A DNA stretch of 64,000 nt, taken from the IMG/VR virus record IMGVR_UViG_3300029288_007054, positions 1-64,000 of that record, one strand, 5' to 3'. This DNA comes from a virus (Duplodnaviria; Caudoviricetes). Below the pieces are notes generated by a model. It ran no database searches, was not told the origin of the DNA, and saw nothing but the letters and a program-made list of their open reading frames with translations. Every line of letters starts with the position of its first letter. Position 1 is the stretch's first letter. Made by a program: the position numbers and the translations under genes. Of the stretch, positions 1 to 64,000 are shown one piece after another.

Positions 1-97
1 AGTGCCCATTCCGCCTGATTTATTTGTTTCATAACCTGTTTTGTACGGAAACGAACCTGCTGCCTTTATCATACTATTCATTTTACTTCTCCTTTAT

Positions 98-307
98 TTA
101 GTTTATTCTATCTACTCTATACCCACAATTTCTACAATAACTCAAAACATATTTTCGATTTTTAAGCTTACCAGCGCTCAATATTTTGCTAATATTTGAA
201 GCTTCCATACAGTTAGAAGCAAGGTTTATAACTGCGGTAGGGATAGTCTCAATCTCATCATATGCATCTACAAATTCGTGTGGTTGGTTTTCTTTTAAGC
301 AGCTCAT
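98..307 (-). CDS. hypothetical protein with C-terminal CxxC
   Basis: ORF track; YCRNCG motif; SD-like AAGG upstream. Confidence 0.6.
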   Translation of the reverse strand: MSCLKENQPHEFVDAYDEIETIPTAVINLASNCMEASNISKILSAGKLKNRKYVLSYCRNCGYRVDRIN

Positions 308-323
308 TGCGCTATTCCTTTCG

Positions 324-527
324 TTAGCTTATTTTATCCCTTAACAAGGTCATTAAGTCTTTCCTAACCTGCCGAACATTCTTTTCATTGTAAACCTCAC
401 AAACTATTTTAGATGCCCTATTGACATCTTTTCTTATTCCTAGCGATAGAAGATCGGCAGCAAAAGTAATATTGTTTTTATAAGCCTGCTGCATAAACAA
501 ATCATGATTTATTTTATCTTTCAACAT
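324..527 (-). CDS. hypothetical protein
   Basis: ORF track, co-directional and tightly packed, GGAG upstream. Confidence 0.6.
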   Translation of the reverse strand: MLKDKINHDLFMQQAYKNNITFAADLLSLGIRKDVNRASKIVCEVYNEKNVRQVRKDLMTLLRDKIS

Positions 528-539
528 AGCATTGCTCCA

Positions 540-1229
540 TTACTTCGGCATCAATCTCTGAAGATTATGCTTTTCCCTAAGATCAATTCCATATTCTTTA
601 AGTTTCGCAACCAAGGCCATTATGTCACTAACAGTTGGTTCTGGCAAGTTATGAGATTTAGAATCTGCTCCAAGATTAAGGAAGGTGGGATTAATTTCAT
701 AAATCCATTTAGCCAAAATATCAACGTCAAATTGTAAAATTGGTTCTAGTGTTAAAAAGGTTTTAGTTCCCTTAGACAACTTTTTCATAGCCAAATAACG
801 TTCTTCGGGAATAGGCGCTTCAGAAATGCCATTTATAATTCTATTAGTTTCGATGGTACACCCAAGAATACTGTTAGGGGGCAAATCAACTTCTGTAAAT
901 CTAGCGGGATTCTTGGATTGAAAAACGTAGGTATTTTTAGGCCATTCGTTACAATGATTAATAACTCTACGAATCCATTCTACGGGGACATCTTTAGCAA
1001 ACAAATCGTTCTGATATTCTACAAAGATAGTTTTACCTTCGCCAAAATTAATCTTAAATTCACTCTCAATCAACTTAATTGGACCTGTGAATTTTTCAGC
1101 TCTTCCAAATCTAGCATTGTCAACATAGCAGTATTGGCAGTGGTGAGAACATTCGCCGCCCAGATGACAAATACCATGGGAAATCCAATCGTACATATTG
1201 GAACCAGTTTTAAATTTTTTTAATGACAT
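540..1229 (-). CDS. DUF5131/Gp37-Gp68-like radical SAM protein
   Basis: N-terminal ECSHHCQYCY (CxxxCxxC), FVEYQNDLF, FLTLEPIL resemble the phage Gp37/Gp68 family. Confidence 0.75.
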   Translation of the reverse strand: MSLKKFKTGSNMYDWISHGICHLGGECSHHCQYCYVDNARFGRAEKFTGPIKLIESEFKINFGEGKTIFVEYQNDLFAKDVPVEWIRRVINHCNEWPKNTYVFQSKNPARFTEVDLPPNSILGCTIETNRIINGISEAPIPEERYLAMKKLSKGTKTFLTLEPILQFDVDILAKWIYEINPTFLNLGADSKSHNLPEPTVSDIMALVAKLKEYGIDLREKHNLQRLMPK

Positions 1230-1321
1230 TGCTTTTCTCCTTTACTTTTAAACATGGTATTACTGTAGCATATTAGTTTAAAAAAGCAAGATTTATTTTA
1301 AACTATTTTTAAAACGTAATA

Positions 1322-1996
1322 TTAATCCAAATTTAAGTGCTTCCACCTTTTCCTATTTATTATTTTGCCTATTTGTTGGCGACATACTTTGAACTTTTTA
1401 GATAAGTCCGTTTGAGTCATTCCTTTTTTTGCTAAATTATAAATTTTTCTTATTTGTTTTTCATTAAGTTTTGCCCCATAATGGTTCTCTCCCATTGGGA
1501 ACGTCCCATCGCTAATTCTTTTTTGAACACCAATACTGATACTATTCTTATGGGATGCTCCTAGCGTTTGGCCAGTATTCCATGGCTTTCTACCCTTCAT
1601 TTTTATTTTTATATTTAATCTGGCACTTAAAGATCTTACTTTCCCTCTGTTAGCATTACCTATTTTTATTTTGGTGCTTTCTGCTATTAAATGCCGTTCC
1701 GCTGTTCGATAATTATAACCATATTTGCGATTTCTACTTTTATAATACTCTATCCACTTATCTTCTTTTTTTAGAAGGGAACTATCTGAACATCTTTCTA
1801 TAATCACAAATTTGAAATTATCTTTACCGTATTTATTATAAGATTTTTGTAAATGAGGATTATGATGCTTATTTATCCTTAAATCATTTTTATGCTCTTT
1901 CCATCGTTTATTAAAACCCTTGTTACGACAAGTGCTTCCAATATAGACCTTTCCGTTCTTTAGGTTAAATATCCCGTATATCCCCGATGTCCTCAT
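1322..1996 (-). CDS. GIY-YIG homing endonuclease with NUMOD3-like segments and C-terminal HTH
   Basis: GIYGIFNLKNGKVYIGS, RWKEH, YGYN, KPWNTG, GENHYGAKL; start reassigned to ATG at 1996 (TAATG overlap with upstream small ORF, GGAGG SD). Confidence 0.9.
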   Translation of the reverse strand: MRTSGIYGIFNLKNGKVYIGSTCRNKGFNKRWKEHKNDLRINKHHNPHLQKSYNKYGKDNFKFVIIERCSDSSLLKKEDKWIEYYKSRNRKYGYNYRTAERHLIAESTKIKIGNANRGKVRSLSARLNIKIKMKGRKPWNTGQTLGASHKNSISIGVQKRISDGTFPMGENHYGAKLNEKQIRKIYNLAKKGMTQTDLSKKFKVCRQQIGKIINRKRWKHLNLD

Positions 1997-2157
1997 TATA
2001 CTTTTACCTCCCAAATACCCCTTAGAAGGCATTCTATGTATTCGGGTAGGGTTTGGTCTAGCTCTTCCCTTATAATCAATTGTGCATCAATGTGGTTCAT
2101 TCTTAGGTCTTCTATGAGCTGTTTAGCCCGTTCCGTTAGTGTTAGTTGGATCTGCAT
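1996..2157 (-). CDS. 53-aa small protein, possible ribbon-helix-helix regulator (copy 1)
   Basis: MQIQLTLTERAKQLIEDLRMNHIDAQLIIREELDQTLPEYIECLLRGIWEVKV; GGAG SD; homologous to 36671-36835; RHH fold is inferred from the strand-helix-helix pattern. Confidence 0.8.
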   Translation of the reverse strand: MQIQLTLTERAKQLIEDLRMNHIDAQLIIREELDQTLPEYIECLLRGIWEVKV

Positions 2158-2330
2158 TGTGGTAACTTCTCCTTGACTGAATAAAAAAGCACAAGCCCAA
2201 GGACGGTTCTGAGAAGTTACCACACCAAACAGAGGGGCCATCCAAGGACTTGTGCCGATTGTTATACTTACTGACTATCTGGTTTTTATGTGGTAACTTC
2301 ATGTATATATTATACAGTAAAAGTTACCTA
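2158..2330 (-). promoter_or_regulatory. sigma-70 promoter plus structured ~145-nt leader (copy 1)
   Basis: TGTATAAT extended -10 (TATAAT at 2309-2314); GAAGTTACCACA at 2289-2300 and over the RBS at 2158-2171; its complement at 2211-2224; stem arms 2246-2255/2189-2198 followed by U6 (2183-2188). Confidence 0.7.
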
Positions 2331-2351
2331 AAAACCTCTAATTATTTCATA

Positions 2352-2498
2352 CTATTTAGGTTCTTTTTCGTCATCAGAATTGTCATCTTTTTCTTTGTTT
2401 TCTTCCTCTTCTACTTGTTCATCATGTGGTTTCTCTTTTGGGCCCCTATGAAACTCATCACTATCGTATTTATGCCACTTCCTATCTATATCATTCAT
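2352..2498 (-). CDS. 48-aa acidic hypothetical protein (absent from ORF track)
   Basis: Manual translation MNDIDRKWHKYDSDEFHRGPKEKPHDEQVEEEENKEKDDNSDDEKEPK; AAGGA SD upstream. Confidence 0.55.
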   Translation of the reverse strand: MNDIDRKWHKYDSDEFHRGPKEKPHDEQVEEEENKEKDDNSDDEKEPK

Positions 2499-2577
2499 AA
2501 TATTATTCCTTATTTAAGAGGGTTTAATCGCCTCATGTTATATGTCATACAATAAAAGATATATACCTTTTAAATCT

Positions 2578-3240
2578 TCATTTATTTTTAAACAATATTA
2601 TCGTCGTCATTCTCGTATGATTCTTGCCCGTTCCCTTATACCAGTAATACTTATTATGGATCTTCCAATTACCCTTATCAAAAGCAAACTGAAACGAAGG
2701 CTCTTCCTGTAGCCCTCTCATAATGTCATTTATATCCGCTCTAAAATGTCTATGTTCGGTTACAAAATTACCAACCAACATTACTTCTTTACTAGCCGTG
2801 GTTAAAAACTGCATGACCTTAGACAGATATTGAGTTCCATACTTAGGCATCAACAACATATCAGAATTTACTATGGCAGGATTAAAAACATTATGGTTAG
2901 AATATTCTACCATTGTTTCATAGAAGTCACCCAAATGCCAGTGAATTTGCTTATTAGCCTGTTTGTTCCATTTATATATTTCTTCACTTATTTCTATACC
3001 GTGAAACTGACTGGGCTTTACTAAATTTGACTTAATGATTTGATCAGGTTCGCAGTTGTCTTCTAATTGATTTTTAGCATAAGAGCATCTACCGCATATG
3101 GTCCAATACTGTTTATTTTTAGGGATAGATTGAATATCATAATGTTCCCTATATGTTTTGATTATGGTTTGATGTCTTGACTCTATTTTTTTAGGACAAG
3201 CACCATAATGCATATTAAGCTGTGAAGGGGTTGAGTTCAT
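2578..3240 (-). CDS. degenerate class I SAM-dependent methyltransferase-like protein
   Basis: FHGIEISEEIY and WHLGDFY resemble Rossmann MTase motifs II/III; start reassigned to 3240, just after the helicase stop. Confidence 0.5.
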   Translation of the reverse strand: MNSTPSQLNMHYGACPKKIESRHQTIIKTYREHYDIQSIPKNKQYWTICGRCSYAKNQLEDNCEPDQIIKSNLVKPSQFHGIEISEEIYKWNKQANKQIHWHLGDFYETMVEYSNHNVFNPAIVNSDMLLMPKYGTQYLSKVMQFLTTASKEVMLVGNFVTEHRHFRADINDIMRGLQEEPSFQFAFDKGNWKIHNKYYWYKGTGKNHTRMTTIILFKNK

Positions 3241-3244
3241 AGAT

Positions 3245-5923
3245 TTATTTTCTAGGTCGATATCCTCCAACTTTATTCCCTGTTCCAAGAAAATCTCCCC
3301 AACCCTTCCATTCCCTTTTATAAGTTTTATATGGGTTAACTGGTATATCTTTGGGTCTTCTTTTTGACCTACAATAGACGTATCTAAACTCATCTGTTGT
3401 TAGATGTAATGGCTTTAAAAACTTTTTACACTCATTGAATGTCCTAAATTTTCTATCCTTATTAGATATATTATCGTTTCCAAGAAAATCTCCTAAAGAA
3501 GTCCATTCGTCAGCATATATTTTGTCTGGATTTGAAGGAATATCTTGGGGTTTTTTGCCAGACTTGCAATATAAATTCCAGTCTCTTAAACCTCCAATAT
3601 TAAGTTTCCTTATTATTTTTCTTGCATCCTTAAATTTCTTCCATTTTTTATGTTTTTCTTGATTAGATACTCTTCCTGTTCCAAGAAAATCTCCCCAACC
3701 TTTCCATTCACCCTTAATTGTATAGGTAGACTGAGGGGCTTTTGGGATATTTAGCGGTATTTCTCCTCTTTCATAAAATTTATCAAAGCCATTTTCTCCT
3801 TCTTTGGTTTTAATTCCTAAATCTTTTATTGCATCTTTAGCATCATTATAGCTAGCATATTGCGAATGTTTAATATTATCAGATATTCTAAAGGTTCCAA
3901 ACCAGTCTCCCCAATCTTTCCACTCTGTTTCATAATACTGATTAGGGGCTGCTGGTATATTGTCTGGCTTCTCTCCAGAATTACAATATTCTTTCCAAAA
4001 TGTAATGCTTGCTTTTTTACTATTCTTTTTTAAAAGTTTACTAGCCCAAGATCTTACTTGAGATCTAGCTCCCTCAAAAGGCAAAAAGTTGTACTTATTT
4101 ACCGTCTCCCTAAACTTCCTAAACGTATCTAATCCACACATCCCCGAAGTATAATTGAGCCAAAACTGCAACGGGTTAATCTGAATAATGTCAAAATCAA
4201 TATGGTCTAAATCTATTCCCTTAACCGACTTCAAACTTTCCCTAACCCATCTCTTCCTAATTTGCTCCGCTATTTCTTTATGATGTTTTTTAACCTTGCA
4301 TTCGGTTAAAATTTTAGATGTTATCTCTGCAAATTTGGCTCTTGATTTCTTGTTATTAACGCCAAAATTTACTTCGTTATTGTCTTGGGCTATAATACAT
4401 TCATCTCTAATTTCTTCCCATATCTTTAGTATCTTATTCTCGTCCTGAACTTGCACCCTCAAATAATCTATAGCAGGAAGACCAGAGCCACCACTGCCCT
4501 TAACCTTTTTAACCTTCTTCAATGGAATAGTAATAGATACGGGTGATATAGCATCTTCCAAAAGCATAGTAGCAAACAATACTTTTGAATATTCGTTTAG
4601 ATTATCCTTGAACTTGTCCCTGTCAATCTGATCAAAAGAAAAAGGAAGTAGCTGTAGGGCTTCAACATATTTTTTATCTGGTGCGTCTCTAAGTAATCTT
4701 CCAATTATCTGACTCATATCTGTTAATGAGCCTTTAGTTCCAATAATAACTTCTCTGTCTGCCCATTTCCAATTAGCCCCTTCCCTAAACATATTAAGGG
4801 TTACTACTACGTCTATCAAACTACTGTCTTTGAACTTATGAGCCCCTATAATAAGATTTTTTCTTCTTTCCCTTAATTCCTTACTAGAATCGTCAACCAA
4901 ATTAATAACCTTAATCCAATCATTGCCTCTCTTAATTAGAGTTATTCCATTCGGTTCTTCTTTAACTACGAAATTCTTTTTACCCGCAATACACTTATAA
5001 ATCTCGTTAGTGTCGCTGTGTTTTGACCCATGAGAATATGTCTTATTTCCAACGCTAGGCAAATAAATTATGGTTTTACCGATCCTATCATTAAAAAGAT
5101 GGGTCAGCCTTTTCACCCAAGACTTATTATACATACAGAAATCGTATTTAAAGCCCTTGAGCCAATAACAATCCTTAAGGTATTCGTCCATGGGATAATG
5201 AAACTTGGTAAACCTACTTTCTTGAGACTTGGGTATAATCTCTAACCGATCACCCCTGAACAATGTTGCGGTTGAAAGTATCAGTTCAATATTCTTCTCT
5301 TCTGACTTTAAAGCCGTAGCAACCAACTGACCCATTTCATTACAAAAATCCATAGAAGTTTTCGTATCATTCTCTTCAACTTCTAATCCTTGAGTATACC
5401 TAATATGATGTGCTTCGTCTATGCATATTACAATATCTTTGAAAAGTTTGGGATACTGCTGAAAAGAATCCACTAAAGAAGCGTGAGAGCAAACAAGTAT
5501 TCTATCATTGATGTTATTTTTCTGCCCTTCTCTATTTAAAAAAGAATAAATTTGAGAAATGTTGCTCTCCTTGTTATCGTCACATAAATAATGAGCAGGC
5601 GACCAAGCAACATCGGATTTATCAGGAAACTCAAGATTGTAGTAACCTTTAAAACCATCTGCAATAATAGTCTGAGGAACGGCTATAATGGACTTCTTAT
5701 GAGGATTCTTTATAAGATCTTGGGCAATTAACCAACAGATAGCCAATGTCTTACCTGAAGCAGTAGGAGCGTTAATGATTATATTATGTTTATTTTTAAG
5801 AGCGTCCCAAGCCATCCTCTGCATTTTTTTCATTTTATAGGTGTCGTTATCAAATACTTGGGGCATTTCTCCGATAGGCTCCCAAGACGCTGTAATTTTA
5901 TTAATGGTAATTGGCTTCTTCAT
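3245..5923 (-). CDS. SF2 helicase/ATPase (type III restriction Res-like) with four C-terminal 'phage integrase repeat'-like units
   Basis: APTASGKT Walker A, IDEAHH, QIIGRLLR; four repeats of IPxxPxxxY...EWxxWGDFLG; TTGACA-17-TATAGT promoter at ~5955-5984. Confidence 0.85.
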   Translation of the reverse strand: MKKPITINKITASWEPIGEMPQVFDNDTYKMKKMQRMAWDALKNKHNIIINAPTASGKTLAICWLIAQDLIKNPHKKSIIAVPQTIIADGFKGYYNLEFPDKSDVAWSPAHYLCDDNKESNISQIYSFLNREGQKNNINDRILVCSHASLVDSFQQYPKLFKDIVICIDEAHHIRYTQGLEVEENDTKTSMDFCNEMGQLVATALKSEEKNIELILSTATLFRGDRLEIIPKSQESRFTKFHYPMDEYLKDCYWLKGFKYDFCMYNKSWVKRLTHLFNDRIGKTIIYLPSVGNKTYSHGSKHSDTNEIYKCIAGKKNFVVKEEPNGITLIKRGNDWIKVINLVDDSSKELRERRKNLIIGAHKFKDSSLIDVVVTLNMFREGANWKWADREVIIGTKGSLTDMSQIIGRLLRDAPDKKYVEALQLLPFSFDQIDRDKFKDNLNEYSKVLFATMLLEDAISPVSITIPLKKVKKVKGSGGSGLPAIDYLRVQVQDENKILKIWEEIRDECIIAQDNNEVNFGVNNKKSRAKFAEITSKILTECKVKKHHKEIAEQIRKRWVRESLKSVKGIDLDHIDFDIIQINPLQFWLNYTSGMCGLDTFRKFRETVNKYNFLPFEGARSQVRSWASKLLKKNSKKASITFWKEYCNSGEKPDNIPAAPNQYYETEWKDWGDWFGTFRISDNIKHSQYASYNDAKDAIKDLGIKTKEGENGFDKFYERGEIPLNIPKAPQSTYTIKGEWKGWGDFLGTGRVSNQEKHKKWKKFKDARKIIRKLNIGGLRDWNLYCKSGKKPQDIPSNPDKIYADEWTSLGDFLGNDNISNKDRKFRTFNECKKFLKPLHLTTDEFRYVYCRSKRRPKDIPVNPYKTYKREWKGWGDFLGTGNKVGGYRPRK

Positions 5924-6001
5924 AGAGATTCTTTTCTTTATTATCGAAAGGTTTACTATATCACATGGCGAGACTAATGTCAAATAAATAATAAAACTAA
6001 A

Positions 6002-6307
6002 CTACCACGAAATAGCCATATTTTTCACATAAGCATCTCTAAGCCACTTGTAGTAATTACATCGATAATGAGGTATCTTTGCAGCTTTTTCGTCTCTTAT
6101 TACTCTCTTACGCATAAACGAAACCAAATCCTTAAATAGGGTAAATTTAGGGCTTATTGCTCCCTTTAAAATAAAAGTATCGGGGCTTTCATCATACAGA
6201 AGCACTTGATACTTTTTATCATCCTTAACAATTTTGGCTCTCCACTTATAAATATAATGCGGTGTTATATGTTTCATGTTTCCCATATTTTTCTCCTTAC
6301 ATATCAC
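6002..6307 (-). CDS. hypothetical protein
   Basis: ORF track, packed with neighbours. Confidence 0.55.
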   Translation of the reverse strand: MICKEKNMGNMKHITPHYIYKWRAKIVKDDKKYQVLLYDESPDTFILKGAISPKFTLFKDLVSFMRKRVIRDEKAAKIPHYRCNYYKWLRDAYVKNMAISW

Positions 6308-6572
6308 TTTCGTCTATTTCGTCCATCTCTAACGCCGCCCACTCCATAATGGCTTTTAGACATTCTTTTCTTTTCCTTCGATTTGATTTATCGGGAAGCA
6401 TATCAGTAAGAAAAAATTCTATCGGATCATCCCCTTTATTGCCTGATATTTCTATTGCATGACCAACCAGTTTGAAATTTTTACTCTTTAAGATATTCTC
6501 TTCTATTTGTGCTCTCCAGTCTGCAAGAATATCTTTAATGTCGCTTAGTACTACTTTATCTATGTCGCTCAT
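6297..6572 (-). CDS. hypothetical protein
   Basis: ORF track; overlapping start/stop. Confidence 0.6.
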   Translation of the reverse strand: MSDIDKVVLSDIKDILADWRAQIEENILKSKNFKLVGHAIEISGNKGDDPIEFFLTDMLPDKSNRRKRKECLKAIMEWAALEMDEIDESDM

Positions 6573-6790
6573 TTTGAACTCCTGTTAGATGCTTGTCTTG
6601 TTAGCATGTCAATAATTTTCCGATCTACTTCTCTAACATATTTCTTTTGTTCTGCTTTAATAGCCTTAACTAGCTTCTTTCTTGTTTTTAATTGTTTTGG
6701 TTCGTTAAACCACTCACTAAACGTTTTATCTTGTAGTTTAGATTTATCGGAGAAATTAGGAACTAATATCATTTTATTTTTGTTGCTCAT
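6569..6790 (-). CDS. hypothetical protein
   Basis: ORF track; ATGA overlap. Confidence 0.6.
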   Translation of the reverse strand: MSNKNKMILVPNFSDKSKLQDKTFSEWFNEPKQLKTRKKLVKAIKAEQKKYVREVDRKIIDMLTRQASNRSSK

Positions 6791-6992
6791 TTTTACCTAT
6801 ATATTCGTTCATGATCCTTTGGTATATTATATTAAATACTCTATCTTTGCTGTTTTTAGGCTCTTTATCCGATTGATCCATTTGTCCTTTTCTAATAAAA
6901 CCTATTATCACTCCAAAAGAAAAGATCAAATATAGAACCATAAAAGCCACAAACGGGTGAACTATTATCATATTCATTTTTTTGTCTCCCAA
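6774..6992 (-). CDS. small membrane protein
   Basis: One hydrophobic N-terminal segment. Confidence 0.55.
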   Translation of the reverse strand: MGDKKMNMIIVHPFVAFMVLYLIFSFGVIIGFIRKGQMDQSDKEPKNSKDRVFNIIYQRIMNEYIGKNEQQK

Positions 6993-7309
6993 TCTTTCAT
7001 AACTATCTTTTCAGTATATTCAAAAACTTTCTTCTCATTATTAAATCTATATACAGCAGCCTTATACGGCTTCCCAGTTTTAATAACTGCATCTAAGGAT
7101 AAATAAATTACTTCCCTTTTAGGCTTTCCGTTTTCAGATAACGCTATAAGATATTCAGAACCATCGTGTGGGCCATTAACAAATTTGAAAGCGCCTGCCT
7201 TCCCTTCAGCTATTAAAGAATCCATTGTATCAACGGCTTCTTTTCTTTCGGCAGCAGACAGAGATTTATGAAATTTCTCAATATCGGCATCGTTCTTGTC
7301 AAAATTCAT
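6974..7309 (-). CDS. hypothetical protein, paralog A of 37781-38116
   Basis: MNFDKNDADIEKFHKSLSAA...FVNGPHDGSEY shared with the second copy. Confidence 0.8.
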   Translation of the reverse strand: MNFDKNDADIEKFHKSLSAAERKEAVDTMDSLIAEGKAGAFKFVNGPHDGSEYLIALSENGKPKREVIYLSLDAVIKTGKPYKAAVYRFNNEKKVFEYTEKIVMKDWETKK

Positions 7310-7470
7310 TTTTCTTCCTCATCTTCAATATCACAGTAAAAATATTCTCCGCACAATCTACAACAATACTCTGTTCTTACGGCAACACAATTTCCATAAA
7401 AGAAATCCTTGTAATACCCGGTTGGAGATAACTTATGAGCACAATCATCTTTAATACTTCCACTCATTTT

Positions 7471-7767
7471 TTATCTTCCCTGTTCATGTCTTTGGTTCCA
7501 TCTTTCGGAAGCATATTTTAAAGCTTCTTTTAGCTTAATACCCCGGCCAAACCAGCCAAATTGGAATCCCATACCGCAATTTTCACAACTAGAATCTATC
7601 GTTCTTCCTCTTGATTTATAATAGAAAGAATTATGGAAAAGATCTTCCCCTGTTATCTGGTAATAAAATGCCAGCTCCTTACTTCCACAAAAAGGACATG
7701 GTTTGAGTTTAAAAGGGGGTTTAACCCTATATATTTTCTCTAGGCATTTTCTTTTAGGTCTTTTCAT
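7471..7767 (-). CDS. Lar-like (restriction alleviation) zinc-ribbon protein
   Basis: LKPCPFCGS...CENCG...ERWNQR pattern. Confidence 0.65.
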   Translation of the reverse strand: MKRPKRKCLEKIYRVKPPFKLKPCPFCGSKELAFYYQITGEDLFHNSFYYKSRGRTIDSSCENCGMGFQFGWFGRGIKLKEALKYASERWNQRHEQGR

Positions 7768-8476
7768 ACAGTCTGTTCTCCCAAATATATTTTAGAACAT
7801 CTACATCCATTGCTTTTATCAAATACGTTGAATCTTCCGTTCTTTCTTCAATATCTGCTGTTACCTTAGCTTTGGTCTCCGAAAGACTTAGATGATTCGG
7901 GTCATATTTCTGTAGAGGCTCCGTATAATATTTTTTCAGTATTTCCCTTACCCTAGTAGACGATACATTTCTAACGGGATAACCTAAAAGAGGAGGGCGA
8001 TAAAGATGCGGTTTTTCCAGATACCAAGTAATCTTAGAATCTTCTTTTACTCCATCTCTAGGTATTACTATAAACCTAACCATGTCTTTAAGTTTCTCCC
8101 AATTTTTCCAAGTATGAAAATTGTTAGCCTGATCCATCCCTATTATATAACTAAAATCTACTTTTTCTGATGGGCCGCAAACAATTCCAGAATCATAATC
8201 TTCTTTGATTCTGGATATCAAAGAGTATGCTGAGCCATCTAGTCCTTTTATCATTTCCCAATTAGATACCTTAATAAAATCTTCATATAGTTTACTAGCT
8301 ATTTCGCACATTTTACAGCGATCAATAAAGGCCTCTAGTCCAGTTTTTTGCAAATGGTTATAACAGGGCATTAACCATATCTGATCAACTACATTACGAT
8401 CAAAAACGTATTTAGCAATTTCGATATGAGCACGAGTAATGGGATTGAAGCTCCCACCTAGAATTGCCACCTTCAT
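7754..8476 (-). CDS. nadD: nicotinate-nucleotide adenylyltransferase
   Basis: ILGGSFNPITRAH (HxGH-like), YIIGMDQ, VSSTRVR. Confidence 0.9.
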   Translation of the reverse strand: MKVAILGGSFNPITRAHIEIAKYVFDRNVVDQIWLMPCYNHLQKTGLEAFIDRCKMCEIASKLYEDFIKVSNWEMIKGLDGSAYSLISRIKEDYDSGIVCGPSEKVDFSYIIGMDQANNFHTWKNWEKLKDMVRFIVIPRDGVKEDSKITWYLEKPHLYRPPLLGYPVRNVSSTRVREILKKYYTEPLQKYDPNHLSLSETKAKVTADIEERTEDSTYLIKAMDVDVLKYIWENRLYEKT

Positions 8477-8602
8477 TTTTTGTTTTTCCTTTTCGCTACA
8501 AAGGCCTTTTTTAGTTCAGGATACTCTGAAACGATTTCTTCTTCAAACGGGCAATTAGCACAACAAATTACTCTGTCTGATTTCAGATTCCTTTTGCAGA
8601 GC

Positions 8603-9343
8603 TTAACATGGTTCTTCAGTTTCTTTATGTTCATGAGGACAACCGTATTCTTTACAGCCGACAAGAGGGGTTAACGCACCATGAAGCTTTACAACTGTTT
8701 CTGGCTGCTTCAAATACCACATTGCCAAGTTACATGCGCATCCAAAAGTATTGCCGCTATGTCCCTCATCTATTCCAGCAATTTTAACCTGCTCTTCAAA
8801 AGGTTTCTTATAAAACTCATCAATCTTATCGGGATCTTTTATTGCATTAGCGATTTTAATAGCTTCCTTAATAGTAAACATTTCGTATCCTTCGTAATCC
8901 CTTCTGAAATTAGGATTAGCCTTCCTAAACTTATCTATCCTTTGTTTAAAAACGTCAGGAAGCGCATCATATTCTGCATCCATCTTTTTCAGATTTTTCT
9001 TGAGACTTCTTGCCCTGTCTGCGTCCATCTTCTTGCAATAAGCCTTATGATCTTGCTCTGCCTCATCAGGAGTTCGATAATAGATAACTATTCCTTCGAT
9101 TACCACTCCCCTTACAGTATATCCAAATCCCTTACCATAAAATTTAGCCTTCATATTTTGCTTTGGGATAAATCCTGTTTTAGGAATACACAGGCAAGAG
9201 CCTCCATTAACTTGAATATCCCATGAATCTCCATAGTCAGACACCTTGTCTAATATATATTCTTCAAACTGAGTGTCCGTCGGTAGATATTTTAACGCTT
9301 TTTTAGTTACTCTTACTTTTTTTATAATGCCATTCTTTTTCAT
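8603..9343 (-). CDS. hypothetical protein
   Basis: 246-aa ORF, co-directional. Confidence 0.75.
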   Translation of the reverse strand: MKKNGIIKKVRVTKKALKYLPTDTQFEEYILDKVSDYGDSWDIQVNGGSCLCIPKTGFIPKQNMKAKFYGKGFGYTVRGVVIEGIVIYYRTPDEAEQDHKAYCKKMDADRARSLKKNLKKMDAEYDALPDVFKQRIDKFRKANPNFRRDYEGYEMFTIKEAIKIANAIKDPDKIDEFYKKPFEEQVKIAGIDEGHSGNTFGCACNLAMWYLKQPETVVKLHGALTPLVGCKEYGCPHEHKETEEPC

Positions 9344-9714
9344 AATCCCATCCTTTTTGCGTTTGTCATGAACTTTTTAATTTCCGAAGGTTTCCATGCC
9401 ATAAAGCCACCCTGCCTTATCCATATCCTTATTGCTGATATCATTAACGCCAACCATATTGCCCCGATCAAGACACCTGCCTGAAAAGCTATCCTAAGAA
9501 TTAGGGCCATTACAATAAAAAAAGTTATATCAGCCAGCATTGTTAATATTTGAAATAGGTATCTCATATTATTTCTCCTACGACAAGCTTCCAGTAATTT
9601 ATCTTTAAAATCACCAGAAACTGTCATTGTCTTAACTTTAGAATCAGAAGGGTCTAAAATCGTTATGACAGACTTACGAACAGACTTATTCCCAGCATCA
9701 CAAAGCAGGCACAT
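9340..9714 (-). CDS. hypothetical membrane protein
   Basis: Two hydrophobic segments. Confidence 0.6.
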   Translation of the reverse strand: MCLLCDAGNKSVRKSVITILDPSDSKVKTMTVSGDFKDKLLEACRRRNNMRYLFQILTMLADITFFIVMALILRIAFQAGVLIGAIWLALMISAIRIWIRQGGFMAWKPSEIKKFMTNAKRMGL

Positions 9715-9715
9715 A

Positions 9716-10495
9716 TTAGATCTCCGTTGACTTAGCTAACTTCATGCCCTTAGCAATCATTTCAGTAACAAAATCTTCTCCAAGCTTTTCAAACCCAGCG
9801 ACGTTAGAACAACAATCTGTAATGAGTGTGACCTTGCTCATGTCAAGGGCTGTAGCCATTTGCCTTACGCTAGAAGCCACACAATGACTGAGGGCTTCTC
9901 CTGCCACATAAATTTCATCAGCCAAATACAACGCATTAAGAAAACGATGATTAAACATAGTCGATGGGTCTTGAGGGTCTGGAACCTCCGCTTCAAAACA
10001 TCCATAGTTCTCAGAAAATGGATTTACACCTTTTGGAACGTAATTGACGATTTTTCTATTCTCATCTTCATATTTGCTCAAGGCTTCAAAAACTGGGAAA
10101 ATAATCGTTGCACCCTGAGAGCCCCAAGTGCAATGCCTAGGCCACAAACACAATGGATATTTGCCTTTCTTTTCCAATTCTTTGACGTATTCTTTCGCTC
10201 TAGGCAGGAGTTTGGGGTTAGTTGTAGTCCATGTCCCATTTTCGATATCCTCCGATTTAATAATCGTAAAAATATTTGGGGCAACGCCGTTCTTGTCCAT
10301 CCAGAAATTAGTGAAAAATATTGAGAACGTTCTATGTTGGTCAAGAGTCGCATGGATAAGCTGAAATTCCTTGGCCGTTCTTTTTAACAAAGCTGCCAAT
10401 CTTATCATGTCTTCATATGCTCCTTTTACAGATAAAGAGCCATTAGGATCACAAAAGTCTTTTTGACAATCAATTAGCAATAACTGTTTCTTCAT
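9716..10495 (-). CDS. pncA: nicotinamidase (isochorismatase family)
   Basis: LLLIDCQKDFC, GSLSVKGA, TLDQH, LWPRHC, KG, AGEALSHCV; start reassigned to 10495. Confidence 0.9.
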   Translation of the reverse strand: MKKQLLLIDCQKDFCDPNGSLSVKGAYEDMIRLAALLKRTAKEFQLIHATLDQHRTFSIFFTNFWMDKNGVAPNIFTIIKSEDIENGTWTTTNPKLLPRAKEYVKELEKKGKYPLCLWPRHCTWGSQGATIIFPVFEALSKYEDENRKIVNYVPKGVNPFSENYGCFEAEVPDPQDPSTMFNHRFLNALYLADEIYVAGEALSHCVASSVRQMATALDMSKVTLITDCCSNVAGFEKLGEDFVTEMIAKGMKLAKSTEI

Positions 10496-10745
10496 ATATT
10501 TCTCCTTATTTCCTGAGCTGACTGACATGTACATCCCACAATTTCTTATCTTTCTTGTTAAAGATCTTTACAAACTCCGGCTCCACTCCGTCAAACCCTA
10601 CAACAAGCCCCGACATAACAACTGGTTTAACAGCATTTATGGAACCCAGAGTTGTATATCTGATTGTTTTCCCTACATATCTCTTACTAAATTTATTTTT
10701 CATATTTTCCTTATTTCAGCTATTATAGGGCATTACTTTTCAAAA

Positions 10746-11708
10746 TCAAGATATTTTTAATGTGCCTTTCAGATAGGCTTTCCCATCCTCAGTAAGAATC
10801 CTACCCCTAGCAGTATTGTCAATAAAACCAAGCTCTCTTAGCCTTACTTCCAATTCAAGCTCTATGTTCTTTTCCTTAACGCCCATCTTAACAGCCAGAC
10901 TATGAATAGAGCAAGGTTCGCACTTTTCCAATATTTTAAGAAGCTCAACTTCTTCACTCTTCAATCCATAAGGGTAGATTCCAAATATTTCCTGAAACTC
11001 TTTCCAGCCACTTTCGGTTATAGTTGAAGTTTTTCTAAGATTGCAATACCTCTTAATATCTTGAGAGAGAAAGAATGTGTCTCTAGCCCTGCCTCTGCAT
11101 GCGTATGACAGGGCAGTCTGATCGCAAGAGAAAAAGGTGCTTGGAAGGTAATGGTTCAATATCTTAATCAGGTCAGCCTTCTCATACAAATGAAAATACA
11201 ATTTTTTGCATCTGTTAACAAGAGCCCTCTCCATCTTGTATGCATCGGTTGTAGCAAAGATAACATTATATTTTCTAAAGTCATATTGGAAAGTGTAACT
11301 TTTGTAATTAAACGTATTAGAAAGATCCTCGTTTGGTGCAAGAAGAGTCTTTAGCGATTCAGATACTTCGTCTTGCAACTCTTGAGATTCATCAAAAAGA
11401 ATCGTTTTAGGCGTTTCACCTGCAACCCTGTTTATCAAGACGTTCATAAGATCACTGGTCGTTTTTATAGAACCACAGTTAATTTCTACCAATTCCCTGC
11501 CAAGAGCAGATGCTACTTTTTGAGCCATATACGTCTTACCTAATCCTTGAGAACCGGAAAAAAGCAATGTAGGGAAAGGGGTTTCTAAAGAATGAGAATT
11601 AACCAGCATTGAAAGCTGTTTGCAACATTCAGATTGACCAATAATGCTGTCAAAAATCGTGCTATCCTGTTCAATTTCCATCGTCTCGCTAGGGGCTGTT
11701 AAGTTCAT
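10746..11708 (-). CDS. ruvB: Holliday junction branch-migration helicase RuvB-like AAA+ ATPase
   Basis: FDSIIGQ, LLFSGSQGLGKT, ILFDE, C-terminal winged helix E..L...GFIDNTARGRILT. Confidence 0.85.
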   Translation of the reverse strand: MNLTAPSETMEIEQDSTIFDSIIGQSECCKQLSMLVNSHSLETPFPTLLFSGSQGLGKTYMAQKVASALGRELVEINCGSIKTTSDLMNVLINRVAGETPKTILFDESQELQDEVSESLKTLLAPNEDLSNTFNYKSYTFQYDFRKYNVIFATTDAYKMERALVNRCKKLYFHLYEKADLIKILNHYLPSTFFSCDQTALSYACRGRARDTFFLSQDIKRYCNLRKTSTITESGWKEFQEIFGIYPYGLKSEEVELLKILEKCEPCSIHSLAVKMGVKEKNIELELEVRLRELGFIDNTARGRILTEDGKAYLKGTLKIS

Positions 11709-11782
11709 ATCCACCTTTCCTTTCTTATTTTCTGGAACCATCCTAACATATCCCCTAGTACATGTCAAGTCCTATTATAGCC

Positions 11783-11971
11783 TTATTCTAGTTTTTTTAG
11801 GCCATGCTTTTTGCCACAATAAGGGCAAAAATAGTGAACATTTACCTCCCCTATCTGTTCAAGTTTTCTGTTATTTAACCCGAATATCTCATCGCAATCA
11901 GGGCATTTGATCGTTGCCAGCCCCTGATGCAACATAGCTCCAATTTCTTTGAACTTTCTAGGTGTATTCAT
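11783..11971 (-). CDS. small zinc-ribbon protein
   Basis: CPDC...CPYCG. Confidence 0.6.
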   Translation of the reverse strand: MNTPRKFKEIGAMLHQGLATIKCPDCDEIFGLNNRKLEQIGEVNVHYFCPYCGKKHGLKKLE

Positions 11972-12965
11972 AGTTTGTTCCTTCTTTTATTAACTTTTTT
12001 AGTTTATGCATAACTGAGAGATTGCTATAAAGATTATTCTTGTGCTTTTTCCTAAATTCTTTTATCGTCTCTTTTCTTTTTCTTTCCTCTTTTTCTTTTT
12101 TTTCCTTATTTTCTTTTTTAGCTTTTTTATCCAATCCAAGCGTCTCTTCCGCTCTTCCCTGTAGTATTTTTACTTTGAGCTTCCTGAGGGCAACTCTGAG
12201 AATAACCCTGATTCTCTCCCTTGTAACTCCCATTTTCTTTGCCACATCTGCCATTGAAGTGTTACTATCGTCAAAAAACATAAGGTAAACTGTTTTGAGT
12301 TCTTTTGGTTTAAGCTCATGCATTTTTTCGAGCAAGGAATCTTTGAGCTCTTTTTCCTCAATATCCTGAGTTATGGGTTTTTCGTGTTTATTCTGAACGT
12401 GATCTAAAAAAACCTCCCAATCATCAATTGCTACAGGTCTAAGGTTCTGGTTTTTTCTAATATTTTTTAGCATATTAGTGTTAATCTTGAGCGCACTCAT
12501 TATCATTTCATCAGTTAATTTTTTACCATGTTTGATCTCTAATTCAGAAATTTTCCTAGCCATAATTTCATGTTCTTGTGGCAAACGAATAAATCTATGC
12601 TCATTAATACCGATATAGATATCTCTTTCAATTGCCGAATAAGCATAGGTATTGAATTTTACGCCCTTCTCGCTTTTGAATCCGTTAGCACATCTTATAA
12701 GTGCCATATTCCCAAATTGTATTAAATCCATTACTGAGAGGTCGCTATATTTTAGAGAGCCAAATCTCTTGTAAATCTTAACTGCGATATTAATTACCAA
12801 TAAAAGATTTCCGGTAATTAATTCGTTTCTAGCATTAAGGCATAAAATATGATCAGTACCTTTCTGGATAATGTCCGACAGCTCTCTTTCCCTTTGAGGG
12901 GTTAAAAGAGGATACTTAGCAGCATCCTTTATATACCTCTGTAAAGATTCCTGATCACAGTTCAT
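11958..12965 (-). CDS. RNA polymerase sigma-70 family factor (group 1/2-like) with Lys/Glu-rich C-tail
   Basis: LQRYIKDAAKYPLLT, DLIQFGNMAL, KFNTYA, MGVTRERIRVI. Confidence 0.9.
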   Translation of the reverse strand: MNCDQESLQRYIKDAAKYPLLTPQRERELSDIIQKGTDHILCLNARNELITGNLLLVINIAVKIYKRFGSLKYSDLSVMDLIQFGNMALIRCANGFKSEKGVKFNTYAYSAIERDIYIGINEHRFIRLPQEHEIMARKISELEIKHGKKLTDEMIMSALKINTNMLKNIRKNQNLRPVAIDDWEVFLDHVQNKHEKPITQDIEEKELKDSLLEKMHELKPKELKTVYLMFFDDSNTSMADVAKKMGVTRERIRVILRVALRKLKVKILQGRAEETLGLDKKAKKENKEKKEKEERKRKETIKEFRKKHKNNLYSNLSVMHKLKKLIKEGTNYEYT

Positions 12966-12967
12966 TT

Positions 12968-13807
12968 TTATACCTCAAAAGATGTTCGATCCCTTACCTT
13001 TTTCTGCATTTTTTTCAATGCGGATTCTGATATTTGTCTTATCCTTTCGCCACTGAGTCCGTACCTTCTACCAATAGCATTAAGTCCTTCTTTATCATCA
13101 TTTATATAACGACAATAGAGTATCTCTTTGGACAAAGGATCAAGCTGATTCAAATATTTTTGAAGAAGAGCTTTTCGATCCTTCTCAGCACAGCAAACAT
13201 ATGGAGACTTTGCTTTTGTATCTGCAATAGTTTCCTTTAGCGTTGATGTAGGATCATTGTCATTACCAAAATTATTATCTAAAGAAACAATGGAAGACGA
13301 GTTGGCGGCGTGAATATTTCCCAAAACATATGAAGAAACTTTGAGCTTTTTCATAATCTCTTTATCCGTCATTGCTGGAGTATTGTTACTGATTAGATCT
13401 TTAAACTTCCTATTCTTATTTCTAATGTGTCTTGGTATATACACATCTGAATAGGAAGCAATCATGGCTTGACCAATTTTTAAGTCAATCCAATATGTTG
13501 CAATAGTGCTGAATTTAGTTTTGAATATGGAAGGTTTAAAACGATCTATTGCCAAGCCAAGGCCTTCGACTCCAGCAGTTATCAGATCTTCAATAGGCAA
13601 ATTAGACTTACCTACTGCAGCGTATGCTCTCTGTAAAACAAGCTTGAGATTAGAAAAATAAAGCTGCTCTCTAGCTTCTTGCCTTCTTTTCCCAGTTTTG
13701 AACTTCTTTATTGTCTTTGCCAGCTCGACTTCTTCTTTTCTAGTCAGAAGGGGATGCTTTTCGATTATTTGTGCCCAATCCTGCATACATTTATCTAATG
13801 TCTCCAT
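12968..13807 (-). CDS. RNA polymerase sigma-70 family factor
   Basis: HPLLTRKEEVELA, NLKLV, DLITAGVEGL, KFSTIATYWI, GLSGERIRQI. Confidence 0.9.
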   Translation of the reverse strand: METLDKCMQDWAQIIEKHPLLTRKEEVELAKTIKKFKTGKRRQEAREQLYFSNLKLVLQRAYAAVGKSNLPIEDLITAGVEGLGLAIDRFKPSIFKTKFSTIATYWIDLKIGQAMIASYSDVYIPRHIRNKNRKFKDLISNNTPAMTDKEIMKKLKVSSYVLGNIHAANSSSIVSLDNNFGNDNDPTSTLKETIADTKAKSPYVCCAEKDRKALLQKYLNQLDPLSKEILYCRYINDDKEGLNAIGRRYGLSGERIRQISESALKKMQKKVRDRTSFEV

Positions 13808-13899
13808 AGTCTGTTCCTTTCAACGTTGAATCTTTCATTCATTTCGAAATGAGACTAACATAATTTAGGGACAAATGTCAAGCAAGAAAGCAAATATTT

Positions 13900-14877
13900 T
13901 TAGGCAGCTCTAGAATTAGGCCATTTTAGTACTTCAGTAGGCCACATTTTGTCATCAATAGGATACCCCAAAGAACGTATAATTTCTTTATTTTGGGCAC
14001 GAGTATCAAGAACCCTCTGGTCAAAATCCTTAGAATATTGCCCTTCAGCTTTATTCTCTCCATCTACGGGATACCTACCATTTTCCTTAATCCAGTCTAT
14101 CTTCTGTTGCATTTTTTTAACGATAGCGCACCAAGGGACCGGGCTATAACCCCAGATGTCTACTCCAGCATCGCAAGACAACACGTTATTGAATTCAGGC
14201 ATACGACCATGACTGTGTCCAAAAATGTGCCAAGCGCCATGACAAGAAGATGCATAGCTAGCCATTTTATAATGGCAAAAAGTAACATCCTGCTTCTGGA
14301 TGCTAGTCCTATACCCCAGTTCATGTACATTATCAAAAAGATTAAGACATTCTCTGCTCATCTGATCTGCCATTTCCCAATCTTGAAGATTAGCAAATTT
14401 AGCCCAAGTAGAGGAAATAATGCCGTCTCTGCAATCTTCAAGATTTATATCTCCATTTCTAAATCTTTTCAAAAGAGAGGAGCACTCTTTTTTAACATCA
14501 AACATGTCTTCGGGAATTACGCCATCCCTAAAAACATTATAGAAATCTTGGTTAGCCTTGTCATGATTGCCCATAATAAAGATCTTAGTATCTCCATTAA
14601 GAGATTGAATAAACTGTTTATGATTATTATAAGCAAAATCCCCTCCGATAATAACCCTAGCACCCTTTTTAGGCACCATAGCATTCCAGTTATCCCTTAT
14701 AGCGTCATTGTGGGACTGAAGATTAACCGCATAAGGATTGTTGTATTTAAAATGAAATTTTTTCAAGGGATCATAACTTGGGTTATTATATATCCAAGGC
14801 ATTCTACTCGCATGTAATGCTATATTCTTGTGGCCAAAATGTGCGTCCATTACCACGAAGTCTTTTTCGTTAATCAT
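13900..14877 (-). CDS. calcineurin-like metallophosphoesterase
   Basis: DAHFGH, GGDF, MGNHD, CHY, HIFGHSH. Confidence 0.85.
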   Translation of the reverse strand: MINEKDFVVMDAHFGHKNIALHASRMPWIYNNPSYDPLKKFHFKYNNPYAVNLQSHNDAIRDNWNAMVPKKGARVIIGGDFAYNNHKQFIQSLNGDTKIFIMGNHDKANQDFYNVFRDGVIPEDMFDVKKECSSLLKRFRNGDINLEDCRDGIISSTWAKFANLQDWEMADQMSRECLNLFDNVHELGYRTSIQKQDVTFCHYKMASYASSCHGAWHIFGHSHGRMPEFNNVLSCDAGVDIWGYSPVPWCAIVKKMQQKIDWIKENGRYPVDGENKAEGQYSKDFDQRVLDTRAQNKEIIRSLGYPIDDKMWPTEVLKWPNSRAA

Positions 14878-14909
14878 TTTCTATTCCTTAATTCTCCATA
14901 GTATACAAA

Positions 14910-14946
14910 AAAGAGGCGAAGAATCAAGTTATTTCTTCGCCTCTTT
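14910..14946 (-). terminator. intrinsic terminator downstream of caspase gene
   Basis: Perfect 14-bp stem AAAGAGGCGAAGAA/TTCTTCGCCTCTTT with 9-nt loop and T-run; overlaps a TTGATT-16-TATACT promoter for the phosphoesterase. Confidence 0.75.
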
Positions 14947-14958
14947 ATAAACGATTGT

Positions 14959-15891
14959 TTACTCAAACATTATTGAGTTCTTATTAGCCTCACTTCCTTC
15001 TAACTGAGGAGATTGCGGAAAAGATCGGCTTGGTAATGATTGCCTTAACTTTGCATAGAAATCATTATAGGTAATCTTAGGATTATTCTTTAACACCTGA
15101 ATTGCATAATAAGAAAATGCCCCACAAGGCTGACCACCGATATTGGCATCATAGCTATAACTCTTGTCATCTGTTCCGCTAATAAGAATGTGGTTCATGC
15201 CTTCTTCAGGATATGCAAAAGCTTTAACCGTAGGCATACCCATAAGTCTAACAGCTTCCATATCGTCAATAGGAGGCATATATCTGGCCTTAGAATAAAA
15301 GCTATCGTCATTCATTGCTGCTAAGAATGCCCTAGTAACAGTCCCAGAAAAGCATGAATCAGATATGAATGTCAATTTAACACCCTGAGGAAGTTGATTA
15401 AATATTTCTCTTATTTCGTCATCAATCATTAAATCTATTCCATTTGCCCCCCATAAACAAATAGCTTCATCTTTACCGTCTATTTCATCGTTATTAGTAT
15501 CTGCTATTGAGGTTCCATGTCCAGAATAAGTAAATACCAAAACATCTCCACTTTTCGAAGAAGTAACAAAATCAAGCATTTCCTTTTTAACTATTGCTTT
15601 AGTTGTTGCGCTATCAAATGCAGTTGTAACCTGAAAGCCATATTGACTGCTTAGTAAATTAGCCCAATTCTTAGCATCATTAACGCAACCCCTAAGATCA
15701 TTTTGAGTTCCGGGGTAATCGTTAATAGCAAAACAAAATGCTTTTTTCATTTTTACTCCTGCTTTTGTAGTTGTCGTAGTAGTAACTATGGGCGGATCTA
15801 CTTCTACATCGGGTTTCTTTGTAGAAGTAGTCGTCGTTGTTTTGGGACGATAAAGCCCTAGCAAAAAGAGGAAGTGTTGAAGAATATTCAT
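14959..15891 (-). CDS. metacaspase (peptidase C14) with Thr-rich N-terminal linker
   Basis: INDYPG...LRGCVNDA, FTYSGHG (catalytic His), ISDSCFSG (catalytic Cys), QSPQL. Confidence 0.9.
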   Translation of the reverse strand: MNILQHFLFLLGLYRPKTTTTTSTKKPDVEVDPPIVTTTTTTKAGVKMKKAFCFAINDYPGTQNDLRGCVNDAKNWANLLSSQYGFQVTTAFDSATTKAIVKKEMLDFVTSSKSGDVLVFTYSGHGTSIADTNNDEIDGKDEAICLWGANGIDLMIDDEIREIFNQLPQGVKLTFISDSCFSGTVTRAFLAAMNDDSFYSKARYMPPIDDMEAVRLMGMPTVKAFAYPEEGMNHILISGTDDKSYSYDANIGGQPCGAFSYYAIQVLKNNPKITYNDFYAKLRQSLPSRSFPQSPQLEGSEANKNSIMFE

Positions 15892-15910
15892 GATCTCTTC
15901 TTTTTAAATA

Positions 15911-16186
15911 TTAGTTTGCCCATTCGATAGAAAGAATGCGAAGTCTACCTTTTACAACTTCTAAAACCTTTATAATGTCATCCCAAGTTGTTGCAAGTAA
16001 ACTTTTATTTTCTGCTACTACTGCGGGTTGATTAGTTCTGCAATAAGGAATCGCAGCTTCAACTTGATAAGCTGTAATTTGTTCAGGCGTTCTTAAATCT
16101 AAATCAACAAGAGCCATCCTTCCAGTTGTGCATCCCGCAAGACTAATTACCGACACCATTGCTACTACCATAACTATCTTTTTCAT
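15911..16186 (-). CDS. putative lipoprotein
   Basis: MKK + hydrophobic stretch + LAGC lipobox. Confidence 0.75.
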   Translation of the reverse strand: MKKIVMVVAMVSVISLAGCTTGRMALVDLDLRTPEQITAYQVEAAIPYCRTNQPAVVAENKSLLATTWDDIIKVLEVVKGRLRILSIEWAN

Positions 16187-16206
16187 TTTGTTTCTCCTTT
16201 TTATTT

Positions 16207-17967
16207 TTATGCTTTTCTACATTCAACAAGTATATACCTATAACTTCCGTAAGTGCATCTATCCCCTGCAAACGGAGGGTTCGTAATTTGAACATTTTTG
16301 CCTTGAGGATCTATAGTAGAAAATCCGATTGTATGATAAATATAACCATCGACCGTAAAATCCTCTGAAATCAATTGTTTGTTTACGACCTTAACCCTAT
16401 CAATTGCAATAGATGATAGAAACCAATAGCCGCCACTATTCCCCTTCCACACAGCATATCTTGCGCAAATACCTTTTTGGGATTCCAATCCGCACTCCTC
16501 ATAATCGCCATTATTTTTCATATACTCTTTAGTATATTTAGCGGGATTTGGATCGCATAGGACACCAACGGGCGAAACAGGTTCAACAGGTGAAACAGGA
16601 GTAGCGTTTCCCGTAACAGATATATACATCACCCGCAGAGTTTTATAGCATCTTGACTTAGGAATGGTTAATGGATTAGCTGTTTCTACCATATTAGCAG
16701 AAGTATTTACTAAGTACCCAACGCAATGATATTTCAAGCCCGTAATGCCAGAAACTACATCAACAGCTTTCACAACAATCCCACCATCGGATGCTGTGCT
16801 TAAAGTAACTCCTTTGCCACCAACACTACCTGCAAGAGGATACCAAGTACCTTTACAAGTGATCCCAGATCTTGATAAATTTTCAGAGTCATTAGCCGAC
16901 AACCTAACGTCCATTCCGTTAAAATTAGGATTCCATACTTCATTTCCTTTATCTCTTAAATCTCCATCAACAGGAGTATATCCGGGAGTAGGAGGAGTGG
17001 GAGGAGTAGGAGGATTAACTCCCTGAATATTGGCTAGAAAATCTTTCCAGTTATGAATGGCGTCTGTCGCTCCATCAAATACCAAGCCTCCGCCAACAAG
17101 TGATCGTACTGCTTTTGCAATAGGCTTAACGTCTACTATGTTCCATGTTGCACCATCGGTATTAGGAAGCTGTCCTATTTTTACGCAGCTTGCCTTAATT
17201 TGGCTATGTTCGCTATACCGCCACAAACCGCCGGGGTTGTTTCCAGAAGTGAATATTCTAGCAACACCGAGAGATTTTAGAGCATCTCTTACTTTAGCAG
17301 CGAAGCCAGTATTTTCGCCTTCATTAATAATTTCAAATGCAACATTAACGCCATTTAATTCCCTTACTACCTCTGTAACATATGCATTAACAGTACCATA
17401 ATTATTATAAATGTCAAATGGTTGTCCAAATGGCCCCCCATTTACCTTATTCAATGGACTCTTTGCCCATTTGTTAGATCGTTTTAGAGTACAATGGTCA
17501 AATAACACAAAGGCAACGCATACTCCCTTACTTGCACAATAATCTCTGATTTTCTTACAATAACTTACTTTTATACTATCTAATGCTAACCCCTTACCAC
17601 TTGTAAATAATGCTCCATCTTCGTATAATAGCTGGAATTGTATCAAATTGCCCCCAGCATTAGCGAACTGATCAATCATTTTAAAAATATCTTTGGGGGC
17701 GTCGTTAGTGACGCCATCAGTACGCCAAGGCATTAAACCAACAAACATACCCATACCTATTAAATGATCCCATGAAACAACTATTGGACCGGGTTTGGTA
17801 GTTGTTGTTGTAGTAGTTATAGGTGTAGGAGGTGTAGGAGGTGTAGGAGGTTTAATAGTTGTGGTTGAAGTCGTAGTTGGAGTAATAGCTCCACAGATAA
17901 AAAATTTAGGAAAAATCTCTGTCAATTTCTTTAAATAAGGATTCGAGCAATCTACTTTTATATTCAT
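16207..17967 (-). CDS. multidomain protein: GH5-like TIM-barrel plus Pro/Thr linkers and C-terminal beta domains
   Basis: VAFEIINEG resembles the clan GH-A acid/base NE motif; (PPT)n and T-rich linkers; GH call tentative. Confidence 0.55.
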   Translation of the reverse strand: MNIKVDCSNPYLKKLTEIFPKFFICGAITPTTTSTTTIKPPTPPTPPTPITTTTTTTKPGPIVVSWDHLIGMGMFVGLMPWRTDGVTNDAPKDIFKMIDQFANAGGNLIQFQLLYEDGALFTSGKGLALDSIKVSYCKKIRDYCASKGVCVAFVLFDHCTLKRSNKWAKSPLNKVNGGPFGQPFDIYNNYGTVNAYVTEVVRELNGVNVAFEIINEGENTGFAAKVRDALKSLGVARIFTSGNNPGGLWRYSEHSQIKASCVKIGQLPNTDGATWNIVDVKPIAKAVRSLVGGGLVFDGATDAIHNWKDFLANIQGVNPPTPPTPPTPGYTPVDGDLRDKGNEVWNPNFNGMDVRLSANDSENLSRSGITCKGTWYPLAGSVGGKGVTLSTASDGGIVVKAVDVVSGITGLKYHCVGYLVNTSANMVETANPLTIPKSRCYKTLRVMYISVTGNATPVSPVEPVSPVGVLCDPNPAKYTKEYMKNNGDYEECGLESQKGICARYAVWKGNSGGYWFLSSIAIDRVKVVNKQLISEDFTVDGYIYHTIGFSTIDPQGKNVQITNPPFAGDRCTYGSYRYILVECRKA

Positions 17968-18030
17968 TTTACATTACCTTTTTTATACATTCATACTTCC
18001 TATTTTTTTGCATATATTCCTTCAACTATC

Positions 18031-18675
18031 TTAAATGATCTTCCCATCTCCCCTAGCCATGGACCCTAGGTATCCCGAATGATGTCTTAGAGCATATTGT
18101 TCCTTAGTCAAGCCCTTTTCTTGGGCGGCGATTAACGCTAGGGCATCGGTGATAGCTAAAATAACTAAAATTGACGTTGTAGGTGCTAATCCTAAATGTC
18201 CTGCTTCTACATGTTGTCCCATGTCTATAACCAAATCTACTTTATTCCTAATTGGGCTATCAGGATGAGAAGTAATTCCAATAATTTTAGATATACCAAG
18301 ATTCTTTGCTAGATCAATTATTTCATATACTTCTCTTGTCTTTCCACTAGTACTACAAACAAAGAGTATGTCATGTTTTTGCAACGTTCCCAAATCACCA
18401 TGTTGTGCTTCTGTAGGGTGAAGAAAATATGAAGGAAATCCTAATGAACATAACGTAGAAGAAAATTTTTGAATTGCCAATCCAGCCTTCCCAATTCCCG
18501 TAGTTATAATCTTACCCTTGCAAGTCAGCATTATATCTATCACTTTGGAAAAATTTTCAGTTACTATAATACTGCCTATGGCATCCTTAAATTGGTTTAA
18601 GATTGCGTAGGCCTTCTCTGTTCTAGATTCATTTACTGGATTTGATAACTTCATACTATAATTATACAGAATCAC
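18031..18675 (-). CDS. SIS-domain sugar-phosphate isomerase (KdsD/GutQ-like, no CBS)
   Basis: ITTGIGKAG, HPTEAQHGDLG, STSGKT, APTTS, HHSGYLG. Confidence 0.85.
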   Translation of the reverse strand: MILYNYSMKLSNPVNESRTEKAYAILNQFKDAIGSIIVTENFSKVIDIMLTCKGKIITTGIGKAGLAIQKFSSTLCSLGFPSYFLHPTEAQHGDLGTLQKHDILFVCSTSGKTREVYEIIDLAKNLGISKIIGITSHPDSPIRNKVDLVIDMGQHVEAGHLGLAPTTSILVILAITDALALIAAQEKGLTKEQYALRHHSGYLGSMARGDGKII

Positions 18676-19196
18676 TTATTCTTTTTTACATCTTTCTTCT
18701 TTTTTTTCATTAAACTTTCGAGGGTAACTTTCGGTGGTATTCTCTTCTCCTTTGGAACAGGTTCTATTTCAACCTTCTCAACCTTCATTTCATCCACTCC
18801 AGCCCGATCCATAAGATCTTTGATGAAGCTAAGAGTTTCTTGCTTATCAGACGACATGTCTTCTTCTAACATTTTTCTATGTTCTTTTTCCCAATCAAGA
18901 ATATTATTAGGATCATCATCCTCAGTAACTTTTTGAATAAATGGTCCATTTTTATCAAGCACATGCCACTTAATAAAATCATAAGTACACTCACCATTTT
19001 TAATCATTGTTTTAAAATAATTAAAAGTTTTAGCTACTTTAAGTTCCAGCGCCAGTTGTTCTTCTGGGCTCTTAGGAAAAAGCATCAATCCTCCAGTAAC
19101 CTCATATAAAGCTAATCTCTGGAGGGATTGATCAAGTCTTATTACTTCTTCGAATGAGTGATTTTTCATGTTTGTTTTATTCTCTTTTCCGTCCAT
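18672..19196 (-). CDS. hypothetical protein
   Basis: ORF track. Confidence 0.65.
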   Translation of the reverse strand: MDGKENKTNMKNHSFEEVIRLDQSLQRLALYEVTGGLMLFPKSPEEQLALELKVAKTFNYFKTMIKNGECTYDFIKWHVLDKNGPFIQKVTEDDDPNNILDWEKEHRKMLEEDMSSDKQETLSFIKDLMDRAGVDEMKVEKVEIEPVPKEKRIPPKVTLESLMKKKKKDVKKNK

Positions 19197-19205
19197 AAAT
19201 TCCTC

Positions 19206-20273
19206 TCACTTTTTAAAAAGATCTAGCCCAGTTCTCAGAGTTTGAATATCGTAATAATCAAAATATTCGATGAGTTTTTCTTTATTAAATTCACCTTGTT
19301 TGATTTCTGGCAAATTTGGTATTACATCCATCTTCTTCAGAGAATAAGCTAATTTGACTCTTTCCTCAAACATCAATATCATTAGGTCTGTCTTTGTAAG
19401 CTTCTTGATTTTTTTATCTTCAAGTGCTAAGGCTACACCAGTAAAAGGAGTATTCGTGGTAATTTCAGGATATTTTAGTTTATTAGATTTAGATACTGGC
19501 TGAGTGAGATCTCCCCTCATTTCTGCAAGACGATTAAACTCAGACTGCCCTTTGATATCTGGATATTGCGCCCTAAACGGATCTAATTGCTTATGTAAAT
19601 ATTCTAGGGCCTTTTCATAAGTACTATGCTCTTTAATAAGCTTTATGGCGGTTTTTTCTCCTACTCCATATACTCCAAAAATATTGTCTCCTGCATCTCC
19701 GGTTAATGCGCCAACATCGACCCATTGCTCTGGTGTGACTTCATATTCTTGCATAAAGTCATTTTTTGTAATCATTTTTTGCTTGCCACCGTTATATATA
19801 GAAACATTATCATCTAGCAATTGATAGTAATCTTCATCGCCAGTAACACAAATAATTTCATTATCCTTGCCTAAAAGTTTACAATAGCTATTTATAATAT
19901 CATCTGTCTCCTGATCGGACATTCTAATCTGAGGTATCCCGGTCTGATCCAATCCCCTTTTTAAAAAGGGGGCCTGCTGATAAAAATTTTTAAGTTCTGG
20001 AGGTATTTCTTCGTCCTTGGGTCTATTTTCCTTATAACCAGATTTTATTATACCCTTCTCAACGCCTGCCTTCGCCTCTAAAACTCTTCTCTGACTTTTG
20101 CCATCCCAAGAAATAAGAAATTGATAATCTTTAAACATTTCCTTAAAATTCATCAGGCTCTGCATAACCCCATAATGAACCGTAGTCGATATACCTTCAC
20201 TGTTCGTTAATTGTGTTTGATTAAAGGCAGCTCTACATGCAAGGTTATTTCCGTCGATAAACAAATATTTCAT
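19206..20273 (-). CDS. 5'-3' exonuclease / flap endonuclease (Pol I N-terminal, T5 exo/T4 RNase H-like)
   Basis: LFIDGNNL, YKENR, ETDDII, TGDEDYYQL, LTGDAGDNIFGVYGVGEKTA (H3TH). Confidence 0.9.
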   Translation of the reverse strand: MKYLFIDGNNLACRAAFNQTQLTNSEGISTTVHYGVMQSLMNFKEMFKDYQFLISWDGKSQRRVLEAKAGVEKGIIKSGYKENRPKDEEIPPELKNFYQQAPFLKRGLDQTGIPQIRMSDQETDDIINSYCKLLGKDNEIICVTGDEDYYQLLDDNVSIYNGGKQKMITKNDFMQEYEVTPEQWVDVGALTGDAGDNIFGVYGVGEKTAIKLIKEHSTYEKALEYLHKQLDPFRAQYPDIKGQSEFNRLAEMRGDLTQPVSKSNKLKYPEITTNTPFTGVALALEDKKIKKLTKTDLMILMFEERVKLAYSLKKMDVIPNLPEIKQGEFNKEKLIEYFDYYDIQTLRTGLDLFKK

Positions 20274-20275
20274 TG

Positions 20276-20521
20276 TTATTCTCCAATCCACATCTCTTCT
20301 ATCTTATCTGTATTAATACCCTCAGAATTAAACTCTGTAAATGAGCCATCTTGATTTATACCATGAAAGGCCAATTTACCGCTTCCATCACCGTCTACAA
20401 CCACTGGTATTTTTCTACAAGATCCAGTTCGCCCTAAATGCTGAATGGTTTTGCAGAGTTTTATGAAATCCTTTATTTCAGATTTTTGCCCGACGACTCT
20501 GATATCTATATATGTTTCCAT
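20276..20521 (-). CDS. hypothetical protein
   Basis: ORF track. Confidence 0.6.
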   Translation of the reverse strand: METYIDIRVVGQKSEIKDFIKLCKTIQHLGRTGSCRKIPVVVDGDGSGKLAFHGINQDGSFTEFNSEGINTDKIEEMWIGE

Positions 20522-20748
20522 TACACCCTCCTATTCCATTTATCTATGGCCGATTGAATCATTTGGTCATTATTTAATTCTCCAAAAGCTGAACCTATAA
20601 TAGGACCCTGAGAGAGACAATCAACACACTGAACATAATGTCCTATTTGTTGACGGTCATTAATAACACATTTAAGTATTAGCATCTCGTTACCACAAAA
20701 AGGACATTTTATTAGCTCGTTCATTGTATCCTGTAATCTGTATTCCAT
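20521..20748 (-). CDS. Lar-like zinc-ribbon protein
   Basis: LIKCPFCG...VQCVDCLSQGP...AIDKWNRR. Confidence 0.7.
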   Translation of the reverse strand: MEYRLQDTMNELIKCPFCGNEMLILKCVINDRQQIGHYVQCVDCLSQGPIIGSAFGELNNDQMIQSAIDKWNRRV

Positions 20749-20936
20749 TTATCTATCGCTATTTTTTCTGTCTCGCCTACACAACTATCCGCAATATATC
20801 CCTCAGACAAACATCCAGTACATTTTACATATGCAGTCCTACAGCCCTTTCTCTTTTTAAAATCAGAAATTAGTTTGGGTTTAGAACCGCAAAAGGGGCA
20901 TTTTTTCAGCCTATTTTTCATTGTCTTTTCTTTCAT
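20721..20936 (-). CDS. Lar-like zinc-ribbon protein
   Basis: LKKCPFCGS...VKCTGC...AIDKWN. Confidence 0.7.
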   Translation of the reverse strand: MKEKTMKNRLKKCPFCGSKPKLISDFKKRKGCRTAYVKCTGCLSEGYIADSCVGETEKIAIDKWNTDYRIQ

Positions 20937-21055
20937 TAGTTGTCCATGTTGTATTTTTATTATACAAATTATCCATTTTTTCTCTAAAAATAATATTGTA
21001 CCATTGTTCCATAGAAGTCATTTCATCCGTATTCATAGTGCAAGTAGCGTTTTCA

Positions 21056-22027
21056 TTACATGTTTGAAGATTCTGCGTTTGATTTTTCATTTTGTTTACT
21101 CCACATTCTTACCATCTCTATTACTCTGTTATCTAGTTCTGTTAAGCCCTTTTCTACTCGCAATTTTTCAATTCTTTTCATTGCGCCCTCTTCGCAATTA
21201 AAGTCATAGCTAATTGTCCGTTCGCTTTTTAGATACGGTATTCCTTTTGTTCTAATTCTTTTGTTGATGTATGTCCTCCATAATATCGGCGCATAAATGT
21301 CAGCATTGCAGGGATTTTTGATATTCAGCCATTTTATTCTCGCTACTTCTGGCATTTTTAGGGTAAACAGCGCAGGCCAGATAGGAGAGATAAGAAAGTA
21401 TTTATTGCTAGGAGAAAAATATTCTATTGGAATTTTTAAATCCTCAATCAGTTTTTTCATAGAGCCACGAAATCTGGCATAACATAGCCCATTATGTTTC
21501 CACGCTTTAGCCCCTGCCATTAGACCAGCAACAAAAGAAAGCGTATCTTTAGAATGCTTAATATAAAATGCTGGAACCTGTACCCATTTTCCAGCCTTGC
21601 CTCCGCTAAGAGTTACCCTTCCACCAAACGGACTAGTTTGACATATTTCTCCTATGCCCTTATTCCAAAACCAATTCAGGGTAGGATATTTTCTTTTTGA
21701 AAAAGATAATGTTCCATGAGTCGCTAGACCGTTAATGAAATCCGAGTTCCATATTTCATCTGTCGTCTTTAATTTCTTATATATATACCACTTTACTGTA
21801 GCGGTATTAGTGTTCAGGGCTAATGAGGCAGAGGTTGGATAATTATCATTAAATGTCCAAAATTCTTTTATTTGATCATACGTATATTCTCTCATTTTAA
21901 GCCCAGAAACACCGTACTTAACCGCAATTTTAGCGGCAGTCAAATGCATCTGTTCGACTAATTTTTTGCGCCTAATCTTGATATGATCTATAAATTGAAT
22001 ATTTCCCTGCATATAGATATTATACAA
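21056..22027 (-). CDS. hypothetical protein, possibly degenerate LAGLIDADG-fold DNA-binding protein
   Basis: FINGLATHGTLS and FVAGLMAGAK loosely resemble paired LAGLIDADG helices. Confidence 0.45.
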   Translation of the reverse strand: MYNIYMQGNIQFIDHIKIRRKKLVEQMHLTAAKIAVKYGVSGLKMREYTYDQIKEFWTFNDNYPTSASLALNTNTATVKWYIYKKLKTTDEIWNSDFINGLATHGTLSFSKRKYPTLNWFWNKGIGEICQTSPFGGRVTLSGGKAGKWVQVPAFYIKHSKDTLSFVAGLMAGAKAWKHNGLCYARFRGSMKKLIEDLKIPIEYFSPSNKYFLISPIWPALFTLKMPEVARIKWLNIKNPCNADIYAPILWRTYINKRIRTKGIPYLKSERTISYDFNCEEGAMKRIEKLRVEKGLTELDNRVIEMVRMWSKQNEKSNAESSNM

Positions 22028-22044
22028 AAAAATAAGAACTTAGA

Positions 22045-22446
22045 CTAAATTTCTAGGTTAACGTCCCATTCTTTAGGTAATGCTTCAGGACTTTCGAGAA
22101 GAATGATTTCTTTTCCTTTAAATTGGGCTTTGCGAATTGTATCTTCAGCACCACCAGTTCTATCCGGGGAAACCAATGCTATCAGAACATGACAATCATC
22201 GGCTATGTTAGTGTTTCTTGTGAATCCAGCTATCTTGCCTAGCTTCCTCCATTGGGCGTAATAGATTTTTATTGGTACTTGATATTTCTTGGCAAGAATC
22301 TCTGCAAATTTATCTCCCCCAGCCCAACATCCACCACTTACAATTTCATCTCCATCTTTGTAAATTGCGAGAAAAGCTTTTTCGCACTGAGCAAAGTCTT
22401 CTGGGGAGTTTCTTCTTCTGGAGCCGATTATACCTATTATTTTCAC
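22045..22446 (-). CDS. SLOG-family (DprA/YspA-like) nucleotide-binding protein
   Basis: IGIIGSR, IVSGGCWAGGDKFAE, RNTNI, GGAEDTI. Confidence 0.8.
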   Translation of the reverse strand: MKIIGIIGSRRRNSPEDFAQCEKAFLAIYKDGDEIVSGGCWAGGDKFAEILAKKYQVPIKIYYAQWRKLGKIAGFTRNTNIADDCHVLIALVSPDRTGGAEDTIRKAQFKGKEIILLESPEALPKEWDVNLEI

Positions 22447-22633
22447 TCTTCTTCTACGTCAACCAAAATTAACAATTTATTTTGAACAGCATTCATGACA
22501 ATATTATCTACAACCATTTCTTTATCATCTGCCAGAATAACTGCCGAGCCTGTGTACGCAGCTACGCAGCAGTAGCATCATCAATTTCAAAATATATTAC
22601 TTCTGTATTAGCATCAACGACGATTATTTTCAT
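22443..22633 (-). pseudogene. 60-aa ORF frameshifted by an 8-bp tandem duplication
   Basis: TACGCAGC twice at 22555-22570; removing one copy gives an open 60-aa frame with 4-nt overlaps (ATGA, GTGA) to both neighbours. Confidence 0.7.
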
Positions 22634-23109
22634 AAAATTTGAACCCTTCTATATTTACCTAACATATAAAAACATAATTGATCTACCCTTTTATGCCATT
22701 TTCCATTAGCCCAAAACGGACAAGAAAACATATTATGTGCCCAGCTATGTTTCAGCACATGATCTGGATAGACCCATCGGCCCTGATTATCCTGATATGA
22801 TAACGGTCTAAACGTTCCCTTATACATTGATTTAGCAATCCGCATACAGCTATCCCATTCAGGGTCATTATTTCTTTGCGGTTTAGCATATTGTTTCGAT
22901 AGCTTGCAAACTGGGCGAAATAAGGCAGGGCTACCTCCTGCCCTTATCCATATGGTTGTTGCAAGTAATCCCTTAGCATAATCACTTTGACCTAAGGCTT
23001 CTGTATATATAACTCCAGCAACGTATTCTTCCTGTGTTTTAATAGTAGCTGCAGTCAAAGGGGTTGATATGATTAAAAGCAATACCAAGCATATATTTAG
23101 TTTTATCAT
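22630..23109 (-). CDS. SleB-like cell wall hydrolase with signal peptide
   Basis: VAGVIYTEALGQ..., KQY; N-terminal hydrophobic signal. Confidence 0.7.
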   Translation of the reverse strand: MIKLNICLVLLLIISTPLTAATIKTQEEYVAGVIYTEALGQSDYAKGLLATTIWIRAGGSPALFRPVCKLSKQYAKPQRNNDPEWDSCMRIAKSMYKGTFRPLSYQDNQGRWVYPDHVLKHSWAHNMFSCPFWANGKWHKRVDQLCFYMLGKYRRVQIL

Positions 23110-23134
23110 AATACCTCTCTTATGAATTAGGGAT

Positions 23135-23881
23135 TTACTTCACTTGTTCACTTGTCTGATTTATGTCGGAAGTATTGTTACAAGAAGCAACGTTAGATTC
23201 TTCTATTATTTTTTGGGTGGTCTCAGACAAGGTGGGTTCGCCACTGATTATATTTATTGTGCCTTCGACTATTCCACTAGAGGCCGCTGTTTGATCTACC
23301 AAATTAGAAGTATGTTTGCATGCCTCAATAACAGATTCTTTTACCTGTTCTGGAGTTGGAATAGTACAAACCGTTTCAACTGAAGCTATCCCACCCTTTG
23401 TTATGACTTCGGCCTCAGATTCAGCCTGAACCTTCTTTAATGCTTCTGCATCAGCCTTAATTTCAGTCTCTAGTTTAGCTACTTTTTCTGCCTCTGCCTT
23501 AGCTAACTTTTCTGCCTTGGCCTTGGCCTTAGCTTCTGTCTCTGCTATAGCCTTAGCCTTCGTTTCCTCTGCTATCTTTTCTGCTTCGGCTTTAGCATCT
23601 GCCTCTAGTTTAGCCTTGGCATCAGCAGCCTCTTTAATTTTCTTTTCTACATCTGCTTTAGCCTTAGCAACTTTTTCCTCTTGCTCAACCTTCCTAGCCT
23701 TAATTTGAGCTTTAAGCTCTGCCCTGTAAGTCTTGCTATCAAACTCTGCATAGACTTTACAGTCAGGGTTATGCTTCTTATCCGTCTTACATTTTTTTTC
23801 ATGACTTGGTTTGCGTTTTCTGCCACAAGCTGGACACCGCATATGCTTTTTCATAGTATTACTCCTTATCCAATTTTTCAC
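23135..23881 (-). CDS. Ala/Lys/Glu-rich coiled-coil protein with N-terminal Cys/His motif
   Basis: CPACG...H...C...H...C followed by AKAEAEK-type repeats. Confidence 0.7.
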   Translation of the reverse strand: MKNWIRSNTMKKHMRCPACGRKRKPSHEKKCKTDKKHNPDCKVYAEFDSKTYRAELKAQIKARKVEQEEKVAKAKADVEKKIKEAADAKAKLEADAKAEAEKIAEETKAKAIAETEAKAKAKAEKLAKAEAEKVAKLETEIKADAEALKKVQAESEAEVITKGGIASVETVCTIPTPEQVKESVIEACKHTSNLVDQTAASSGIVEGTINIISGEPTLSETTQKIIEESNVASCNNTSDINQTSEQVK

Positions 23882-25031
23882 CCTTATGTATCCACTTCAT
23901 TACCCTAACTGCATCTTTGTCACCCATTTCCTTACCCTTATCGTCACTTAATTTTACTGTAGGTATCCCATTTATTTCTGCCAATTTTATAACCATATTG
24001 AGAGCAGGAGAGTTCTCAAAATCGTTAGTAAAGTGAGTGCCGATCCCAAACGAACAATTAATTTTACCTTCGCAATATTTTTTCAGTTCAACGCATTTAT
24101 TTACATTAAGAGCATTACTAAAAACAATATATTTATATAGAGGGTTAATACCAAGTTTTTTATAATGAGCAACAGCCTTGTCTGTAAATTCATACTCATC
24201 TCCGCTATCATTTCTTATACCATCGTAAAGTTTAGCGAACCTCACATTAAAATTCTTAAGAAAAGCATCAAACCCGTAAGTATCGGTTAATGCAGTTCCA
24301 AGTTGAGCATTGAATACTTTACTCCAATTGTTCATAGCATAATAATCGGGATGTTGTAAGCTTTCTAACACCGCATTTCCCATTACCCACTCATGAGCAA
24401 AAGTTCCCATAGGCTTAACGTCATAATTATGCGCTAAATGAACGTTACTAGTACCTATAAAGCCCTTGTATGGTTTCATTGTTCTAACTACTATATCTTG
24501 GGTTTCGGCATTCCTTCTTCTACGAGTTCCAAAATCAGTATAATTACATCCGGCATTACTTAGGGTTTCGGCCTTAGTTTTTGCAAGTTTCTCCTGACCG
24601 TCCGTACTCCAATTGCGATCAATCATCTGAAAATATAATTGAGATATAACTGCCATTAATTTAACTTCCCATAAAACCTGTCTATACCATTTGGCGTAAA
24701 TATCAATTATTAGGTTATTATCATCAGATAAAGAAACGCTAACTTCTTCTGGGTTATAGCGATAATTTAAGAGATAGTCATAGTACCAAGGCTTCATATA
24801 CGGACAACGATCCTTTAGCCAAGCATGTTCGTCAAGCGTAAGTTTTAAATCTTTAAAACTGTATATCTGATCAATTAACGCTTCTTTAAAATCCTTGTTA
24901 AATCTTTGTTTGCCTCTATTTGTAAATTTAGACCTAGCCATAGCATTAGGAAACAAGTCAAGAATAGCATTTTGCATGAATAGTTTATAAAGATCGTCGT
25001 CTAACATTGACGTAATAATTTGTTCACTCAT
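23859..25031 (-). CDS. pncB: nicotinate phosphoribosyltransferase
   Basis: LDDDLYKLFM, DFGTRRR, GTSNV, GTFAHEW, LTDTY, RNDSGD, FGIGT, VKLSDDKGK. Confidence 0.92.
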   Translation of the reverse strand: MSEQIITSMLDDDLYKLFMQNAILDLFPNAMARSKFTNRGKQRFNKDFKEALIDQIYSFKDLKLTLDEHAWLKDRCPYMKPWYYDYLLNYRYNPEEVSVSLSDDNNLIIDIYAKWYRQVLWEVKLMAVISQLYFQMIDRNWSTDGQEKLAKTKAETLSNAGCNYTDFGTRRRRNAETQDIVVRTMKPYKGFIGTSNVHLAHNYDVKPMGTFAHEWVMGNAVLESLQHPDYYAMNNWSKVFNAQLGTALTDTYGFDAFLKNFNVRFAKLYDGIRNDSGDEYEFTDKAVAHYKKLGINPLYKYIVFSNALNVNKCVELKKYCEGKINCSFGIGTHFTNDFENSPALNMVIKLAEINGIPTVKLSDDKGKEMGDKDAVRVMKWIHKGEKLDKE

Positions 25032-25098
25032 GATTTTTCCTTATTTTTAAGAATAATAGCAGATTTTTAGAAATAATCAAGTCTTTTTTAAGAATATT

Positions 25099-28000
25099 TT
25101 AATGTATGCCCAATGGTATCTTTTTGATCATCTGGCCTTCTCTAACAATTGCTATTCCCATCTCTCCACACAAAGGGACTTTGTTGTCATTAAAGTACCA
25201 AGCATTTTCATTTTTATCCAAAATTATGTTATATCTTTTGCATTCTTCACTACTGAGTTTTTTAGTCAAGCATTCTGCGATTAAATATTCATTATAAAGT
25301 AAGGGCTTCTTTCTTTCTATTTTTTTCTCAGTCAAAGGTGGAGCATGCTTTGGCCGAAATGTCCCACATGGAGTTATTTTCATATTGCCTTGTCTTTCTT
25401 TTGGGGATACAGACCTTTTGAGACTGCCAACATATGTTTCTCAATTTTCTTTTGCAGCTGTTGAGATGTTATATAACGAAGGCTATCCATATCTCTATCC
25501 TTAAGCACATAGAAGCATTTTTTTCTCTTGAGTTTAACAGGCGATAATATTAGATCTGCTTCGGCCATATCATGAAAGCTTGCACGATATGCCTCTTTAT
25601 CTTTGTGCTTTAAAACTACAAGTATTTTCATTTTCTTTTGCCCTTCTTTCCTTTCTTCTCAAAATAATCATAATCCAAAACGGGTTTCTTAAGAGCGAGT
25701 CTCATTTTGTTCAAACACCACCTAATCCCTTTTATTTCCTCTGAGGTAATGTCAACAGGGTCTTTGGTACAAGATCTGGGTTTGTTTTTATCGTTATAAA
25801 ATACTTCATGAATGGCATAATAGTCGCCATGTTTGTGTTTATGTTTGACTATTCTAAAATTCCAATGCATTATCTCTTCCTAGAATTATACTCTTCTGTA
25901 AATCTTTTGGCATCCCGCTCTTCTATTGAAATAAGCTTAGCAACTACTTTTATTTGTTTGGCAGATGTCAAATTTCTAAACCACATATCCGGTTCCGATT
26001 CCCTAGGACAACCTAACTCCGCCAGATTTTCGCAAAAAGAAAGTATAACTGACGCATAAATATTTTCAAGAGCAATTATTCTAGGATCTTGTTTTTCTGG
26101 TGCACAATGAGGGCACCTACCTCCGACCTTTTGATCCCCGCACCTGTCACAATAACCTGATGATTTGTTCTTTTTAGGTCGAGTCCTCTCATAATATTCG
26201 TCAAGTGTCTCTTCGTGTCTTTTATCTTTTTTCATTATCGCTCCTTGCTTTCACAGCTTCATTTTCAATCAAAATCCAGCTTCCTCTAGTTTCACTTTCT
26301 AGCTCTAATAATCCTGACATTTCATTATGATCTCTCGCCGCAATCTTTATTTTTTCGATAGCCTGTCCTAAAAGCCAAGTCTTATCGGCAGGATGCACGT
26401 TATTATCTATATCAATGATTATCTTCATAATATTCTTTTGGGTTTATCGCCACACCAATCTTGACTGGTCCATACGCCTATTTCTGGTTTAATGTCTTTC
26501 ATAGGATCGCCCCAACAAGCAGACCAATAGTTTTTAAGTTCACTATCACTAGCAAATCTATGACCAGCCTGCTGAAGTAATCGAACTGCATGCGCCCTAG
26601 AATTTGCACAAACATAGGCGTGATCGCAATACTCTTTACCAGTAGGGTCTGGAGTATAATTACCATCCTTATCGTATCTCCTGCCACCCCATCCTTTTCC
26701 ATTCCATATCTTAAGCTGTTTCATCTTTCTATAACCTCTTCGCTTGAGTTACAAAAACACGCATGGACACTCCCGTCTATATCCCTGTAAATGACCTTTC
26801 TTGCTAAAACAAGTCTTCCCCAGCTCCATGTTATCGCTACTCCCTTTTCTGCCGTACATGGGCAAAAAGAATACCAAATTTTACTTTTAGTTTTTGTAAT
26901 CATGCAAGCATTATACACTATTGATTCTTCTTTGCAAGCTTTATTTTAATAGAAGTTTCTTTCCAATTGGGAGGCACCATCATGTAATCAGCCAAATATA
27001 CATCTGATTTGCTATGTTTTTTAGACCTAAGTGGAATATTAACTAATACCTTAATGATGCGCAAATCTCTTTTCTTTGTAAAACGACCCACATATTCTTT
27101 CATTTTTCCAAGGTCTAAAAGAACGTTGAAACCGGACAGATATTCCTTTTGGCTAGACCCATCTGTAACCATTTTATGTTCTGCCTTAACCCAAGTTTTA
27201 ATAGGTATCTTTCGTGAACGTTTTCCGTTATATGGTATTGCATGGAAAAGAGTATATACTTCATCTCCCCTGCATTCGACTATTCGATAGGCGTGTAGCA
27301 TCATCAAGGGTTGTTCGCTCATTATATTATAACCTTTTTTAGTTCCTCATTTTTAAACCAACCACAAACTGTCCCTAAATAAGGCATGTTAAAATTGGAA
27401 ACATGATACCCTTTTTCTGGATCGATTGCTCTTATAATACCATGCTTATTGAATTTATCGTTCTTATAGGGAAGAATAATAACTGCATCAAATAATTTAA
27501 AGATTGTCCTTTTCTTCATGGCTTATTCCCTTTGTTTATTTCAACTTCCAAATTCCTTATTACCTTTTTACGCAATTCTTCTGCCCATTCTTCCATATCA
27601 AAACTATAATCGCTCATCTATCCTCCCTATCGTATGTTACATCATCCCAACTATCATGTTGTATTCTATTTATTATACTATTTTTCGAAGCGATAATGTC
27701 ATTCAGTTTTATAATATGAGCCTTAAGTTTTTCATTCTCTTCCTTAAGTTTTTCTATGGCATCGCTCCAACTGTCTTCACTTTCACTCATTTTTTCTTTC
27801 TTAGATATTTATGTACTGCATCCAAATCATAAGGTGAAGGAGGGGCAGAACAAAATTTTAAATCTGATGGTCGTTCGGCTATAACTCTTTTTACTGCGTC
27901 TCTTAGCTGCTTATTAGTAAATTGTCTTGGGCCACCAACAATTTGAATGTCTTCTCCTTTTTTAACAAGGGCGCTGAATTTTATAACTCTATTAATTTCA

Positions 28001-28658
28001 TTAAGAACCTTTTCCTCAAGAGCTTGCAATTTCAACGCTAGTGAATAAAATTTATAATTTCTGCCCATCTCATCAAGGCTATTTATAACATCCCAAAACT
28101 TTTCAGATTGCTTTCCAGAATAAAAAGGGATCAGCTTCTTTTTCATGATATGAACTCCAATGCCTTTAGAACAGCTTCTCTAAGCGATGGAGCCATGAAT
28201 TCATTTGACCCCTTATCTGAAAGTATAGAGCAAGACCACTTATCGCCGGGATCAGATGAAACAGATGAAAATTGATTGGAAACAGCAATTGAAATTCCAT
28301 GATATTCTAATAGCCCTCCGATTATTTCCAAATCAATTTGTCGAGCAGATGTAGCTTTTTCTAAAATGTGTTTTATAGGCATCATGCGAGTACTATTTGT
28401 TTAGAATTTTTAGATTTCATACAATAATTATAGCAAATAAGATATTAAAATCAAGAATTATTTTTAGAGGCTAAACCAGCCTTTCTTCTTTTCGGGGGGC
28501 TTATTATCGGGAAGCAATCGTCTCCACTGTGTACTTTTAGAGTCCGGTATTTTATCTCCAATCATGAAATTAGGCACTTCTTTCCATGCTCCTGCAGCAG
28601 TCGAATATTCATCTCCCTGTCGCAATTTATCTCCTGCTTTGAGATTTTCATATAGCAT
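25099..28658 (-). other. array of about 14 small orphan ORFs (33-134 aa)
   Basis: ORF track 25099-25383, 25380-25631, 25628-25870, 25870-26235, 26222-26428, 26425-26724, 26721-26918, 26918-27322, 27322-27519, 27787-28146, 28143-28385, 28464-28658 plus two short manual ORFs in 27516-27790; mostly coupled by ATGA-type overlaps. Confidence 0.7.
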
Positions 28659-28674
28659 TTTATGACCGCATTCC

Positions 28675-30612
28675 CTATTTCAGCATGTCAAGGAATTCCT
28701 TTTCTGTTATTATCTTTATTCCTAATTTTCCAGCTTTTTCCTTCTTAGACCCACTATCTTCACCACAGATAAGATAATCCAGCTTCGAACCAACCGACCC
28801 AGAAATCTTGCCACCGTTGGACTCAATCATCTTCTGAATATCATTCCTAGGTTGACTAAGTGTGCCTGTAATACAAAAGCTTTTACCATTAAGGCTATTG
28901 CTATCAAGCTTAAGTTGGGCTATTTTTACATATTTAAGAAGCTCTTCAATTTCTTTCCTTTGTTCATTCCAACCCTCAAGGAAAGACATGGTTTTTGTAT
29001 TAGCAAACCCCGGAATTTTCAAAATATCTTTAGGAGTAAGATTATCAACGTCTTTAACGGTAGGAGCAATCGCCGTAATATCTTTAGCCATTGTTCCAAT
29101 TTTACCAATTCCAAGTGCCTCAATAAATTTTGCAAGGGTTATTTCTCTAACTGAATCAATAGATTCATATATCTTCTCTGAAGCCCTATCTCCAAACATA
29201 TCTGCTAGTTTTTGTTTTAAACCAGACAATTTATACATATCAGAAATTGACTTGACCATATTTGATGAAGTGAGCTCTGAAATAATTCCGGGACCAATAC
29301 CTTTAACGTCCAACTTTTTAAACCAGTTTTCTATAGTTCCGTCAATCTGTGCAGAGCAAAATTCGTTATCACAGATTCTGCTAATTTTAGTTTCATCCCA
29401 TTCCATCTGCTTACCACAACAAGGACATTTATCAGGATACTTAATTAATGCGCCCGTACCGTCCTTAACCATTGAGATAACCTTAGGAATTATATCTCCA
29501 GCCTTTGCAACTATGACTTCGGCACCCAAACGAGTAATACCTAGTCTCTCAATTTCCCTGTAGTTATGAAGACTAACCCTCTTAACAGTCGTCCCTGCCA
29601 GTTGAATTGCTTTTAGTAAACCAACGGGCGTAGCGACCCCTGTCCTTCCCATACTGTCTTCAATACCTTCCAATATGGTTTTACCTTTTTCCGTTTCAAA
29701 CTTAACTGCCCTATGTGCCTTAGGCCTCTTACCGCCATCTGATGTTCCCATTGATTCAGCCCATTCGACATCATTAAGCTTAAAAACAATTCCATCAACA
29801 TCAAAAGGAAGTTTCCCCCTGTCAAACATACCCATATATTTTTTAATAGCCCTAACAACGTCTTCGGTACTTCGACCCTTGCAATTAATTTTCTTAGTAT
29901 ATTCTTTCAACGTCTCAAACTTATTGTCAACAAGATACTTTTGTTTATCTTCTTCTGTCTTAAAGTCTATGCCTCTGACTTCATAAGCGATAAAATTAAG
30001 GCCTCTCTCTTTTGTAACAAGGGGATCTTTTTGATTAATGGCACCAGCTGTAAAATTTCTAGGGTTCTTAGGTTTCTTGCCGTTGATAAGTCTGTTTGCC
30101 CAATTCTTATAAAAATCTTGCCTATTCTTGTAAACCTCACCTTTAACTTCTACGTAGCCCTTGGAATCTACCCTATGTTTAACACCGTCAATATGCATGG
30201 CATTAGGGGTAAAATCAAAACCAGATTCTCCGTCGCCTCTTGTTACTGCCTGTATCAATTTCCCATCTTGATACTTCAAACAAAAAGAACTTCCATCTAC
30301 CTTAAGTTCCAAAACTGCGATCACTTTATCAATCTCTTTACTAAATGTCCTGTCAAACCAAATCCCAAAATCATCTGGGTTAGGATCTTTATTGAGCGAT
30401 CCCATAATATACTGATGTTTTACCTTGGTTCCGTAAATATGTTCTTCGTCTATTCCACCAACCTGAGCGAAAAAGGGGTTATCTGGGTCGAGCTTTTTAA
30501 CCTCCGCATATTCTTCGTCATATTGATCGTCTGTAAGAGGAGAATCACCTGAGGTTTCATATAATTTAGCACATTTTCTAAGTAACGCAATTCTTTCATC
30601 AATTGACTTCAT
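28675..30612 (-). CDS. ligA: NAD+-dependent DNA ligase
   Basis: ELKVDG (KxDG), TRGDG, EVKGE, NPRN, DGIVFK, Zn finger, HhH, BRCT (FCITGTL). Confidence 0.95.
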   Translation of the reverse strand: MKSIDERIALLRKCAKLYETSGDSPLTDDQYDEEYAEVKKLDPDNPFFAQVGGIDEEHIYGTKVKHQYIMGSLNKDPNPDDFGIWFDRTFSKEIDKVIAVLELKVDGSSFCLKYQDGKLIQAVTRGDGESGFDFTPNAMHIDGVKHRVDSKGYVEVKGEVYKNRQDFYKNWANRLINGKKPKNPRNFTAGAINQKDPLVTKERGLNFIAYEVRGIDFKTEEDKQKYLVDNKFETLKEYTKKINCKGRSTEDVVRAIKKYMGMFDRGKLPFDVDGIVFKLNDVEWAESMGTSDGGKRPKAHRAVKFETEKGKTILEGIEDSMGRTGVATPVGLLKAIQLAGTTVKRVSLHNYREIERLGITRLGAEVIVAKAGDIIPKVISMVKDGTGALIKYPDKCPCCGKQMEWDETKISRICDNEFCSAQIDGTIENWFKKLDVKGIGPGIISELTSSNMVKSISDMYKLSGLKQKLADMFGDRASEKIYESIDSVREITLAKFIEALGIGKIGTMAKDITAIAPTVKDVDNLTPKDILKIPGFANTKTMSFLEGWNEQRKEIEELLKYVKIAQLKLDSNSLNGKSFCITGTLSQPRNDIQKMIESNGGKISGSVGSKLDYLICGEDSGSKKEKAGKLGIKIITEKEFLDMLK

Positions 30613-30671
30613 ATCTTCCCCTTTCTTTATTATGCAACCACTCTATCATAACCGAATGATGAAGTCAAGCG

Positions 30672-31115
30672 CTATTTTAAAGATTTTTCAACAGAATATT
30701 TGATGAAATTCTCTATATCTTCTTCGGTCAGGTCTTTCAAAGGAACAGACATTTTCTTGGCTATGGCTGCTTTGGTTTTCTCATTTGGACAGAATTTCCA
30801 TCCTAATCCATTCTCATTTGTAGTCGTTTCAATTTCTGGATTCCATTCTTGGGACTCCATTAACGTAAATGGAGTCTGCGAAAATGAACAATGGCAGAAC
30901 CCCTCCTCCAGTATATCTTTTCTAGCTATTTCGTCCTTAGCCTGTTTCATTGCCTTAACTTTATTTCTAGCCTCATTTAATATCCCAACCGTGATAACAC
31001 TTTGAAAATATGAGACATAACGTTTGTTTTTATTCATTTGTAACCCTTTCTTAGTGACCCTATTACATCTAAGCTTAACATGGATATATGATAGGCTATT
31101 CCATTCTAAAAACAA
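30672..31115 (-). CDS. hypothetical protein
   Basis: ORF track. Confidence 0.6.
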   Translation of the reverse strand: MFLEWNSLSYIHVKLRCNRVTKKGLQMNKNKRYVSYFQSVITVGILNEARNKVKAMKQAKDEIARKDILEEGFCHCSFSQTPFTLMESQEWNPEIETTTNENGLGWKFCPNEKTKAAIAKKMSVPLKDLTEEDIENFIKYSVEKSLK

Positions 31116-31116
31116 G

Positions 31117-32811
31117 TTATTTTTTTAGAACAATCTCGATTACATTAATGGCTGGATAAATAAACGACTGTGGAAACGAGAAGTAAATATCTGCCTTCTG
31201 TCCTGATATCTCTGTTCCCAAATCATCTGAAAACATCTTAAACTTGACATCTGTTCTGACACCATTTTTAGATACATAAAAAGATAATATTTTCCAATCG
31301 TCTCTTTCAAAAAGACTAGGCTCAACAATTGTAGCGTCAGAAAGAAGAAACACTGGCTCCGGGTTATGCTGATTGCAATAGGGATAAAGACTGTTTTTTA
31401 GCTTTTCTGCATTTACAAGCGTAACGGATTGAGGTTTTAATTCTACATCATAATATTTAATTTCCTCAGGTCTTCCATGAATTTTATAGTAGCTTTCACA
31501 CGCCTTATTCAGTGCGTCGTTTACGTTATTCAGTGCATGGGGCTTAATAGTAACACCAGCAGCCAATGCATGGCCACCATAATTTTCAAATACATGTTTA
31601 CAGCTATCGAGAATTTCTTTTAGGTTGACGTTTTCCAATGACCTTCCGCTTCCTTTAATGACCTCTCCATTTTTTCCCATTACGATTGCTGGTCTGCAAA
31701 ATTTTTCTACTAGCCTCGAAGCAACCAGCCCAACTAACCCTATAGGCCATTCTGGGTTATATATTGCTATAGCATTAGGAAATTTATCTATATTGGCTTC
31801 TACTTCTAGCATTGCCTCTTTCTCATATTTTCGCTGTTTCTTTTTCCTCTCGCTATTATGCTCATTTAAATTCTGAGCCATTAGATCAGATATTTCTGGA
31901 CTTTGTTCTATCAACAGCTTATAGGCCATATCTGGTTTAGAGAGACGACCAACAGCATTTATTCTTGGAGCTATCTTAAATAGAACATCTTCCTGACTTA
32001 ATGAAGAGTCTCTTATACCCGAATTTCTAATCAAAGCATTAAGCCCCGATGCGACCACATTATTGAGGCATCCATTCTCTAATCCGTTTTTTACAATAAT
32101 TCTATTATCTCCAATAATGGGGCTTACATCTGCCAATATTCCAATAGCAGCATAACTCAGAAATTCAATTGGATTCACTTTTTTTGTTAGCCATCTAATA
32201 CCACGAATAAAATGAAAGACTTCTCCACAGGCACATGTATCTTGAAAATCGCACAAATGCCAGTTGATAAGAACATCTGCAGATTTAGAAATCTTTTCTT
32301 TATCTACAATGTGGTGATCTATTATAATAACTTTCTTGATCCCCCACTCTTTCAATTCTTTAATCTCTGATTCGTTATTAGATCCGCAATCCGTTATTAT
32401 AAGCAAGTCGGGAGGTTCTGTAAACATTTTTTTAAAAGATATTAGTGCCTTATGATTTAAACCATAACCATGTTCTATACGAGAAGGAAGAAACGCTTTA
32501 CATTCTAGTTGAAAAATATTACAGAGCTGTTTTATCATGGTGGCAGAGACTATCCCATCTGCGTCAAAATCCCCCATAATAGCGACCTTCTCTTTTTTAA
32601 GGGCCGATTGACAAAACATAAGAGCAGCTGCTTCTACACCCTTAAGATTATATGGATGGGATAAATCGTTATAATTAGAATGTATGAACTTTGATGCGTT
32701 CTCTAGTTTAATATTCCTTTGGGAAAGCAAACGTGCCAAAATCGGTGAATGCCCTTGTTTCAACAATTCTGCTTCTTTGGCTTTGTCATTTAATCTTCTT
32801 TTCCACTTCAT
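31117..32811 (-). CDS. recJ: single-stranded DNA exonuclease RecJ
   Basis: GDFDADG, EHGYGL, TDCGS, IDHH, APRINAVGRL, GSGRS, GGHALAAG; start reassigned to 32811. Confidence 0.93.
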   Translation of the reverse strand: MKWKRRLNDKAKEAELLKQGHSPILARLLSQRNIKLENASKFIHSNYNDLSHPYNLKGVEAAALMFCQSALKKEKVAIMGDFDADGIVSATMIKQLCNIFQLECKAFLPSRIEHGYGLNHKALISFKKMFTEPPDLLIITDCGSNNESEIKELKEWGIKKVIIIDHHIVDKEKISKSADVLINWHLCDFQDTCACGEVFHFIRGIRWLTKKVNPIEFLSYAAIGILADVSPIIGDNRIIVKNGLENGCLNNVVASGLNALIRNSGIRDSSLSQEDVLFKIAPRINAVGRLSKPDMAYKLLIEQSPEISDLMAQNLNEHNSERKKKQRKYEKEAMLEVEANIDKFPNAIAIYNPEWPIGLVGLVASRLVEKFCRPAIVMGKNGEVIKGSGRSLENVNLKEILDSCKHVFENYGGHALAAGVTIKPHALNNVNDALNKACESYYKIHGRPEEIKYYDVELKPQSVTLVNAEKLKNSLYPYCNQHNPEPVFLLSDATIVEPSLFERDDWKILSFYVSKNGVRTDVKFKMFSDDLGTEISGQKADIYFSFPQSFIYPAINVIEIVLKK

Positions 32812-32899
32812 ACCCCATATTATACAAAAAAGTATATTATCTATAACAACTTTATAAAGAAAAAGATGTAGGTTTTTCAAGCATTTTTGTTGAAATATT

Positions 32900-33208
32900 A
32901 TGAATATGAAATACCCAGTAAAGAAAAAGATCAGAAAAGAAATGAACAGATCTGGCGTTCAAATATGCCCCATTTGCTTAGAAAATCAGATATTAGTTGA
33001 ACATCATATAAACGGAAGAGATATTCCAAATGCAAACCACCCTTCTAATGTAGCCTATATCTGTTGCAATTGTCATAACAAAATTCATCATGGCATTATC
33101 ATTATTGAAGGATGGTTTACGACCACAAAAGGTAAAGAATTGTTATGGCATTATGTTGAAGAATCATCTTTCAGTGGACAAAATGCTCAACCCCATATAA
33201 TAGGATAA
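32900..33208 (+). CDS. small HNH endonuclease
   Basis: CPIC...EHHING...N...ICCNCHNKIH. Confidence 0.75.
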   Translation: MNMKYPVKKKIRKEMNRSGVQICPICLENQILVEHHINGRDIPNANHPSNVAYICCNCHNKIHHGIIIIEGWFTTTKGKELLWHYVEESSFSGQNAQPHIIG

Positions 33209-33212
33209 AGCT

Positions 33213-35069
33213 ATGGCTATCATTCCAGTAGTAAATGCATGTGCTACATCACGAGCCAGTGGCCTGTCTTTAGACTTAAGCGAACTTTACCAATTTGCAC
33301 CTTTTAATAGTTTTGACCCCTCGAAAGATTTATTTGGTCCACAAGAAAACAATCAGTGGAAATCAAAATTTACACCAGTACTTCCAGAGCATCCCATCAG
33401 ACTTAACGCAGATCTGGGTGCTGAATATGACATAGCTTATATACGCTATGTCAACTCTCATGATAGGGGAGGAGAAACAATCTGGGGTATTAATCATTTA
33501 AGAGTATATGGCGCAAAAGATACCTCAGAAGGATTAACGGCATATAACGAGGTTAGGGCATCTTTCTACGCTGGTTTAACCTTGCTCACAAATGGAACTG
33601 TAACTTTAGATAAACACGTTGACCTTAAAGATAACGCCAATGCTGATTTGTTAAACACCTTTATTACTCTGTCATTGCCGAATCATGGATTATATAGATA
33701 CTATATTTTTGAGATAGATGATGCATTCTATAGTCCTCCAATGTGGATGGGCATAAGACGAATCGAACTGATAAATGAATCGTCATCATCTTCCTCGTCA
33801 AGCATTAGCTCTTCATCAAATAGCTCTTCGGAAAGCTCAAGTTCTTCAGAAAGTAGTTCTAGCTCAAAAAGCGATTCTAGCAAAAGTTCAAGTTCATCGG
33901 AAAGCTCAAGCAGCTCAAGCAATAGCTCCTCTGAATCTAGTTCTTCATCTGTATCCTCAAGCTCTAGTAGCTTCTCAAGCTCAAGTTCTTCCGAAAGCTC
34001 AAGTTCTTCTGAAAGCTCAAGCTCAGAAAGCGATAACCCAAGTTCAAGTTCTTCTGAAAGTTCAAGTTCTTCTAGCTCTTCTGAAAGTTCAAGTTCTTCT
34101 AGCACATTTATTAGAAGCTCTTCATCTTCCAGTTCTTCGTCTTCCAGTTCTTCAAGTACATTTATTAGAAGCTCTTCGTCTTCAAGTGGTTCTCCCGGCT
34201 TTACATTTACTATTGCTACAACATCAAGTCCTCAAACATTTACCTTACCGCTAATAAATACTGGTAGTTTTAACTGTACTGTAGACTGGGGTGATAATTC
34301 TACTTCTACAATTACGGCATGGGATGATGCCGCTAAAGTGCATTCATATGCTAATGCTGGAACATATACAGTAATAATAAATGGTGCTTGCGGTGGATTT
34401 GCATTTAATAATGGTGGAGATAAAACATTAATAAATACCGTTATTTCTTGGGGAAGAAATTGTAACTTTAATACGTTAAATTTTTATGGATGTAGTAATT
34501 TGACTACTTTACCTAGTGGGGATGAAGAACAAGGTAGACTAAGTACTGTAACAACATTCTTAAATTGTTTTTATAATTGTTTAAAATTAACCTCAATACC
34601 ATCGGGCTTATTTAATGATAATACTACCGCAACTAATTTTGCTAATTGTTTTGTGAATTGCTGGCCACTAACCTCAATACCGTCAGACTTATTTAATGAT
34701 AATACTACTGCAACTAATTTCTCCTATTGTTTTTATTATTGTACTTCTTTAAAAGCAATACCTTCCGGTTTATTTGATAATAATATTAGCGTAACTAATT
34801 TTACTGGTTGTTTTGCTGAAATTGGCAATCCGCTGGTTTCTTTAGCTCCTGAATTATGGACAAGAACTGGACCTACCCCAACTGGAACAGATTGTTTTGC
34901 AAATGACACTAAATTGGCAAATTATGACTCTATACCAGAAAGTTGGGGTGGACCTTTGGTTAGCAGCTCAAGTTCTTCTAATAGTTCCTCAAGTAGTTCT
35001 GAAAGCTCAAGTAGCTCTAATAGTTCTAATAGTTCAAGTTCTTCAAGTAGTAGTTCGCATCCTATATAA
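33213..35069 (+). CDS. surface/virion protein: discoidin-like N-domain, poly-Ser linker, PKD-like domain, BspA-type LRR repeats
   Basis: W..DLG..Y.I discoidin-like pattern; long poly-Ser tract; VDWGD...HSY...GTYTV; LTSIPSGLF repeats. Confidence 0.75.
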   Translation: MAIIPVVNACATSRASGLSLDLSELYQFAPFNSFDPSKDLFGPQENNQWKSKFTPVLPEHPIRLNADLGAEYDIAYIRYVNSHDRGGETIWGINHLRVYGAKDTSEGLTAYNEVRASFYAGLTLLTNGTVTLDKHVDLKDNANADLLNTFITLSLPNHGLYRYYIFEIDDAFYSPPMWMGIRRIELINESSSSSSSSISSSSNSSSESSSSSESSSSSKSDSSKSSSSSESSSSSSNSSSESSSSSVSSSSSSFSSSSSSESSSSSESSSSESDNPSSSSSESSSSSSSSESSSSSSTFIRSSSSSSSSSSSSSSTFIRSSSSSSGSPGFTFTIATTSSPQTFTLPLINTGSFNCTVDWGDNSTSTITAWDDAAKVHSYANAGTYTVIINGACGGFAFNNGGDKTLINTVISWGRNCNFNTLNFYGCSNLTTLPSGDEEQGRLSTVTTFLNCFYNCLKLTSIPSGLFNDNTTATNFANCFVNCWPLTSIPSDLFNDNTTATNFSYCFYYCTSLKAIPSGLFDNNISVTNFTGCFAEIGNPLVSLAPELWTRTGPTPTGTDCFANDTKLANYDSIPESWGGPLVSSSSSSNSSSSSSESSSSSNSSNSSSSSSSSSHPI

Positions 35070-35084
35070 ATAAGGAGGTATATT

Positions 35085-35789
35085 ATGTGGTTTAGTAAAT
35101 ACAAAAAAACAGATTTTAGCGGGGGCGATTTGCATAAAGATCCAGAACCACTAATGGAAAGTAGGGCTTTCTATGCATCTCCTCAATTTGTAGCTCCTAG
35201 AAGAATGGACTCAAGGGATATGTGCTTACGATCCTCTAATCAAGGACAAACACCTCACTGCGCTGGCTATTCAACAGCCGGATTTATTGAAGTTTTTAAT
35301 TGGCGCACAAAACATTACCCTGAACAATGCGATGGCGATCTAATATACACAGAAGCAAAAAAATTAGATGGTATGCCCCAAGTTAACGGAACAATATTAA
35401 GATGCGCAGGACAGGGCGCTATAAATGCGGGTTTGATTAAGGGTGTAGTAAAACAGGTGCCTAAAACAGAAATGGATATACAATTTGCAATACATACTTA
35501 CGGTGTGTGCGTAGCTGGGTTTATGATCACCGACGAGTGGAATTTAGTGGAGAAAACTACGGGAAAAATTAGTAACTTTGGAGATAAAGCAAGGATAATT
35601 GGCGGACATGCTTTGCTTTTAGCAGGATATTCTGACGAAGGAATCTACATACAAAACTCTTGGGGAGAGGAATGGGGTATTTATGGTTTCGGCATACTCT
35701 CATGGGAACAGTTTAATAAGCAAATAATGGATGCAATGGTCATAGTCCCCGAAGTATGGACACCGGAAAATTCAGTTAGAGCTGCGTAA
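35085..35789 (+). CDS. papain-like (C1A) cysteine peptidase
   Basis: NQGQTPHCAGYS (Gln/Cys), GGHALLLAGY (His), IQNSWG (Asn). Confidence 0.88.
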   Translation: MWFSKYKKTDFSGGDLHKDPEPLMESRAFYASPQFVAPRRMDSRDMCLRSSNQGQTPHCAGYSTAGFIEVFNWRTKHYPEQCDGDLIYTEAKKLDGMPQVNGTILRCAGQGAINAGLIKGVVKQVPKTEMDIQFAIHTYGVCVAGFMITDEWNLVEKTTGKISNFGDKARIIGGHALLLAGYSDEGIYIQNSWGEEWGIYGFGILSWEQFNKQIMDAMVIVPEVWTPENSVRAA

Positions 35790-36674
35790 TTTAAGTTTGC
35801 CCCATCTTCTTAAATTGTGGTCATCTCTAATGCCATTTTTGATTAAACATCTACTAACTGATGTTTGTCCACAACTTAATTTCTTAGCAATATCAATCTG
35901 TTTAAAACCTTTTTTATGCAGAGCCAAAATATCCCGACGCATTTTAGCCCATTTCTCTTTATTTTCTTGAACTCTATTTGGTTCAAGTTTACGCAACCTA
36001 AATACAACAGATGCACTATTATATCCAAGTTTTTTAGCTATTTGAACGGAATTAAGTTTTTTCTTTCTTAATTTGATAATCTTCTTTATATCTAATTTTT
36101 GAACACCATTATAGTTAGCAACCTTAAAATCAATTTTATCCTTCAGCTTCTTAAATTTCTCCACGTCTATTTGTTCCGTAATGTGACAATTTTTACACAA
36201 AACGTCACATTTCTTAATTTCATCAAGAAGCTTTTGAGGTATTTTCAGAAAAACCCTTTTAGAATGATAAGATCTATATATATTTAATTGTTTATCCTTT
36301 CTATCTCTATGATGAAACTCTAAACTAACAGCACTTTTGCCCTTATACCCACATCTACTACAACTATCCTGACCCTTTATTTTTAGCAACATTTCTTTAT
36401 TGGGATTGCTTATAGGATAATGCTCTTCCATATGACAGTTTGCACATAAAAGAATACATTTTTTAACTTCTTTCAGTGCTACATCCCAGTGTTTATTAAT
36501 CATTGAGTTAATTATGTCTTCTTTATCTTTCGTATGATGAAATGCCAAGACAAAGACATTATCATTTCCACACTTTTCGCATTTGCCTCCAAGCAAGTTT
36601 GTAGCCTTTATCTTCTTCGCCCATCTTCTAATAAAACTATCTTTTCTATCTTGGGCGTTAGACCTTTTCTTCAC
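35772..36674 (-). CDS. homing endonuclease with two HNH-like Zn domains and C-terminal HTHs
   Basis: GGKCEKCG..LAFHH..KCILLCANCH and CSRCG..LEFHH..KCDVLCKNCH; GTG start overlapping the upstream stop (GTGA). Confidence 0.85.
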   Translation of the reverse strand: MKKRSNAQDRKDSFIRRWAKKIKATNLLGGKCEKCGNDNVFVLAFHHTKDKEDIINSMINKHWDVALKEVKKCILLCANCHMEEHYPISNPNKEMLLKIKGQDSCSRCGYKGKSAVSLEFHHRDRKDKQLNIYRSYHSKRVFLKIPQKLLDEIKKCDVLCKNCHITEQIDVEKFKKLKDKIDFKVANYNGVQKLDIKKIIKLRKKKLNSVQIAKKLGYNSASVVFRLRKLEPNRVQENKEKWAKMRRDILALHKKGFKQIDIAKKLSCGQTSVSRCLIKNGIRDDHNLRRWGKLKLRSSN

Positions 36675-36835
36675 TTTACTACCTCCCCTAAAATACCCCT
36701 TAAAAGGTCTTCTATGTGTTCGGGTAGGGTTTGGTCTAGCTCTTCCTTTATAATCAATTGTGCGTCAAGGTGATGCATTCTTAAGTTTTCTATCATGGCT
36801 TTAGCTTCCTGCGTTATATTGACTTCTACTAACAT
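36671..36835 (-). CDS. 54-aa small protein, possible ribbon-helix-helix regulator (copy 2; absent from ORF track)
   Basis: Manual translation MLVEVNITQEAKAMIENLRMHHLDAQLIIKEELDQTLPEHIEDLLRGILGEVVK; AGGGAG SD; homologous to 1996-2157. Confidence 0.8.
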   Translation of the reverse strand: MLVEVNITQEAKAMIENLRMHHLDAQLIIKEELDQTLPEHIEDLLRGILGEVVK

Positions 36836-37003
36836 GGCGGTTCACTCCCTAGAAAAAGCAGACCCCTTAGCATTATTACTATCTGATGAACCGCCAAGCC
36901 CGACAGGTAGTTACTAAAGGGTCTACTTATTATTCTATTTTAATTTACTAATACTAACAGACTTTGGCGATTCATCTGTATATATTATACAAGAAAAATC
37001 ACC
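36835..37003 (-). promoter_or_regulatory. sigma-70 promoter plus structured ~142-nt leader (copy 2)
   Basis: TGTATAAT (TATAAT at 36984-36989); GATGAATCGCCAA at 36964-36976; complement at 36885-36897; TGAACCGCCA at 36835-36844 between SD and ATG; stem arms 36914-36927/36857-36870 followed by a U-run. Confidence 0.7.
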
Positions 37004-37746
37004 TAAAATCCTTTAATTATTTTAATTAAATCTGTTACCATTATCGAGATTTTAGTCTGTTGTTCTGATGCTGGTAATTCCTCTACTGCATAGGCAAGTT
37101 GAGTTAATCGCTCCAGCAACATATCCCTGTAAGTCCTTGCCATATCAGCTAAGGCATTCTCTGTAGTTATTGACCCATCAGGATTGATGCAAATCTTTTT
37201 ATTTGGGGCACCCAGTATATCTTCAAGTTCCGCAATGGTTACTTGATTTCTAGCTGACTTCTCCACCTTTGGCTGTTGGGGTTGCCTTAAAACCCATTCT
37301 GAAAAATCCTCACAAGGTAAATCAAAATCGCAATCATCTTCTGTTTCTCCATCTTTAATTCTTGCGCAACTCTCGCAACTTCTCTCTTTTGGCTGTCGGG
37401 GTTGCCAGTATTGGCATGGTGAATGTATGTGGTCAGTTGCAGGAATACAACCATTATGATTCTTTCCGCAACTCTCGCAACTTCTCTCCGCCTTTGGCAT
37501 TGCAGGGGTGAACTTGGTGCAGCAACAAAATCCAGTAGGTTCTCGACATTCTTGTTTACGAAAGTGATTGCCTTCTGTATGTCCACACTCGCACACTTCA
37601 CTTTCTGCGGAGGGGGCGAGTACCCACAACAACGCCTGTTTTCTAACCTCAAGGAAAAGTCTTACTGCATCTGGATTCTTATGTGAATCGCCAAACAGTT
37701 CTTCAATCTCTTTTAACTCTGCCATTATCTCATTCTCTGCCTTCAT
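37003..37746 (-). CDS. Cys-rich modular hypothetical protein
   Basis: Repeated ERSCESC and (R/Q)QPK modules; CECGH..GNH Zn-like motif. Confidence 0.7.
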   Translation of the reverse strand: MKAENEIMAELKEIEELFGDSHKNPDAVRLFLEVRKQALLWVLAPSAESEVCECGHTEGNHFRKQECREPTGFCCCTKFTPAMPKAERSCESCGKNHNGCIPATDHIHSPCQYWQPRQPKERSCESCARIKDGETEDDCDFDLPCEDFSEWVLRQPQQPKVEKSARNQVTIAELEDILGAPNKKICINPDGSITTENALADMARTYRDMLLERLTQLAYAVEELPASEQQTKISIMVTDLIKIIKGF

Positions 37747-37780
37747 TTTGTTCTCCTACATTTAGCCGTCTTCCTATCAC

Positions 37781-38116
37781 TCATTTTTCAAACACCCATT
37801 CCTTCATAATTGTTTTTCCAGTATATTCAAAAACTTTCTTTTTATCATTGAGTTTATATTCTGCGGCCTCATAAGCCTTCCCAGTTTCAATAATTCGGTT
37901 TAAGGATAAATAAATCATATTTCTTTTAGGTTTCCCGTCCTTGGATAATGCTAAAAGATATTCAGACCCGTCGTGTGGCCCATTAACAAATTTAAAAGCA
38001 CCTGCCTTCCCTTCAGCCATTAAAGAATACATTGTGTCAACGGCTTCTTTTTTTTCGGCAGCAGACAAAGATTTATGAAATTTCTCAATATCGGCATCAT
38101 TTTTGTCAAAGTTCAT
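37781..38116 (-). CDS. hypothetical protein, paralog B of 6974-7309
   Basis: About 77% aa identity to the first copy by manual alignment; start reassigned to MNFDK. Confidence 0.8.
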   Translation of the reverse strand: MNFDKNDADIEKFHKSLSAAEKKEAVDTMYSLMAEGKAGAFKFVNGPHDGSEYLLALSKDGKPKRNMIYLSLNRIIETGKAYEAAEYKLNDKKKVFEYTGKTIMKEWVFEK

Positions 38117-38472
38117 TTTTACCCTCCCCAAAAAAAGGTCAATCGGCTATGGCTATAATTAACACAAAAATATCGTAGTCCATTTTATTCCTCTCTGTTC
38201 CTCTTTTTTAACTCTTTTTGCTGCTCTTTTGCTTTATCTGCGAATTCTTGGCTTACTTCATCGATGTATTCAGATTGATTCTCTAAGATCCATAATTCTT
38301 CTTGGCAATTTGAGCAAACGCCATTACTTGTTCTACCACCGCAATCTGGACAATAATTACTCATTTTGGTGTATTAGCAGGCACAAAATTAGTAAACGAG
38401 TTATTGTTCATTAGGGGCGGTCTTTCGTCTCCTACTATCGGATCAGGAGTAAAACAACCACCTAAAAATATA

Positions 38473-38870
38473 CTACCACTCACGCATATCACGATCAGAG
38501 CTCTTTTTACCATCTGCATAATCAAATTCCCTCCTATCCACTCTTAACAACTCATAACATTGTTGACATAGCCATTCGTGTCCTTCGTCGTTCCATCTTA
38601 AATTACCTTCTGTAAAACAAGCATCGCAAACTTCAGGTCTAGGTGGCTTTGTAAATTTATTCTTTTTCATTTTCCCTCGTCATAGTCCTCATAATCTTCA
38701 TCTAGCATTGCCTCAAATGCCTCTTGTTCCTCATATTCCCTTATTGCATCTTGCTCTTCTATATCAACTTGGCACAAATCGCAAATCCATTCGCCACAAT
38801 CCTTATTCCAATGTAATCCATCTTCTTCTCCGCAGCATTCGCATATCTTAGGTTTTGGGGATCGTGTCAT
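38473..38870 (-). other. tandem pair of paralogous small Zn-finger ORFs (38473-38670, 38667-38870)
   Basis: CDAC..GNLRWNDEGHEWLCQQC vs CECC..DGLHWNKDCGEWICDLC. Confidence 0.7.
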
Positions 38871-39109
38871 TGATTAAAACCCTATCTCTTTCTGGGTTTC
38901 ATCTTCTTCGTTTTTTTAGTCTTTGTTTTTGTTTTAACATAGCTTTCGAGAGCCGTATTAACTGCCCAATTAAGCAACGCTTTTTCATCATTAAGTATGT
39001 TTTTTTTAGCATAACGCAGCATAATCTGTTTTTCATCCTCAGGGATTTCTACTTCAAACTCTACATATTTAACCGATCTTTCTTCTAGGAATTGCATGTT
39101 TTTTTCTCC

Positions 39110-39427
39110 TTATTTTGTATTTTTGAAAGCATTGTAATCTTTCATTATAATATCCTCTAGCTTTTCCATTACTTTGAAGGCATTTTTATAATTCATTTCT
39201 CTAATCCACACATTAACGTCTTTATCCGATGGGCATCCAAGTTCTGCTGCGCTATCATAGAAAGATATTATAACCGCCAACATTAAATCTTCTACATTTA
39301 CTTTATTTTTATGTTTCATGGTTTTAATAATTTCCTTGTCTGTCGTTACATCCACCATTTTTTCCTTTATGACAGGTTTCTGGGCATGGTCTATCGCAAC
39401 GAAATTGCGGATATTTTTTTCTATCAC
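39110..39427 (-). CDS. hypothetical protein, paralog of 25870-26235
   Basis: VIISFYDSAAELGCP...VWIR vs VILSFCENLAELGCP...MWFR. Confidence 0.65.
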   Translation of the reverse strand: MIEKNIRNFVAIDHAQKPVIKEKMVDVTTDKEIIKTMKHKNKVNVEDLMLAVIISFYDSAAELGCPSDKDVNVWIREMNYKNAFKVMEKLEDIIMKDYNAFKNTK

Positions 39428-39745
39428 GCATACGTCTTATCGTGGGCTTAAAATATTTAAGTTTGCCATCGAAACCTAAGCCTGCAAAAATCTGATTACC
39501 ATCCTTGTCTTTCATTTATACTCCATTAATAATGTCCAAATACCCCTTCTGAATAATAATCTCTTTTATCATCGGCAATCATTCTCTGTCTTATATCTTC
39601 TCTTAACGATTCTATCCACTTTTTTTGCCCAACAATAATCGCTTCCATCTCTGTAATTTCACCCGCAAGTTCTAATGGGTCGGCATCCTGAATATACCAT
39701 CTTTTTTCTTCTATACTTTTACATTCTTTAAGGGTTTTCATTATT

Positions 39746-40876
39746 TTAGTACCATCTTTCTTCTTCTGCCACAAATTCTGACAATTCCCTATACAGCTCT
39801 TCAATTTTTCCTACATTAACTGAATGAGGAATGCTAGAAGTATTATACAATTTTTCTAGGTCTGCCATTCTTCTTTCTACCTCTGTCATTAGCTCTTCAT
39901 ATTTAAATTCGCCAGCCCTAATTTTCATTAGGTAATCTTTTTGTTCTCCTTCAAAACGAACAATAGGATATCCGTGAGTAAGAATATGCTCACCAGAAAT
40001 TAAAAGTCTCATGCAATGCATCATATTTTTTTGATCATAATTAAGCTTACCTTTTTCCTGATCAACCCACCTAGCTTCATTCCTATTTTTCATCCAGTCC
40101 CAATATGAGTGCCATTCCTTACATGCCTTTTCATAATCTTGTTTATTATAGATTAATAGACCAGCAAATTTTGCAATTTCATCATCTATGGGGATTGACT
40201 CACAAACCAACATATCATCTCCCCTAAAAATTCCCTTTGCTTCAGCGCCATAATAATATAACCGATATACATTGGATGTATGTTCAAGAGCAGAACAATG
40301 ATATTTGCTCATGCTTGGAACGTCTTTAATATTTGAATAAACAGGCCATGGGACAGGTCTGCAAGGAAAGGTTTTATACTCTTCCATTGAAACCCTGTCA
40401 AATGAAAAATCTGGCACAATCCAGCAAAATTCTTCTTTTACAGGTCTATTTACAGGTTGAGGGTTATGAACCTTCTTATTCTGCCCTTTTGCCTTCTCAA
40501 TTTGAGCATAAGCATAGCCAGAATGCGTATGGAAGCACTTCTTTGATATGAATAAATCTCTATTTTCAATAAGCTTGGTCATGACAGGGGATTGGAACCT
40601 TACGCAATCCTGAGGCATCCAGAGCAATTCTATCATGTTCGGGTTGGCTGTTTGAAGCAGCTCAAATGCTCTTTTTAGTGAATAATAGGTAATATCATTC
40701 TTTTCGTCGCTAATCTGTCCCGCTGGATCAGAAAGGCCTAAATAATCATGAGGAGGGTTAACATAAAACCCCCTAAGATCAGTATCTGATTTAGGCGTAT
40801 TAGTCCCATACGCATGAGACCCGCTAACGGTCTCAAAAACGATTCTACCCGATTCTTTAAGTTCTTTAATATTCAT
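39746..40876 (-). CDS. DNA polymerase beta-superfamily nucleotidyltransferase (Nuc-transf/YcgL-like)
   Basis: SGSHAYGTNTPKSDTDLRG (GS..DxD), ANPNMIELLW, KNMMHCMRLL; start reassigned to 40876. Confidence 0.85.
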   Translation of the reverse strand: MNIKELKESGRIVFETVSGSHAYGTNTPKSDTDLRGFYVNPPHDYLGLSDPAGQISDEKNDITYYSLKRAFELLQTANPNMIELLWMPQDCVRFQSPVMTKLIENRDLFISKKCFHTHSGYAYAQIEKAKGQNKKVHNPQPVNRPVKEEFCWIVPDFSFDRVSMEEYKTFPCRPVPWPVYSNIKDVPSMSKYHCSALEHTSNVYRLYYYGAEAKGIFRGDDMLVCESIPIDDEIAKFAGLLIYNKQDYEKACKEWHSYWDWMKNRNEARWVDQEKGKLNYDQKNMMHCMRLLISGEHILTHGYPIVRFEGEQKDYLMKIRAGEFKYEELMTEVERRMADLEKLYNTSSIPHSVNVGKIEELYRELSEFVAEEERWY

Positions 40877-41360
40877 TAATGTTTGTTCTACCTTTTCTAG
40901 CATAACCTTTACAAACGTTCCTATCCTCATTACATCTATCGCAAGGATGTTCCCTTTTATCCATTGCGATTGCCAGCACCAATATTGGATCAAGAGTGCA
41001 CCCTGAAGGAACGCCTAATGTTGGTTCCGATGCCTGCTTTTCTTCTTTTGGCATCTCTTTTTCTATACCATGTTTCTTAAGCAATTCATTGTACTGAGAG
41101 TTGCTATGATCATACCATGAATCAGGCAACTCATATCCTTCCCCTGAACGAAAAATAGTCATTTTACAAGATCTTCCATGAAGATAGTCAAGACTTACTG
41201 CAATTCTCTTGTCCTTTGAAAACCTACCAATAATCTCTTTCACTTCTTGTTCTGGAATATCGCCATCTTTAAAATGAAAAAAACCCATTCCTTGAGGTGA
41301 ACTAAGGGAATACACATCCTGAACAAATTTTACCAACTCTAATTTATCTACTTTTATCAT
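40866..41360 (-). CDS. hypothetical protein
   Basis: ORF track; LDYLHGRSCK motif. Confidence 0.65.
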   Translation of the reverse strand: MIKVDKLELVKFVQDVYSLSSPQGMGFFHFKDGDIPEQEVKEIIGRFSKDKRIAVSLDYLHGRSCKMTIFRSGEGYELPDSWYDHSNSQYNELLKKHGIEKEMPKEEKQASEPTLGVPSGCTLDPILVLAIAMDKREHPCDRCNEDRNVCKGYARKGRTNINEY

Positions 41361-41863
41361 TGTATGTTCTCCAATTCTATATCATTAATTGCATTCTGAT
41401 TATCTGGTGACACCTTAAATAATTTTAGTTCTTCCCTAACTATCATCAAAAGTTCACCCAAAACATTCTTCCCTTTCCCGTTACATTTATCACAGCTACA
41501 AACTCCAAAGTGATTGTCATGCCACATATTACCTTCAACCAAAATCTTATTTCCAGTGGCTAACAGTTTTTTAGCCAAATCACTACCACCCTTAAATTTG
41601 ATTCGAAGCAGATCAAGCATTATAGAATCCTTTACCTGTTCCCAATCAGGTCTTAATGTTACTCTCCTACCCGCTCTTTTTGCAACTCCCGGAGATTCAT
41701 CTGATCTTATCATTTCTCTTTCATCATCATTAGAAGTTTTAGCAGCCTGATATGCATGTTCAGAAGTCGCATACGTTTTACCCTCAAAATCAATTGGGCA
41801 ACGATAGAAATTACTTAAAAACCTATGCTCTGTACCATCAAACCTTGTAATATAATCACTCAT
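41357..41863 (-). CDS. NADAR (YbiA/RibX) family protein
   Basis: FLSNFY, SEHAYQAAK, RPDWEQVK, KF, LVEGN.W, GKNVLGELLMIVR. Confidence 0.9.
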   Translation of the reverse strand: MSDYITRFDGTEHRFLSNFYRCPIDFEGKTYATSEHAYQAAKTSNDDEREMIRSDESPGVAKRAGRRVTLRPDWEQVKDSIMLDLLRIKFKGGSDLAKKLLATGNKILVEGNMWHDNHFGVCSCDKCNGKGKNVLGELLMIVREELKLFKVSPDNQNAINDIELENIQ

Positions 41864-41872
41864 CTTATTCTC

Positions 41873-42316
41873 CTATTCGCACTTATGTTCCAATATATAC
41901 AATGCCATTTTATACTTCTCTTTTAACGACCCCTCTTGCAAACTTCTCAAATTATCCTCTATATCGGCTATTTTAATTTTGGTAGCATCAACGCTATTTT
42001 TAATTCTTAGAATAAAATTAAGATAGCTTTCATCTTTTGTCTTAGAAAGAGCAATCACTAAATCTACAGTACGAGGATCAACCCCTTCTTTTAACAAATC
42101 TTCTGCTGTTATTGCAGTGTCTTCTATTATATCATGGAGATACCCAGCAGCAATTATATAGTCATCACAATGTCCATAATATAACTTTTTGGCTACTCTT
42201 TCTGGATGAACGAAATAGGGTTTTCCTTTATCATCGCCCATCTTTCTAGTTTGCCCCATATGCCCCCTGATTGCGATCCCTCTTGCGATATCTACTGGTA
42301 ACAAATCTTTTGGCAT
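41873..42316 (-). CDS. HD-domain (p)ppGpp hydrolase-like protein (Mesh1/SpoT HD)
   Basis: H.GQTRK...PYFVHP, YLHDIIEDT, IKIADIEDN. Confidence 0.85.
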   Translation of the reverse strand: MPKDLLPVDIARGIAIRGHMGQTRKMGDDKGKPYFVHPERVAKKLYYGHCDDYIIAAGYLHDIIEDTAITAEDLLKEGVDPRTVDLVIALSKTKDESYLNFILRIKNSVDATKIKIADIEDNLRSLQEGSLKEKYKMALYILEHKCE

Positions 42317-42488
42317 TATTTCTTCCTCAACTGTTTATTCTTTCTAATAGGATTAGCATTAGCTCCACATTTAGGGCATTTCTTAGTTGGCATTCCGTCG
42401 CCAGCATCCATCGGACCCATAGGTTGACCTGAATCATCGGGCCACAATCCATATCCATAACATATTTTACATTTTCTTTTCTTATTTT

Positions 42489-42785
42489 TTATATATTTTT
42501 CTCACACCAATCATATATTACACTTGCATTCAGTGTAAATGTTTCATCAAGCCCAGCAACAACATCAAATTTAAAATCTTGATAATGAGCCTGCGCCTGA
42601 TCTTTATCTAAACAAACTTCGAGCAAAAGCGCTAAAGCTAATTGGCTTGGGCCTGAACCACTATAGCCCCAACTAAACCCATCTGGCGAATGGTTCCTAT
42701 ATGCTTGAGAGAGACGAGGATCTAGCAATTTACCGTCGATGTAAACATTGTGATTACTGCCAGTTATAATGCTATCTTTCCTCAT
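42489..42785 (-). CDS. DUF6166-like protein
   Basis: NHSPDGFSWGYSGSGPSQLALALL. Confidence 0.7.
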   Translation of the reverse strand: MRKDSIITGSNHNVYIDGKLLDPRLSQAYRNHSPDGFSWGYSGSGPSQLALALLLEVCLDKDQAQAHYQDFKFDVVAGLDETFTLNASVIYDWCEKNI

Positions 42786-42849
42786 AATTCTTTCCCTTTC
42801 AAATTATCGGAAATAGTATAGCATAAAAGAGGAAAACGTCAAGAAAAAT

Positions 42850-43086
42850 TTACATCCAATATTTGTTCTTAGAAAAATGCAGCCTTTCTATCAACATTTG
42901 CAGTCTAAGTTTAGGTGCAGAAAACTCTATGTGACCGGGCATTTGCTTATAAGTTATTCCATATTGCTTACATATTTGTTCAACTGTTCCGAATCTTATT
43001 CCAACAAACCCTAAACGACGATCATGCAACACTTGATTAAGATTAACCTTGGCACAAACAGAAATGTTTTGTTCAACTTCTTTCAT
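42850..43086 (-). CDS. hypothetical protein
   Basis: ORF track with start reassigned to MKEVEQ. Confidence 0.55.
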   Translation of the reverse strand: MKEVEQNISVCAKVNLNQVLHDRRLGFVGIRFGTVEQICKQYGITYKQMPGHIEFSAPKLRLQMLIERLHFSKNKYWM

Positions 43087-43141
43087 AATATTTCTTTCTC
43101 TAAAAAAAGGATATAACCCTTCCTCAATAGAACAATTTATT

Positions 43142-43474
43142 ATGTCTAAGAGGAAAAACAGTATCAAATATAAAAAACGTAAAAAAGAAGCGTGTGTTAT
43201 TCTCCATTCAGTTTATAAGTTCCTCAAAGAAAAATCAGACACAATTATACTCAGGAAAATCCGAGGAATGGATGGTAAATATGAGCCTTCTGACGATGAA
43301 ATAACCATAGATTATAGGAAAGAATTAATACCAACTTTAATACATGAGATTATGCATTGTTTACATCCCGACTGGTGTGAGACTAAAGTGCTTACTAAAG
43401 AACGAGAAGTTGTAAACGCAATGTCATTGAGACAATGTAAAAACATTCTTAGAAGATTCTCATCCTATCTTTAA
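43142..43474 (+). CDS. small HEXXH zinc-metallopeptidase-like protein
   Basis: TLIHEIMHCLHPDWCE; start reassigned to MSKRK. Confidence 0.65.
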   Translation: MSKRKNSIKYKKRKKEACVILHSVYKFLKEKSDTIILRKIRGMDGKYEPSDDEITIDYRKELIPTLIHEIMHCLHPDWCETKVLTKEREVVNAMSLRQCKNILRRFSSYL

Positions 43475-43767
43475 TAAACTAATTCCACTTTCCCATTAGG
43501 ATTACCATCTACACCCGTATAGTTCCCTGCTGGAGTCGATCCCACGGTAAAAGCTTTTATGGCTTTTAAATGGCCTAACGAAGGTATTGCCTCTACTGGT
43601 TGACATACGTATCTACTGTTGCATATTTTCCAATTTTCAAAGTCACGATATAAATAATAAGGACTTGCGGCATTTCCATTAAACCACATCCCCCTATCTA
43701 TTTGGGTATATATGCCATCCCAAGCGGCAGAAAAATCATAGACACGTATGTTTGTATATGCTCCCAT
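43471..43767 (-). CDS. hypothetical protein
   Basis: ORF track; GGAGG SD. Confidence 0.6.
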   Translation of the reverse strand: MGAYTNIRVYDFSAAWDGIYTQIDRGMWFNGNAASPYYLYRDFENWKICNSRYVCQPVEAIPSLGHLKAIKAFTVGSTPAGNYTGVDGNPNGKVELVY

Positions 43768-43897
43768 GTTCCTCCTAAGGTTCTATACCTGAGCAATCCA
43801 GTATATCTTTATTCAAAAAAGTGTTCTTAATCTCCTCGTTTACCATACTAGCTATTTCTTGATTTTCTTTTGATATTTTCTGGGGTTAAATAAATAA

Positions 43898-44485
43898 TTA
43901 TTTTTTGTTACATTCTGAAACGTAATTAGGGTTAATATGCACCCCATCGAAGAATAGCCACCGCTTCTTATCAGCATCACTAAAAATATAATTTGGATCT
44001 GAATCAATAACAGTTAAGTAGTTCTTCAGCAAATCCCATGATTCAAACATGTGATCTGGAGGAAATCTGCCATACATCCATTTAGGCATCTTCTTTCTAT
44101 TATCTCCGATCATTAAAAGTACTGGTTTCGCTTGCCTATTTGCATTAAAAATCTCTTCATGAGTTCCACAAGTAAAAATATTAATATCGTAATTAACGAC
44201 TAGAAATGAGCTCAGGTCTACACAGCGCAAATCCCAATGGTTTAACTCCTTAACTTCCGATCTAAGATCTTCAAATTTACCATCCCTTAATAGACCTTCC
44301 ATTCTAGGTCTTTTATGAGTGTCCAAATGCTGAGTTCCATAAAAACTATGCTTTAGAGGATTAAATACTCTAACATTCCTTTTTTGCAAGAATGGTTCTA
44401 TATCGTTTCTCCATTTACATCCTTTGTTTTCTGCAAAATCAATTGGACCTGACAAATAAGCTGCTAACCCGTTTAATCGATTCAT
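43898..44485 (-). CDS. nucleoside 2-deoxyribosyltransferase-like protein
   Basis: AYLSGPID, WR, VFNP, DLRCVD, GTHEE. Confidence 0.75.
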   Translation of the reverse strand: MNRLNGLAAYLSGPIDFAENKGCKWRNDIEPFLQKRNVRVFNPLKHSFYGTQHLDTHKRPRMEGLLRDGKFEDLRSEVKELNHWDLRCVDLSSFLVVNYDINIFTCGTHEEIFNANRQAKPVLLMIGDNRKKMPKWMYGRFPPDHMFESWDLLKNYLTVIDSDPNYIFSDADKKRWLFFDGVHINPNYVSECNKK

Positions 44486-45519
44486 TAAAATTTACTCTCC
44501 CTTTTACCACCATCGCTAATCATATACCACTTTACTTTCTCTTTATATTCTTTCAAATTCCTAGCACCACTGTAAGATAAAGAACTTTTAAGCCCATCTT
44601 CTATCTCCCTAAGTAAATATTTAGCATGACCCTTAAATGGTATCTTTTTCATTTCGCCTTCAACAAATCTACCTTCTTGTCCATTTTTTCTCTTATTTTC
44701 TGCCGAAGCGCTTCCACCATACATTTTATACCATGTTCTGTTGATTAAATTAGTTCCGGGTTCTGCATAAACATTACCCGGAGTTTCGGTGGTGCCAGCA
44801 AGAACGGCACCTATCATAACCGCATCAGTATATATTAAGGCCTTAGGAACGTCTCCAGCATTTTGAATACCTCCGTCAGAAATAGTTCTAACGTGTTTTA
44901 TTCCATCTCTCTGCAGTGCCTCATAAACTTCTTTAATTGCAGAAAATTGAGGTTTGCCTACTCCAGTATTAGATCGAGTGCGACAAACTGATCCGGGGCC
45001 AATCCCGATTTTAAGAATATTAGCGCCCCAATCTACCAAGTCCAATGCTGAATCTCCAGTTGCGATATTCCCAGCCATGATTGTAATAGATTGCGTACCC
45101 ACCCTTGAACATACCCATTTTAACATATCTTGCATTTGCTTACAATGACCATGAGCAATATCAATACAAAATGTTTTTGCACCAGCTGCATAAAGCCTAT
45201 CAAACCGTTCCTTCTCTTCTTCCTTAACACCGATAGATACTCCACAGCAAAGTGTTTCCTGAGCTTTTTTAAGCTGATCAACATTTTCTTCTATGCTCAT
45301 AAACCTATGCAAAATTCCGAAACCACCATTTTTATACATTTCAATGGCCATTTTATATTCGGTAATATCAGGCATATTAGCAGATATAACAGGTAACATT
45401 AACTTAAATTTATTGTCGCCTAAAAATGTAGAAACATCCACATCTTTGCTACGGGAATCAACATCTGAATACTGATCTTCAATTTGAATATCTGAGAATG
45501 TAATTGCTGTTTCGTCCAT
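44485..45519 (-). CDS. IMP dehydrogenase / GMP reductase family protein (no CBS domain)
   Basis: PVISANM, GFGILHRF, IDIAHGH, AGNIAT, KIGIGPGSVCRTR, SDGGI, YGGSAS, EG. Confidence 0.92.
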   Translation of the reverse strand: MDETAITFSDIQIEDQYSDVDSRSKDVDVSTFLGDNKFKLMLPVISANMPDITEYKMAIEMYKNGGFGILHRFMSIEENVDQLKKAQETLCCGVSIGVKEEEKERFDRLYAAGAKTFCIDIAHGHCKQMQDMLKWVCSRVGTQSITIMAGNIATGDSALDLVDWGANILKIGIGPGSVCRTRSNTGVGKPQFSAIKEVYEALQRDGIKHVRTISDGGIQNAGDVPKALIYTDAVMIGAVLAGTTETPGNVYAEPGTNLINRTWYKMYGGSASAENKRKNGQEGRFVEGEMKKIPFKGHAKYLLREIEDGLKSSLSYSGARNLKEYKEKVKWYMISDGGKRESKF

Positions 45520-45576
45520 CTTTTTCCCTTTCTTGCAACATTGATATTATACAACAAAGAATGAAACAATCAACAA

Positions 45577-45888
45577 CTAAACTGTTCTATCTTTTAGTTC
45601 TAACGGACCTTTCACTTCTATATCTGCTGAAAAATCTTCAACCCCATAATGCATTTTATATGTAAGGGGTTTATGTCCATCTTTGGGATCGTTTGAAACA
45701 GCGTTAAATAAACCATTCATTGCATATCTTTCAACAGTTAAAATAGCAACTTCACCAGCCTCAATTTTTAATGTTAAACTTTTTACTGGATGCTCATTTT
45801 CCTTGCCATCTATAAATTTTACTTTATCCCAAGTCAATAACTTAATAGGATAAAAATTATCTTCGTTACTTTTTATATTAATAGTCAT
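45577..45888 (-). CDS. hypothetical protein
   Basis: ORF track. Confidence 0.6.
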   Translation of the reverse strand: MTINIKSNEDNFYPIKLLTWDKVKFIDGKENEHPVKSLTLKIEAGEVAILTVERYAMNGLFNAVSNDPKDGHKPLTYKMHYGVEDFSADIEVKGPLELKDRTV

Positions 45889-45899
45889 GTGCCATTCCC

Positions 45900-46634
45900 T
45901 TATTGAGTTTTCTTATTTAGACTTCCAAGATCATCTAACACTCTCTTAATAGCCGCTCTTTCAGCCTGAGTTTTTGCCTCTATGATAGCCTTGTTAAAAA
46001 CATCCACAAATGATTTCATAGGAATAATAATAAGCTCTCCGCTATCTTTCATTTCTCCCATGATAGAGGCTTGAAGTTTAAGAAGATTGTTGAAAGTGCC
46101 CATGAGTCTTGCGGTTTCGGCGCTTTTTATTTGTTCAATTTCTGCAGCGCTTATATCATTATTGGGTGTAATACTATTTATCCCTGCTAATCTTTCAGTG
46201 ATAGTAGAAAGCCCTAAATGAATTCTGTCTAAGGTAGTCAACTGAACGCCGCTCAGTCGTTTAATCCTATTAGCATATTCAATTAGTTGTAACCCCCTAA
46301 CACCTCTTTCGTAATGGAAACGCATATGGTTATCAATGACATCCTTAGAAACTGGAAAATCACTACGGCTTTTAAACAGCTTTTTAACTTCTTCGTGGTT
46401 AGTCGTATCAGCCCATTTCTTTTCTAGCTCTTCCCTGTGAGGATCTGAACATATCATGCAGGTAGGTTCATGATAAACATTTTTTTCATTAATATTAATT
46501 AACTGTGCCAATGCCTCATCAATATCTCCAGCTTCGGGGGGCGAGAAACTTTGAATTTCTTCTTTGGGGGGTGGGGTCATAGATTGTTCGAAAGGGACAT
46601 CTTGTGATTTTTCTTCGGTCATATTTTCCTCCAA
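45900..46634 (-). CDS. hypothetical protein with CxxC..H-type N-domain (possibly terminase small-subunit-like)
   Basis: CMICSDPHREELE...NHMRFH followed by a helical region; function speculative. Confidence 0.55.
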   Translation of the reverse strand: MEENMTEEKSQDVPFEQSMTPPPKEEIQSFSPPEAGDIDEALAQLININEKNVYHEPTCMICSDPHREELEKKWADTTNHEEVKKLFKSRSDFPVSKDVIDNHMRFHYERGVRGLQLIEYANRIKRLSGVQLTTLDRIHLGLSTITERLAGINSITPNNDISAAEIEQIKSAETARLMGTFNNLLKLQASIMGEMKDSGELIIIPMKSFVDVFNKAIIEAKTQAERAAIKRVLDDLGSLNKKTQ

Positions 46635-46649
46635 TATTATTCCACTATA

Positions 46650-48505
46650 TTATACAAGGTTTTTCTTCTGAGGCCTATTATTCTTTTTATCAAATAATAC
46701 CACATCTTCTGCTATATCTTTGAGAATAGTAGTCAAGGTTAGTGGTCTGGCGTCTAGAAGAACAGAAAAGAAATTATCCATTTTATCATCGGGCATGGCA
46801 AAACGCTTATTCTTTGCATAAACCCTGACAGCAGAAAGGACTTCTCTAGCGGATTTTCTGTCACTGGATCTTGTAATAAGTTCGTTGGCGTTGTGGAGAA
46901 GGGTAATGATTGAGCTGGCAGTATCAGAAAGCTTTTGCATATTAGTTAATCCTATTAACGGATATCAGCTTTTGAGCTTCTACTTGAGATCCGTTTTCTA
47001 GGATTTCTTCGGCCTTTTCCCATGCTTCCTCATCAGTAGAGGCTCTTACAGTCTTGCCGATATCATATGAAGAGTTAAGTTTTCCAAATTCGTCTTCAAA
47101 TTGGAATGTATACTCAGATAAATTGCTAGTGGTATCTTCTGCTTCGCTCTTAACCATTGCAGCGTAACTCTCAGCTGCTTCTCTTGATAAACCATCAATC
47201 ATAAGAAGTTCTACGCATTCTGACTCTTCCAAACCGTCTTCTAAATACGATTTGGCTAAGGAAGCATATTTCTTATGTTCAGCAATGGCCTTCGATGCCT
47301 GTTTCCTTAAAGAGTTGTGAAGACTCTCTACGAAGGTCACTCTCTGCATATCCATTCCTGTTGATGGTCTTGTCATGTTATATTATTTCCTATTAGCCTT
47401 TTAATAATCCTTCAACTATTTATATTATTTTTTAGGCCTTATTAACTCTTCTCCTCTATCGGAAAATCGCCAACTTCTTCGTCTATATTATTCGGTGCAG
47501 GGTTTTTAACTTCCTCCTTTATTTCTGGAGTATTTTCAGTTTTCCCTGCTTCTTTGTTAAGATTAGATTCGTCGGTCTCAAAAAGCTCCCAAGATATTTT
47601 ATAATCATCAGTGCCCCTATCGATCCACTGACCCTGAGCATTAGGAGTCTTAACAGCCATCCTACCTGATTCTGGAGAATAGATATAGTCAATAGCCTCA
47701 TTGCCCATCCAAGTATCGGAAGCTGTCACCGTACCCACTGATTTATAACTAATATTCCCTTGCTTACCTGTGAATATGATAGTTATAGTTTTTCCATCTT
47801 CTTCAACCTTAGCGTCCTCAATTTTTCCAAGGTTATATGCTTCCTTGGTATTTTCAATAACTCTTTGAGCACTCTTGTTTAATTTTGGAGATTGAAGACC
47901 GGAAACATTAGCCAAGGGGTCAAAATGATCAACTTCTCCGCCTAATCCCTTAATGCATTTTCCAACCCTATTAATATTATCTACTAGCGTTTGAGAGGTC
48001 TTATTTAAACCCATTTCCGAGAAAGTAGCTATAAGCCCATCCCTAACCTCATAGAGCTCCAATAGCATTCTTTCCGTGTTATAATCAGATGAAGCAGGAA
48101 CTTTGATAGATCGATCAACTATTGTGGGAGCCTGTGCAGGCGGAATCTTAACATTCCCCAAATTTTTAAGAAAGCTATCTTCTAACAAACTTTTAGTATC
48201 AAACTTACCTTCTTCATCTACATAATTATCACTCATGTTACACTCCTTTATTATATGATGTCTGCCTTTGTTATTTCAGTGCTCAAGTCTTTAGATCCAC
48301 AGGATGGACAACCTTCTGGAACTAAAAGGCTTGACTGTATTATACAACAGTTAGTGCACTTTACAGCATCAATATCATAGTTTTTTTCGTCTTCTACAGC
48401 AGCAGAAAGAGCTTCTATGGCATAGTCTGTAATAGGTCTTCCAATAGGAGTCCTTTTTAGCGCTATTTCGGCTTTTAAGGTATTCAAAACTTCGGATATA
48501 TTCAT
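46650..48505 (-). other. four hypothetical ORFs (46650-46940, 46942-47376, 47442-48236, 48251-48505)
   Basis: ORF track; SD motifs; no recognised family. Confidence 0.7.
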
Positions 48506-48585
48506 GACTATTATTATTCATATTAACCCATAAAAAACCCTTTTAAAAAGGTATTTTTTCGATATATCTTGTATAATATTAGTGT

Positions 48586-49155
48586 ATGAAGAAATCATCA
48601 AACACTAAGAAAGTAAAATTAGAATCTCTTCCGAAGATAAAACGAAGATTATTCAAGCTTTGGTCTGAGGCTGTCCGGGAAAGATCAGGATTTAAATGCG
48701 AATTTTGCGGTATTGAAAATAAAGCAATAAATATTAACGGTATAGCTACGAAAATTGACGCACATCATTTAATCTCAAGAAAGATAAAAGATTTTCCATT
48801 AAAGTTCGCAATAGATATGGGCGTTGCTGTATGTCCAATTTGCCATAAGTGGGGAATTCCATCGTTTCACAGAGACCCTGTTACTACCATAACATGGCTC
48901 ATAAAAAACAAACCCGAACGCTATAATTTTGTTCTAGAGAACGTAAACGTAAGAATCGATCTAGACAACAGGGCTGTTCTAGCTGAGATAGAAGCTAGAT
49001 TAATAGCCAAAGAATCTCTTGACCTGAATAAACTTAAAGAAATAGAAAAACAATTTCCTAGAGAAATTAAACCTAAGAAAGAAAAAATAGTAGGAACTCT
49101 CTTTGAAGATGACGAACCATCTTTACCTGTAGAAACTAAATCAGACGCTATCTAA
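48586..49155 (+). CDS. NinG/HNH-like nuclease
   Basis: LFKLWSEAVRERSGFKCEFCG...DAHHLISR...CPICH. Confidence 0.7.
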   Translation: MKKSSNTKKVKLESLPKIKRRLFKLWSEAVRERSGFKCEFCGIENKAININGIATKIDAHHLISRKIKDFPLKFAIDMGVAVCPICHKWGIPSFHRDPVTTITWLIKNKPERYNFVLENVNVRIDLDNRAVLAEIEARLIAKESLDLNKLKEIEKQFPREIKPKKEKIVGTLFEDDEPSLPVETKSDAI

Positions 49156-50418
49156 CTTATAACTTTTTAAGGCTTCTATAATCTCTTGTATTTGCTGAGA
49201 AGGATTTTTACCATATCTAATGTTTGCCAGCTTCTCTTGAACGAATAAATAAACCCTTATAGCCCTGTTTAGCACTTTCTTTTTTAATTCTTGTTCCGGG
49301 ACATCTGAGTTGGGTGCTACGATATGGTTTCTTACGGTATTGACATATTGATCTGCCATAAAGGGCATCGGGATTATTTCCGCTCCCTTTCTAGTCATGG
49401 TCGTTTTTATCTTGGCTTTTTTATCTTCAATAATCTTTAGATATCTTCTTGGAATTCCTTGTTTACTGGTAAGGAAGTCTATAATCCCATCTGGAGACTG
49501 ATACTGTTCTGCTATACTTCTTTTTTCATTTTCGTTTATTTCTTCATTATACCAAATAGCTGAAGGAAATCTACCCATACCCATTAGTTTTCCAGATATG
49601 CTTCCCCAAGGCATTCCCATAGCCCACAAATGCGCTACTACCATCTGCCATCTCGCTTTTTTAGCAAATATTTCGGCTATTACGTTCCCATTGATCCCAT
49701 TGTTTAGGAATTGTTCGGTCATATTTATCGCATCTTCATAGGTTCCTGTATCTAAAACGTTACTTAGTTTATATAAGACAGCTTCCTTGCTAGTAGGAAA
49801 TGCGTTATCCAGAATAAATTGAGCATCAATTTTGTTAGGACAGGTGATGCACATTTTGCTAATATCCGAATCTAATAATCCACGATCATATCCAACAATA
49901 TTAATCAAGATTCGGGCCTCATAAGACGAGATCTCTTTTCCATGCTTTTCAAAACATTTGATAACAAAATCTATACATTCGTCCATCTGTTTTTCAGTAA
50001 GCAAATCTCCGCTGTTGATTATCTTTGCGCCCTTGATTCCCCTAAAGGTTTCTATAAACTCTTCCCAAGTTTTTTCCATTATTCTGGTTTTAGGGTCAAG
50101 CTTAACATGATTTTCGGAATCCCAAATTATAAGCTTAGTAGAATCGGCACAAGAAGAAGATAAGTCTATGAGAAATTCCCTAACTGCTTTTTTATCTGGA
50201 ATTTCCTTAATTAGCAATACCTTTTCTGAGTCGTCCCAACTAAATAACCCAGCTTCCATTCTAATGCTTTCTAATGATTCAGTGGATGCCGATTTAACAA
50301 CCCATTTGAGCTCAGGATATTTCTTTTTAGCTGAAGTTATTGTATTCTGAGCGACATACAAGTCTCCATAAATAAATATTGGCGATGGGAAGGCCATGTT
50401 AGTTTTCAGAATCAGCAT
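49141..50418 (-). CDS. holA: DNA polymerase III delta subunit-like (clamp loader)
   Basis: IFIYGD, LFSWDDSEKVLLIK, ARILINIVGYDRGLLDSDISKM; adjacent to dnaN and dnaX. Confidence 0.7.
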   Translation of the reverse strand: MLILKTNMAFPSPIFIYGDLYVAQNTITSAKKKYPELKWVVKSASTESLESIRMEAGLFSWDDSEKVLLIKEIPDKKAVREFLIDLSSSCADSTKLIIWDSENHVKLDPKTRIMEKTWEEFIETFRGIKGAKIINSGDLLTEKQMDECIDFVIKCFEKHGKEISSYEARILINIVGYDRGLLDSDISKMCITCPNKIDAQFILDNAFPTSKEAVLYKLSNVLDTGTYEDAINMTEQFLNNGINGNVIAEIFAKKARWQMVVAHLWAMGMPWGSISGKLMGMGRFPSAIWYNEEINENEKRSIAEQYQSPDGIIDFLTSKQGIPRRYLKIIEDKKAKIKTTMTRKGAEIIPMPFMADQYVNTVRNHIVAPNSDVPEQELKKKVLNRAIRVYLFVQEKLANIRYGKNPSQQIQEIIEALKSYKLDSV

Positions 50419-51694
50419 TATAATGAGCGTTGGTCTGGATACCCATTGAAAAATATACTAATGCTTCATCATGGTTTTTGCCTGTAATTTTTACCGTTTT
50501 AAGGTTTTCTGGGATTAACAAATTTACCTCTTCGGATTTAAATACCTTAAGACCTTCCATCAAATGATTTACAGCCCATACTAATTTTGCATCTTGGGCT
50601 ATATTCGGAATATTAGCTTGTTTAATGTTCGGTTTGTATTTATTTTTCTCAGAAATGGCCTTAACAGTAAACGTACCATCCGTTTTATTAAAAATGAATA
50701 AGGCAGCAGAGTTATTAACTACAGAAGCATTAATAAGCATATCAATAAATAATGCCTTTGATATTTCTGCCAATTGTTTATAATCTTTGTCAACTAGTTT
50801 TTGAATGCTTGGAAATTTACTTATTTGCTCCTTTTCCGTACTTACCATGCGAATTTTAAGATTAGGCTGGCTAATAAATATCTTTTCGGTTTCTTCATTA
50901 TACGCAAAGATAAGTTGTTCTGTTTTGTTTATGATTTTAGTAATCTGGCTTAATATAACAGAAGGCGCAAGAAGAGGTTTATCCGATTTGACATCTATTA
51001 CGTTTTCCTTAGGAACCTTATAGAGTGCACAACGAGCCTTATCAGTGGCTGCAAAATAAAGGTCATTAGCATACGTTTGAATATCAATAGCGTCCCATAC
51101 GTGTTTATCATCTTTAGAAAGGGCCGCAAAAGAAACGTTTTCCAGCGCCTCTGTCAATTGCCCACCTTGCATTTCGAAATATTTTTCTGCTTTTTGATCA
51201 TAATCGATTGCAACCATGTGGGTGGGATCGAAACAATCCAGCTCCCACTTTCCGCTTGTTTTAGAAGTGTCTTTTGAAATAAGTTTAACGGTCCCTATTC
51301 TTTTAATCATAAATTTAGAGAGATCTTGGTTGTCATTGACCTCTCCGTCAAAAGTGTTTATTACGTCTGGAACAGGAAGTTTATTCAGAGTGAGACTGAT
51401 TGTAGAATCTGGACCCTGAACCTTAGCCCAAAGAATTAGCTCTTTAGCTGGAACCAAAACGCTTCCTTCTTCTTTAACTATTATCCCATTTTGTTCTGTT
51501 ACTGGAATTGAATATTTTACTGAAAGCAAATCAGTAGATGATTCAACTATGAAGTTCTTATTAACAGTAATCCTTATGCATTTGTTAAGCATTGCCATTA
51601 CCGTAATTTCAGACTGAACGTTTTCGGCAATAGCAGCTAAAGAACCTTTCTCCAGTGCTTCTATCAATATTTTTTGACGGATTCCTACTTTCAT
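50399..51694 (-). CDS. dnaN: DNA polymerase III beta sliding clamp
   Basis: STDL.., EGSVLVPAKEL, AATDKARCA, three-domain length. Confidence 0.8.
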   Translation of the reverse strand: MKVGIRQKILIEALEKGSLAAIAENVQSEITVMAMLNKCIRITVNKNFIVESSTDLLSVKYSIPVTEQNGIIVKEEGSVLVPAKELILWAKVQGPDSTISLTLNKLPVPDVINTFDGEVNDNQDLSKFMIKRIGTVKLISKDTSKTSGKWELDCFDPTHMVAIDYDQKAEKYFEMQGGQLTEALENVSFAALSKDDKHVWDAIDIQTYANDLYFAATDKARCALYKVPKENVIDVKSDKPLLAPSVILSQITKIINKTEQLIFAYNEETEKIFISQPNLKIRMVSTEKEQISKFPSIQKLVDKDYKQLAEISKALFIDMLINASVVNNSAALFIFNKTDGTFTVKAISEKNKYKPNIKQANIPNIAQDAKLVWAVNHLMEGLKVFKSEEVNLLIPENLKTVKITGKNHDEALVYFSMGIQTNAHYNADSEN

Positions 51695-51744
51695 TTATTG
51701 CTCCTTTGGTTTACTACATCTTCTTAAAGTATATTATACAACTA

Positions 51745-52713
51745 TTATACACTTTTCGGCAAGAATATTGGAAGATCCTCTATCTTACCATATTCAAACA
51801 AATGCATAGCTTTTTTACGAATTCTCAATAGCGCATTATCAATACTCTTAGTGTTATACCTTCTATCAAGTGAGATAGATATGTTTTTAGATATTTCTCT
51901 ATAGGAAGAACTTGACAGATATTCTTTTAGCACCACTCTTTCAAAACTAGATAAGGCATTTAATAACGTAGTTTTGGTTACAATATATGCTTCATTTTTT
52001 TCCAGCGTTTCGTCGCAAGAAGCCTTATTGTCTGCAATAATATTAGCATAGGTAGTTTTATGTTCATCATCATCGTTTTTGCCAATCGGTGAGCTGTCTA
52101 AGGAAATCGCTTGATTAATAGATTGATCTTTCTTTCTATTCTTTGATGCATTCAATAGCGTTATAAGATGTCTTCGTATACACATCTTCGCAAAATTCAA
52201 GAAACTCATACCTTTACCTCTTTTAAAATTAGGTATTGCTTTTATTTTTAAGGCAATCAATGTCTCCTGATAGATATCTACCGTTTGCAGCCCTTTGATG
52301 AAAGGGAATTTTTTTAAGCAAACGTTTATGAGATAACCATGCATATAAAGGTGTATCTTATTAAATATTTTATTCATTTCTTCTTCATCAGGATTTTGTT
52401 GTTTTTCTATATTCTGCATTTCTATTGCTAAAGAATCCAACTCTCTTTTAACCTGCTTAGGAGATCCCATTAACGGTTCTTTAACGCATGGAAGCTTAAA
52501 CATAATTTGTTCAAGCATATCTCTTGAGGGAGCCTCTGGAGTTTCGGGGGCATCAGGTGCATCAGCAGTGTTCTCAATCAGGCTTGTTCCTACACCCTTC
52601 AGGATTTCAGATTCCAAAGCCCTAATCACCGGAATCTTAGACAAACGAGTTTCTTTAATTAACTTCTTATCTTTTTTACTTTTTCTGTTCGCTAACTTTT
52701 TTGGTCTTGCCAT
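51745..52713 (-). CDS. sigma-70 family factor, SigH/ECF-like
   Basis: DIYQE, SFLNFAKMCIRRHLITLL, ISLD, LSSFERVVL, SYREIS, KSIDNALLRIRKK (similar to SigH KSIDNALQR). Confidence 0.85.
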   Translation of the reverse strand: MARPKKLANRKSKKDKKLIKETRLSKIPVIRALESEILKGVGTSLIENTADAPDAPETPEAPSRDMLEQIMFKLPCVKEPLMGSPKQVKRELDSLAIEMQNIEKQQNPDEEEMNKIFNKIHLYMHGYLINVCLKKFPFIKGLQTVDIYQETLIALKIKAIPNFKRGKGMSFLNFAKMCIRRHLITLLNASKNRKKDQSINQAISLDSSPIGKNDDDEHKTTYANIIADNKASCDETLEKNEAYIVTKTTLLNALSSFERVVLKEYLSSSSYREISKNISISLDRRYNTKSIDNALLRIRKKAMHLFEYGKIEDLPIFLPKSV

Positions 52714-52767
52714 TTTTATTCTCCCTGTTTAAGGAGACTAAAAAGGCGATTTCATTGTTATAAAACT

Positions 52768-53877
52768 TTATTTAGATCGAAGGAGTTCAACACAATTAAT
52801 AATTGTCGCCTCCATAATCCACCTATCATTTATATTAAATGTTTGTTTCTTATCTACTTCTATAGAAGCAAATAATCTGGCCAATTTAAGTAACTGAGCC
52901 ATTGTTAATCCACTACCTATTTTTTTAATTTCCTGAGTTTCATTATCTGGTAAATCAACCAGTTTTGTGTCGCCATTCTGTGCCTTGATCACCATTGCGT
53001 TTCTAAAGACTTCAGAAATTTCATCAATAATCTCTTTCGGTTGGACAGATGCCATGATCAAATCGTTAATTTGGTCAAGAATTAACGAGATATTGCTATC
53101 TAAAATTGCATTTGCGATATTCAATATACCTTGACGATCTGCCAGTCCGAAATATTTTTGGGCATTAGAAGCTGTTATTAATTTTTCTCCCGCAAGCGTC
53201 CCAACTTGTTCGAGATATCCAATTGCATCTCTCATACTACCTCTTGCCATTTTTGCAATTAGAAACAACGCATCGTTTTCGATATTTATATTCTCTTGTT
53301 TTGCAATGATAGACAACCTTGCTACAATATCCTTAGAGGGTATTTTTGAAAAGTTAAATTTTTGGCAACGGGATAAGGAAGTGGTTAATATTTTGTCAAT
53401 CTCTGTTGTACAAAGAATAAAGGATAAATAAGACGGCGGTTCTTCTAGTGTTTTTAATAAGGCTGAAGCTGCAGCGTTAGTTAATCTATGAACTTCGTCT
53501 ATAATGTAAATTTTTCTATTGAGCTCTTGAGGAGACCATTGAGCGGCATCTATAACGTTTTTCACATTTTCCACTCCGCTATTAGAGGCTCCGTCAATTT
53601 CAATAACATCCGATGCCACGCCCTGATGGATAGTAGAACATGCCCTACATTTTCCACAAAGTTTGCCATCAACAGCGTTTTCGCATTCCATTAAATTAGC
53701 TAAAATTCTAGCCATAGAAGTTTTTCCGCTGCCATGATTTCCACTAAATAAATAGGCATGGGCAAAACGCTTATTGATAGATGCTTGTTTCAAAGTGGCC
53801 ACTACATGACGCTGACCAACAATATCTTCTAACTGGAAGGGTCTGTATTTTCTATACAATACCAAATCTTTAAACAT
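52768..53877 (-). CDS. dnaX: DNA polymerase III gamma/tau subunit
   Basis: LYRKYRP, DIVGQ, HAYLFSGNHGSGKT, Zn cluster CEN..CGKCRAC, IIDEVH, LLKTLEEPP, SRCQ, GSMRDA. Confidence 0.95.
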   Translation of the reverse strand: MFKDLVLYRKYRPFQLEDIVGQRHVVATLKQASINKRFAHAYLFSGNHGSGKTSMARILANLMECENAVDGKLCGKCRACSTIHQGVASDVIEIDGASNSGVENVKNVIDAAQWSPQELNRKIYIIDEVHRLTNAAASALLKTLEEPPSYLSFILCTTEIDKILTTSLSRCQKFNFSKIPSKDIVARLSIIAKQENINIENDALFLIAKMARGSMRDAIGYLEQVGTLAGEKLITASNAQKYFGLADRQGILNIANAILDSNISLILDQINDLIMASVQPKEIIDEISEVFRNAMVIKAQNGDTKLVDLPDNETQEIKKIGSGLTMAQLLKLARLFASIEVDKKQTFNINDRWIMEATIINCVELLRSK

Positions 53878-53992
53878 GAAATCTCCTACTCTCTATAACG
53901 TATATGTCTTTTTCCTTCTTAGATGTATCACATTTATTATACATTTTTTACTAAAAAAGAGGAAGGAAATTTATCAAAAGGGGCAAAAAATA

Positions 53993-54436
53993 CTATCTAA
54001 TGATTTTCTTATATAATTGATTGATTTTTTCGATGAATTCTGGAAGAGAACCGTTGTTTTCTATAGTTTCTATGTTCGGCAGATTAATTGTAGAAACACC
54101 GGGGCGATATATCTGAAATGTTGTGATTTTGTTAGTTTCAGCCTCGTCCATAGATATGTCATCAAATACTATCATTGTTTTATCATCTGGAACCGTGATA
54201 AGAACAAGATTTAACCAGTATTCTTTACTTACTTTAACGCCCCTTCTTCTAACGTTATTCAAAGTAGACTTATCTTGTTGGATCTCTTTATTCGGAAATA
54301 GATACTTAGCAAATTCTCTTACTTTATCATTTATGCTAGCTTTATGGAAACCTTTTCTTTTAAAGAAATCAGATGCTGTTGTTCTTCCACTGTTATGATC
54401 CCCTATAAAGCCTATAATTATTTTTTTCATTTGCAT
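53993..54436 (-). CDS. P-loop nucleotide kinase-like (dNMP/dephospho-CoA kinase fold)
   Basis: IIGFIGDHNSGRTT, IVFDD, IENNGSL. Confidence 0.6.
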   Translation of the reverse strand: MQMKKIIIGFIGDHNSGRTTASDFFKRKGFHKASINDKVREFAKYLFPNKEIQQDKSTLNNVRRRGVKVSKEYWLNLVLITVPDDKTMIVFDDISMDEAETNKITTFQIYRPGVSTINLPNIETIENNGSLPEFIEKINQLYKKIIR

Positions 54437-55305
54437 TAATTAAAAGTTCTACCGACACCTGTGAATGGAATTTCGCAAACAATCGGCCCCACCATTCCTT
54501 CAACCTGAGAAGTATAGAATACAACATTCATTTTAATACTCAACCCGCCAGCAGCTATAAAATTTATTGAATTGACAGTGCTCGTTTGTGTAGGGATAAA
54601 ACGCTGGCCTTGATCTAAATAACAAGAAATAGACCCTGTGACTTCCTGCATTCCTATCCTCAAGTCAGCTGGAAGTAAACCAGCGTTCTCTCCTGAACCC
54701 GTACCACAAGTATAAATATTTTGGATGTTGTTATTAATTTTCATCGAGAAGCCTCTGATTTGAGTGAATGAAGGATCTGAAGAAATGGTTACTTTATCCC
54801 ATGTAACCATTTTTTCGGCTGTTATATATGATAATCCAGCGCTGCCTTCTTGTGTAGCATTCTTAGCAGCAATGTCAACTGTTATGTTTAATATATCTCC
54901 AGCTTGGATATTAACATCATAACCATTTACTCTACATTCCGTAAATGAAATTTGACCATTACTTCCTCCAGTACCACCATCCTTGCAATAATATTGATAG
55001 GTTAGAGTTGGGATATATGTTCCACTAACTGCTTCGTCAAAAAAAGCCGATGCAGAATTTTCTGTGGCCGGGAATGATAGTGACCCACCTAAACGAATAA
55101 CAGACGGTCTCCATATGCGCCTTTGAGTATTGACAGTTCCTACAGATTCGCCCTTAGTAGTATTACCACTGGGGATGGTATCGTTTAATCCTATAACGTG
55201 ATTAAAAAACTGCGCATCCTGAGTCGTATTCAAACCAAAAGAAGTGCATCTTATCTTTCGGCCTCCAACACTCATTAATCCAGTATAACCGGGTAATACA
55301 TTCAC
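54436..55305 (-). CDS. putative phage tail tube / structural protein
   Basis: Beta-rich G/T/S composition, GSLSF, VTGSISCY resembling tail-tube folds; no host-enzyme motifs. Confidence 0.55.
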   Translation of the reverse strand: MNVLPGYTGLMSVGGRKIRCTSFGLNTTQDAQFFNHVIGLNDTIPSGNTTKGESVGTVNTQRRIWRPSVIRLGGSLSFPATENSASAFFDEAVSGTYIPTLTYQYYCKDGGTGGSNGQISFTECRVNGYDVNIQAGDILNITVDIAAKNATQEGSAGLSYITAEKMVTWDKVTISSDPSFTQIRGFSMKINNNIQNIYTCGTGSGENAGLLPADLRIGMQEVTGSISCYLDQGQRFIPTQTSTVNSINFIAAGGLSIKMNVVFYTSQVEGMVGPIVCEIPFTGVGRTFN

Positions 55306-55320
55306 TACATTTACATCAGA

Positions 55321-57426
55321 TCAAAGTGTATCCAAATCATCTGTTGCGTCAGCGTTACTTTCGTCATTTCCTGTACCAGTGTCTTGTTCCGAAGCCTCCT
55401 TCTTAGGATATTTTTTGAAACTCTTTTTGTTACTTGGCGTACCGTCTAATTGTTCGCTATACGTGCATTTGGGGTACTTACTACACCCATAGAACTTATC
55501 TCCGCTACTCTTATTACTTCTTTCTACAAGCTCTCCATCCCTTCCTGCTTTTTGACAATCAGGACATTTTTTCCCGGTTGTTTTAAACTGCTTCTTCTCT
55601 TTTATAGAAAAAGTTCCATCCTCTGCCTTAGTGTAAACAGTCTTACAATCAGGCCATTTATTACAAGAATAGAAAACCCCATACTGTCCTCTTTTTTCTA
55701 CGATTTCGCCTTCTTTACAAACGATACATTTACCCATGACTTTCTGCTCCTTTTGCTGTGTTTCCGAATTACTCTCAGAACTCTTTATATGTTTCTGTAG
55801 AATTTCATATACTGACCCGACTACATCTAAATATGTCTTTTTACCATCTGCTATTTCATCAAGGCTTTTTTCCAACATGGATGTATATTTTATATCCATA
55901 AAGAAATCCTTGAAATTGGGTTGCAAATAATCATTGATTCTTAAACCCAAATCAGACGCTATTAAACCCTTACCTTTTCCCTTCTCAATATTCACATACA
56001 TCTTTTTTTGAATAGAGGTAATAATTGAAGCCCTAGTAGCAGGTCTACCTACCCCATCCTTTTCCATTGCATTAGCTAATGTTCTTTCATTATACCTAGC
56101 TGGCGGTTCAGTAGTGTGCTTTGTTCGTTTAATATCCTTCAGATCAAGACACTCCTTTTCTGAAACTGGCGGCAATACTGCTTCTTTTGTTTTTGAATAA
56201 GGATAAATCTCTGTCCATCCTGCAAACTTTATACTCTGTCCTCTAGCAATCAGCGAATGTCCAGTATCAGTACTAACATAATATGCAACCGTATCAATGA
56301 TCTGAGGAGTCATCTGACATGCTATAAATCTAGCTCTAATTAGCTTATACATTTTTTGTTCATCTGAGGAATCAATATCATTTCCTTCATCTTCAAGATG
56401 GGTTGGTCTTATACATTCATGAGCTTCTTGTGCTGCTGCGCTAGATTTCTTAGCATAAACATTTGCACTAGCCGGGAGATATTCTTTTGAGAATCCATTT
56501 TGAATAAATCTTCTTACTTCTGTAATAGCTTCTGGTGCCACACTGAAAGAATCAGTTCTAATGTAAGTTACTTTACCTGCCTCATAAAGCTTCTGGGCGA
56601 TAGTTTGAGATTTACTAAGACTCCATCCAAAAACAGAAGAGCATGATCCCTGCAATGAATTTGTGTCAAAAGGAGGAAAAGGATTATTTCTCTTTTCTGC
56701 CTTTTCGATCTTATCCATCTTGTACTTTGCAGTTTTAAGCTTTTCAAGATCCTGAGCAGAAATTTTATCGTCTACGTACCTATTTTCTTTTTCTTTCGTG
56801 ATAACTTTAGCCCAAAATTCACCTTTTTCGCACTTTAACAGAGCCTCTATAAACCAGTAATCTTCCGGTTTGAATGCGTCTATCTCTCTTTGCCTATCGC
56901 ATACAAGTTTAAGGGCAACGCTTTGAACCCTGCCTGCTGAAGACTTGTTTATATGGGCCGAATACCATAAAACAGGAGAGACCTTATATCCGATCAGCCT
57001 ATCCAAAACCTGCCTAGCCTTTTGAGCGTCCACAAGATTTTGATCTATATCTCTAGGGGATTTAAGGGCATTTAAAATATCTGTTTTTGTAATCTTGTCA
57101 AAGGCCACTCTTTTACATTTCTTCTGTGAGGCCTTGTCTAAAACATCATAAATGTGAAAGGCAATTCCTTCGCCTTCCCGGTCCATGTCAGTAGCTAGAA
57201 ATATTTCATCTGCTTTTTTTGCTGCTTCTTGTATTTTCTTAACTACATCCTTCTTATCCTTGGAAATTTCATATTTCGGCACGAAACCGTTCTTAACATC
57301 TATATTTATTCCTTTTTTAGGGATCTCCCTGATATGTCCAACAGATGCCATTACGTTATAATCAGCCCCAAGATATGATTTAATCTTAACGCATTTATTT
57401 GGTGATTCTACTATAAACAATTTCAT
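55321..57426 (-). CDS. topA: type IA DNA topoisomerase with C-terminal Zn ribbons
   Basis: [62 protein letters not shown]. Confidence 0.95.
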
Positions 57427-57992
57427 ATTTTACTCCCACAGCATTTTTTATACTTCTTGCCACTACCACATGGGCATGGATCGTTTCTGCCTATCTTTTC
57501 ATTCTCTCTTTTTGTAGGAATTGCTTTTATATCATAATCGATAATTAGCTTCCCCTCAAAGTGATCAAGCTCATGTTGAACCGCTATAGCAATCAAACCA
57601 TCGTTTCCGGGTTCATCTTCTTTGGAGTAGTAAAAAGACAATTTTTCATCTTCAAAATGATCATTTTCTATCCTTCGATTCTTAATTACAATCTGTCGAT
57701 ATCTTTTAGTATCTCGAAAGATGTCAGGGAAGGAGAGGCATCCCTCCCTAACAAATATCATTTCATCTTCTGCTTCAATCAATTCGGGATTTATTAAATG
57801 GATAAAGCTTTCTCCCTTTTTAATAACCCCCAATCTTTTATTTTGTCCAATTTGGATTGCTGCAAGTCCAATGCCATGATCTAGCGGCCTGAGCGTGTTT
57901 TCAAGCGCTTCAATTAGAAATTGAGCCTCACCAACAGAAGTAATCGGTTCTGATTTTTTTCTAAGAGCATCTATATCTTGGACAATTTTCAC
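57423..57992 (-). CDS. def: peptide deformylase fused to a SEC-C motif
   Basis: [24 protein letters not shown]; C-terminal [20 protein letters not shown]. Confidence 0.92.
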
Positions 57993-58864
57993 TTATCTCC
58001 TCTCAAAAAATAAGTTCCACTATCATTATCAAAACCCACAATATTTTTCTTGTATAATTCGGCTATACATTTAGATAGGGACTCATGAATCATCTTATGC
58101 TCAGATCTATTACATAAATATAAATTATTTATTGAATTGTTAAACGTATCTCCATCTATATGATGAACTACTTCGTTTCGATATAAACTTCTTCCTATTA
58201 TTTGTTCAATAATATACATATGTATTGCCCTATTTTCTCCTTTTTTAGAGATATAGTTGCTATTTCTATTAGCCTTTTTAAAAATCTGAGGAATAATACT
58301 AGTTAAGTCAGCTTTTAAAACCGCCCCACCATATTTGTTAACAGGATTAAAAACAGGACAGACGATGGTTTGATATATACCTAAAAATTCATTGAACCAA
58401 ACTCTTTTATTTAGCATTGCCATTGCTATTTGTTCCATTTTATGATGACATTTTCTATGTTCTTTGCAACTAGCAAAAATAAATAAGTTATCCATTGAAT
58501 TATTTAACTTCACACAACTAATATGATGAACTTGTTCCCCATGAATAAGTTTTCTGCCAAGTTTTTTTTCAGCAATAACTCTATGCTCAAACTGGTTCTT
58601 CCCTTCATAATAAATTCTACGATACCCATCTGGAGATATACCACCTTTGAACTTCTTATTCTGATCACCTATAATTATCTTTTTATATTCTCTAGCATTA
58701 GCACACATTAAGCACAAATGTTTTCCGGGATGACGTTTTTGACCTAGTTTAAAAGAAGAACTAAACATTTCAAATTCCTCTTTGCATTTATCACATGATA
58801 GCAATATTTTTTTATCATGTTTATCACATTTTTTTCTTTTGACTCTAAACGACCTAATAATCAT
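57989..58864 (-). CDS. HNH homing endonuclease with two HNH domains
   Basis: EHRVIAE..GEQVHHI..NNSMDNL and [25 protein letters not shown]. Confidence 0.88.
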
Positions 58865-58865
58865 A

Positions 58866-58916
58866 TTCCAATCCCTCCAATGTTTTATATGATATAATTC
58901 AATAGAGGGATTGGAA
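58866..58916 (-). promoter_or_regulatory. hairpin sequestering the SD of the HNH gene
   Basis: Perfect 12-bp inverted repeat TTCCAATCCCTC (58866-58877) / GAGGGATTGGAA (58905-58916); the 3' arm on the mRNA carries most of the GGAGGG SD, ending 1 nt before ATG. Confidence 0.75.
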
Positions 58917-58930
58917 AACTTCTTTTTACT

Positions 58931-59533
58931 TTAAAATATATCTCCTTTAGATTCGTCTACCGCATCTGTGGCGGGGACGGTTCCTTTATTATCTAATACC
59001 TTTTTGGGACGACCTCTTTTATTTTTTTCTATTTCATTCTCAGGTATTTCGTCCTTTTCTTCTAGTTCTTCTTCCATACTTGGCCTAAGTTCTAAATTGA
59101 ATTTAACATCTTCTAAAATTAAATTAGGAAGATCCTTAGAGTTAACCCAATTTACTCCAACTTTATCGAGTACTAATTTGAAATCTTCACAATCATGTTT
59201 AATGGTTTTACCTACTTCGCTATGAATATGAAGTAATTCATGCAAAAGAATCCATTGACGTTTCTTTTCATCCCACTCTTTCCAGTCCGACCAGTAAATT
59301 TCCAAAATATACCTAACCGGAATATTATTGTCCTGAAGCACTGCCTTTTCGCATCCTTTAACTGGTTTAATTTTGGCCAATGTAGTATTCTTTTCCGACC
59401 TTTCCTTATTTTCGATGCCATAAACGGCAATCATCTGAGGCCTGACACACCACAATACATCAGGCTGTTTCTCACACAACTGCTTCACCATCTCTTCAGC
59501 TTCCTTTACTCTTGAATATACTTTTTCTGTCAT
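58931..59533 (-). CDS. phage putative metallopeptidase-domain protein
   Basis: YILEIY..W...QWILLHELLHI...KHDCEDF; start reassigned to MTEKVY. Confidence 0.75.
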   Translation of the reverse strand: MTEKVYSRVKEAEEMVKQLCEKQPDVLWCVRPQMIAVYGIENKERSEKNTTLAKIKPVKGCEKAVLQDNNIPVRYILEIYWSDWKEWDEKKRQWILLHELLHIHSEVGKTIKHDCEDFKLVLDKVGVNWVNSKDLPNLILEDVKFNLELRPSMEEELEEKDEIPENEIEKNKRGRPKKVLDNKGTVPATDAVDESKGDIF

Positions 59534-59780
59534 TACCGTCTCCCTTTTACTTTGTTTTTTCCACTCTAAAATTAATGATATCGTCAACTGGCAAAATATC
59601 AATCTCTACGGCATGATGAGTTATAAATGGAACCCCTTCGGTGATTGCCTTATTCAATTCTTTTTTTACCCAGTTTATATCAGCTTGACTTGCAGGCCTT
59701 TCATCAGTGCCAACTTTCACAATCATTAACTTCTTTAGTTTCTTTGATTCTTTCATTGCTGTTCTCCTTTTTGTTAATTA

Positions 59781-60524
59781 TTATACATATCTTACCCGAA
59801 CATTCTTACAATAAGTTTTAGCTATCTTTAAAAGCTCGTCAACTTCTTCTGGTTCATATGGTGTAACATTATACGCATCTTCACTCAACATGTTTTTATT
59901 GTGCCTGAATTGTTGCAATATCCATGCGCAATCTGATCTCAACATGGAACCTATTTCTTCGATAGCCTTTTTATCTATAAATAAAGGATAGAGAGTAGTC
60001 CTAACTTCGTAATCGAAATCCTTTCTATGTAACTTAGCCTCTATCAACTGAACATGTGATCTAATTAGACTCATACCATACGACTTATTAAATTCAGGTA
60101 TCATATTTTCCGATTCTGAAGCTATTTGAGATATATCTTCTGATCTGGCGCATTTAAAATCCAAAGCTACATAGTTGACCAACGGAAGTACTTTTTTTAG
60201 TATTTCAGGCATATTACCATTAGTAGACATCCCAACCATGCACCCCCATGACTTTAACTCGTTTATAAGGGCAATAAGAGCTCCTACTGGGGTTACAGTG
60301 GGTTCTCCTCCACTAAGCATAATCCATTCACATCTTTCTTTTAAAACATATTGCTTAATTTCCTCGATATTTAGGGGCGCAATACGCTCATTTTTAACAA
60401 GTCTAGCATTCATACAATATGGACATCTAAGATTACAACCTTTGAGGAATATAGACGGAGCAAAGACATTATGTCCAGCCTCACTCGTTTTATTAAATCC
60501 ATATATGTTAGGTAACTTTTTCAT
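59781..60524 (-). CDS. radical SAM activase (NrdG/PflA-like)
   Basis: IFLKGCNLRCPYCMN, LSGGEPT, STNG, YEVRTT; start reassigned to MKKLPN. Confidence 0.85.
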   Translation of the reverse strand: MKKLPNIYGFNKTSEAGHNVFAPSIFLKGCNLRCPYCMNARLVKNERIAPLNIEEIKQYVLKERCEWIMLSGGEPTVTPVGALIALINELKSWGCMVGMSTNGNMPEILKKVLPLVNYVALDFKCARSEDISQIASESENMIPEFNKSYGMSLIRSHVQLIEAKLHRKDFDYEVRTTLYPLFIDKKAIEEIGSMLRSDCAWILQQFRHNKNMLSEDAYNVTPYEPEEVDELLKIAKTYCKNVRVRYV

Positions 60525-60963
60525 AAGTCTTTTCATTCCCATGTAGATAGATAAGGTTAAGCTCTTCGCTATATTTCCTACTTTTTTGAAGCGCATCATA
60601 TAGCAATTTCCTATGACAATGGGCTCCTTCGGCAGTGTTTTCCCAACAGCATAGATAATAGTCATGTGATAAAGCTAAATTTTCTAACCATCCGGTAACT
60701 GCTGGTTTTCTAGTTCTCATAAGAGACATAAACGCATCAGTATAACTTTGCCAATCGTTATCTTGTTTATACTTTTGCAATATTTCCCATGTGGGGCAAA
60801 AGAAATCTAAACGTGGAATATTTTCATCGACATAAGGAAGTTTGTCTCCAGAAGGTTTTTTTAAAGCGATAGAATAAACCGTAAAAGGAATAGTTATTAC
60901 TTCCTTCTGCAAAAAATAATTAACTTGCCAAAAATTCGTAAACACCAATGTCGGTTTGCTCAA
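60508..60963 (-). CDS. DUF488-like protein
   Basis: FCPTWEIL, WQSY...F, YLCCWE...HCHRKLL. Confidence 0.7.
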   Translation of the reverse strand: MSKPTLVFTNFWQVNYFLQKEVITIPFTVYSIALKKPSGDKLPYVDENIPRLDFFCPTWEILQKYKQDNDWQSYTDAFMSLMRTRKPAVTGWLENLALSHDYYLCCWENTAEGAHCHRKLLYDALQKSRKYSEELNLIYLHGNEKTYEKVT

Positions 60964-61223
60964 TTTTTTGCTGCCTTTTTAATTGCTTCGTTTAATTCTT
61001 TTTCAGAACAACTTTTAACAAATACGCTATTCCCTATTACAACTCCGGGCAGATCGTTTATTCCCCGATTAATAGCTAGGGTTATAGCCTCTTTAGTATC
61101 ATAGTGCATTTTGTGCAGTTTGCAATCTATTTTTTTACAATTAGAGATGGCATTTTCGAGGTTGTTTAATACTTCTTTACAATGAGTACAGTCAGCAGCA
61201 TAAATAAAGAATATATGGACCAT
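60960..61223 (-). CDS. thioredoxin/glutaredoxin-like protein
   Basis: ADCTHC (CxxC), INDLPGVVI. Confidence 0.75.
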   Translation of the reverse strand: MVHIFFIYAADCTHCKEVLNNLENAISNCKKIDCKLHKMHYDTKEAITLAINRGINDLPGVVIGNSVFVKSCSEKELNEAIKKAAKN

Positions 61224-61230
61224 GTTAATC

Positions 61231-61990
61231 CTATAGTCTTTGGGCCGTAACGGGAAGACGTTTCATTATCCTCTTTAGACGACCATATGGCTTAACATCA
61301 AGTATTAAACACTTAGCAATATCTCTCTTATCTACCCAACCAACGTCAGAATTATTAACGTAACCAAGATATTCCTTATACTTGCCTAAATTCTTTAATG
61401 TAGGAACAAGCATCTTAACCATTTCCTTATAGTCATTGCGATGGTCCATCTTCTTAGCTATCAATCCATCTGAATCCTGCGTAGCCTCTATTACTCTCAT
61501 AAACAATAGCCATTCTGCCTTGGTCATTTTAGCTGTGTCTTTCTTGTATATCTTAGAATACTTTGAGAACGTTTTTTTATCAAGAATAGGTCTAAGGCTT
61601 TCTAGATCTTTTTTCGTCATTTGACAATATTTTAAGCCGTCTCTTGTTATTACTGTGCATTCTGGGACTTTCGTTTTTTTCTTCATTATCAACTCCTTAG
61701 TATTTTAGTTTTGCATGATCTTTAATTTTATTGTTCAAATCCGGGTCAAAAACAGCATAAATAAATTTATTCTCTTTTCCCAAGTATGTATATTTTAAAA
61801 TGTCAACGTATTTTTCCATTTCCCTTACTATGTCATCTTCTGTTCTGTTACCAAAAGATGCGATAGCGTTTCTATGAATTTGACTCCTAAACCTTCCTTG
61901 TTCGCATTCTAATAACAGCAGAACCGATTGCGCCTCTTTAATATATTCGGCGTCTATTAATCTGGCCTTAATTTTTTTTGTTTCTGACAT
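61231..61990 (-). other. two hypothetical ORFs (61231-61692, 61697-61990)
   Basis: ORF track. Confidence 0.65.
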
Positions 61991-62002
61991 GTTATTGCCC
62001 TA

Positions 62003-62827
62003 TCAATAATTTTCCAAATTAGGCATGTCTTTTGCGAATTTCTGTCTGATTACATCTTTTAAACAGGCTATTTGGGCTTCTATCGTTTGGAAGCTAGCTG
62101 CCATCATGAAATCCGTTAATTTCACCAACCAATCTTCACCGAAAATCTTAAGCAATAGCCAGTCATGAAAAGTTCTATAGTTTGCCTTTTGTCCTATCTG
62201 TGCTTCAGAAAAATTGCCGACCCTACTATCCAGCATATCTAGCTGTTTAAATAATTCTTCTATAACTTCCTTAGTAAGGGGTTTGCTTTCATCTTTCATT
62301 TTTACATAAGGGCATTGAGTATTCAGTGGAAGCTGCTCTCTTTTGAGCAAACCGTCATAAGCTTTTTCAAATTTATCTACCCTCTCTTTATACATCGTAC
62401 TAGGCCATAGACCATATAGTCTACAATTTAACGGTCTGAATTCATACCATTTACACCTATTCTTTTCTGACAAAAGCATGCAGGGTTTAATTAACGTTTT
62501 CATTCCAAATTTTTCAAACTGATTATAAAAGAAATATTCGACACTCTTACATATTATTTCTATCTTTTCAGATCTGTCCGTAGTCTTCCATATTTCGTTA
62601 ATAAGCTGAGAAAACTCACAATAATTCATACTTGGGCATGCAGTTTTACAGCATTCACAAGTTCCGTTACAAGTACTATCCAAATTAATAAACCCATAAT
62701 AAATATCATGAAGTACTTGTTTGAGCTCTATCTTTTTTGTCGGCTTCTTGCTATTATTAAGGAATCTTTTGATCCTGTATTTGTTGTTTTTAGTTCTGCT
62801 GCTATTCTTATTTTTGGACATTTCCAT
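62003..62827 (-). CDS. YkgJ/FliB-like Cys-cluster (Fe-S/Zn) protein
   Basis: CNGTCECC, PCMLL...RCKWYEFRPLNCRLYG. Confidence 0.8.
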   Translation of the reverse strand: MEMSKNKNSSRTKNNKYRIKRFLNNSKKPTKKIELKQVLHDIYYGFINLDSTCNGTCECCKTACPSMNYCEFSQLINEIWKTTDRSEKIEIICKSVEYFFYNQFEKFGMKTLIKPCMLLSEKNRCKWYEFRPLNCRLYGLWPSTMYKERVDKFEKAYDGLLKREQLPLNTQCPYVKMKDESKPLTKEVIEELFKQLDMLDSRVGNFSEAQIGQKANYRTFHDWLLLKIFGEDWLVKLTDFMMAASFQTIEAQIACLKDVIRQKFAKDMPNLENY

Positions 62828-62843
62828 TCTCCCAGCTGTATTT

Positions 62844-63077
62844 TTATAACTTCATTTCTATGTTTAATTTAAGTTCAAAATAATCATCTGTTTCTTTCCA
62901 GACTTTTTCTCTTGGAATATGCAATACGTCAAGCGTTATCTCAGCCCCTTCCTGTGTCATCCAAGGATCACCATCTGGATGTGGTTCAAATTTCATATAC
63001 TGAATTCCTTCGTCGTCTTCTATATATGCTTGAGGACTCCGCTTGTATAACCTGACTTTATATGGATAAACAATCAT
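62844..63077 (-). CDS. hypothetical protein
   Basis: ORF track. Confidence 0.6.
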   Translation of the reverse strand: MIVYPYKVRLYKRSPQAYIEDDEGIQYMKFEPHPDGDPWMTQEGAEITLDVLHIPREKVWKETDDYFELKLNIEMKL

Positions 63078-63718
63078 TTATCAACTTCGAGTTTAGCTAC
63101 TGCATAATCATTAATTATACAGATTCCAATCTCTTCCGTAACAGTCCATTTTTTACAAAATTCGTCAGCCATTTTATTTCGCCTCTTTGCTTCTTCTACT
63201 TTTTCTTCGTAAGTCATTTCTTTGGGTGGATCTAGATAATAATGGCCGTTCTCACTTTCAACACTAATGCCACAACTTTTACACTTAAAAACAATTTTAT
63301 AATGATTTTCCCATACCCCGTTTTTATCAGGGCCGCTACTAAGGCATTCTAATGGCTGATTTGTCACCTTATCTAATTCTTCTCTAATTACGTCACCGCC
63401 ACACTTGCTACATGTATAAATATAACCCTCAAAACATCCCGGTATTCCTTTTAAAATTTTACTGTCCTCAGAAACATACCATGCTATATATTTTTCCCTT
63501 TCGCCCATCTCTTTAACTTGCAAGGTAAAAGTTTTGTGACATTTTTCACATTCACATTGGGTCGTTAAATGATTATTGTACCCGCCCACTAAAGTTTCAA
63601 AGGTTCCGTTATTCTTAACTTTTTCAGAATTACAATAAGGGCAAATGAGCTTATCACGGTGGATTTTGGGATCATGCCGTTCTTTAACGATATCTAAAAA
63701 TGCGTTGTACTTTGCCAT
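63074..63718 (-). CDS. multi-Zn-ribbon hypothetical protein
   Basis: CPYC, CEKC, CSKC, CKSC pairs. Confidence 0.7.
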   Translation of the reverse strand: MAKYNAFLDIVKERHDPKIHRDKLICPYCNSEKVKNNGTFETLVGGYNNHLTTQCECEKCHKTFTLQVKEMGEREKYIAWYVSEDSKILKGIPGCFEGYIYTCSKCGGDVIREELDKVTNQPLECLSSGPDKNGVWENHYKIVFKCKSCGISVESENGHYYLDPPKEMTYEEKVEEAKRRNKMADEFCKKWTVTEEIGICIINDYAVAKLEVDK

Positions 63719-64000
63719 TGCGTCTCCTAGTATGTTTTCCAGTACATTCTAATATCATCATTATCAATATAATACTGTCGTCCAAGTGCCCTATATTCAT
63801 CTGTATCTTTCTTGCCCTCTTTTTCTAATTCATCCATCTTTTCTCTAATTTTCTGATCCTCTTCCAGTCTTGCATCAGTTACATTACTCATTTTATTCTC
63901 CTATTGAAAGGATTACATTTCCAATCTTGATACGACTTGTTAAGTACCCAATTCCTGTAGCACCACAGTTTCCATCCTTCTTTCATACCTTTTAGAAATT

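Follow-up and report, generated by a model that had tools for sequence, protein, structure and literature searches.

The virus record from which the DNA derives is 90,445 bp long with 36% G+C, and the window, by which we mean the whole stretch analyzed, covers 64,000 nucleotides of it. A first-pass annotation, made from the letters of the window alone, had flagged two leaders as copies of a candidate regulatory RNA switch. Both leaders lie on the minus strand, as do all features below unless stated otherwise, and they belong to two cassettes of identical layout. Each cassette begins with the same 15-nt motif, TGTATAATATATACA, followed by a leader of ~140 nt, an ORF of 53 or 54 amino acids, and a nuclease gene whose start codon overlaps the stop codon of the small ORF.

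In cassette 1, the small ORF (P0001; 1996..2157) encodes a conserved protein of 53 amino acids with a strand-helix-helix model, and the gene that follows (1322..1996) encodes a GIY-YIG homing endonuclease with a C-terminal HTH (PF01541, 3.6e-10; phrog_314 and phrog_7168, both annotated as homing endonuclease). In cassette 2, the conserved 54-amino-acid ORF (P0002; 36671..36835), 64% identical to P0001, precedes a gene for an HNH-type endonuclease with an HTH tail (35772..36674; phrog_2255, 8.9e-31, HNH endonuclease). Cassettes 1 and 2 are thus free-standing homing-endonuclease (HE) cassettes with a common expression module. The genes upstream of them are co-oriented and leave no room for a terminator; in cassette 2, the upstream gene (247 aa) ends with a stop codon that overlaps leader segment a, described below.

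The cassette 1 nuclease starts at the ATG within TAATG, and its Shine-Dalgarno (SD) sequence, GGAGG, lies inside the C-terminal codons of the small ORF. The cassette 2 nuclease starts with GTG, and the overlap reads GTGA. In both copies, conserved C-terminal codons of the small ORF, specifying G-E-V, encode this SD (1994-2012 and 36672-36690). Because small-ORF stop and nuclease start overlap, translation of the nuclease is probably coupled to that of the small ORF.

The small ORF is represented in 21 clusters that share the motif LRxNHID...IIxEEL.Q.LP..IE. In an AF2 model (pLDDT 89), the protein starts with an extended segment and continues with two helices. The top Foldseek matches are all ribbon-helix-helix (RHH) antitoxins at E values of 3.7-10, which are not significant. 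No match was found in Pfam, PHROGs or PDB sequences, and a protein atlas gave low-score DUF779 leads only. The variable part of the protein is its N-terminal strand. A similarity to the small ORF at 63308-63391 was dismissed as a weak chance match inside a 214-aa zinc-finger protein.

Leader segments and the promoter motif

Four mutually complementary segments, termed a, X1, X' and X2, recur at corresponding places in each leader. The coordinates and sequences that the first-pass annotation had assigned to these elements (segment a was not among them) proved correct on the minus strand in both copies. In cassette 1, segment a (GGTAACTTT, 2320..2328) lies in the promoter spacer upstream of the -10 element and is complementary to X1. 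The promoter motif TGTATAATATATACA (2302..2316) contains the -10 sequence TATAAT at 2309-2314, and the predicted transcription start at ~2302 is the A of a 5'-terminal AUG. X1 (GAAGTTACCACAT, 2288..2300, with core GAAGTTACCACA at 2289-2300) lies where RNA from the promoter is predicted to begin. X' (GGTGTGGTAACTTCTC, 2211..2226, with core TGTGGTAACTTCTC at 2211-2224) belongs to the apical portion of a long hairpin and is complementary to both X1 and X2. X2 (2155..2172) spans the SD (GGAG), the spacer and the small-ORF AUG, and its core GAGAAGTTACCACA (2158-2171) is immediately 5' of the ATG at 2155-2157. The X1:X' helix has 13 bp including one G-U, and it is predicted to form with a probability of 0.93 once X' has been transcribed; X':X2 is a perfect 14-bp helix. 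The X1:X' pairing is extended by ACCAGATAG (2275..2283) with CTGTTTGGT (~2225-2233), and the corresponding extension in type B, AACAAATAG/CTGTTTGTT, carries a compensatory change of C-G to A-U.

The long hairpin of cassette 1 and its U-run occupy 2183..2256. The base pairs GCACAAGTCC (2246-2255) with GGGCTTGTGC (2189-2198) and is followed by T6 (U-run, 2183-2188), and an upper stem pairs GGATGG (2238-2243) with CCGTCC (2201-2206). This hairpin is both the minimum free energy (MFE) and the centroid fold, with a stem probability of 0.99, and it looks like an intrinsic terminator that displays X'.

Cassette 2 repeats the arrangement: segment a (GGTGATTT, 36996..37003), the promoter motif TGTATAATATATACA (36977..36991), X1 (GATGAATCGCCAA) with the extension AGTCTG (36958..36976; X1 proper 36964-36976), a long hairpin with U-run (36853..36927; 14-bp stem of 36914-36927 with 36857-36870, stem probability 1.0), X' (TTGGCGGTTCATC) with a 5' extension (36885..36902; X' proper 36885-36897), and X2 (GTGAACCGCCA) with the AUG (36833..36846; X2 proper 36835-36844). 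Its X1:X' helix has 13 bp with one G-U and reaches ~18-19 bp in the MFE structure, and its X':X2 helix has 11 bp with one G-U. Because X' has U and G at the two positions that distinguish X1 from X2, it can pair with both. The earlier observation that every mismatch in these helices is a wobble holds: in helices of 11-14 bp, G-U is the sole non-Watson-Crick pair. After the enclosing stems of the two copies come runs of T5-6.

The a:X1 stem encloses the -10 element in the local MFE structure of 11 of 11 cassettes. In cassette 1, this hairpin has a local MFE of -14.1 kcal/mol, a value equalled by 0.3% of shuffled sequences, and in cassette 2 the ΔG is -16.3, with none of 300 shuffles as good. 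Given its position ahead of the predicted start, segment a is expected to be present only in read-through RNA. This strengthens the earlier suggestion that read-through transcripts may fold differently, given that segment a also covaries (see below).

The motif TGTATAAT(A) occurs ~24 times on the minus strand and 3 times on the plus strand of the whole genome, mostly in intergenic positions; by a rough estimate, base composition would predict about 5.6 minus-strand occurrences. The minus-strand sites include 2316, 20966, 22026, 36991, 45553, 46656, 53943 and 59787. No recognizable -35 element was seen at TGTATAAT sites. The motif is probably this phage's general promoter type; late promoters of phage T4 likewise carry only a -10 element. 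The TGTATAAT sites sit 20-60 nt before ORFs.

The 15-mer itself (2302-2316 and 36977-36991) is a perfect palindrome, TGTATA-ATA-TATACA, and together with a and X1 it forms a palindrome of ~40 bp centered on the -10 element. The inner palindrome is lost in the distant cassettes L015, L009 and C3, where TATAAT is kept.

A reading frame opened by the predicted 5'-terminal AUG runs through 59 codons in cassette 1 (2123..2302), across the hairpin and X2, and ends 32 nt beyond the main AUG, which makes it a candidate leaderless uORF. In all six leaders of types A, B and G this frame has no stop codon, compared with two to six stops in the other two frames, and shuffled leaders hold it open in 5-7% of cases. 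In types C3, D, E and F the frame has 2-33 codons or is absent. Elsewhere in the window, an HNH-like ORF of 189 aa (48570-49155, plus strand) with the motifs CEFCG and DAHHLISR has its ATG 8 nt after TGTATAAT and no SD, so that its mRNA looks leaderless, and at several further TGTATAAT sites ATGAA follows at the same distance. The open frame in types A, B and G, together with the position of the 189-aa gene, makes leaderless translation of a uORF a plausible additional input.

A third cassette and metagenomic relatives

The genome was scanned for a -10 hexamer followed by an X1:X' pairing of at least 10 bp and then a start codon at which X' and X2 pair over at least 9 bp. Exactly three loci were found in the 90 kb, and they precede the only three HE-like genes detected in the genome. 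When forty shuffled genomes were scanned in the same way, the mean was 0.45 loci and the maximum 2. The third cassette, C3 (L017 940-2033), lies outside the window at ~69,940-71,032 of the genome, also on the minus strand, with its leader at ~70,901-71,032. It has the promoter TGGTATAAT, segment a (CTTATGG), X1 (TGCCATGAGATTTAGT), X' (ACTAGATCTCATGGCA) in a long hairpin without a U-tract, and X2 (TATGGGATCTA) on the AUG of the nuclease gene itself. Three DUF4379 zinc-ribbon repeats occur in this 320-aa nuclease, and a SpoVS-like gene lies upstream. C3 has no small ORF, and its X sequence is unrelated to those of cassettes 1 and 2, yet the layout of a, X1, X' and X2 is kept.

Relatives were found in 11 metagenomic loci, and leaders were recovered from L001-L009, L011, L012 and L015/L016, giving a sample of ~13 loci of which several are closely related. 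A match at L014 proved to be a spurious terminase match and not a relative. Counting C3, eight X sequence types are represented, among them GAAGTTACC, GAAGTCACC, GAAGTCGCC, GGAATCGCC, GAAACGACC and GAAATCGCT, and in every cassette X1 starts 7-9 nt past the -10 element. Small-ORF homologues occur only in metagenomes. A cultured-phage collection contained no DNA or protein match, IMG/VR scans with the small ORF and the C3 nuclease gave no match, and scans of genome contigs were empty.

The nucleases downstream in relatives are GIY-YIG, DUF4379, or Hint-like/unknown proteins, and the flanking phage genes also vary. Because both differ among relatives, the mobile part is the unit from promoter to nuclease. 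With cassette 2 included, the partners of the small ORF comprise GIY-YIG, HNH, DUF4379 zinc-ribbon and Hint-like/unknown nucleases, which do not form one toxin family.

Covariation, folding and putative termination

To assess pairing across types, a permutation test was applied to seven sequence types, with fixed windows set only by the -10 element and the ATG and with summed duplex energy as the score. The cognate assignment had the lowest energy of all permutations for the hairpin region against X2 (1/5040), for X1 against the hairpin region (1/720), and for a against X1 (1/720). A covariance model was then built on the hairpin stem alone and used to align all leaders, so that the alignment was not fitted to the X':X2 helix. 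In this alignment, 89.9% of X':X2 cells are paired, compared with 40-55% when the segments are slid against each other; seven pairs are changed on both sides, and none of 500 shuffles matches the observed score. For the hairpin stem, 95.7% of cells are paired, compared with 30-52% when slid, and 16 of 20 pairs are changed on both sides. X1:X' has 72.9% of cells paired, compared with 37-49% when slid, with a covariation score matched by 2 of 500 shuffles, although this count was made with types D and E out of register. Because MAFFT misplaces X1 of types D and E and the whole of L012, the X1:X' counts are conservative.

Thus, the leaders contain three mutually exclusive pairings, a:X1, X1:X' and X':X2, each of which covaries across seven to eight types. 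This bears out the proposal that X' can pair either with the 5' copy of X or with the copy at the SD and AUG. Because X':X2 spans the SD and AUG, a conserved RNA helix takes in the start region for HE translation. At positions that distinguish X1 from X2, X' has G or U in types E, C3 and L002. The X1:X' extension is absent from X2 and a and changes in a compensatory manner, which indicates pairing at the RNA level. A role in RNA is favored over one in DNA by the wobble-compatible X', the independently covarying extension, and the consistent position of X2 on the SD and AUG. Cross-pairing between X types is at background level, except that types A and B cross-pair via one wobble.

Beyond the promoter, the SD and parts of the stem, the leaders share little sequence, and the pairing segments vary. 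No conserved unpaired core of the kind associated with ligand binding is visible across leaders, and a riboswitch in the strict sense is therefore unlikely. A search of Rfam 15 gave no match at gathering score in the 64-kb window, and the two leaders produced only sub-threshold miRNA-like and other noise matches. A group I intron or guide-RNA element was ruled out by the lack of an Rfam match together with the distinct, intact flanking genes. Covariance-model matches at window position 48570 and at L013 1105 were set aside as weak and due to the promoter motif alone. On this sequence evidence, the leader is a conserved, covarying cis-regulatory RNA that is specific to HE cassettes and absent from Rfam.

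The base of the long stem, 8-14 bp, covaries, and it is followed by U5-7 in all cassettes that carry the small ORF; the U-tract is kept in seven of eight types, the exception being C3. As the first-pass annotation had suggested, the enclosing stem and U-run look like an intrinsic terminator, and a simple terminator scanner misses the hairpin because its loop is long. However, the same annotation had X1:X' competing with this stem, and this was not borne out: the stem base has a probability of at least 0.8 at equilibrium in both RNA species, whatever the 5' end. X1:X' was therefore rejected as a thermodynamic antiterminator, as it does not displace the terminator stem at equilibrium. Because C3 has the three-way pairing and no U-tract, the common core of the system appears to be gating of the translation start and not termination.

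All folding models used were pseudoknot-free, and the terminator hairpin dominates their equilibrium folds. In nascent promoter-initiated RNA, X1:X' has a probability of 0.82-1.0 when X' has just been transcribed. Plain equilibrium folding shows no consistent difference in SD accessibility between the RNA species. When the hairpin arms are masked, promoter-initiated RNAs of type E (W2, L001 and L007) give probabilities of 0.56-0.92 for X1:X' with the start region 0.46-0.65 unpaired, whereas read-through RNAs give 0.90-0.95 for X':X2 with the start region ~0.30 unpaired; for cassette 2, X':X2 falls from 0.90 in read-through RNA to 0.00 when the RNA starts at the promoter. Under the same masking, types A, B, D and G favor X':X2 in both RNA species, and L012 and C3 favor X1:X' in both. 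Of the earlier idea that alternative pairing sets ON and OFF states, the pairings thus stand, since they covary, but a clean equilibrium difference appears only for the type of copy 2, type E. Because only type E switches cleanly, the outcome must depend on kinetics or on pseudoknotted states. X1:X' is thermodynamically stronger than a:X1 in most types, even in read-through RNA, so that segment a would have to act kinetically or only once X2 has been made.

Models of leader function

The segments are complementary to one another and covary, they lie at defined places around the promoter motif, hairpin and start codon, and the ORFs are coupled. From these observations, we tentatively propose, with a probability of roughly 0.45, that the leader is a ligand-free, four-segment RNA gate on mobile HE cassettes that senses where its transcript started. 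Segment a would lie upstream of the start site, X1 at it, X' in the hairpin apex, and X2 would be the SD and AUG, and the gate would set translation of the cassette genes, and perhaps transcription into the cassette, according to transcript start. We infer the transcription start site, the order of helix folding, the ON or OFF outcome and termination to be as follows. In RNA that reads through from upstream genes, a:X1 would close around the -10 sequence and leave X' available; the hairpin and terminator would form, and X':X2 would hide the ribosome-binding site (RBS), giving the OFF state. In promoter-initiated RNA, which lacks a, X1 at the extreme 5' end would capture X' as soon as it is made, so that X2 would emerge unpaired and the small ORF would be translated, a state that is ON but possibly brief. 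The nuclease would be translated too, through the overlapping stop and start codons. In the A/B/G clade, the 5'-AUG frame across the hairpin and X2 may add leaderless uORF translation that is specific to promoter-initiated RNA. Since one type alone switches cleanly and the terminator is not displaced, the trigger in this gate is a proposed one.

Other readings have to be weighed against this gate. All of the relevant RNA might come from the cassette promoter and be mostly terminated at the hairpin and U-tract to yield ~120 nt of RNA, in which case the leader would be a cis attenuator or kinetic timer, essentially as the first-pass annotation had it: RNA that escapes would form X1:X' first, allow a short window of translation, and relax to X':X2. 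In a variant, the balance would depend on some further factor, whether a protein, temperature or ribosomes at the 5' AUG. On either version, segment a would be incidental or act in DNA. The strong, covarying terminator-like hairpin fits such a timer. X1:X' dominates in nascent RNA, whereas equilibrium folds of types A, B, D and G are dominated by X':X2, which is what marks a kinetic trap. The 5'-AUG frame, which has no stop anywhere in the leaders of types A, B and G, is also in its favor, as is the apparently leaderless 189-aa gene, which suggests that initiation at a 5' AUG occurs in this phage. However, a timer leaves the covariation of a with X1 in every cassette unexplained, has to accommodate C3 without a U-tract and a uORF that types C3, D, E and F lack or have only in short form, and finds no conserved unpaired core that would suggest a ligand or protein site. 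We consider it rather unlikely.

The remaining explanations are less probable still. The terminated leader could act in trans, its X' repressing the X2 of cassette mRNAs of the same type while X1 serves as a decoy, and X types would then be specificity or "incompatibility" groups between cassettes or co-infecting phages. A terminator hairpin with a U-tract and a loop complementary to the RBS resembles hairpin-loop antisense regulators; moreover, three cassettes in one genome carry three unrelated X types with cross-pairing at background, and X has undergone many coordinated changes despite a well-conserved promoter and ORF. Yet C3, having no U-tract, would yield no defined small RNA, types A and B cross-pair through a wobble, pairing in cis is always kinetically favored, and coordinated change is also expected from cis constraint alone via G-U intermediates, so that we give antisense action little credence. 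Equally little can be given to the idea that the X repeats, especially a and X1 flanking the -10 element, are DNA operators at which the RHH-like small protein or the nuclease represses its own promoter. The strand-helix-helix model with RHH antitoxins as its nearest, weakly matching folds (E > 3), the variability of the N-terminal strand, and the ~40-bp palindrome that a/X1 and TGTATA-ATA-TATACA form on the -10 element are all compatible with operators. Precedents exist in RHH antitoxins, which repress their own promoters, in Arc, which represses IS605 promoters (bioRxiv 10.64898/2026.09.24.754181), and in I-TevI, which represses its own promoter (PMC2988022). Against operators, C3 has all four segments and no small ORF, the same X type occurs with different nucleases, and the N-terminal variants are not distributed by X type: types A and C differ in X yet have the same strand, and B, 1 nt away from A, has a quite different strand. 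Moreover, X2 sits exactly on the SD and AUG and X' in the hairpin apex, RNA is indicated by differences that wobble pairs can accommodate and by the X1:X' extension that covaries on its own, the X'-X2 spacing ranges over ~50-70 bp, and the RHH assignment comes with no Pfam or PDB sequence match. A broader version of the gate, in which the leader is a portable RNA lock whose X sequence can be rewritten at four places and which reads the identity of the 5' end, possibly with leaderless translation across the terminator, and whose terminated form may, in co-infections, repress in trans in a type-specific manner, is quite unlikely. If true, selfish nuclease cassettes would gain something like the incompatibility groups of plasmids.

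The proposed gate has its closest counterpart in T-even phages. The genes for T4 I-TevI, I-TevII, I-TevIII and segB, and mobE of Aeh1, have RBS-sequestering hairpins that are relieved in transcripts from internal promoters, and the control of mobE adds terminators (PMC2988022). As in those systems, the HE gene here lies within a phage transcription unit, an RNA helix would hide the RBS on read-through, and an internal promoter lies inside a hairpin so that its own transcripts lack the 5' arm. However, in T4 the hairpin that encloses the promoter pairs directly with the RBS, whereas here it pairs with X1, a copy of the start region, and X' on a separate long hairpin would relay the state to an RBS ~140 nt downstream. 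Because X' is ~75-80 nt downstream of the predicted start and the upstream arm a pairs with X1 and not with the RBS, the arrangement is a relay and not a direct one. Four segments are involved, compared with two in T4, a conserved small ORF separates leader and nuclease, and the leaders have no sequence similarity to the T4 elements.

The alternation of 1:2 and 3:4 with 2:3 pairings is shared with the trp and ermC attenuators, as are a 3:4 helix that hides the SD (ermC) and a terminator in the leader. In contrast to those, where a stalled ribosome masks segment 1, the choice of start would remove it here, no leader peptide with sensing codons appears to be conserved, and the terminator is a separate hairpin with segment 3 in its apex. 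In the rep systems of IncI-alpha/IncB plasmids (repY/repZ), the loop of structure I is complementary to a downstream RBS, an upstream short ORF is coupled, the loop-RBS pseudoknot activates translation, and an antisense RNA from the opposite strand blocks the pairing. An RBS-complementary hairpin loop and a coupled upstream ORF are common to both; however, pairing in the cassettes covers the SD and AUG and should inhibit, and no opposite-strand promoter was seen at the leaders. Modules with RHH repressors, such as type II antitoxins and Arc of IS605, are alike in having a small protein gene just upstream of and overlapping the nuclease gene and a palindromic promoter. They differ in that the similarity here is confined to a strand-helix-helix model (Foldseek E > 3, no Pfam match), that the partner nucleases are interchangeable HEs and not one toxin family, and that the repeats are of RNA type. 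The leader is best placed with promoter-dependent RBS sequestration and attenuation, as a variant.

HEs need low, well-timed expression wherever they are inserted, and to our knowledge well-studied solutions come only from T-even phages. The cassettes carry a self-contained, covarying control module, a promoter with a putative RNA gate, which in uncultivated phages accompanies at least four unrelated types of nuclease. Should the proposed logic prove right, the module would be a natural device that needs no ligand to tell which promoter an RNA came from, of interest for the biology of mobile elements. It would also have value for annotation, as a new RNA family marking HE cassettes, and for design, because exchangeable pairing segments might serve as an insulator part.

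Two of the metagenomic relatives stand out. L005 (1-1301) has the hairpin, X' and X2 (type GAAGTCGCC) without promoter, segment a or X1, in place of which a 366-aa ORF with no Pfam match extends into the leader. Rearrangement or chimerism may account for this cassette copy. In L003 (3254-4312), a 352-aa protein with weak, sub-threshold matches to Hint/intein-splicing domains is coupled to the small ORF and may represent another kind of mobile nuclease partner.
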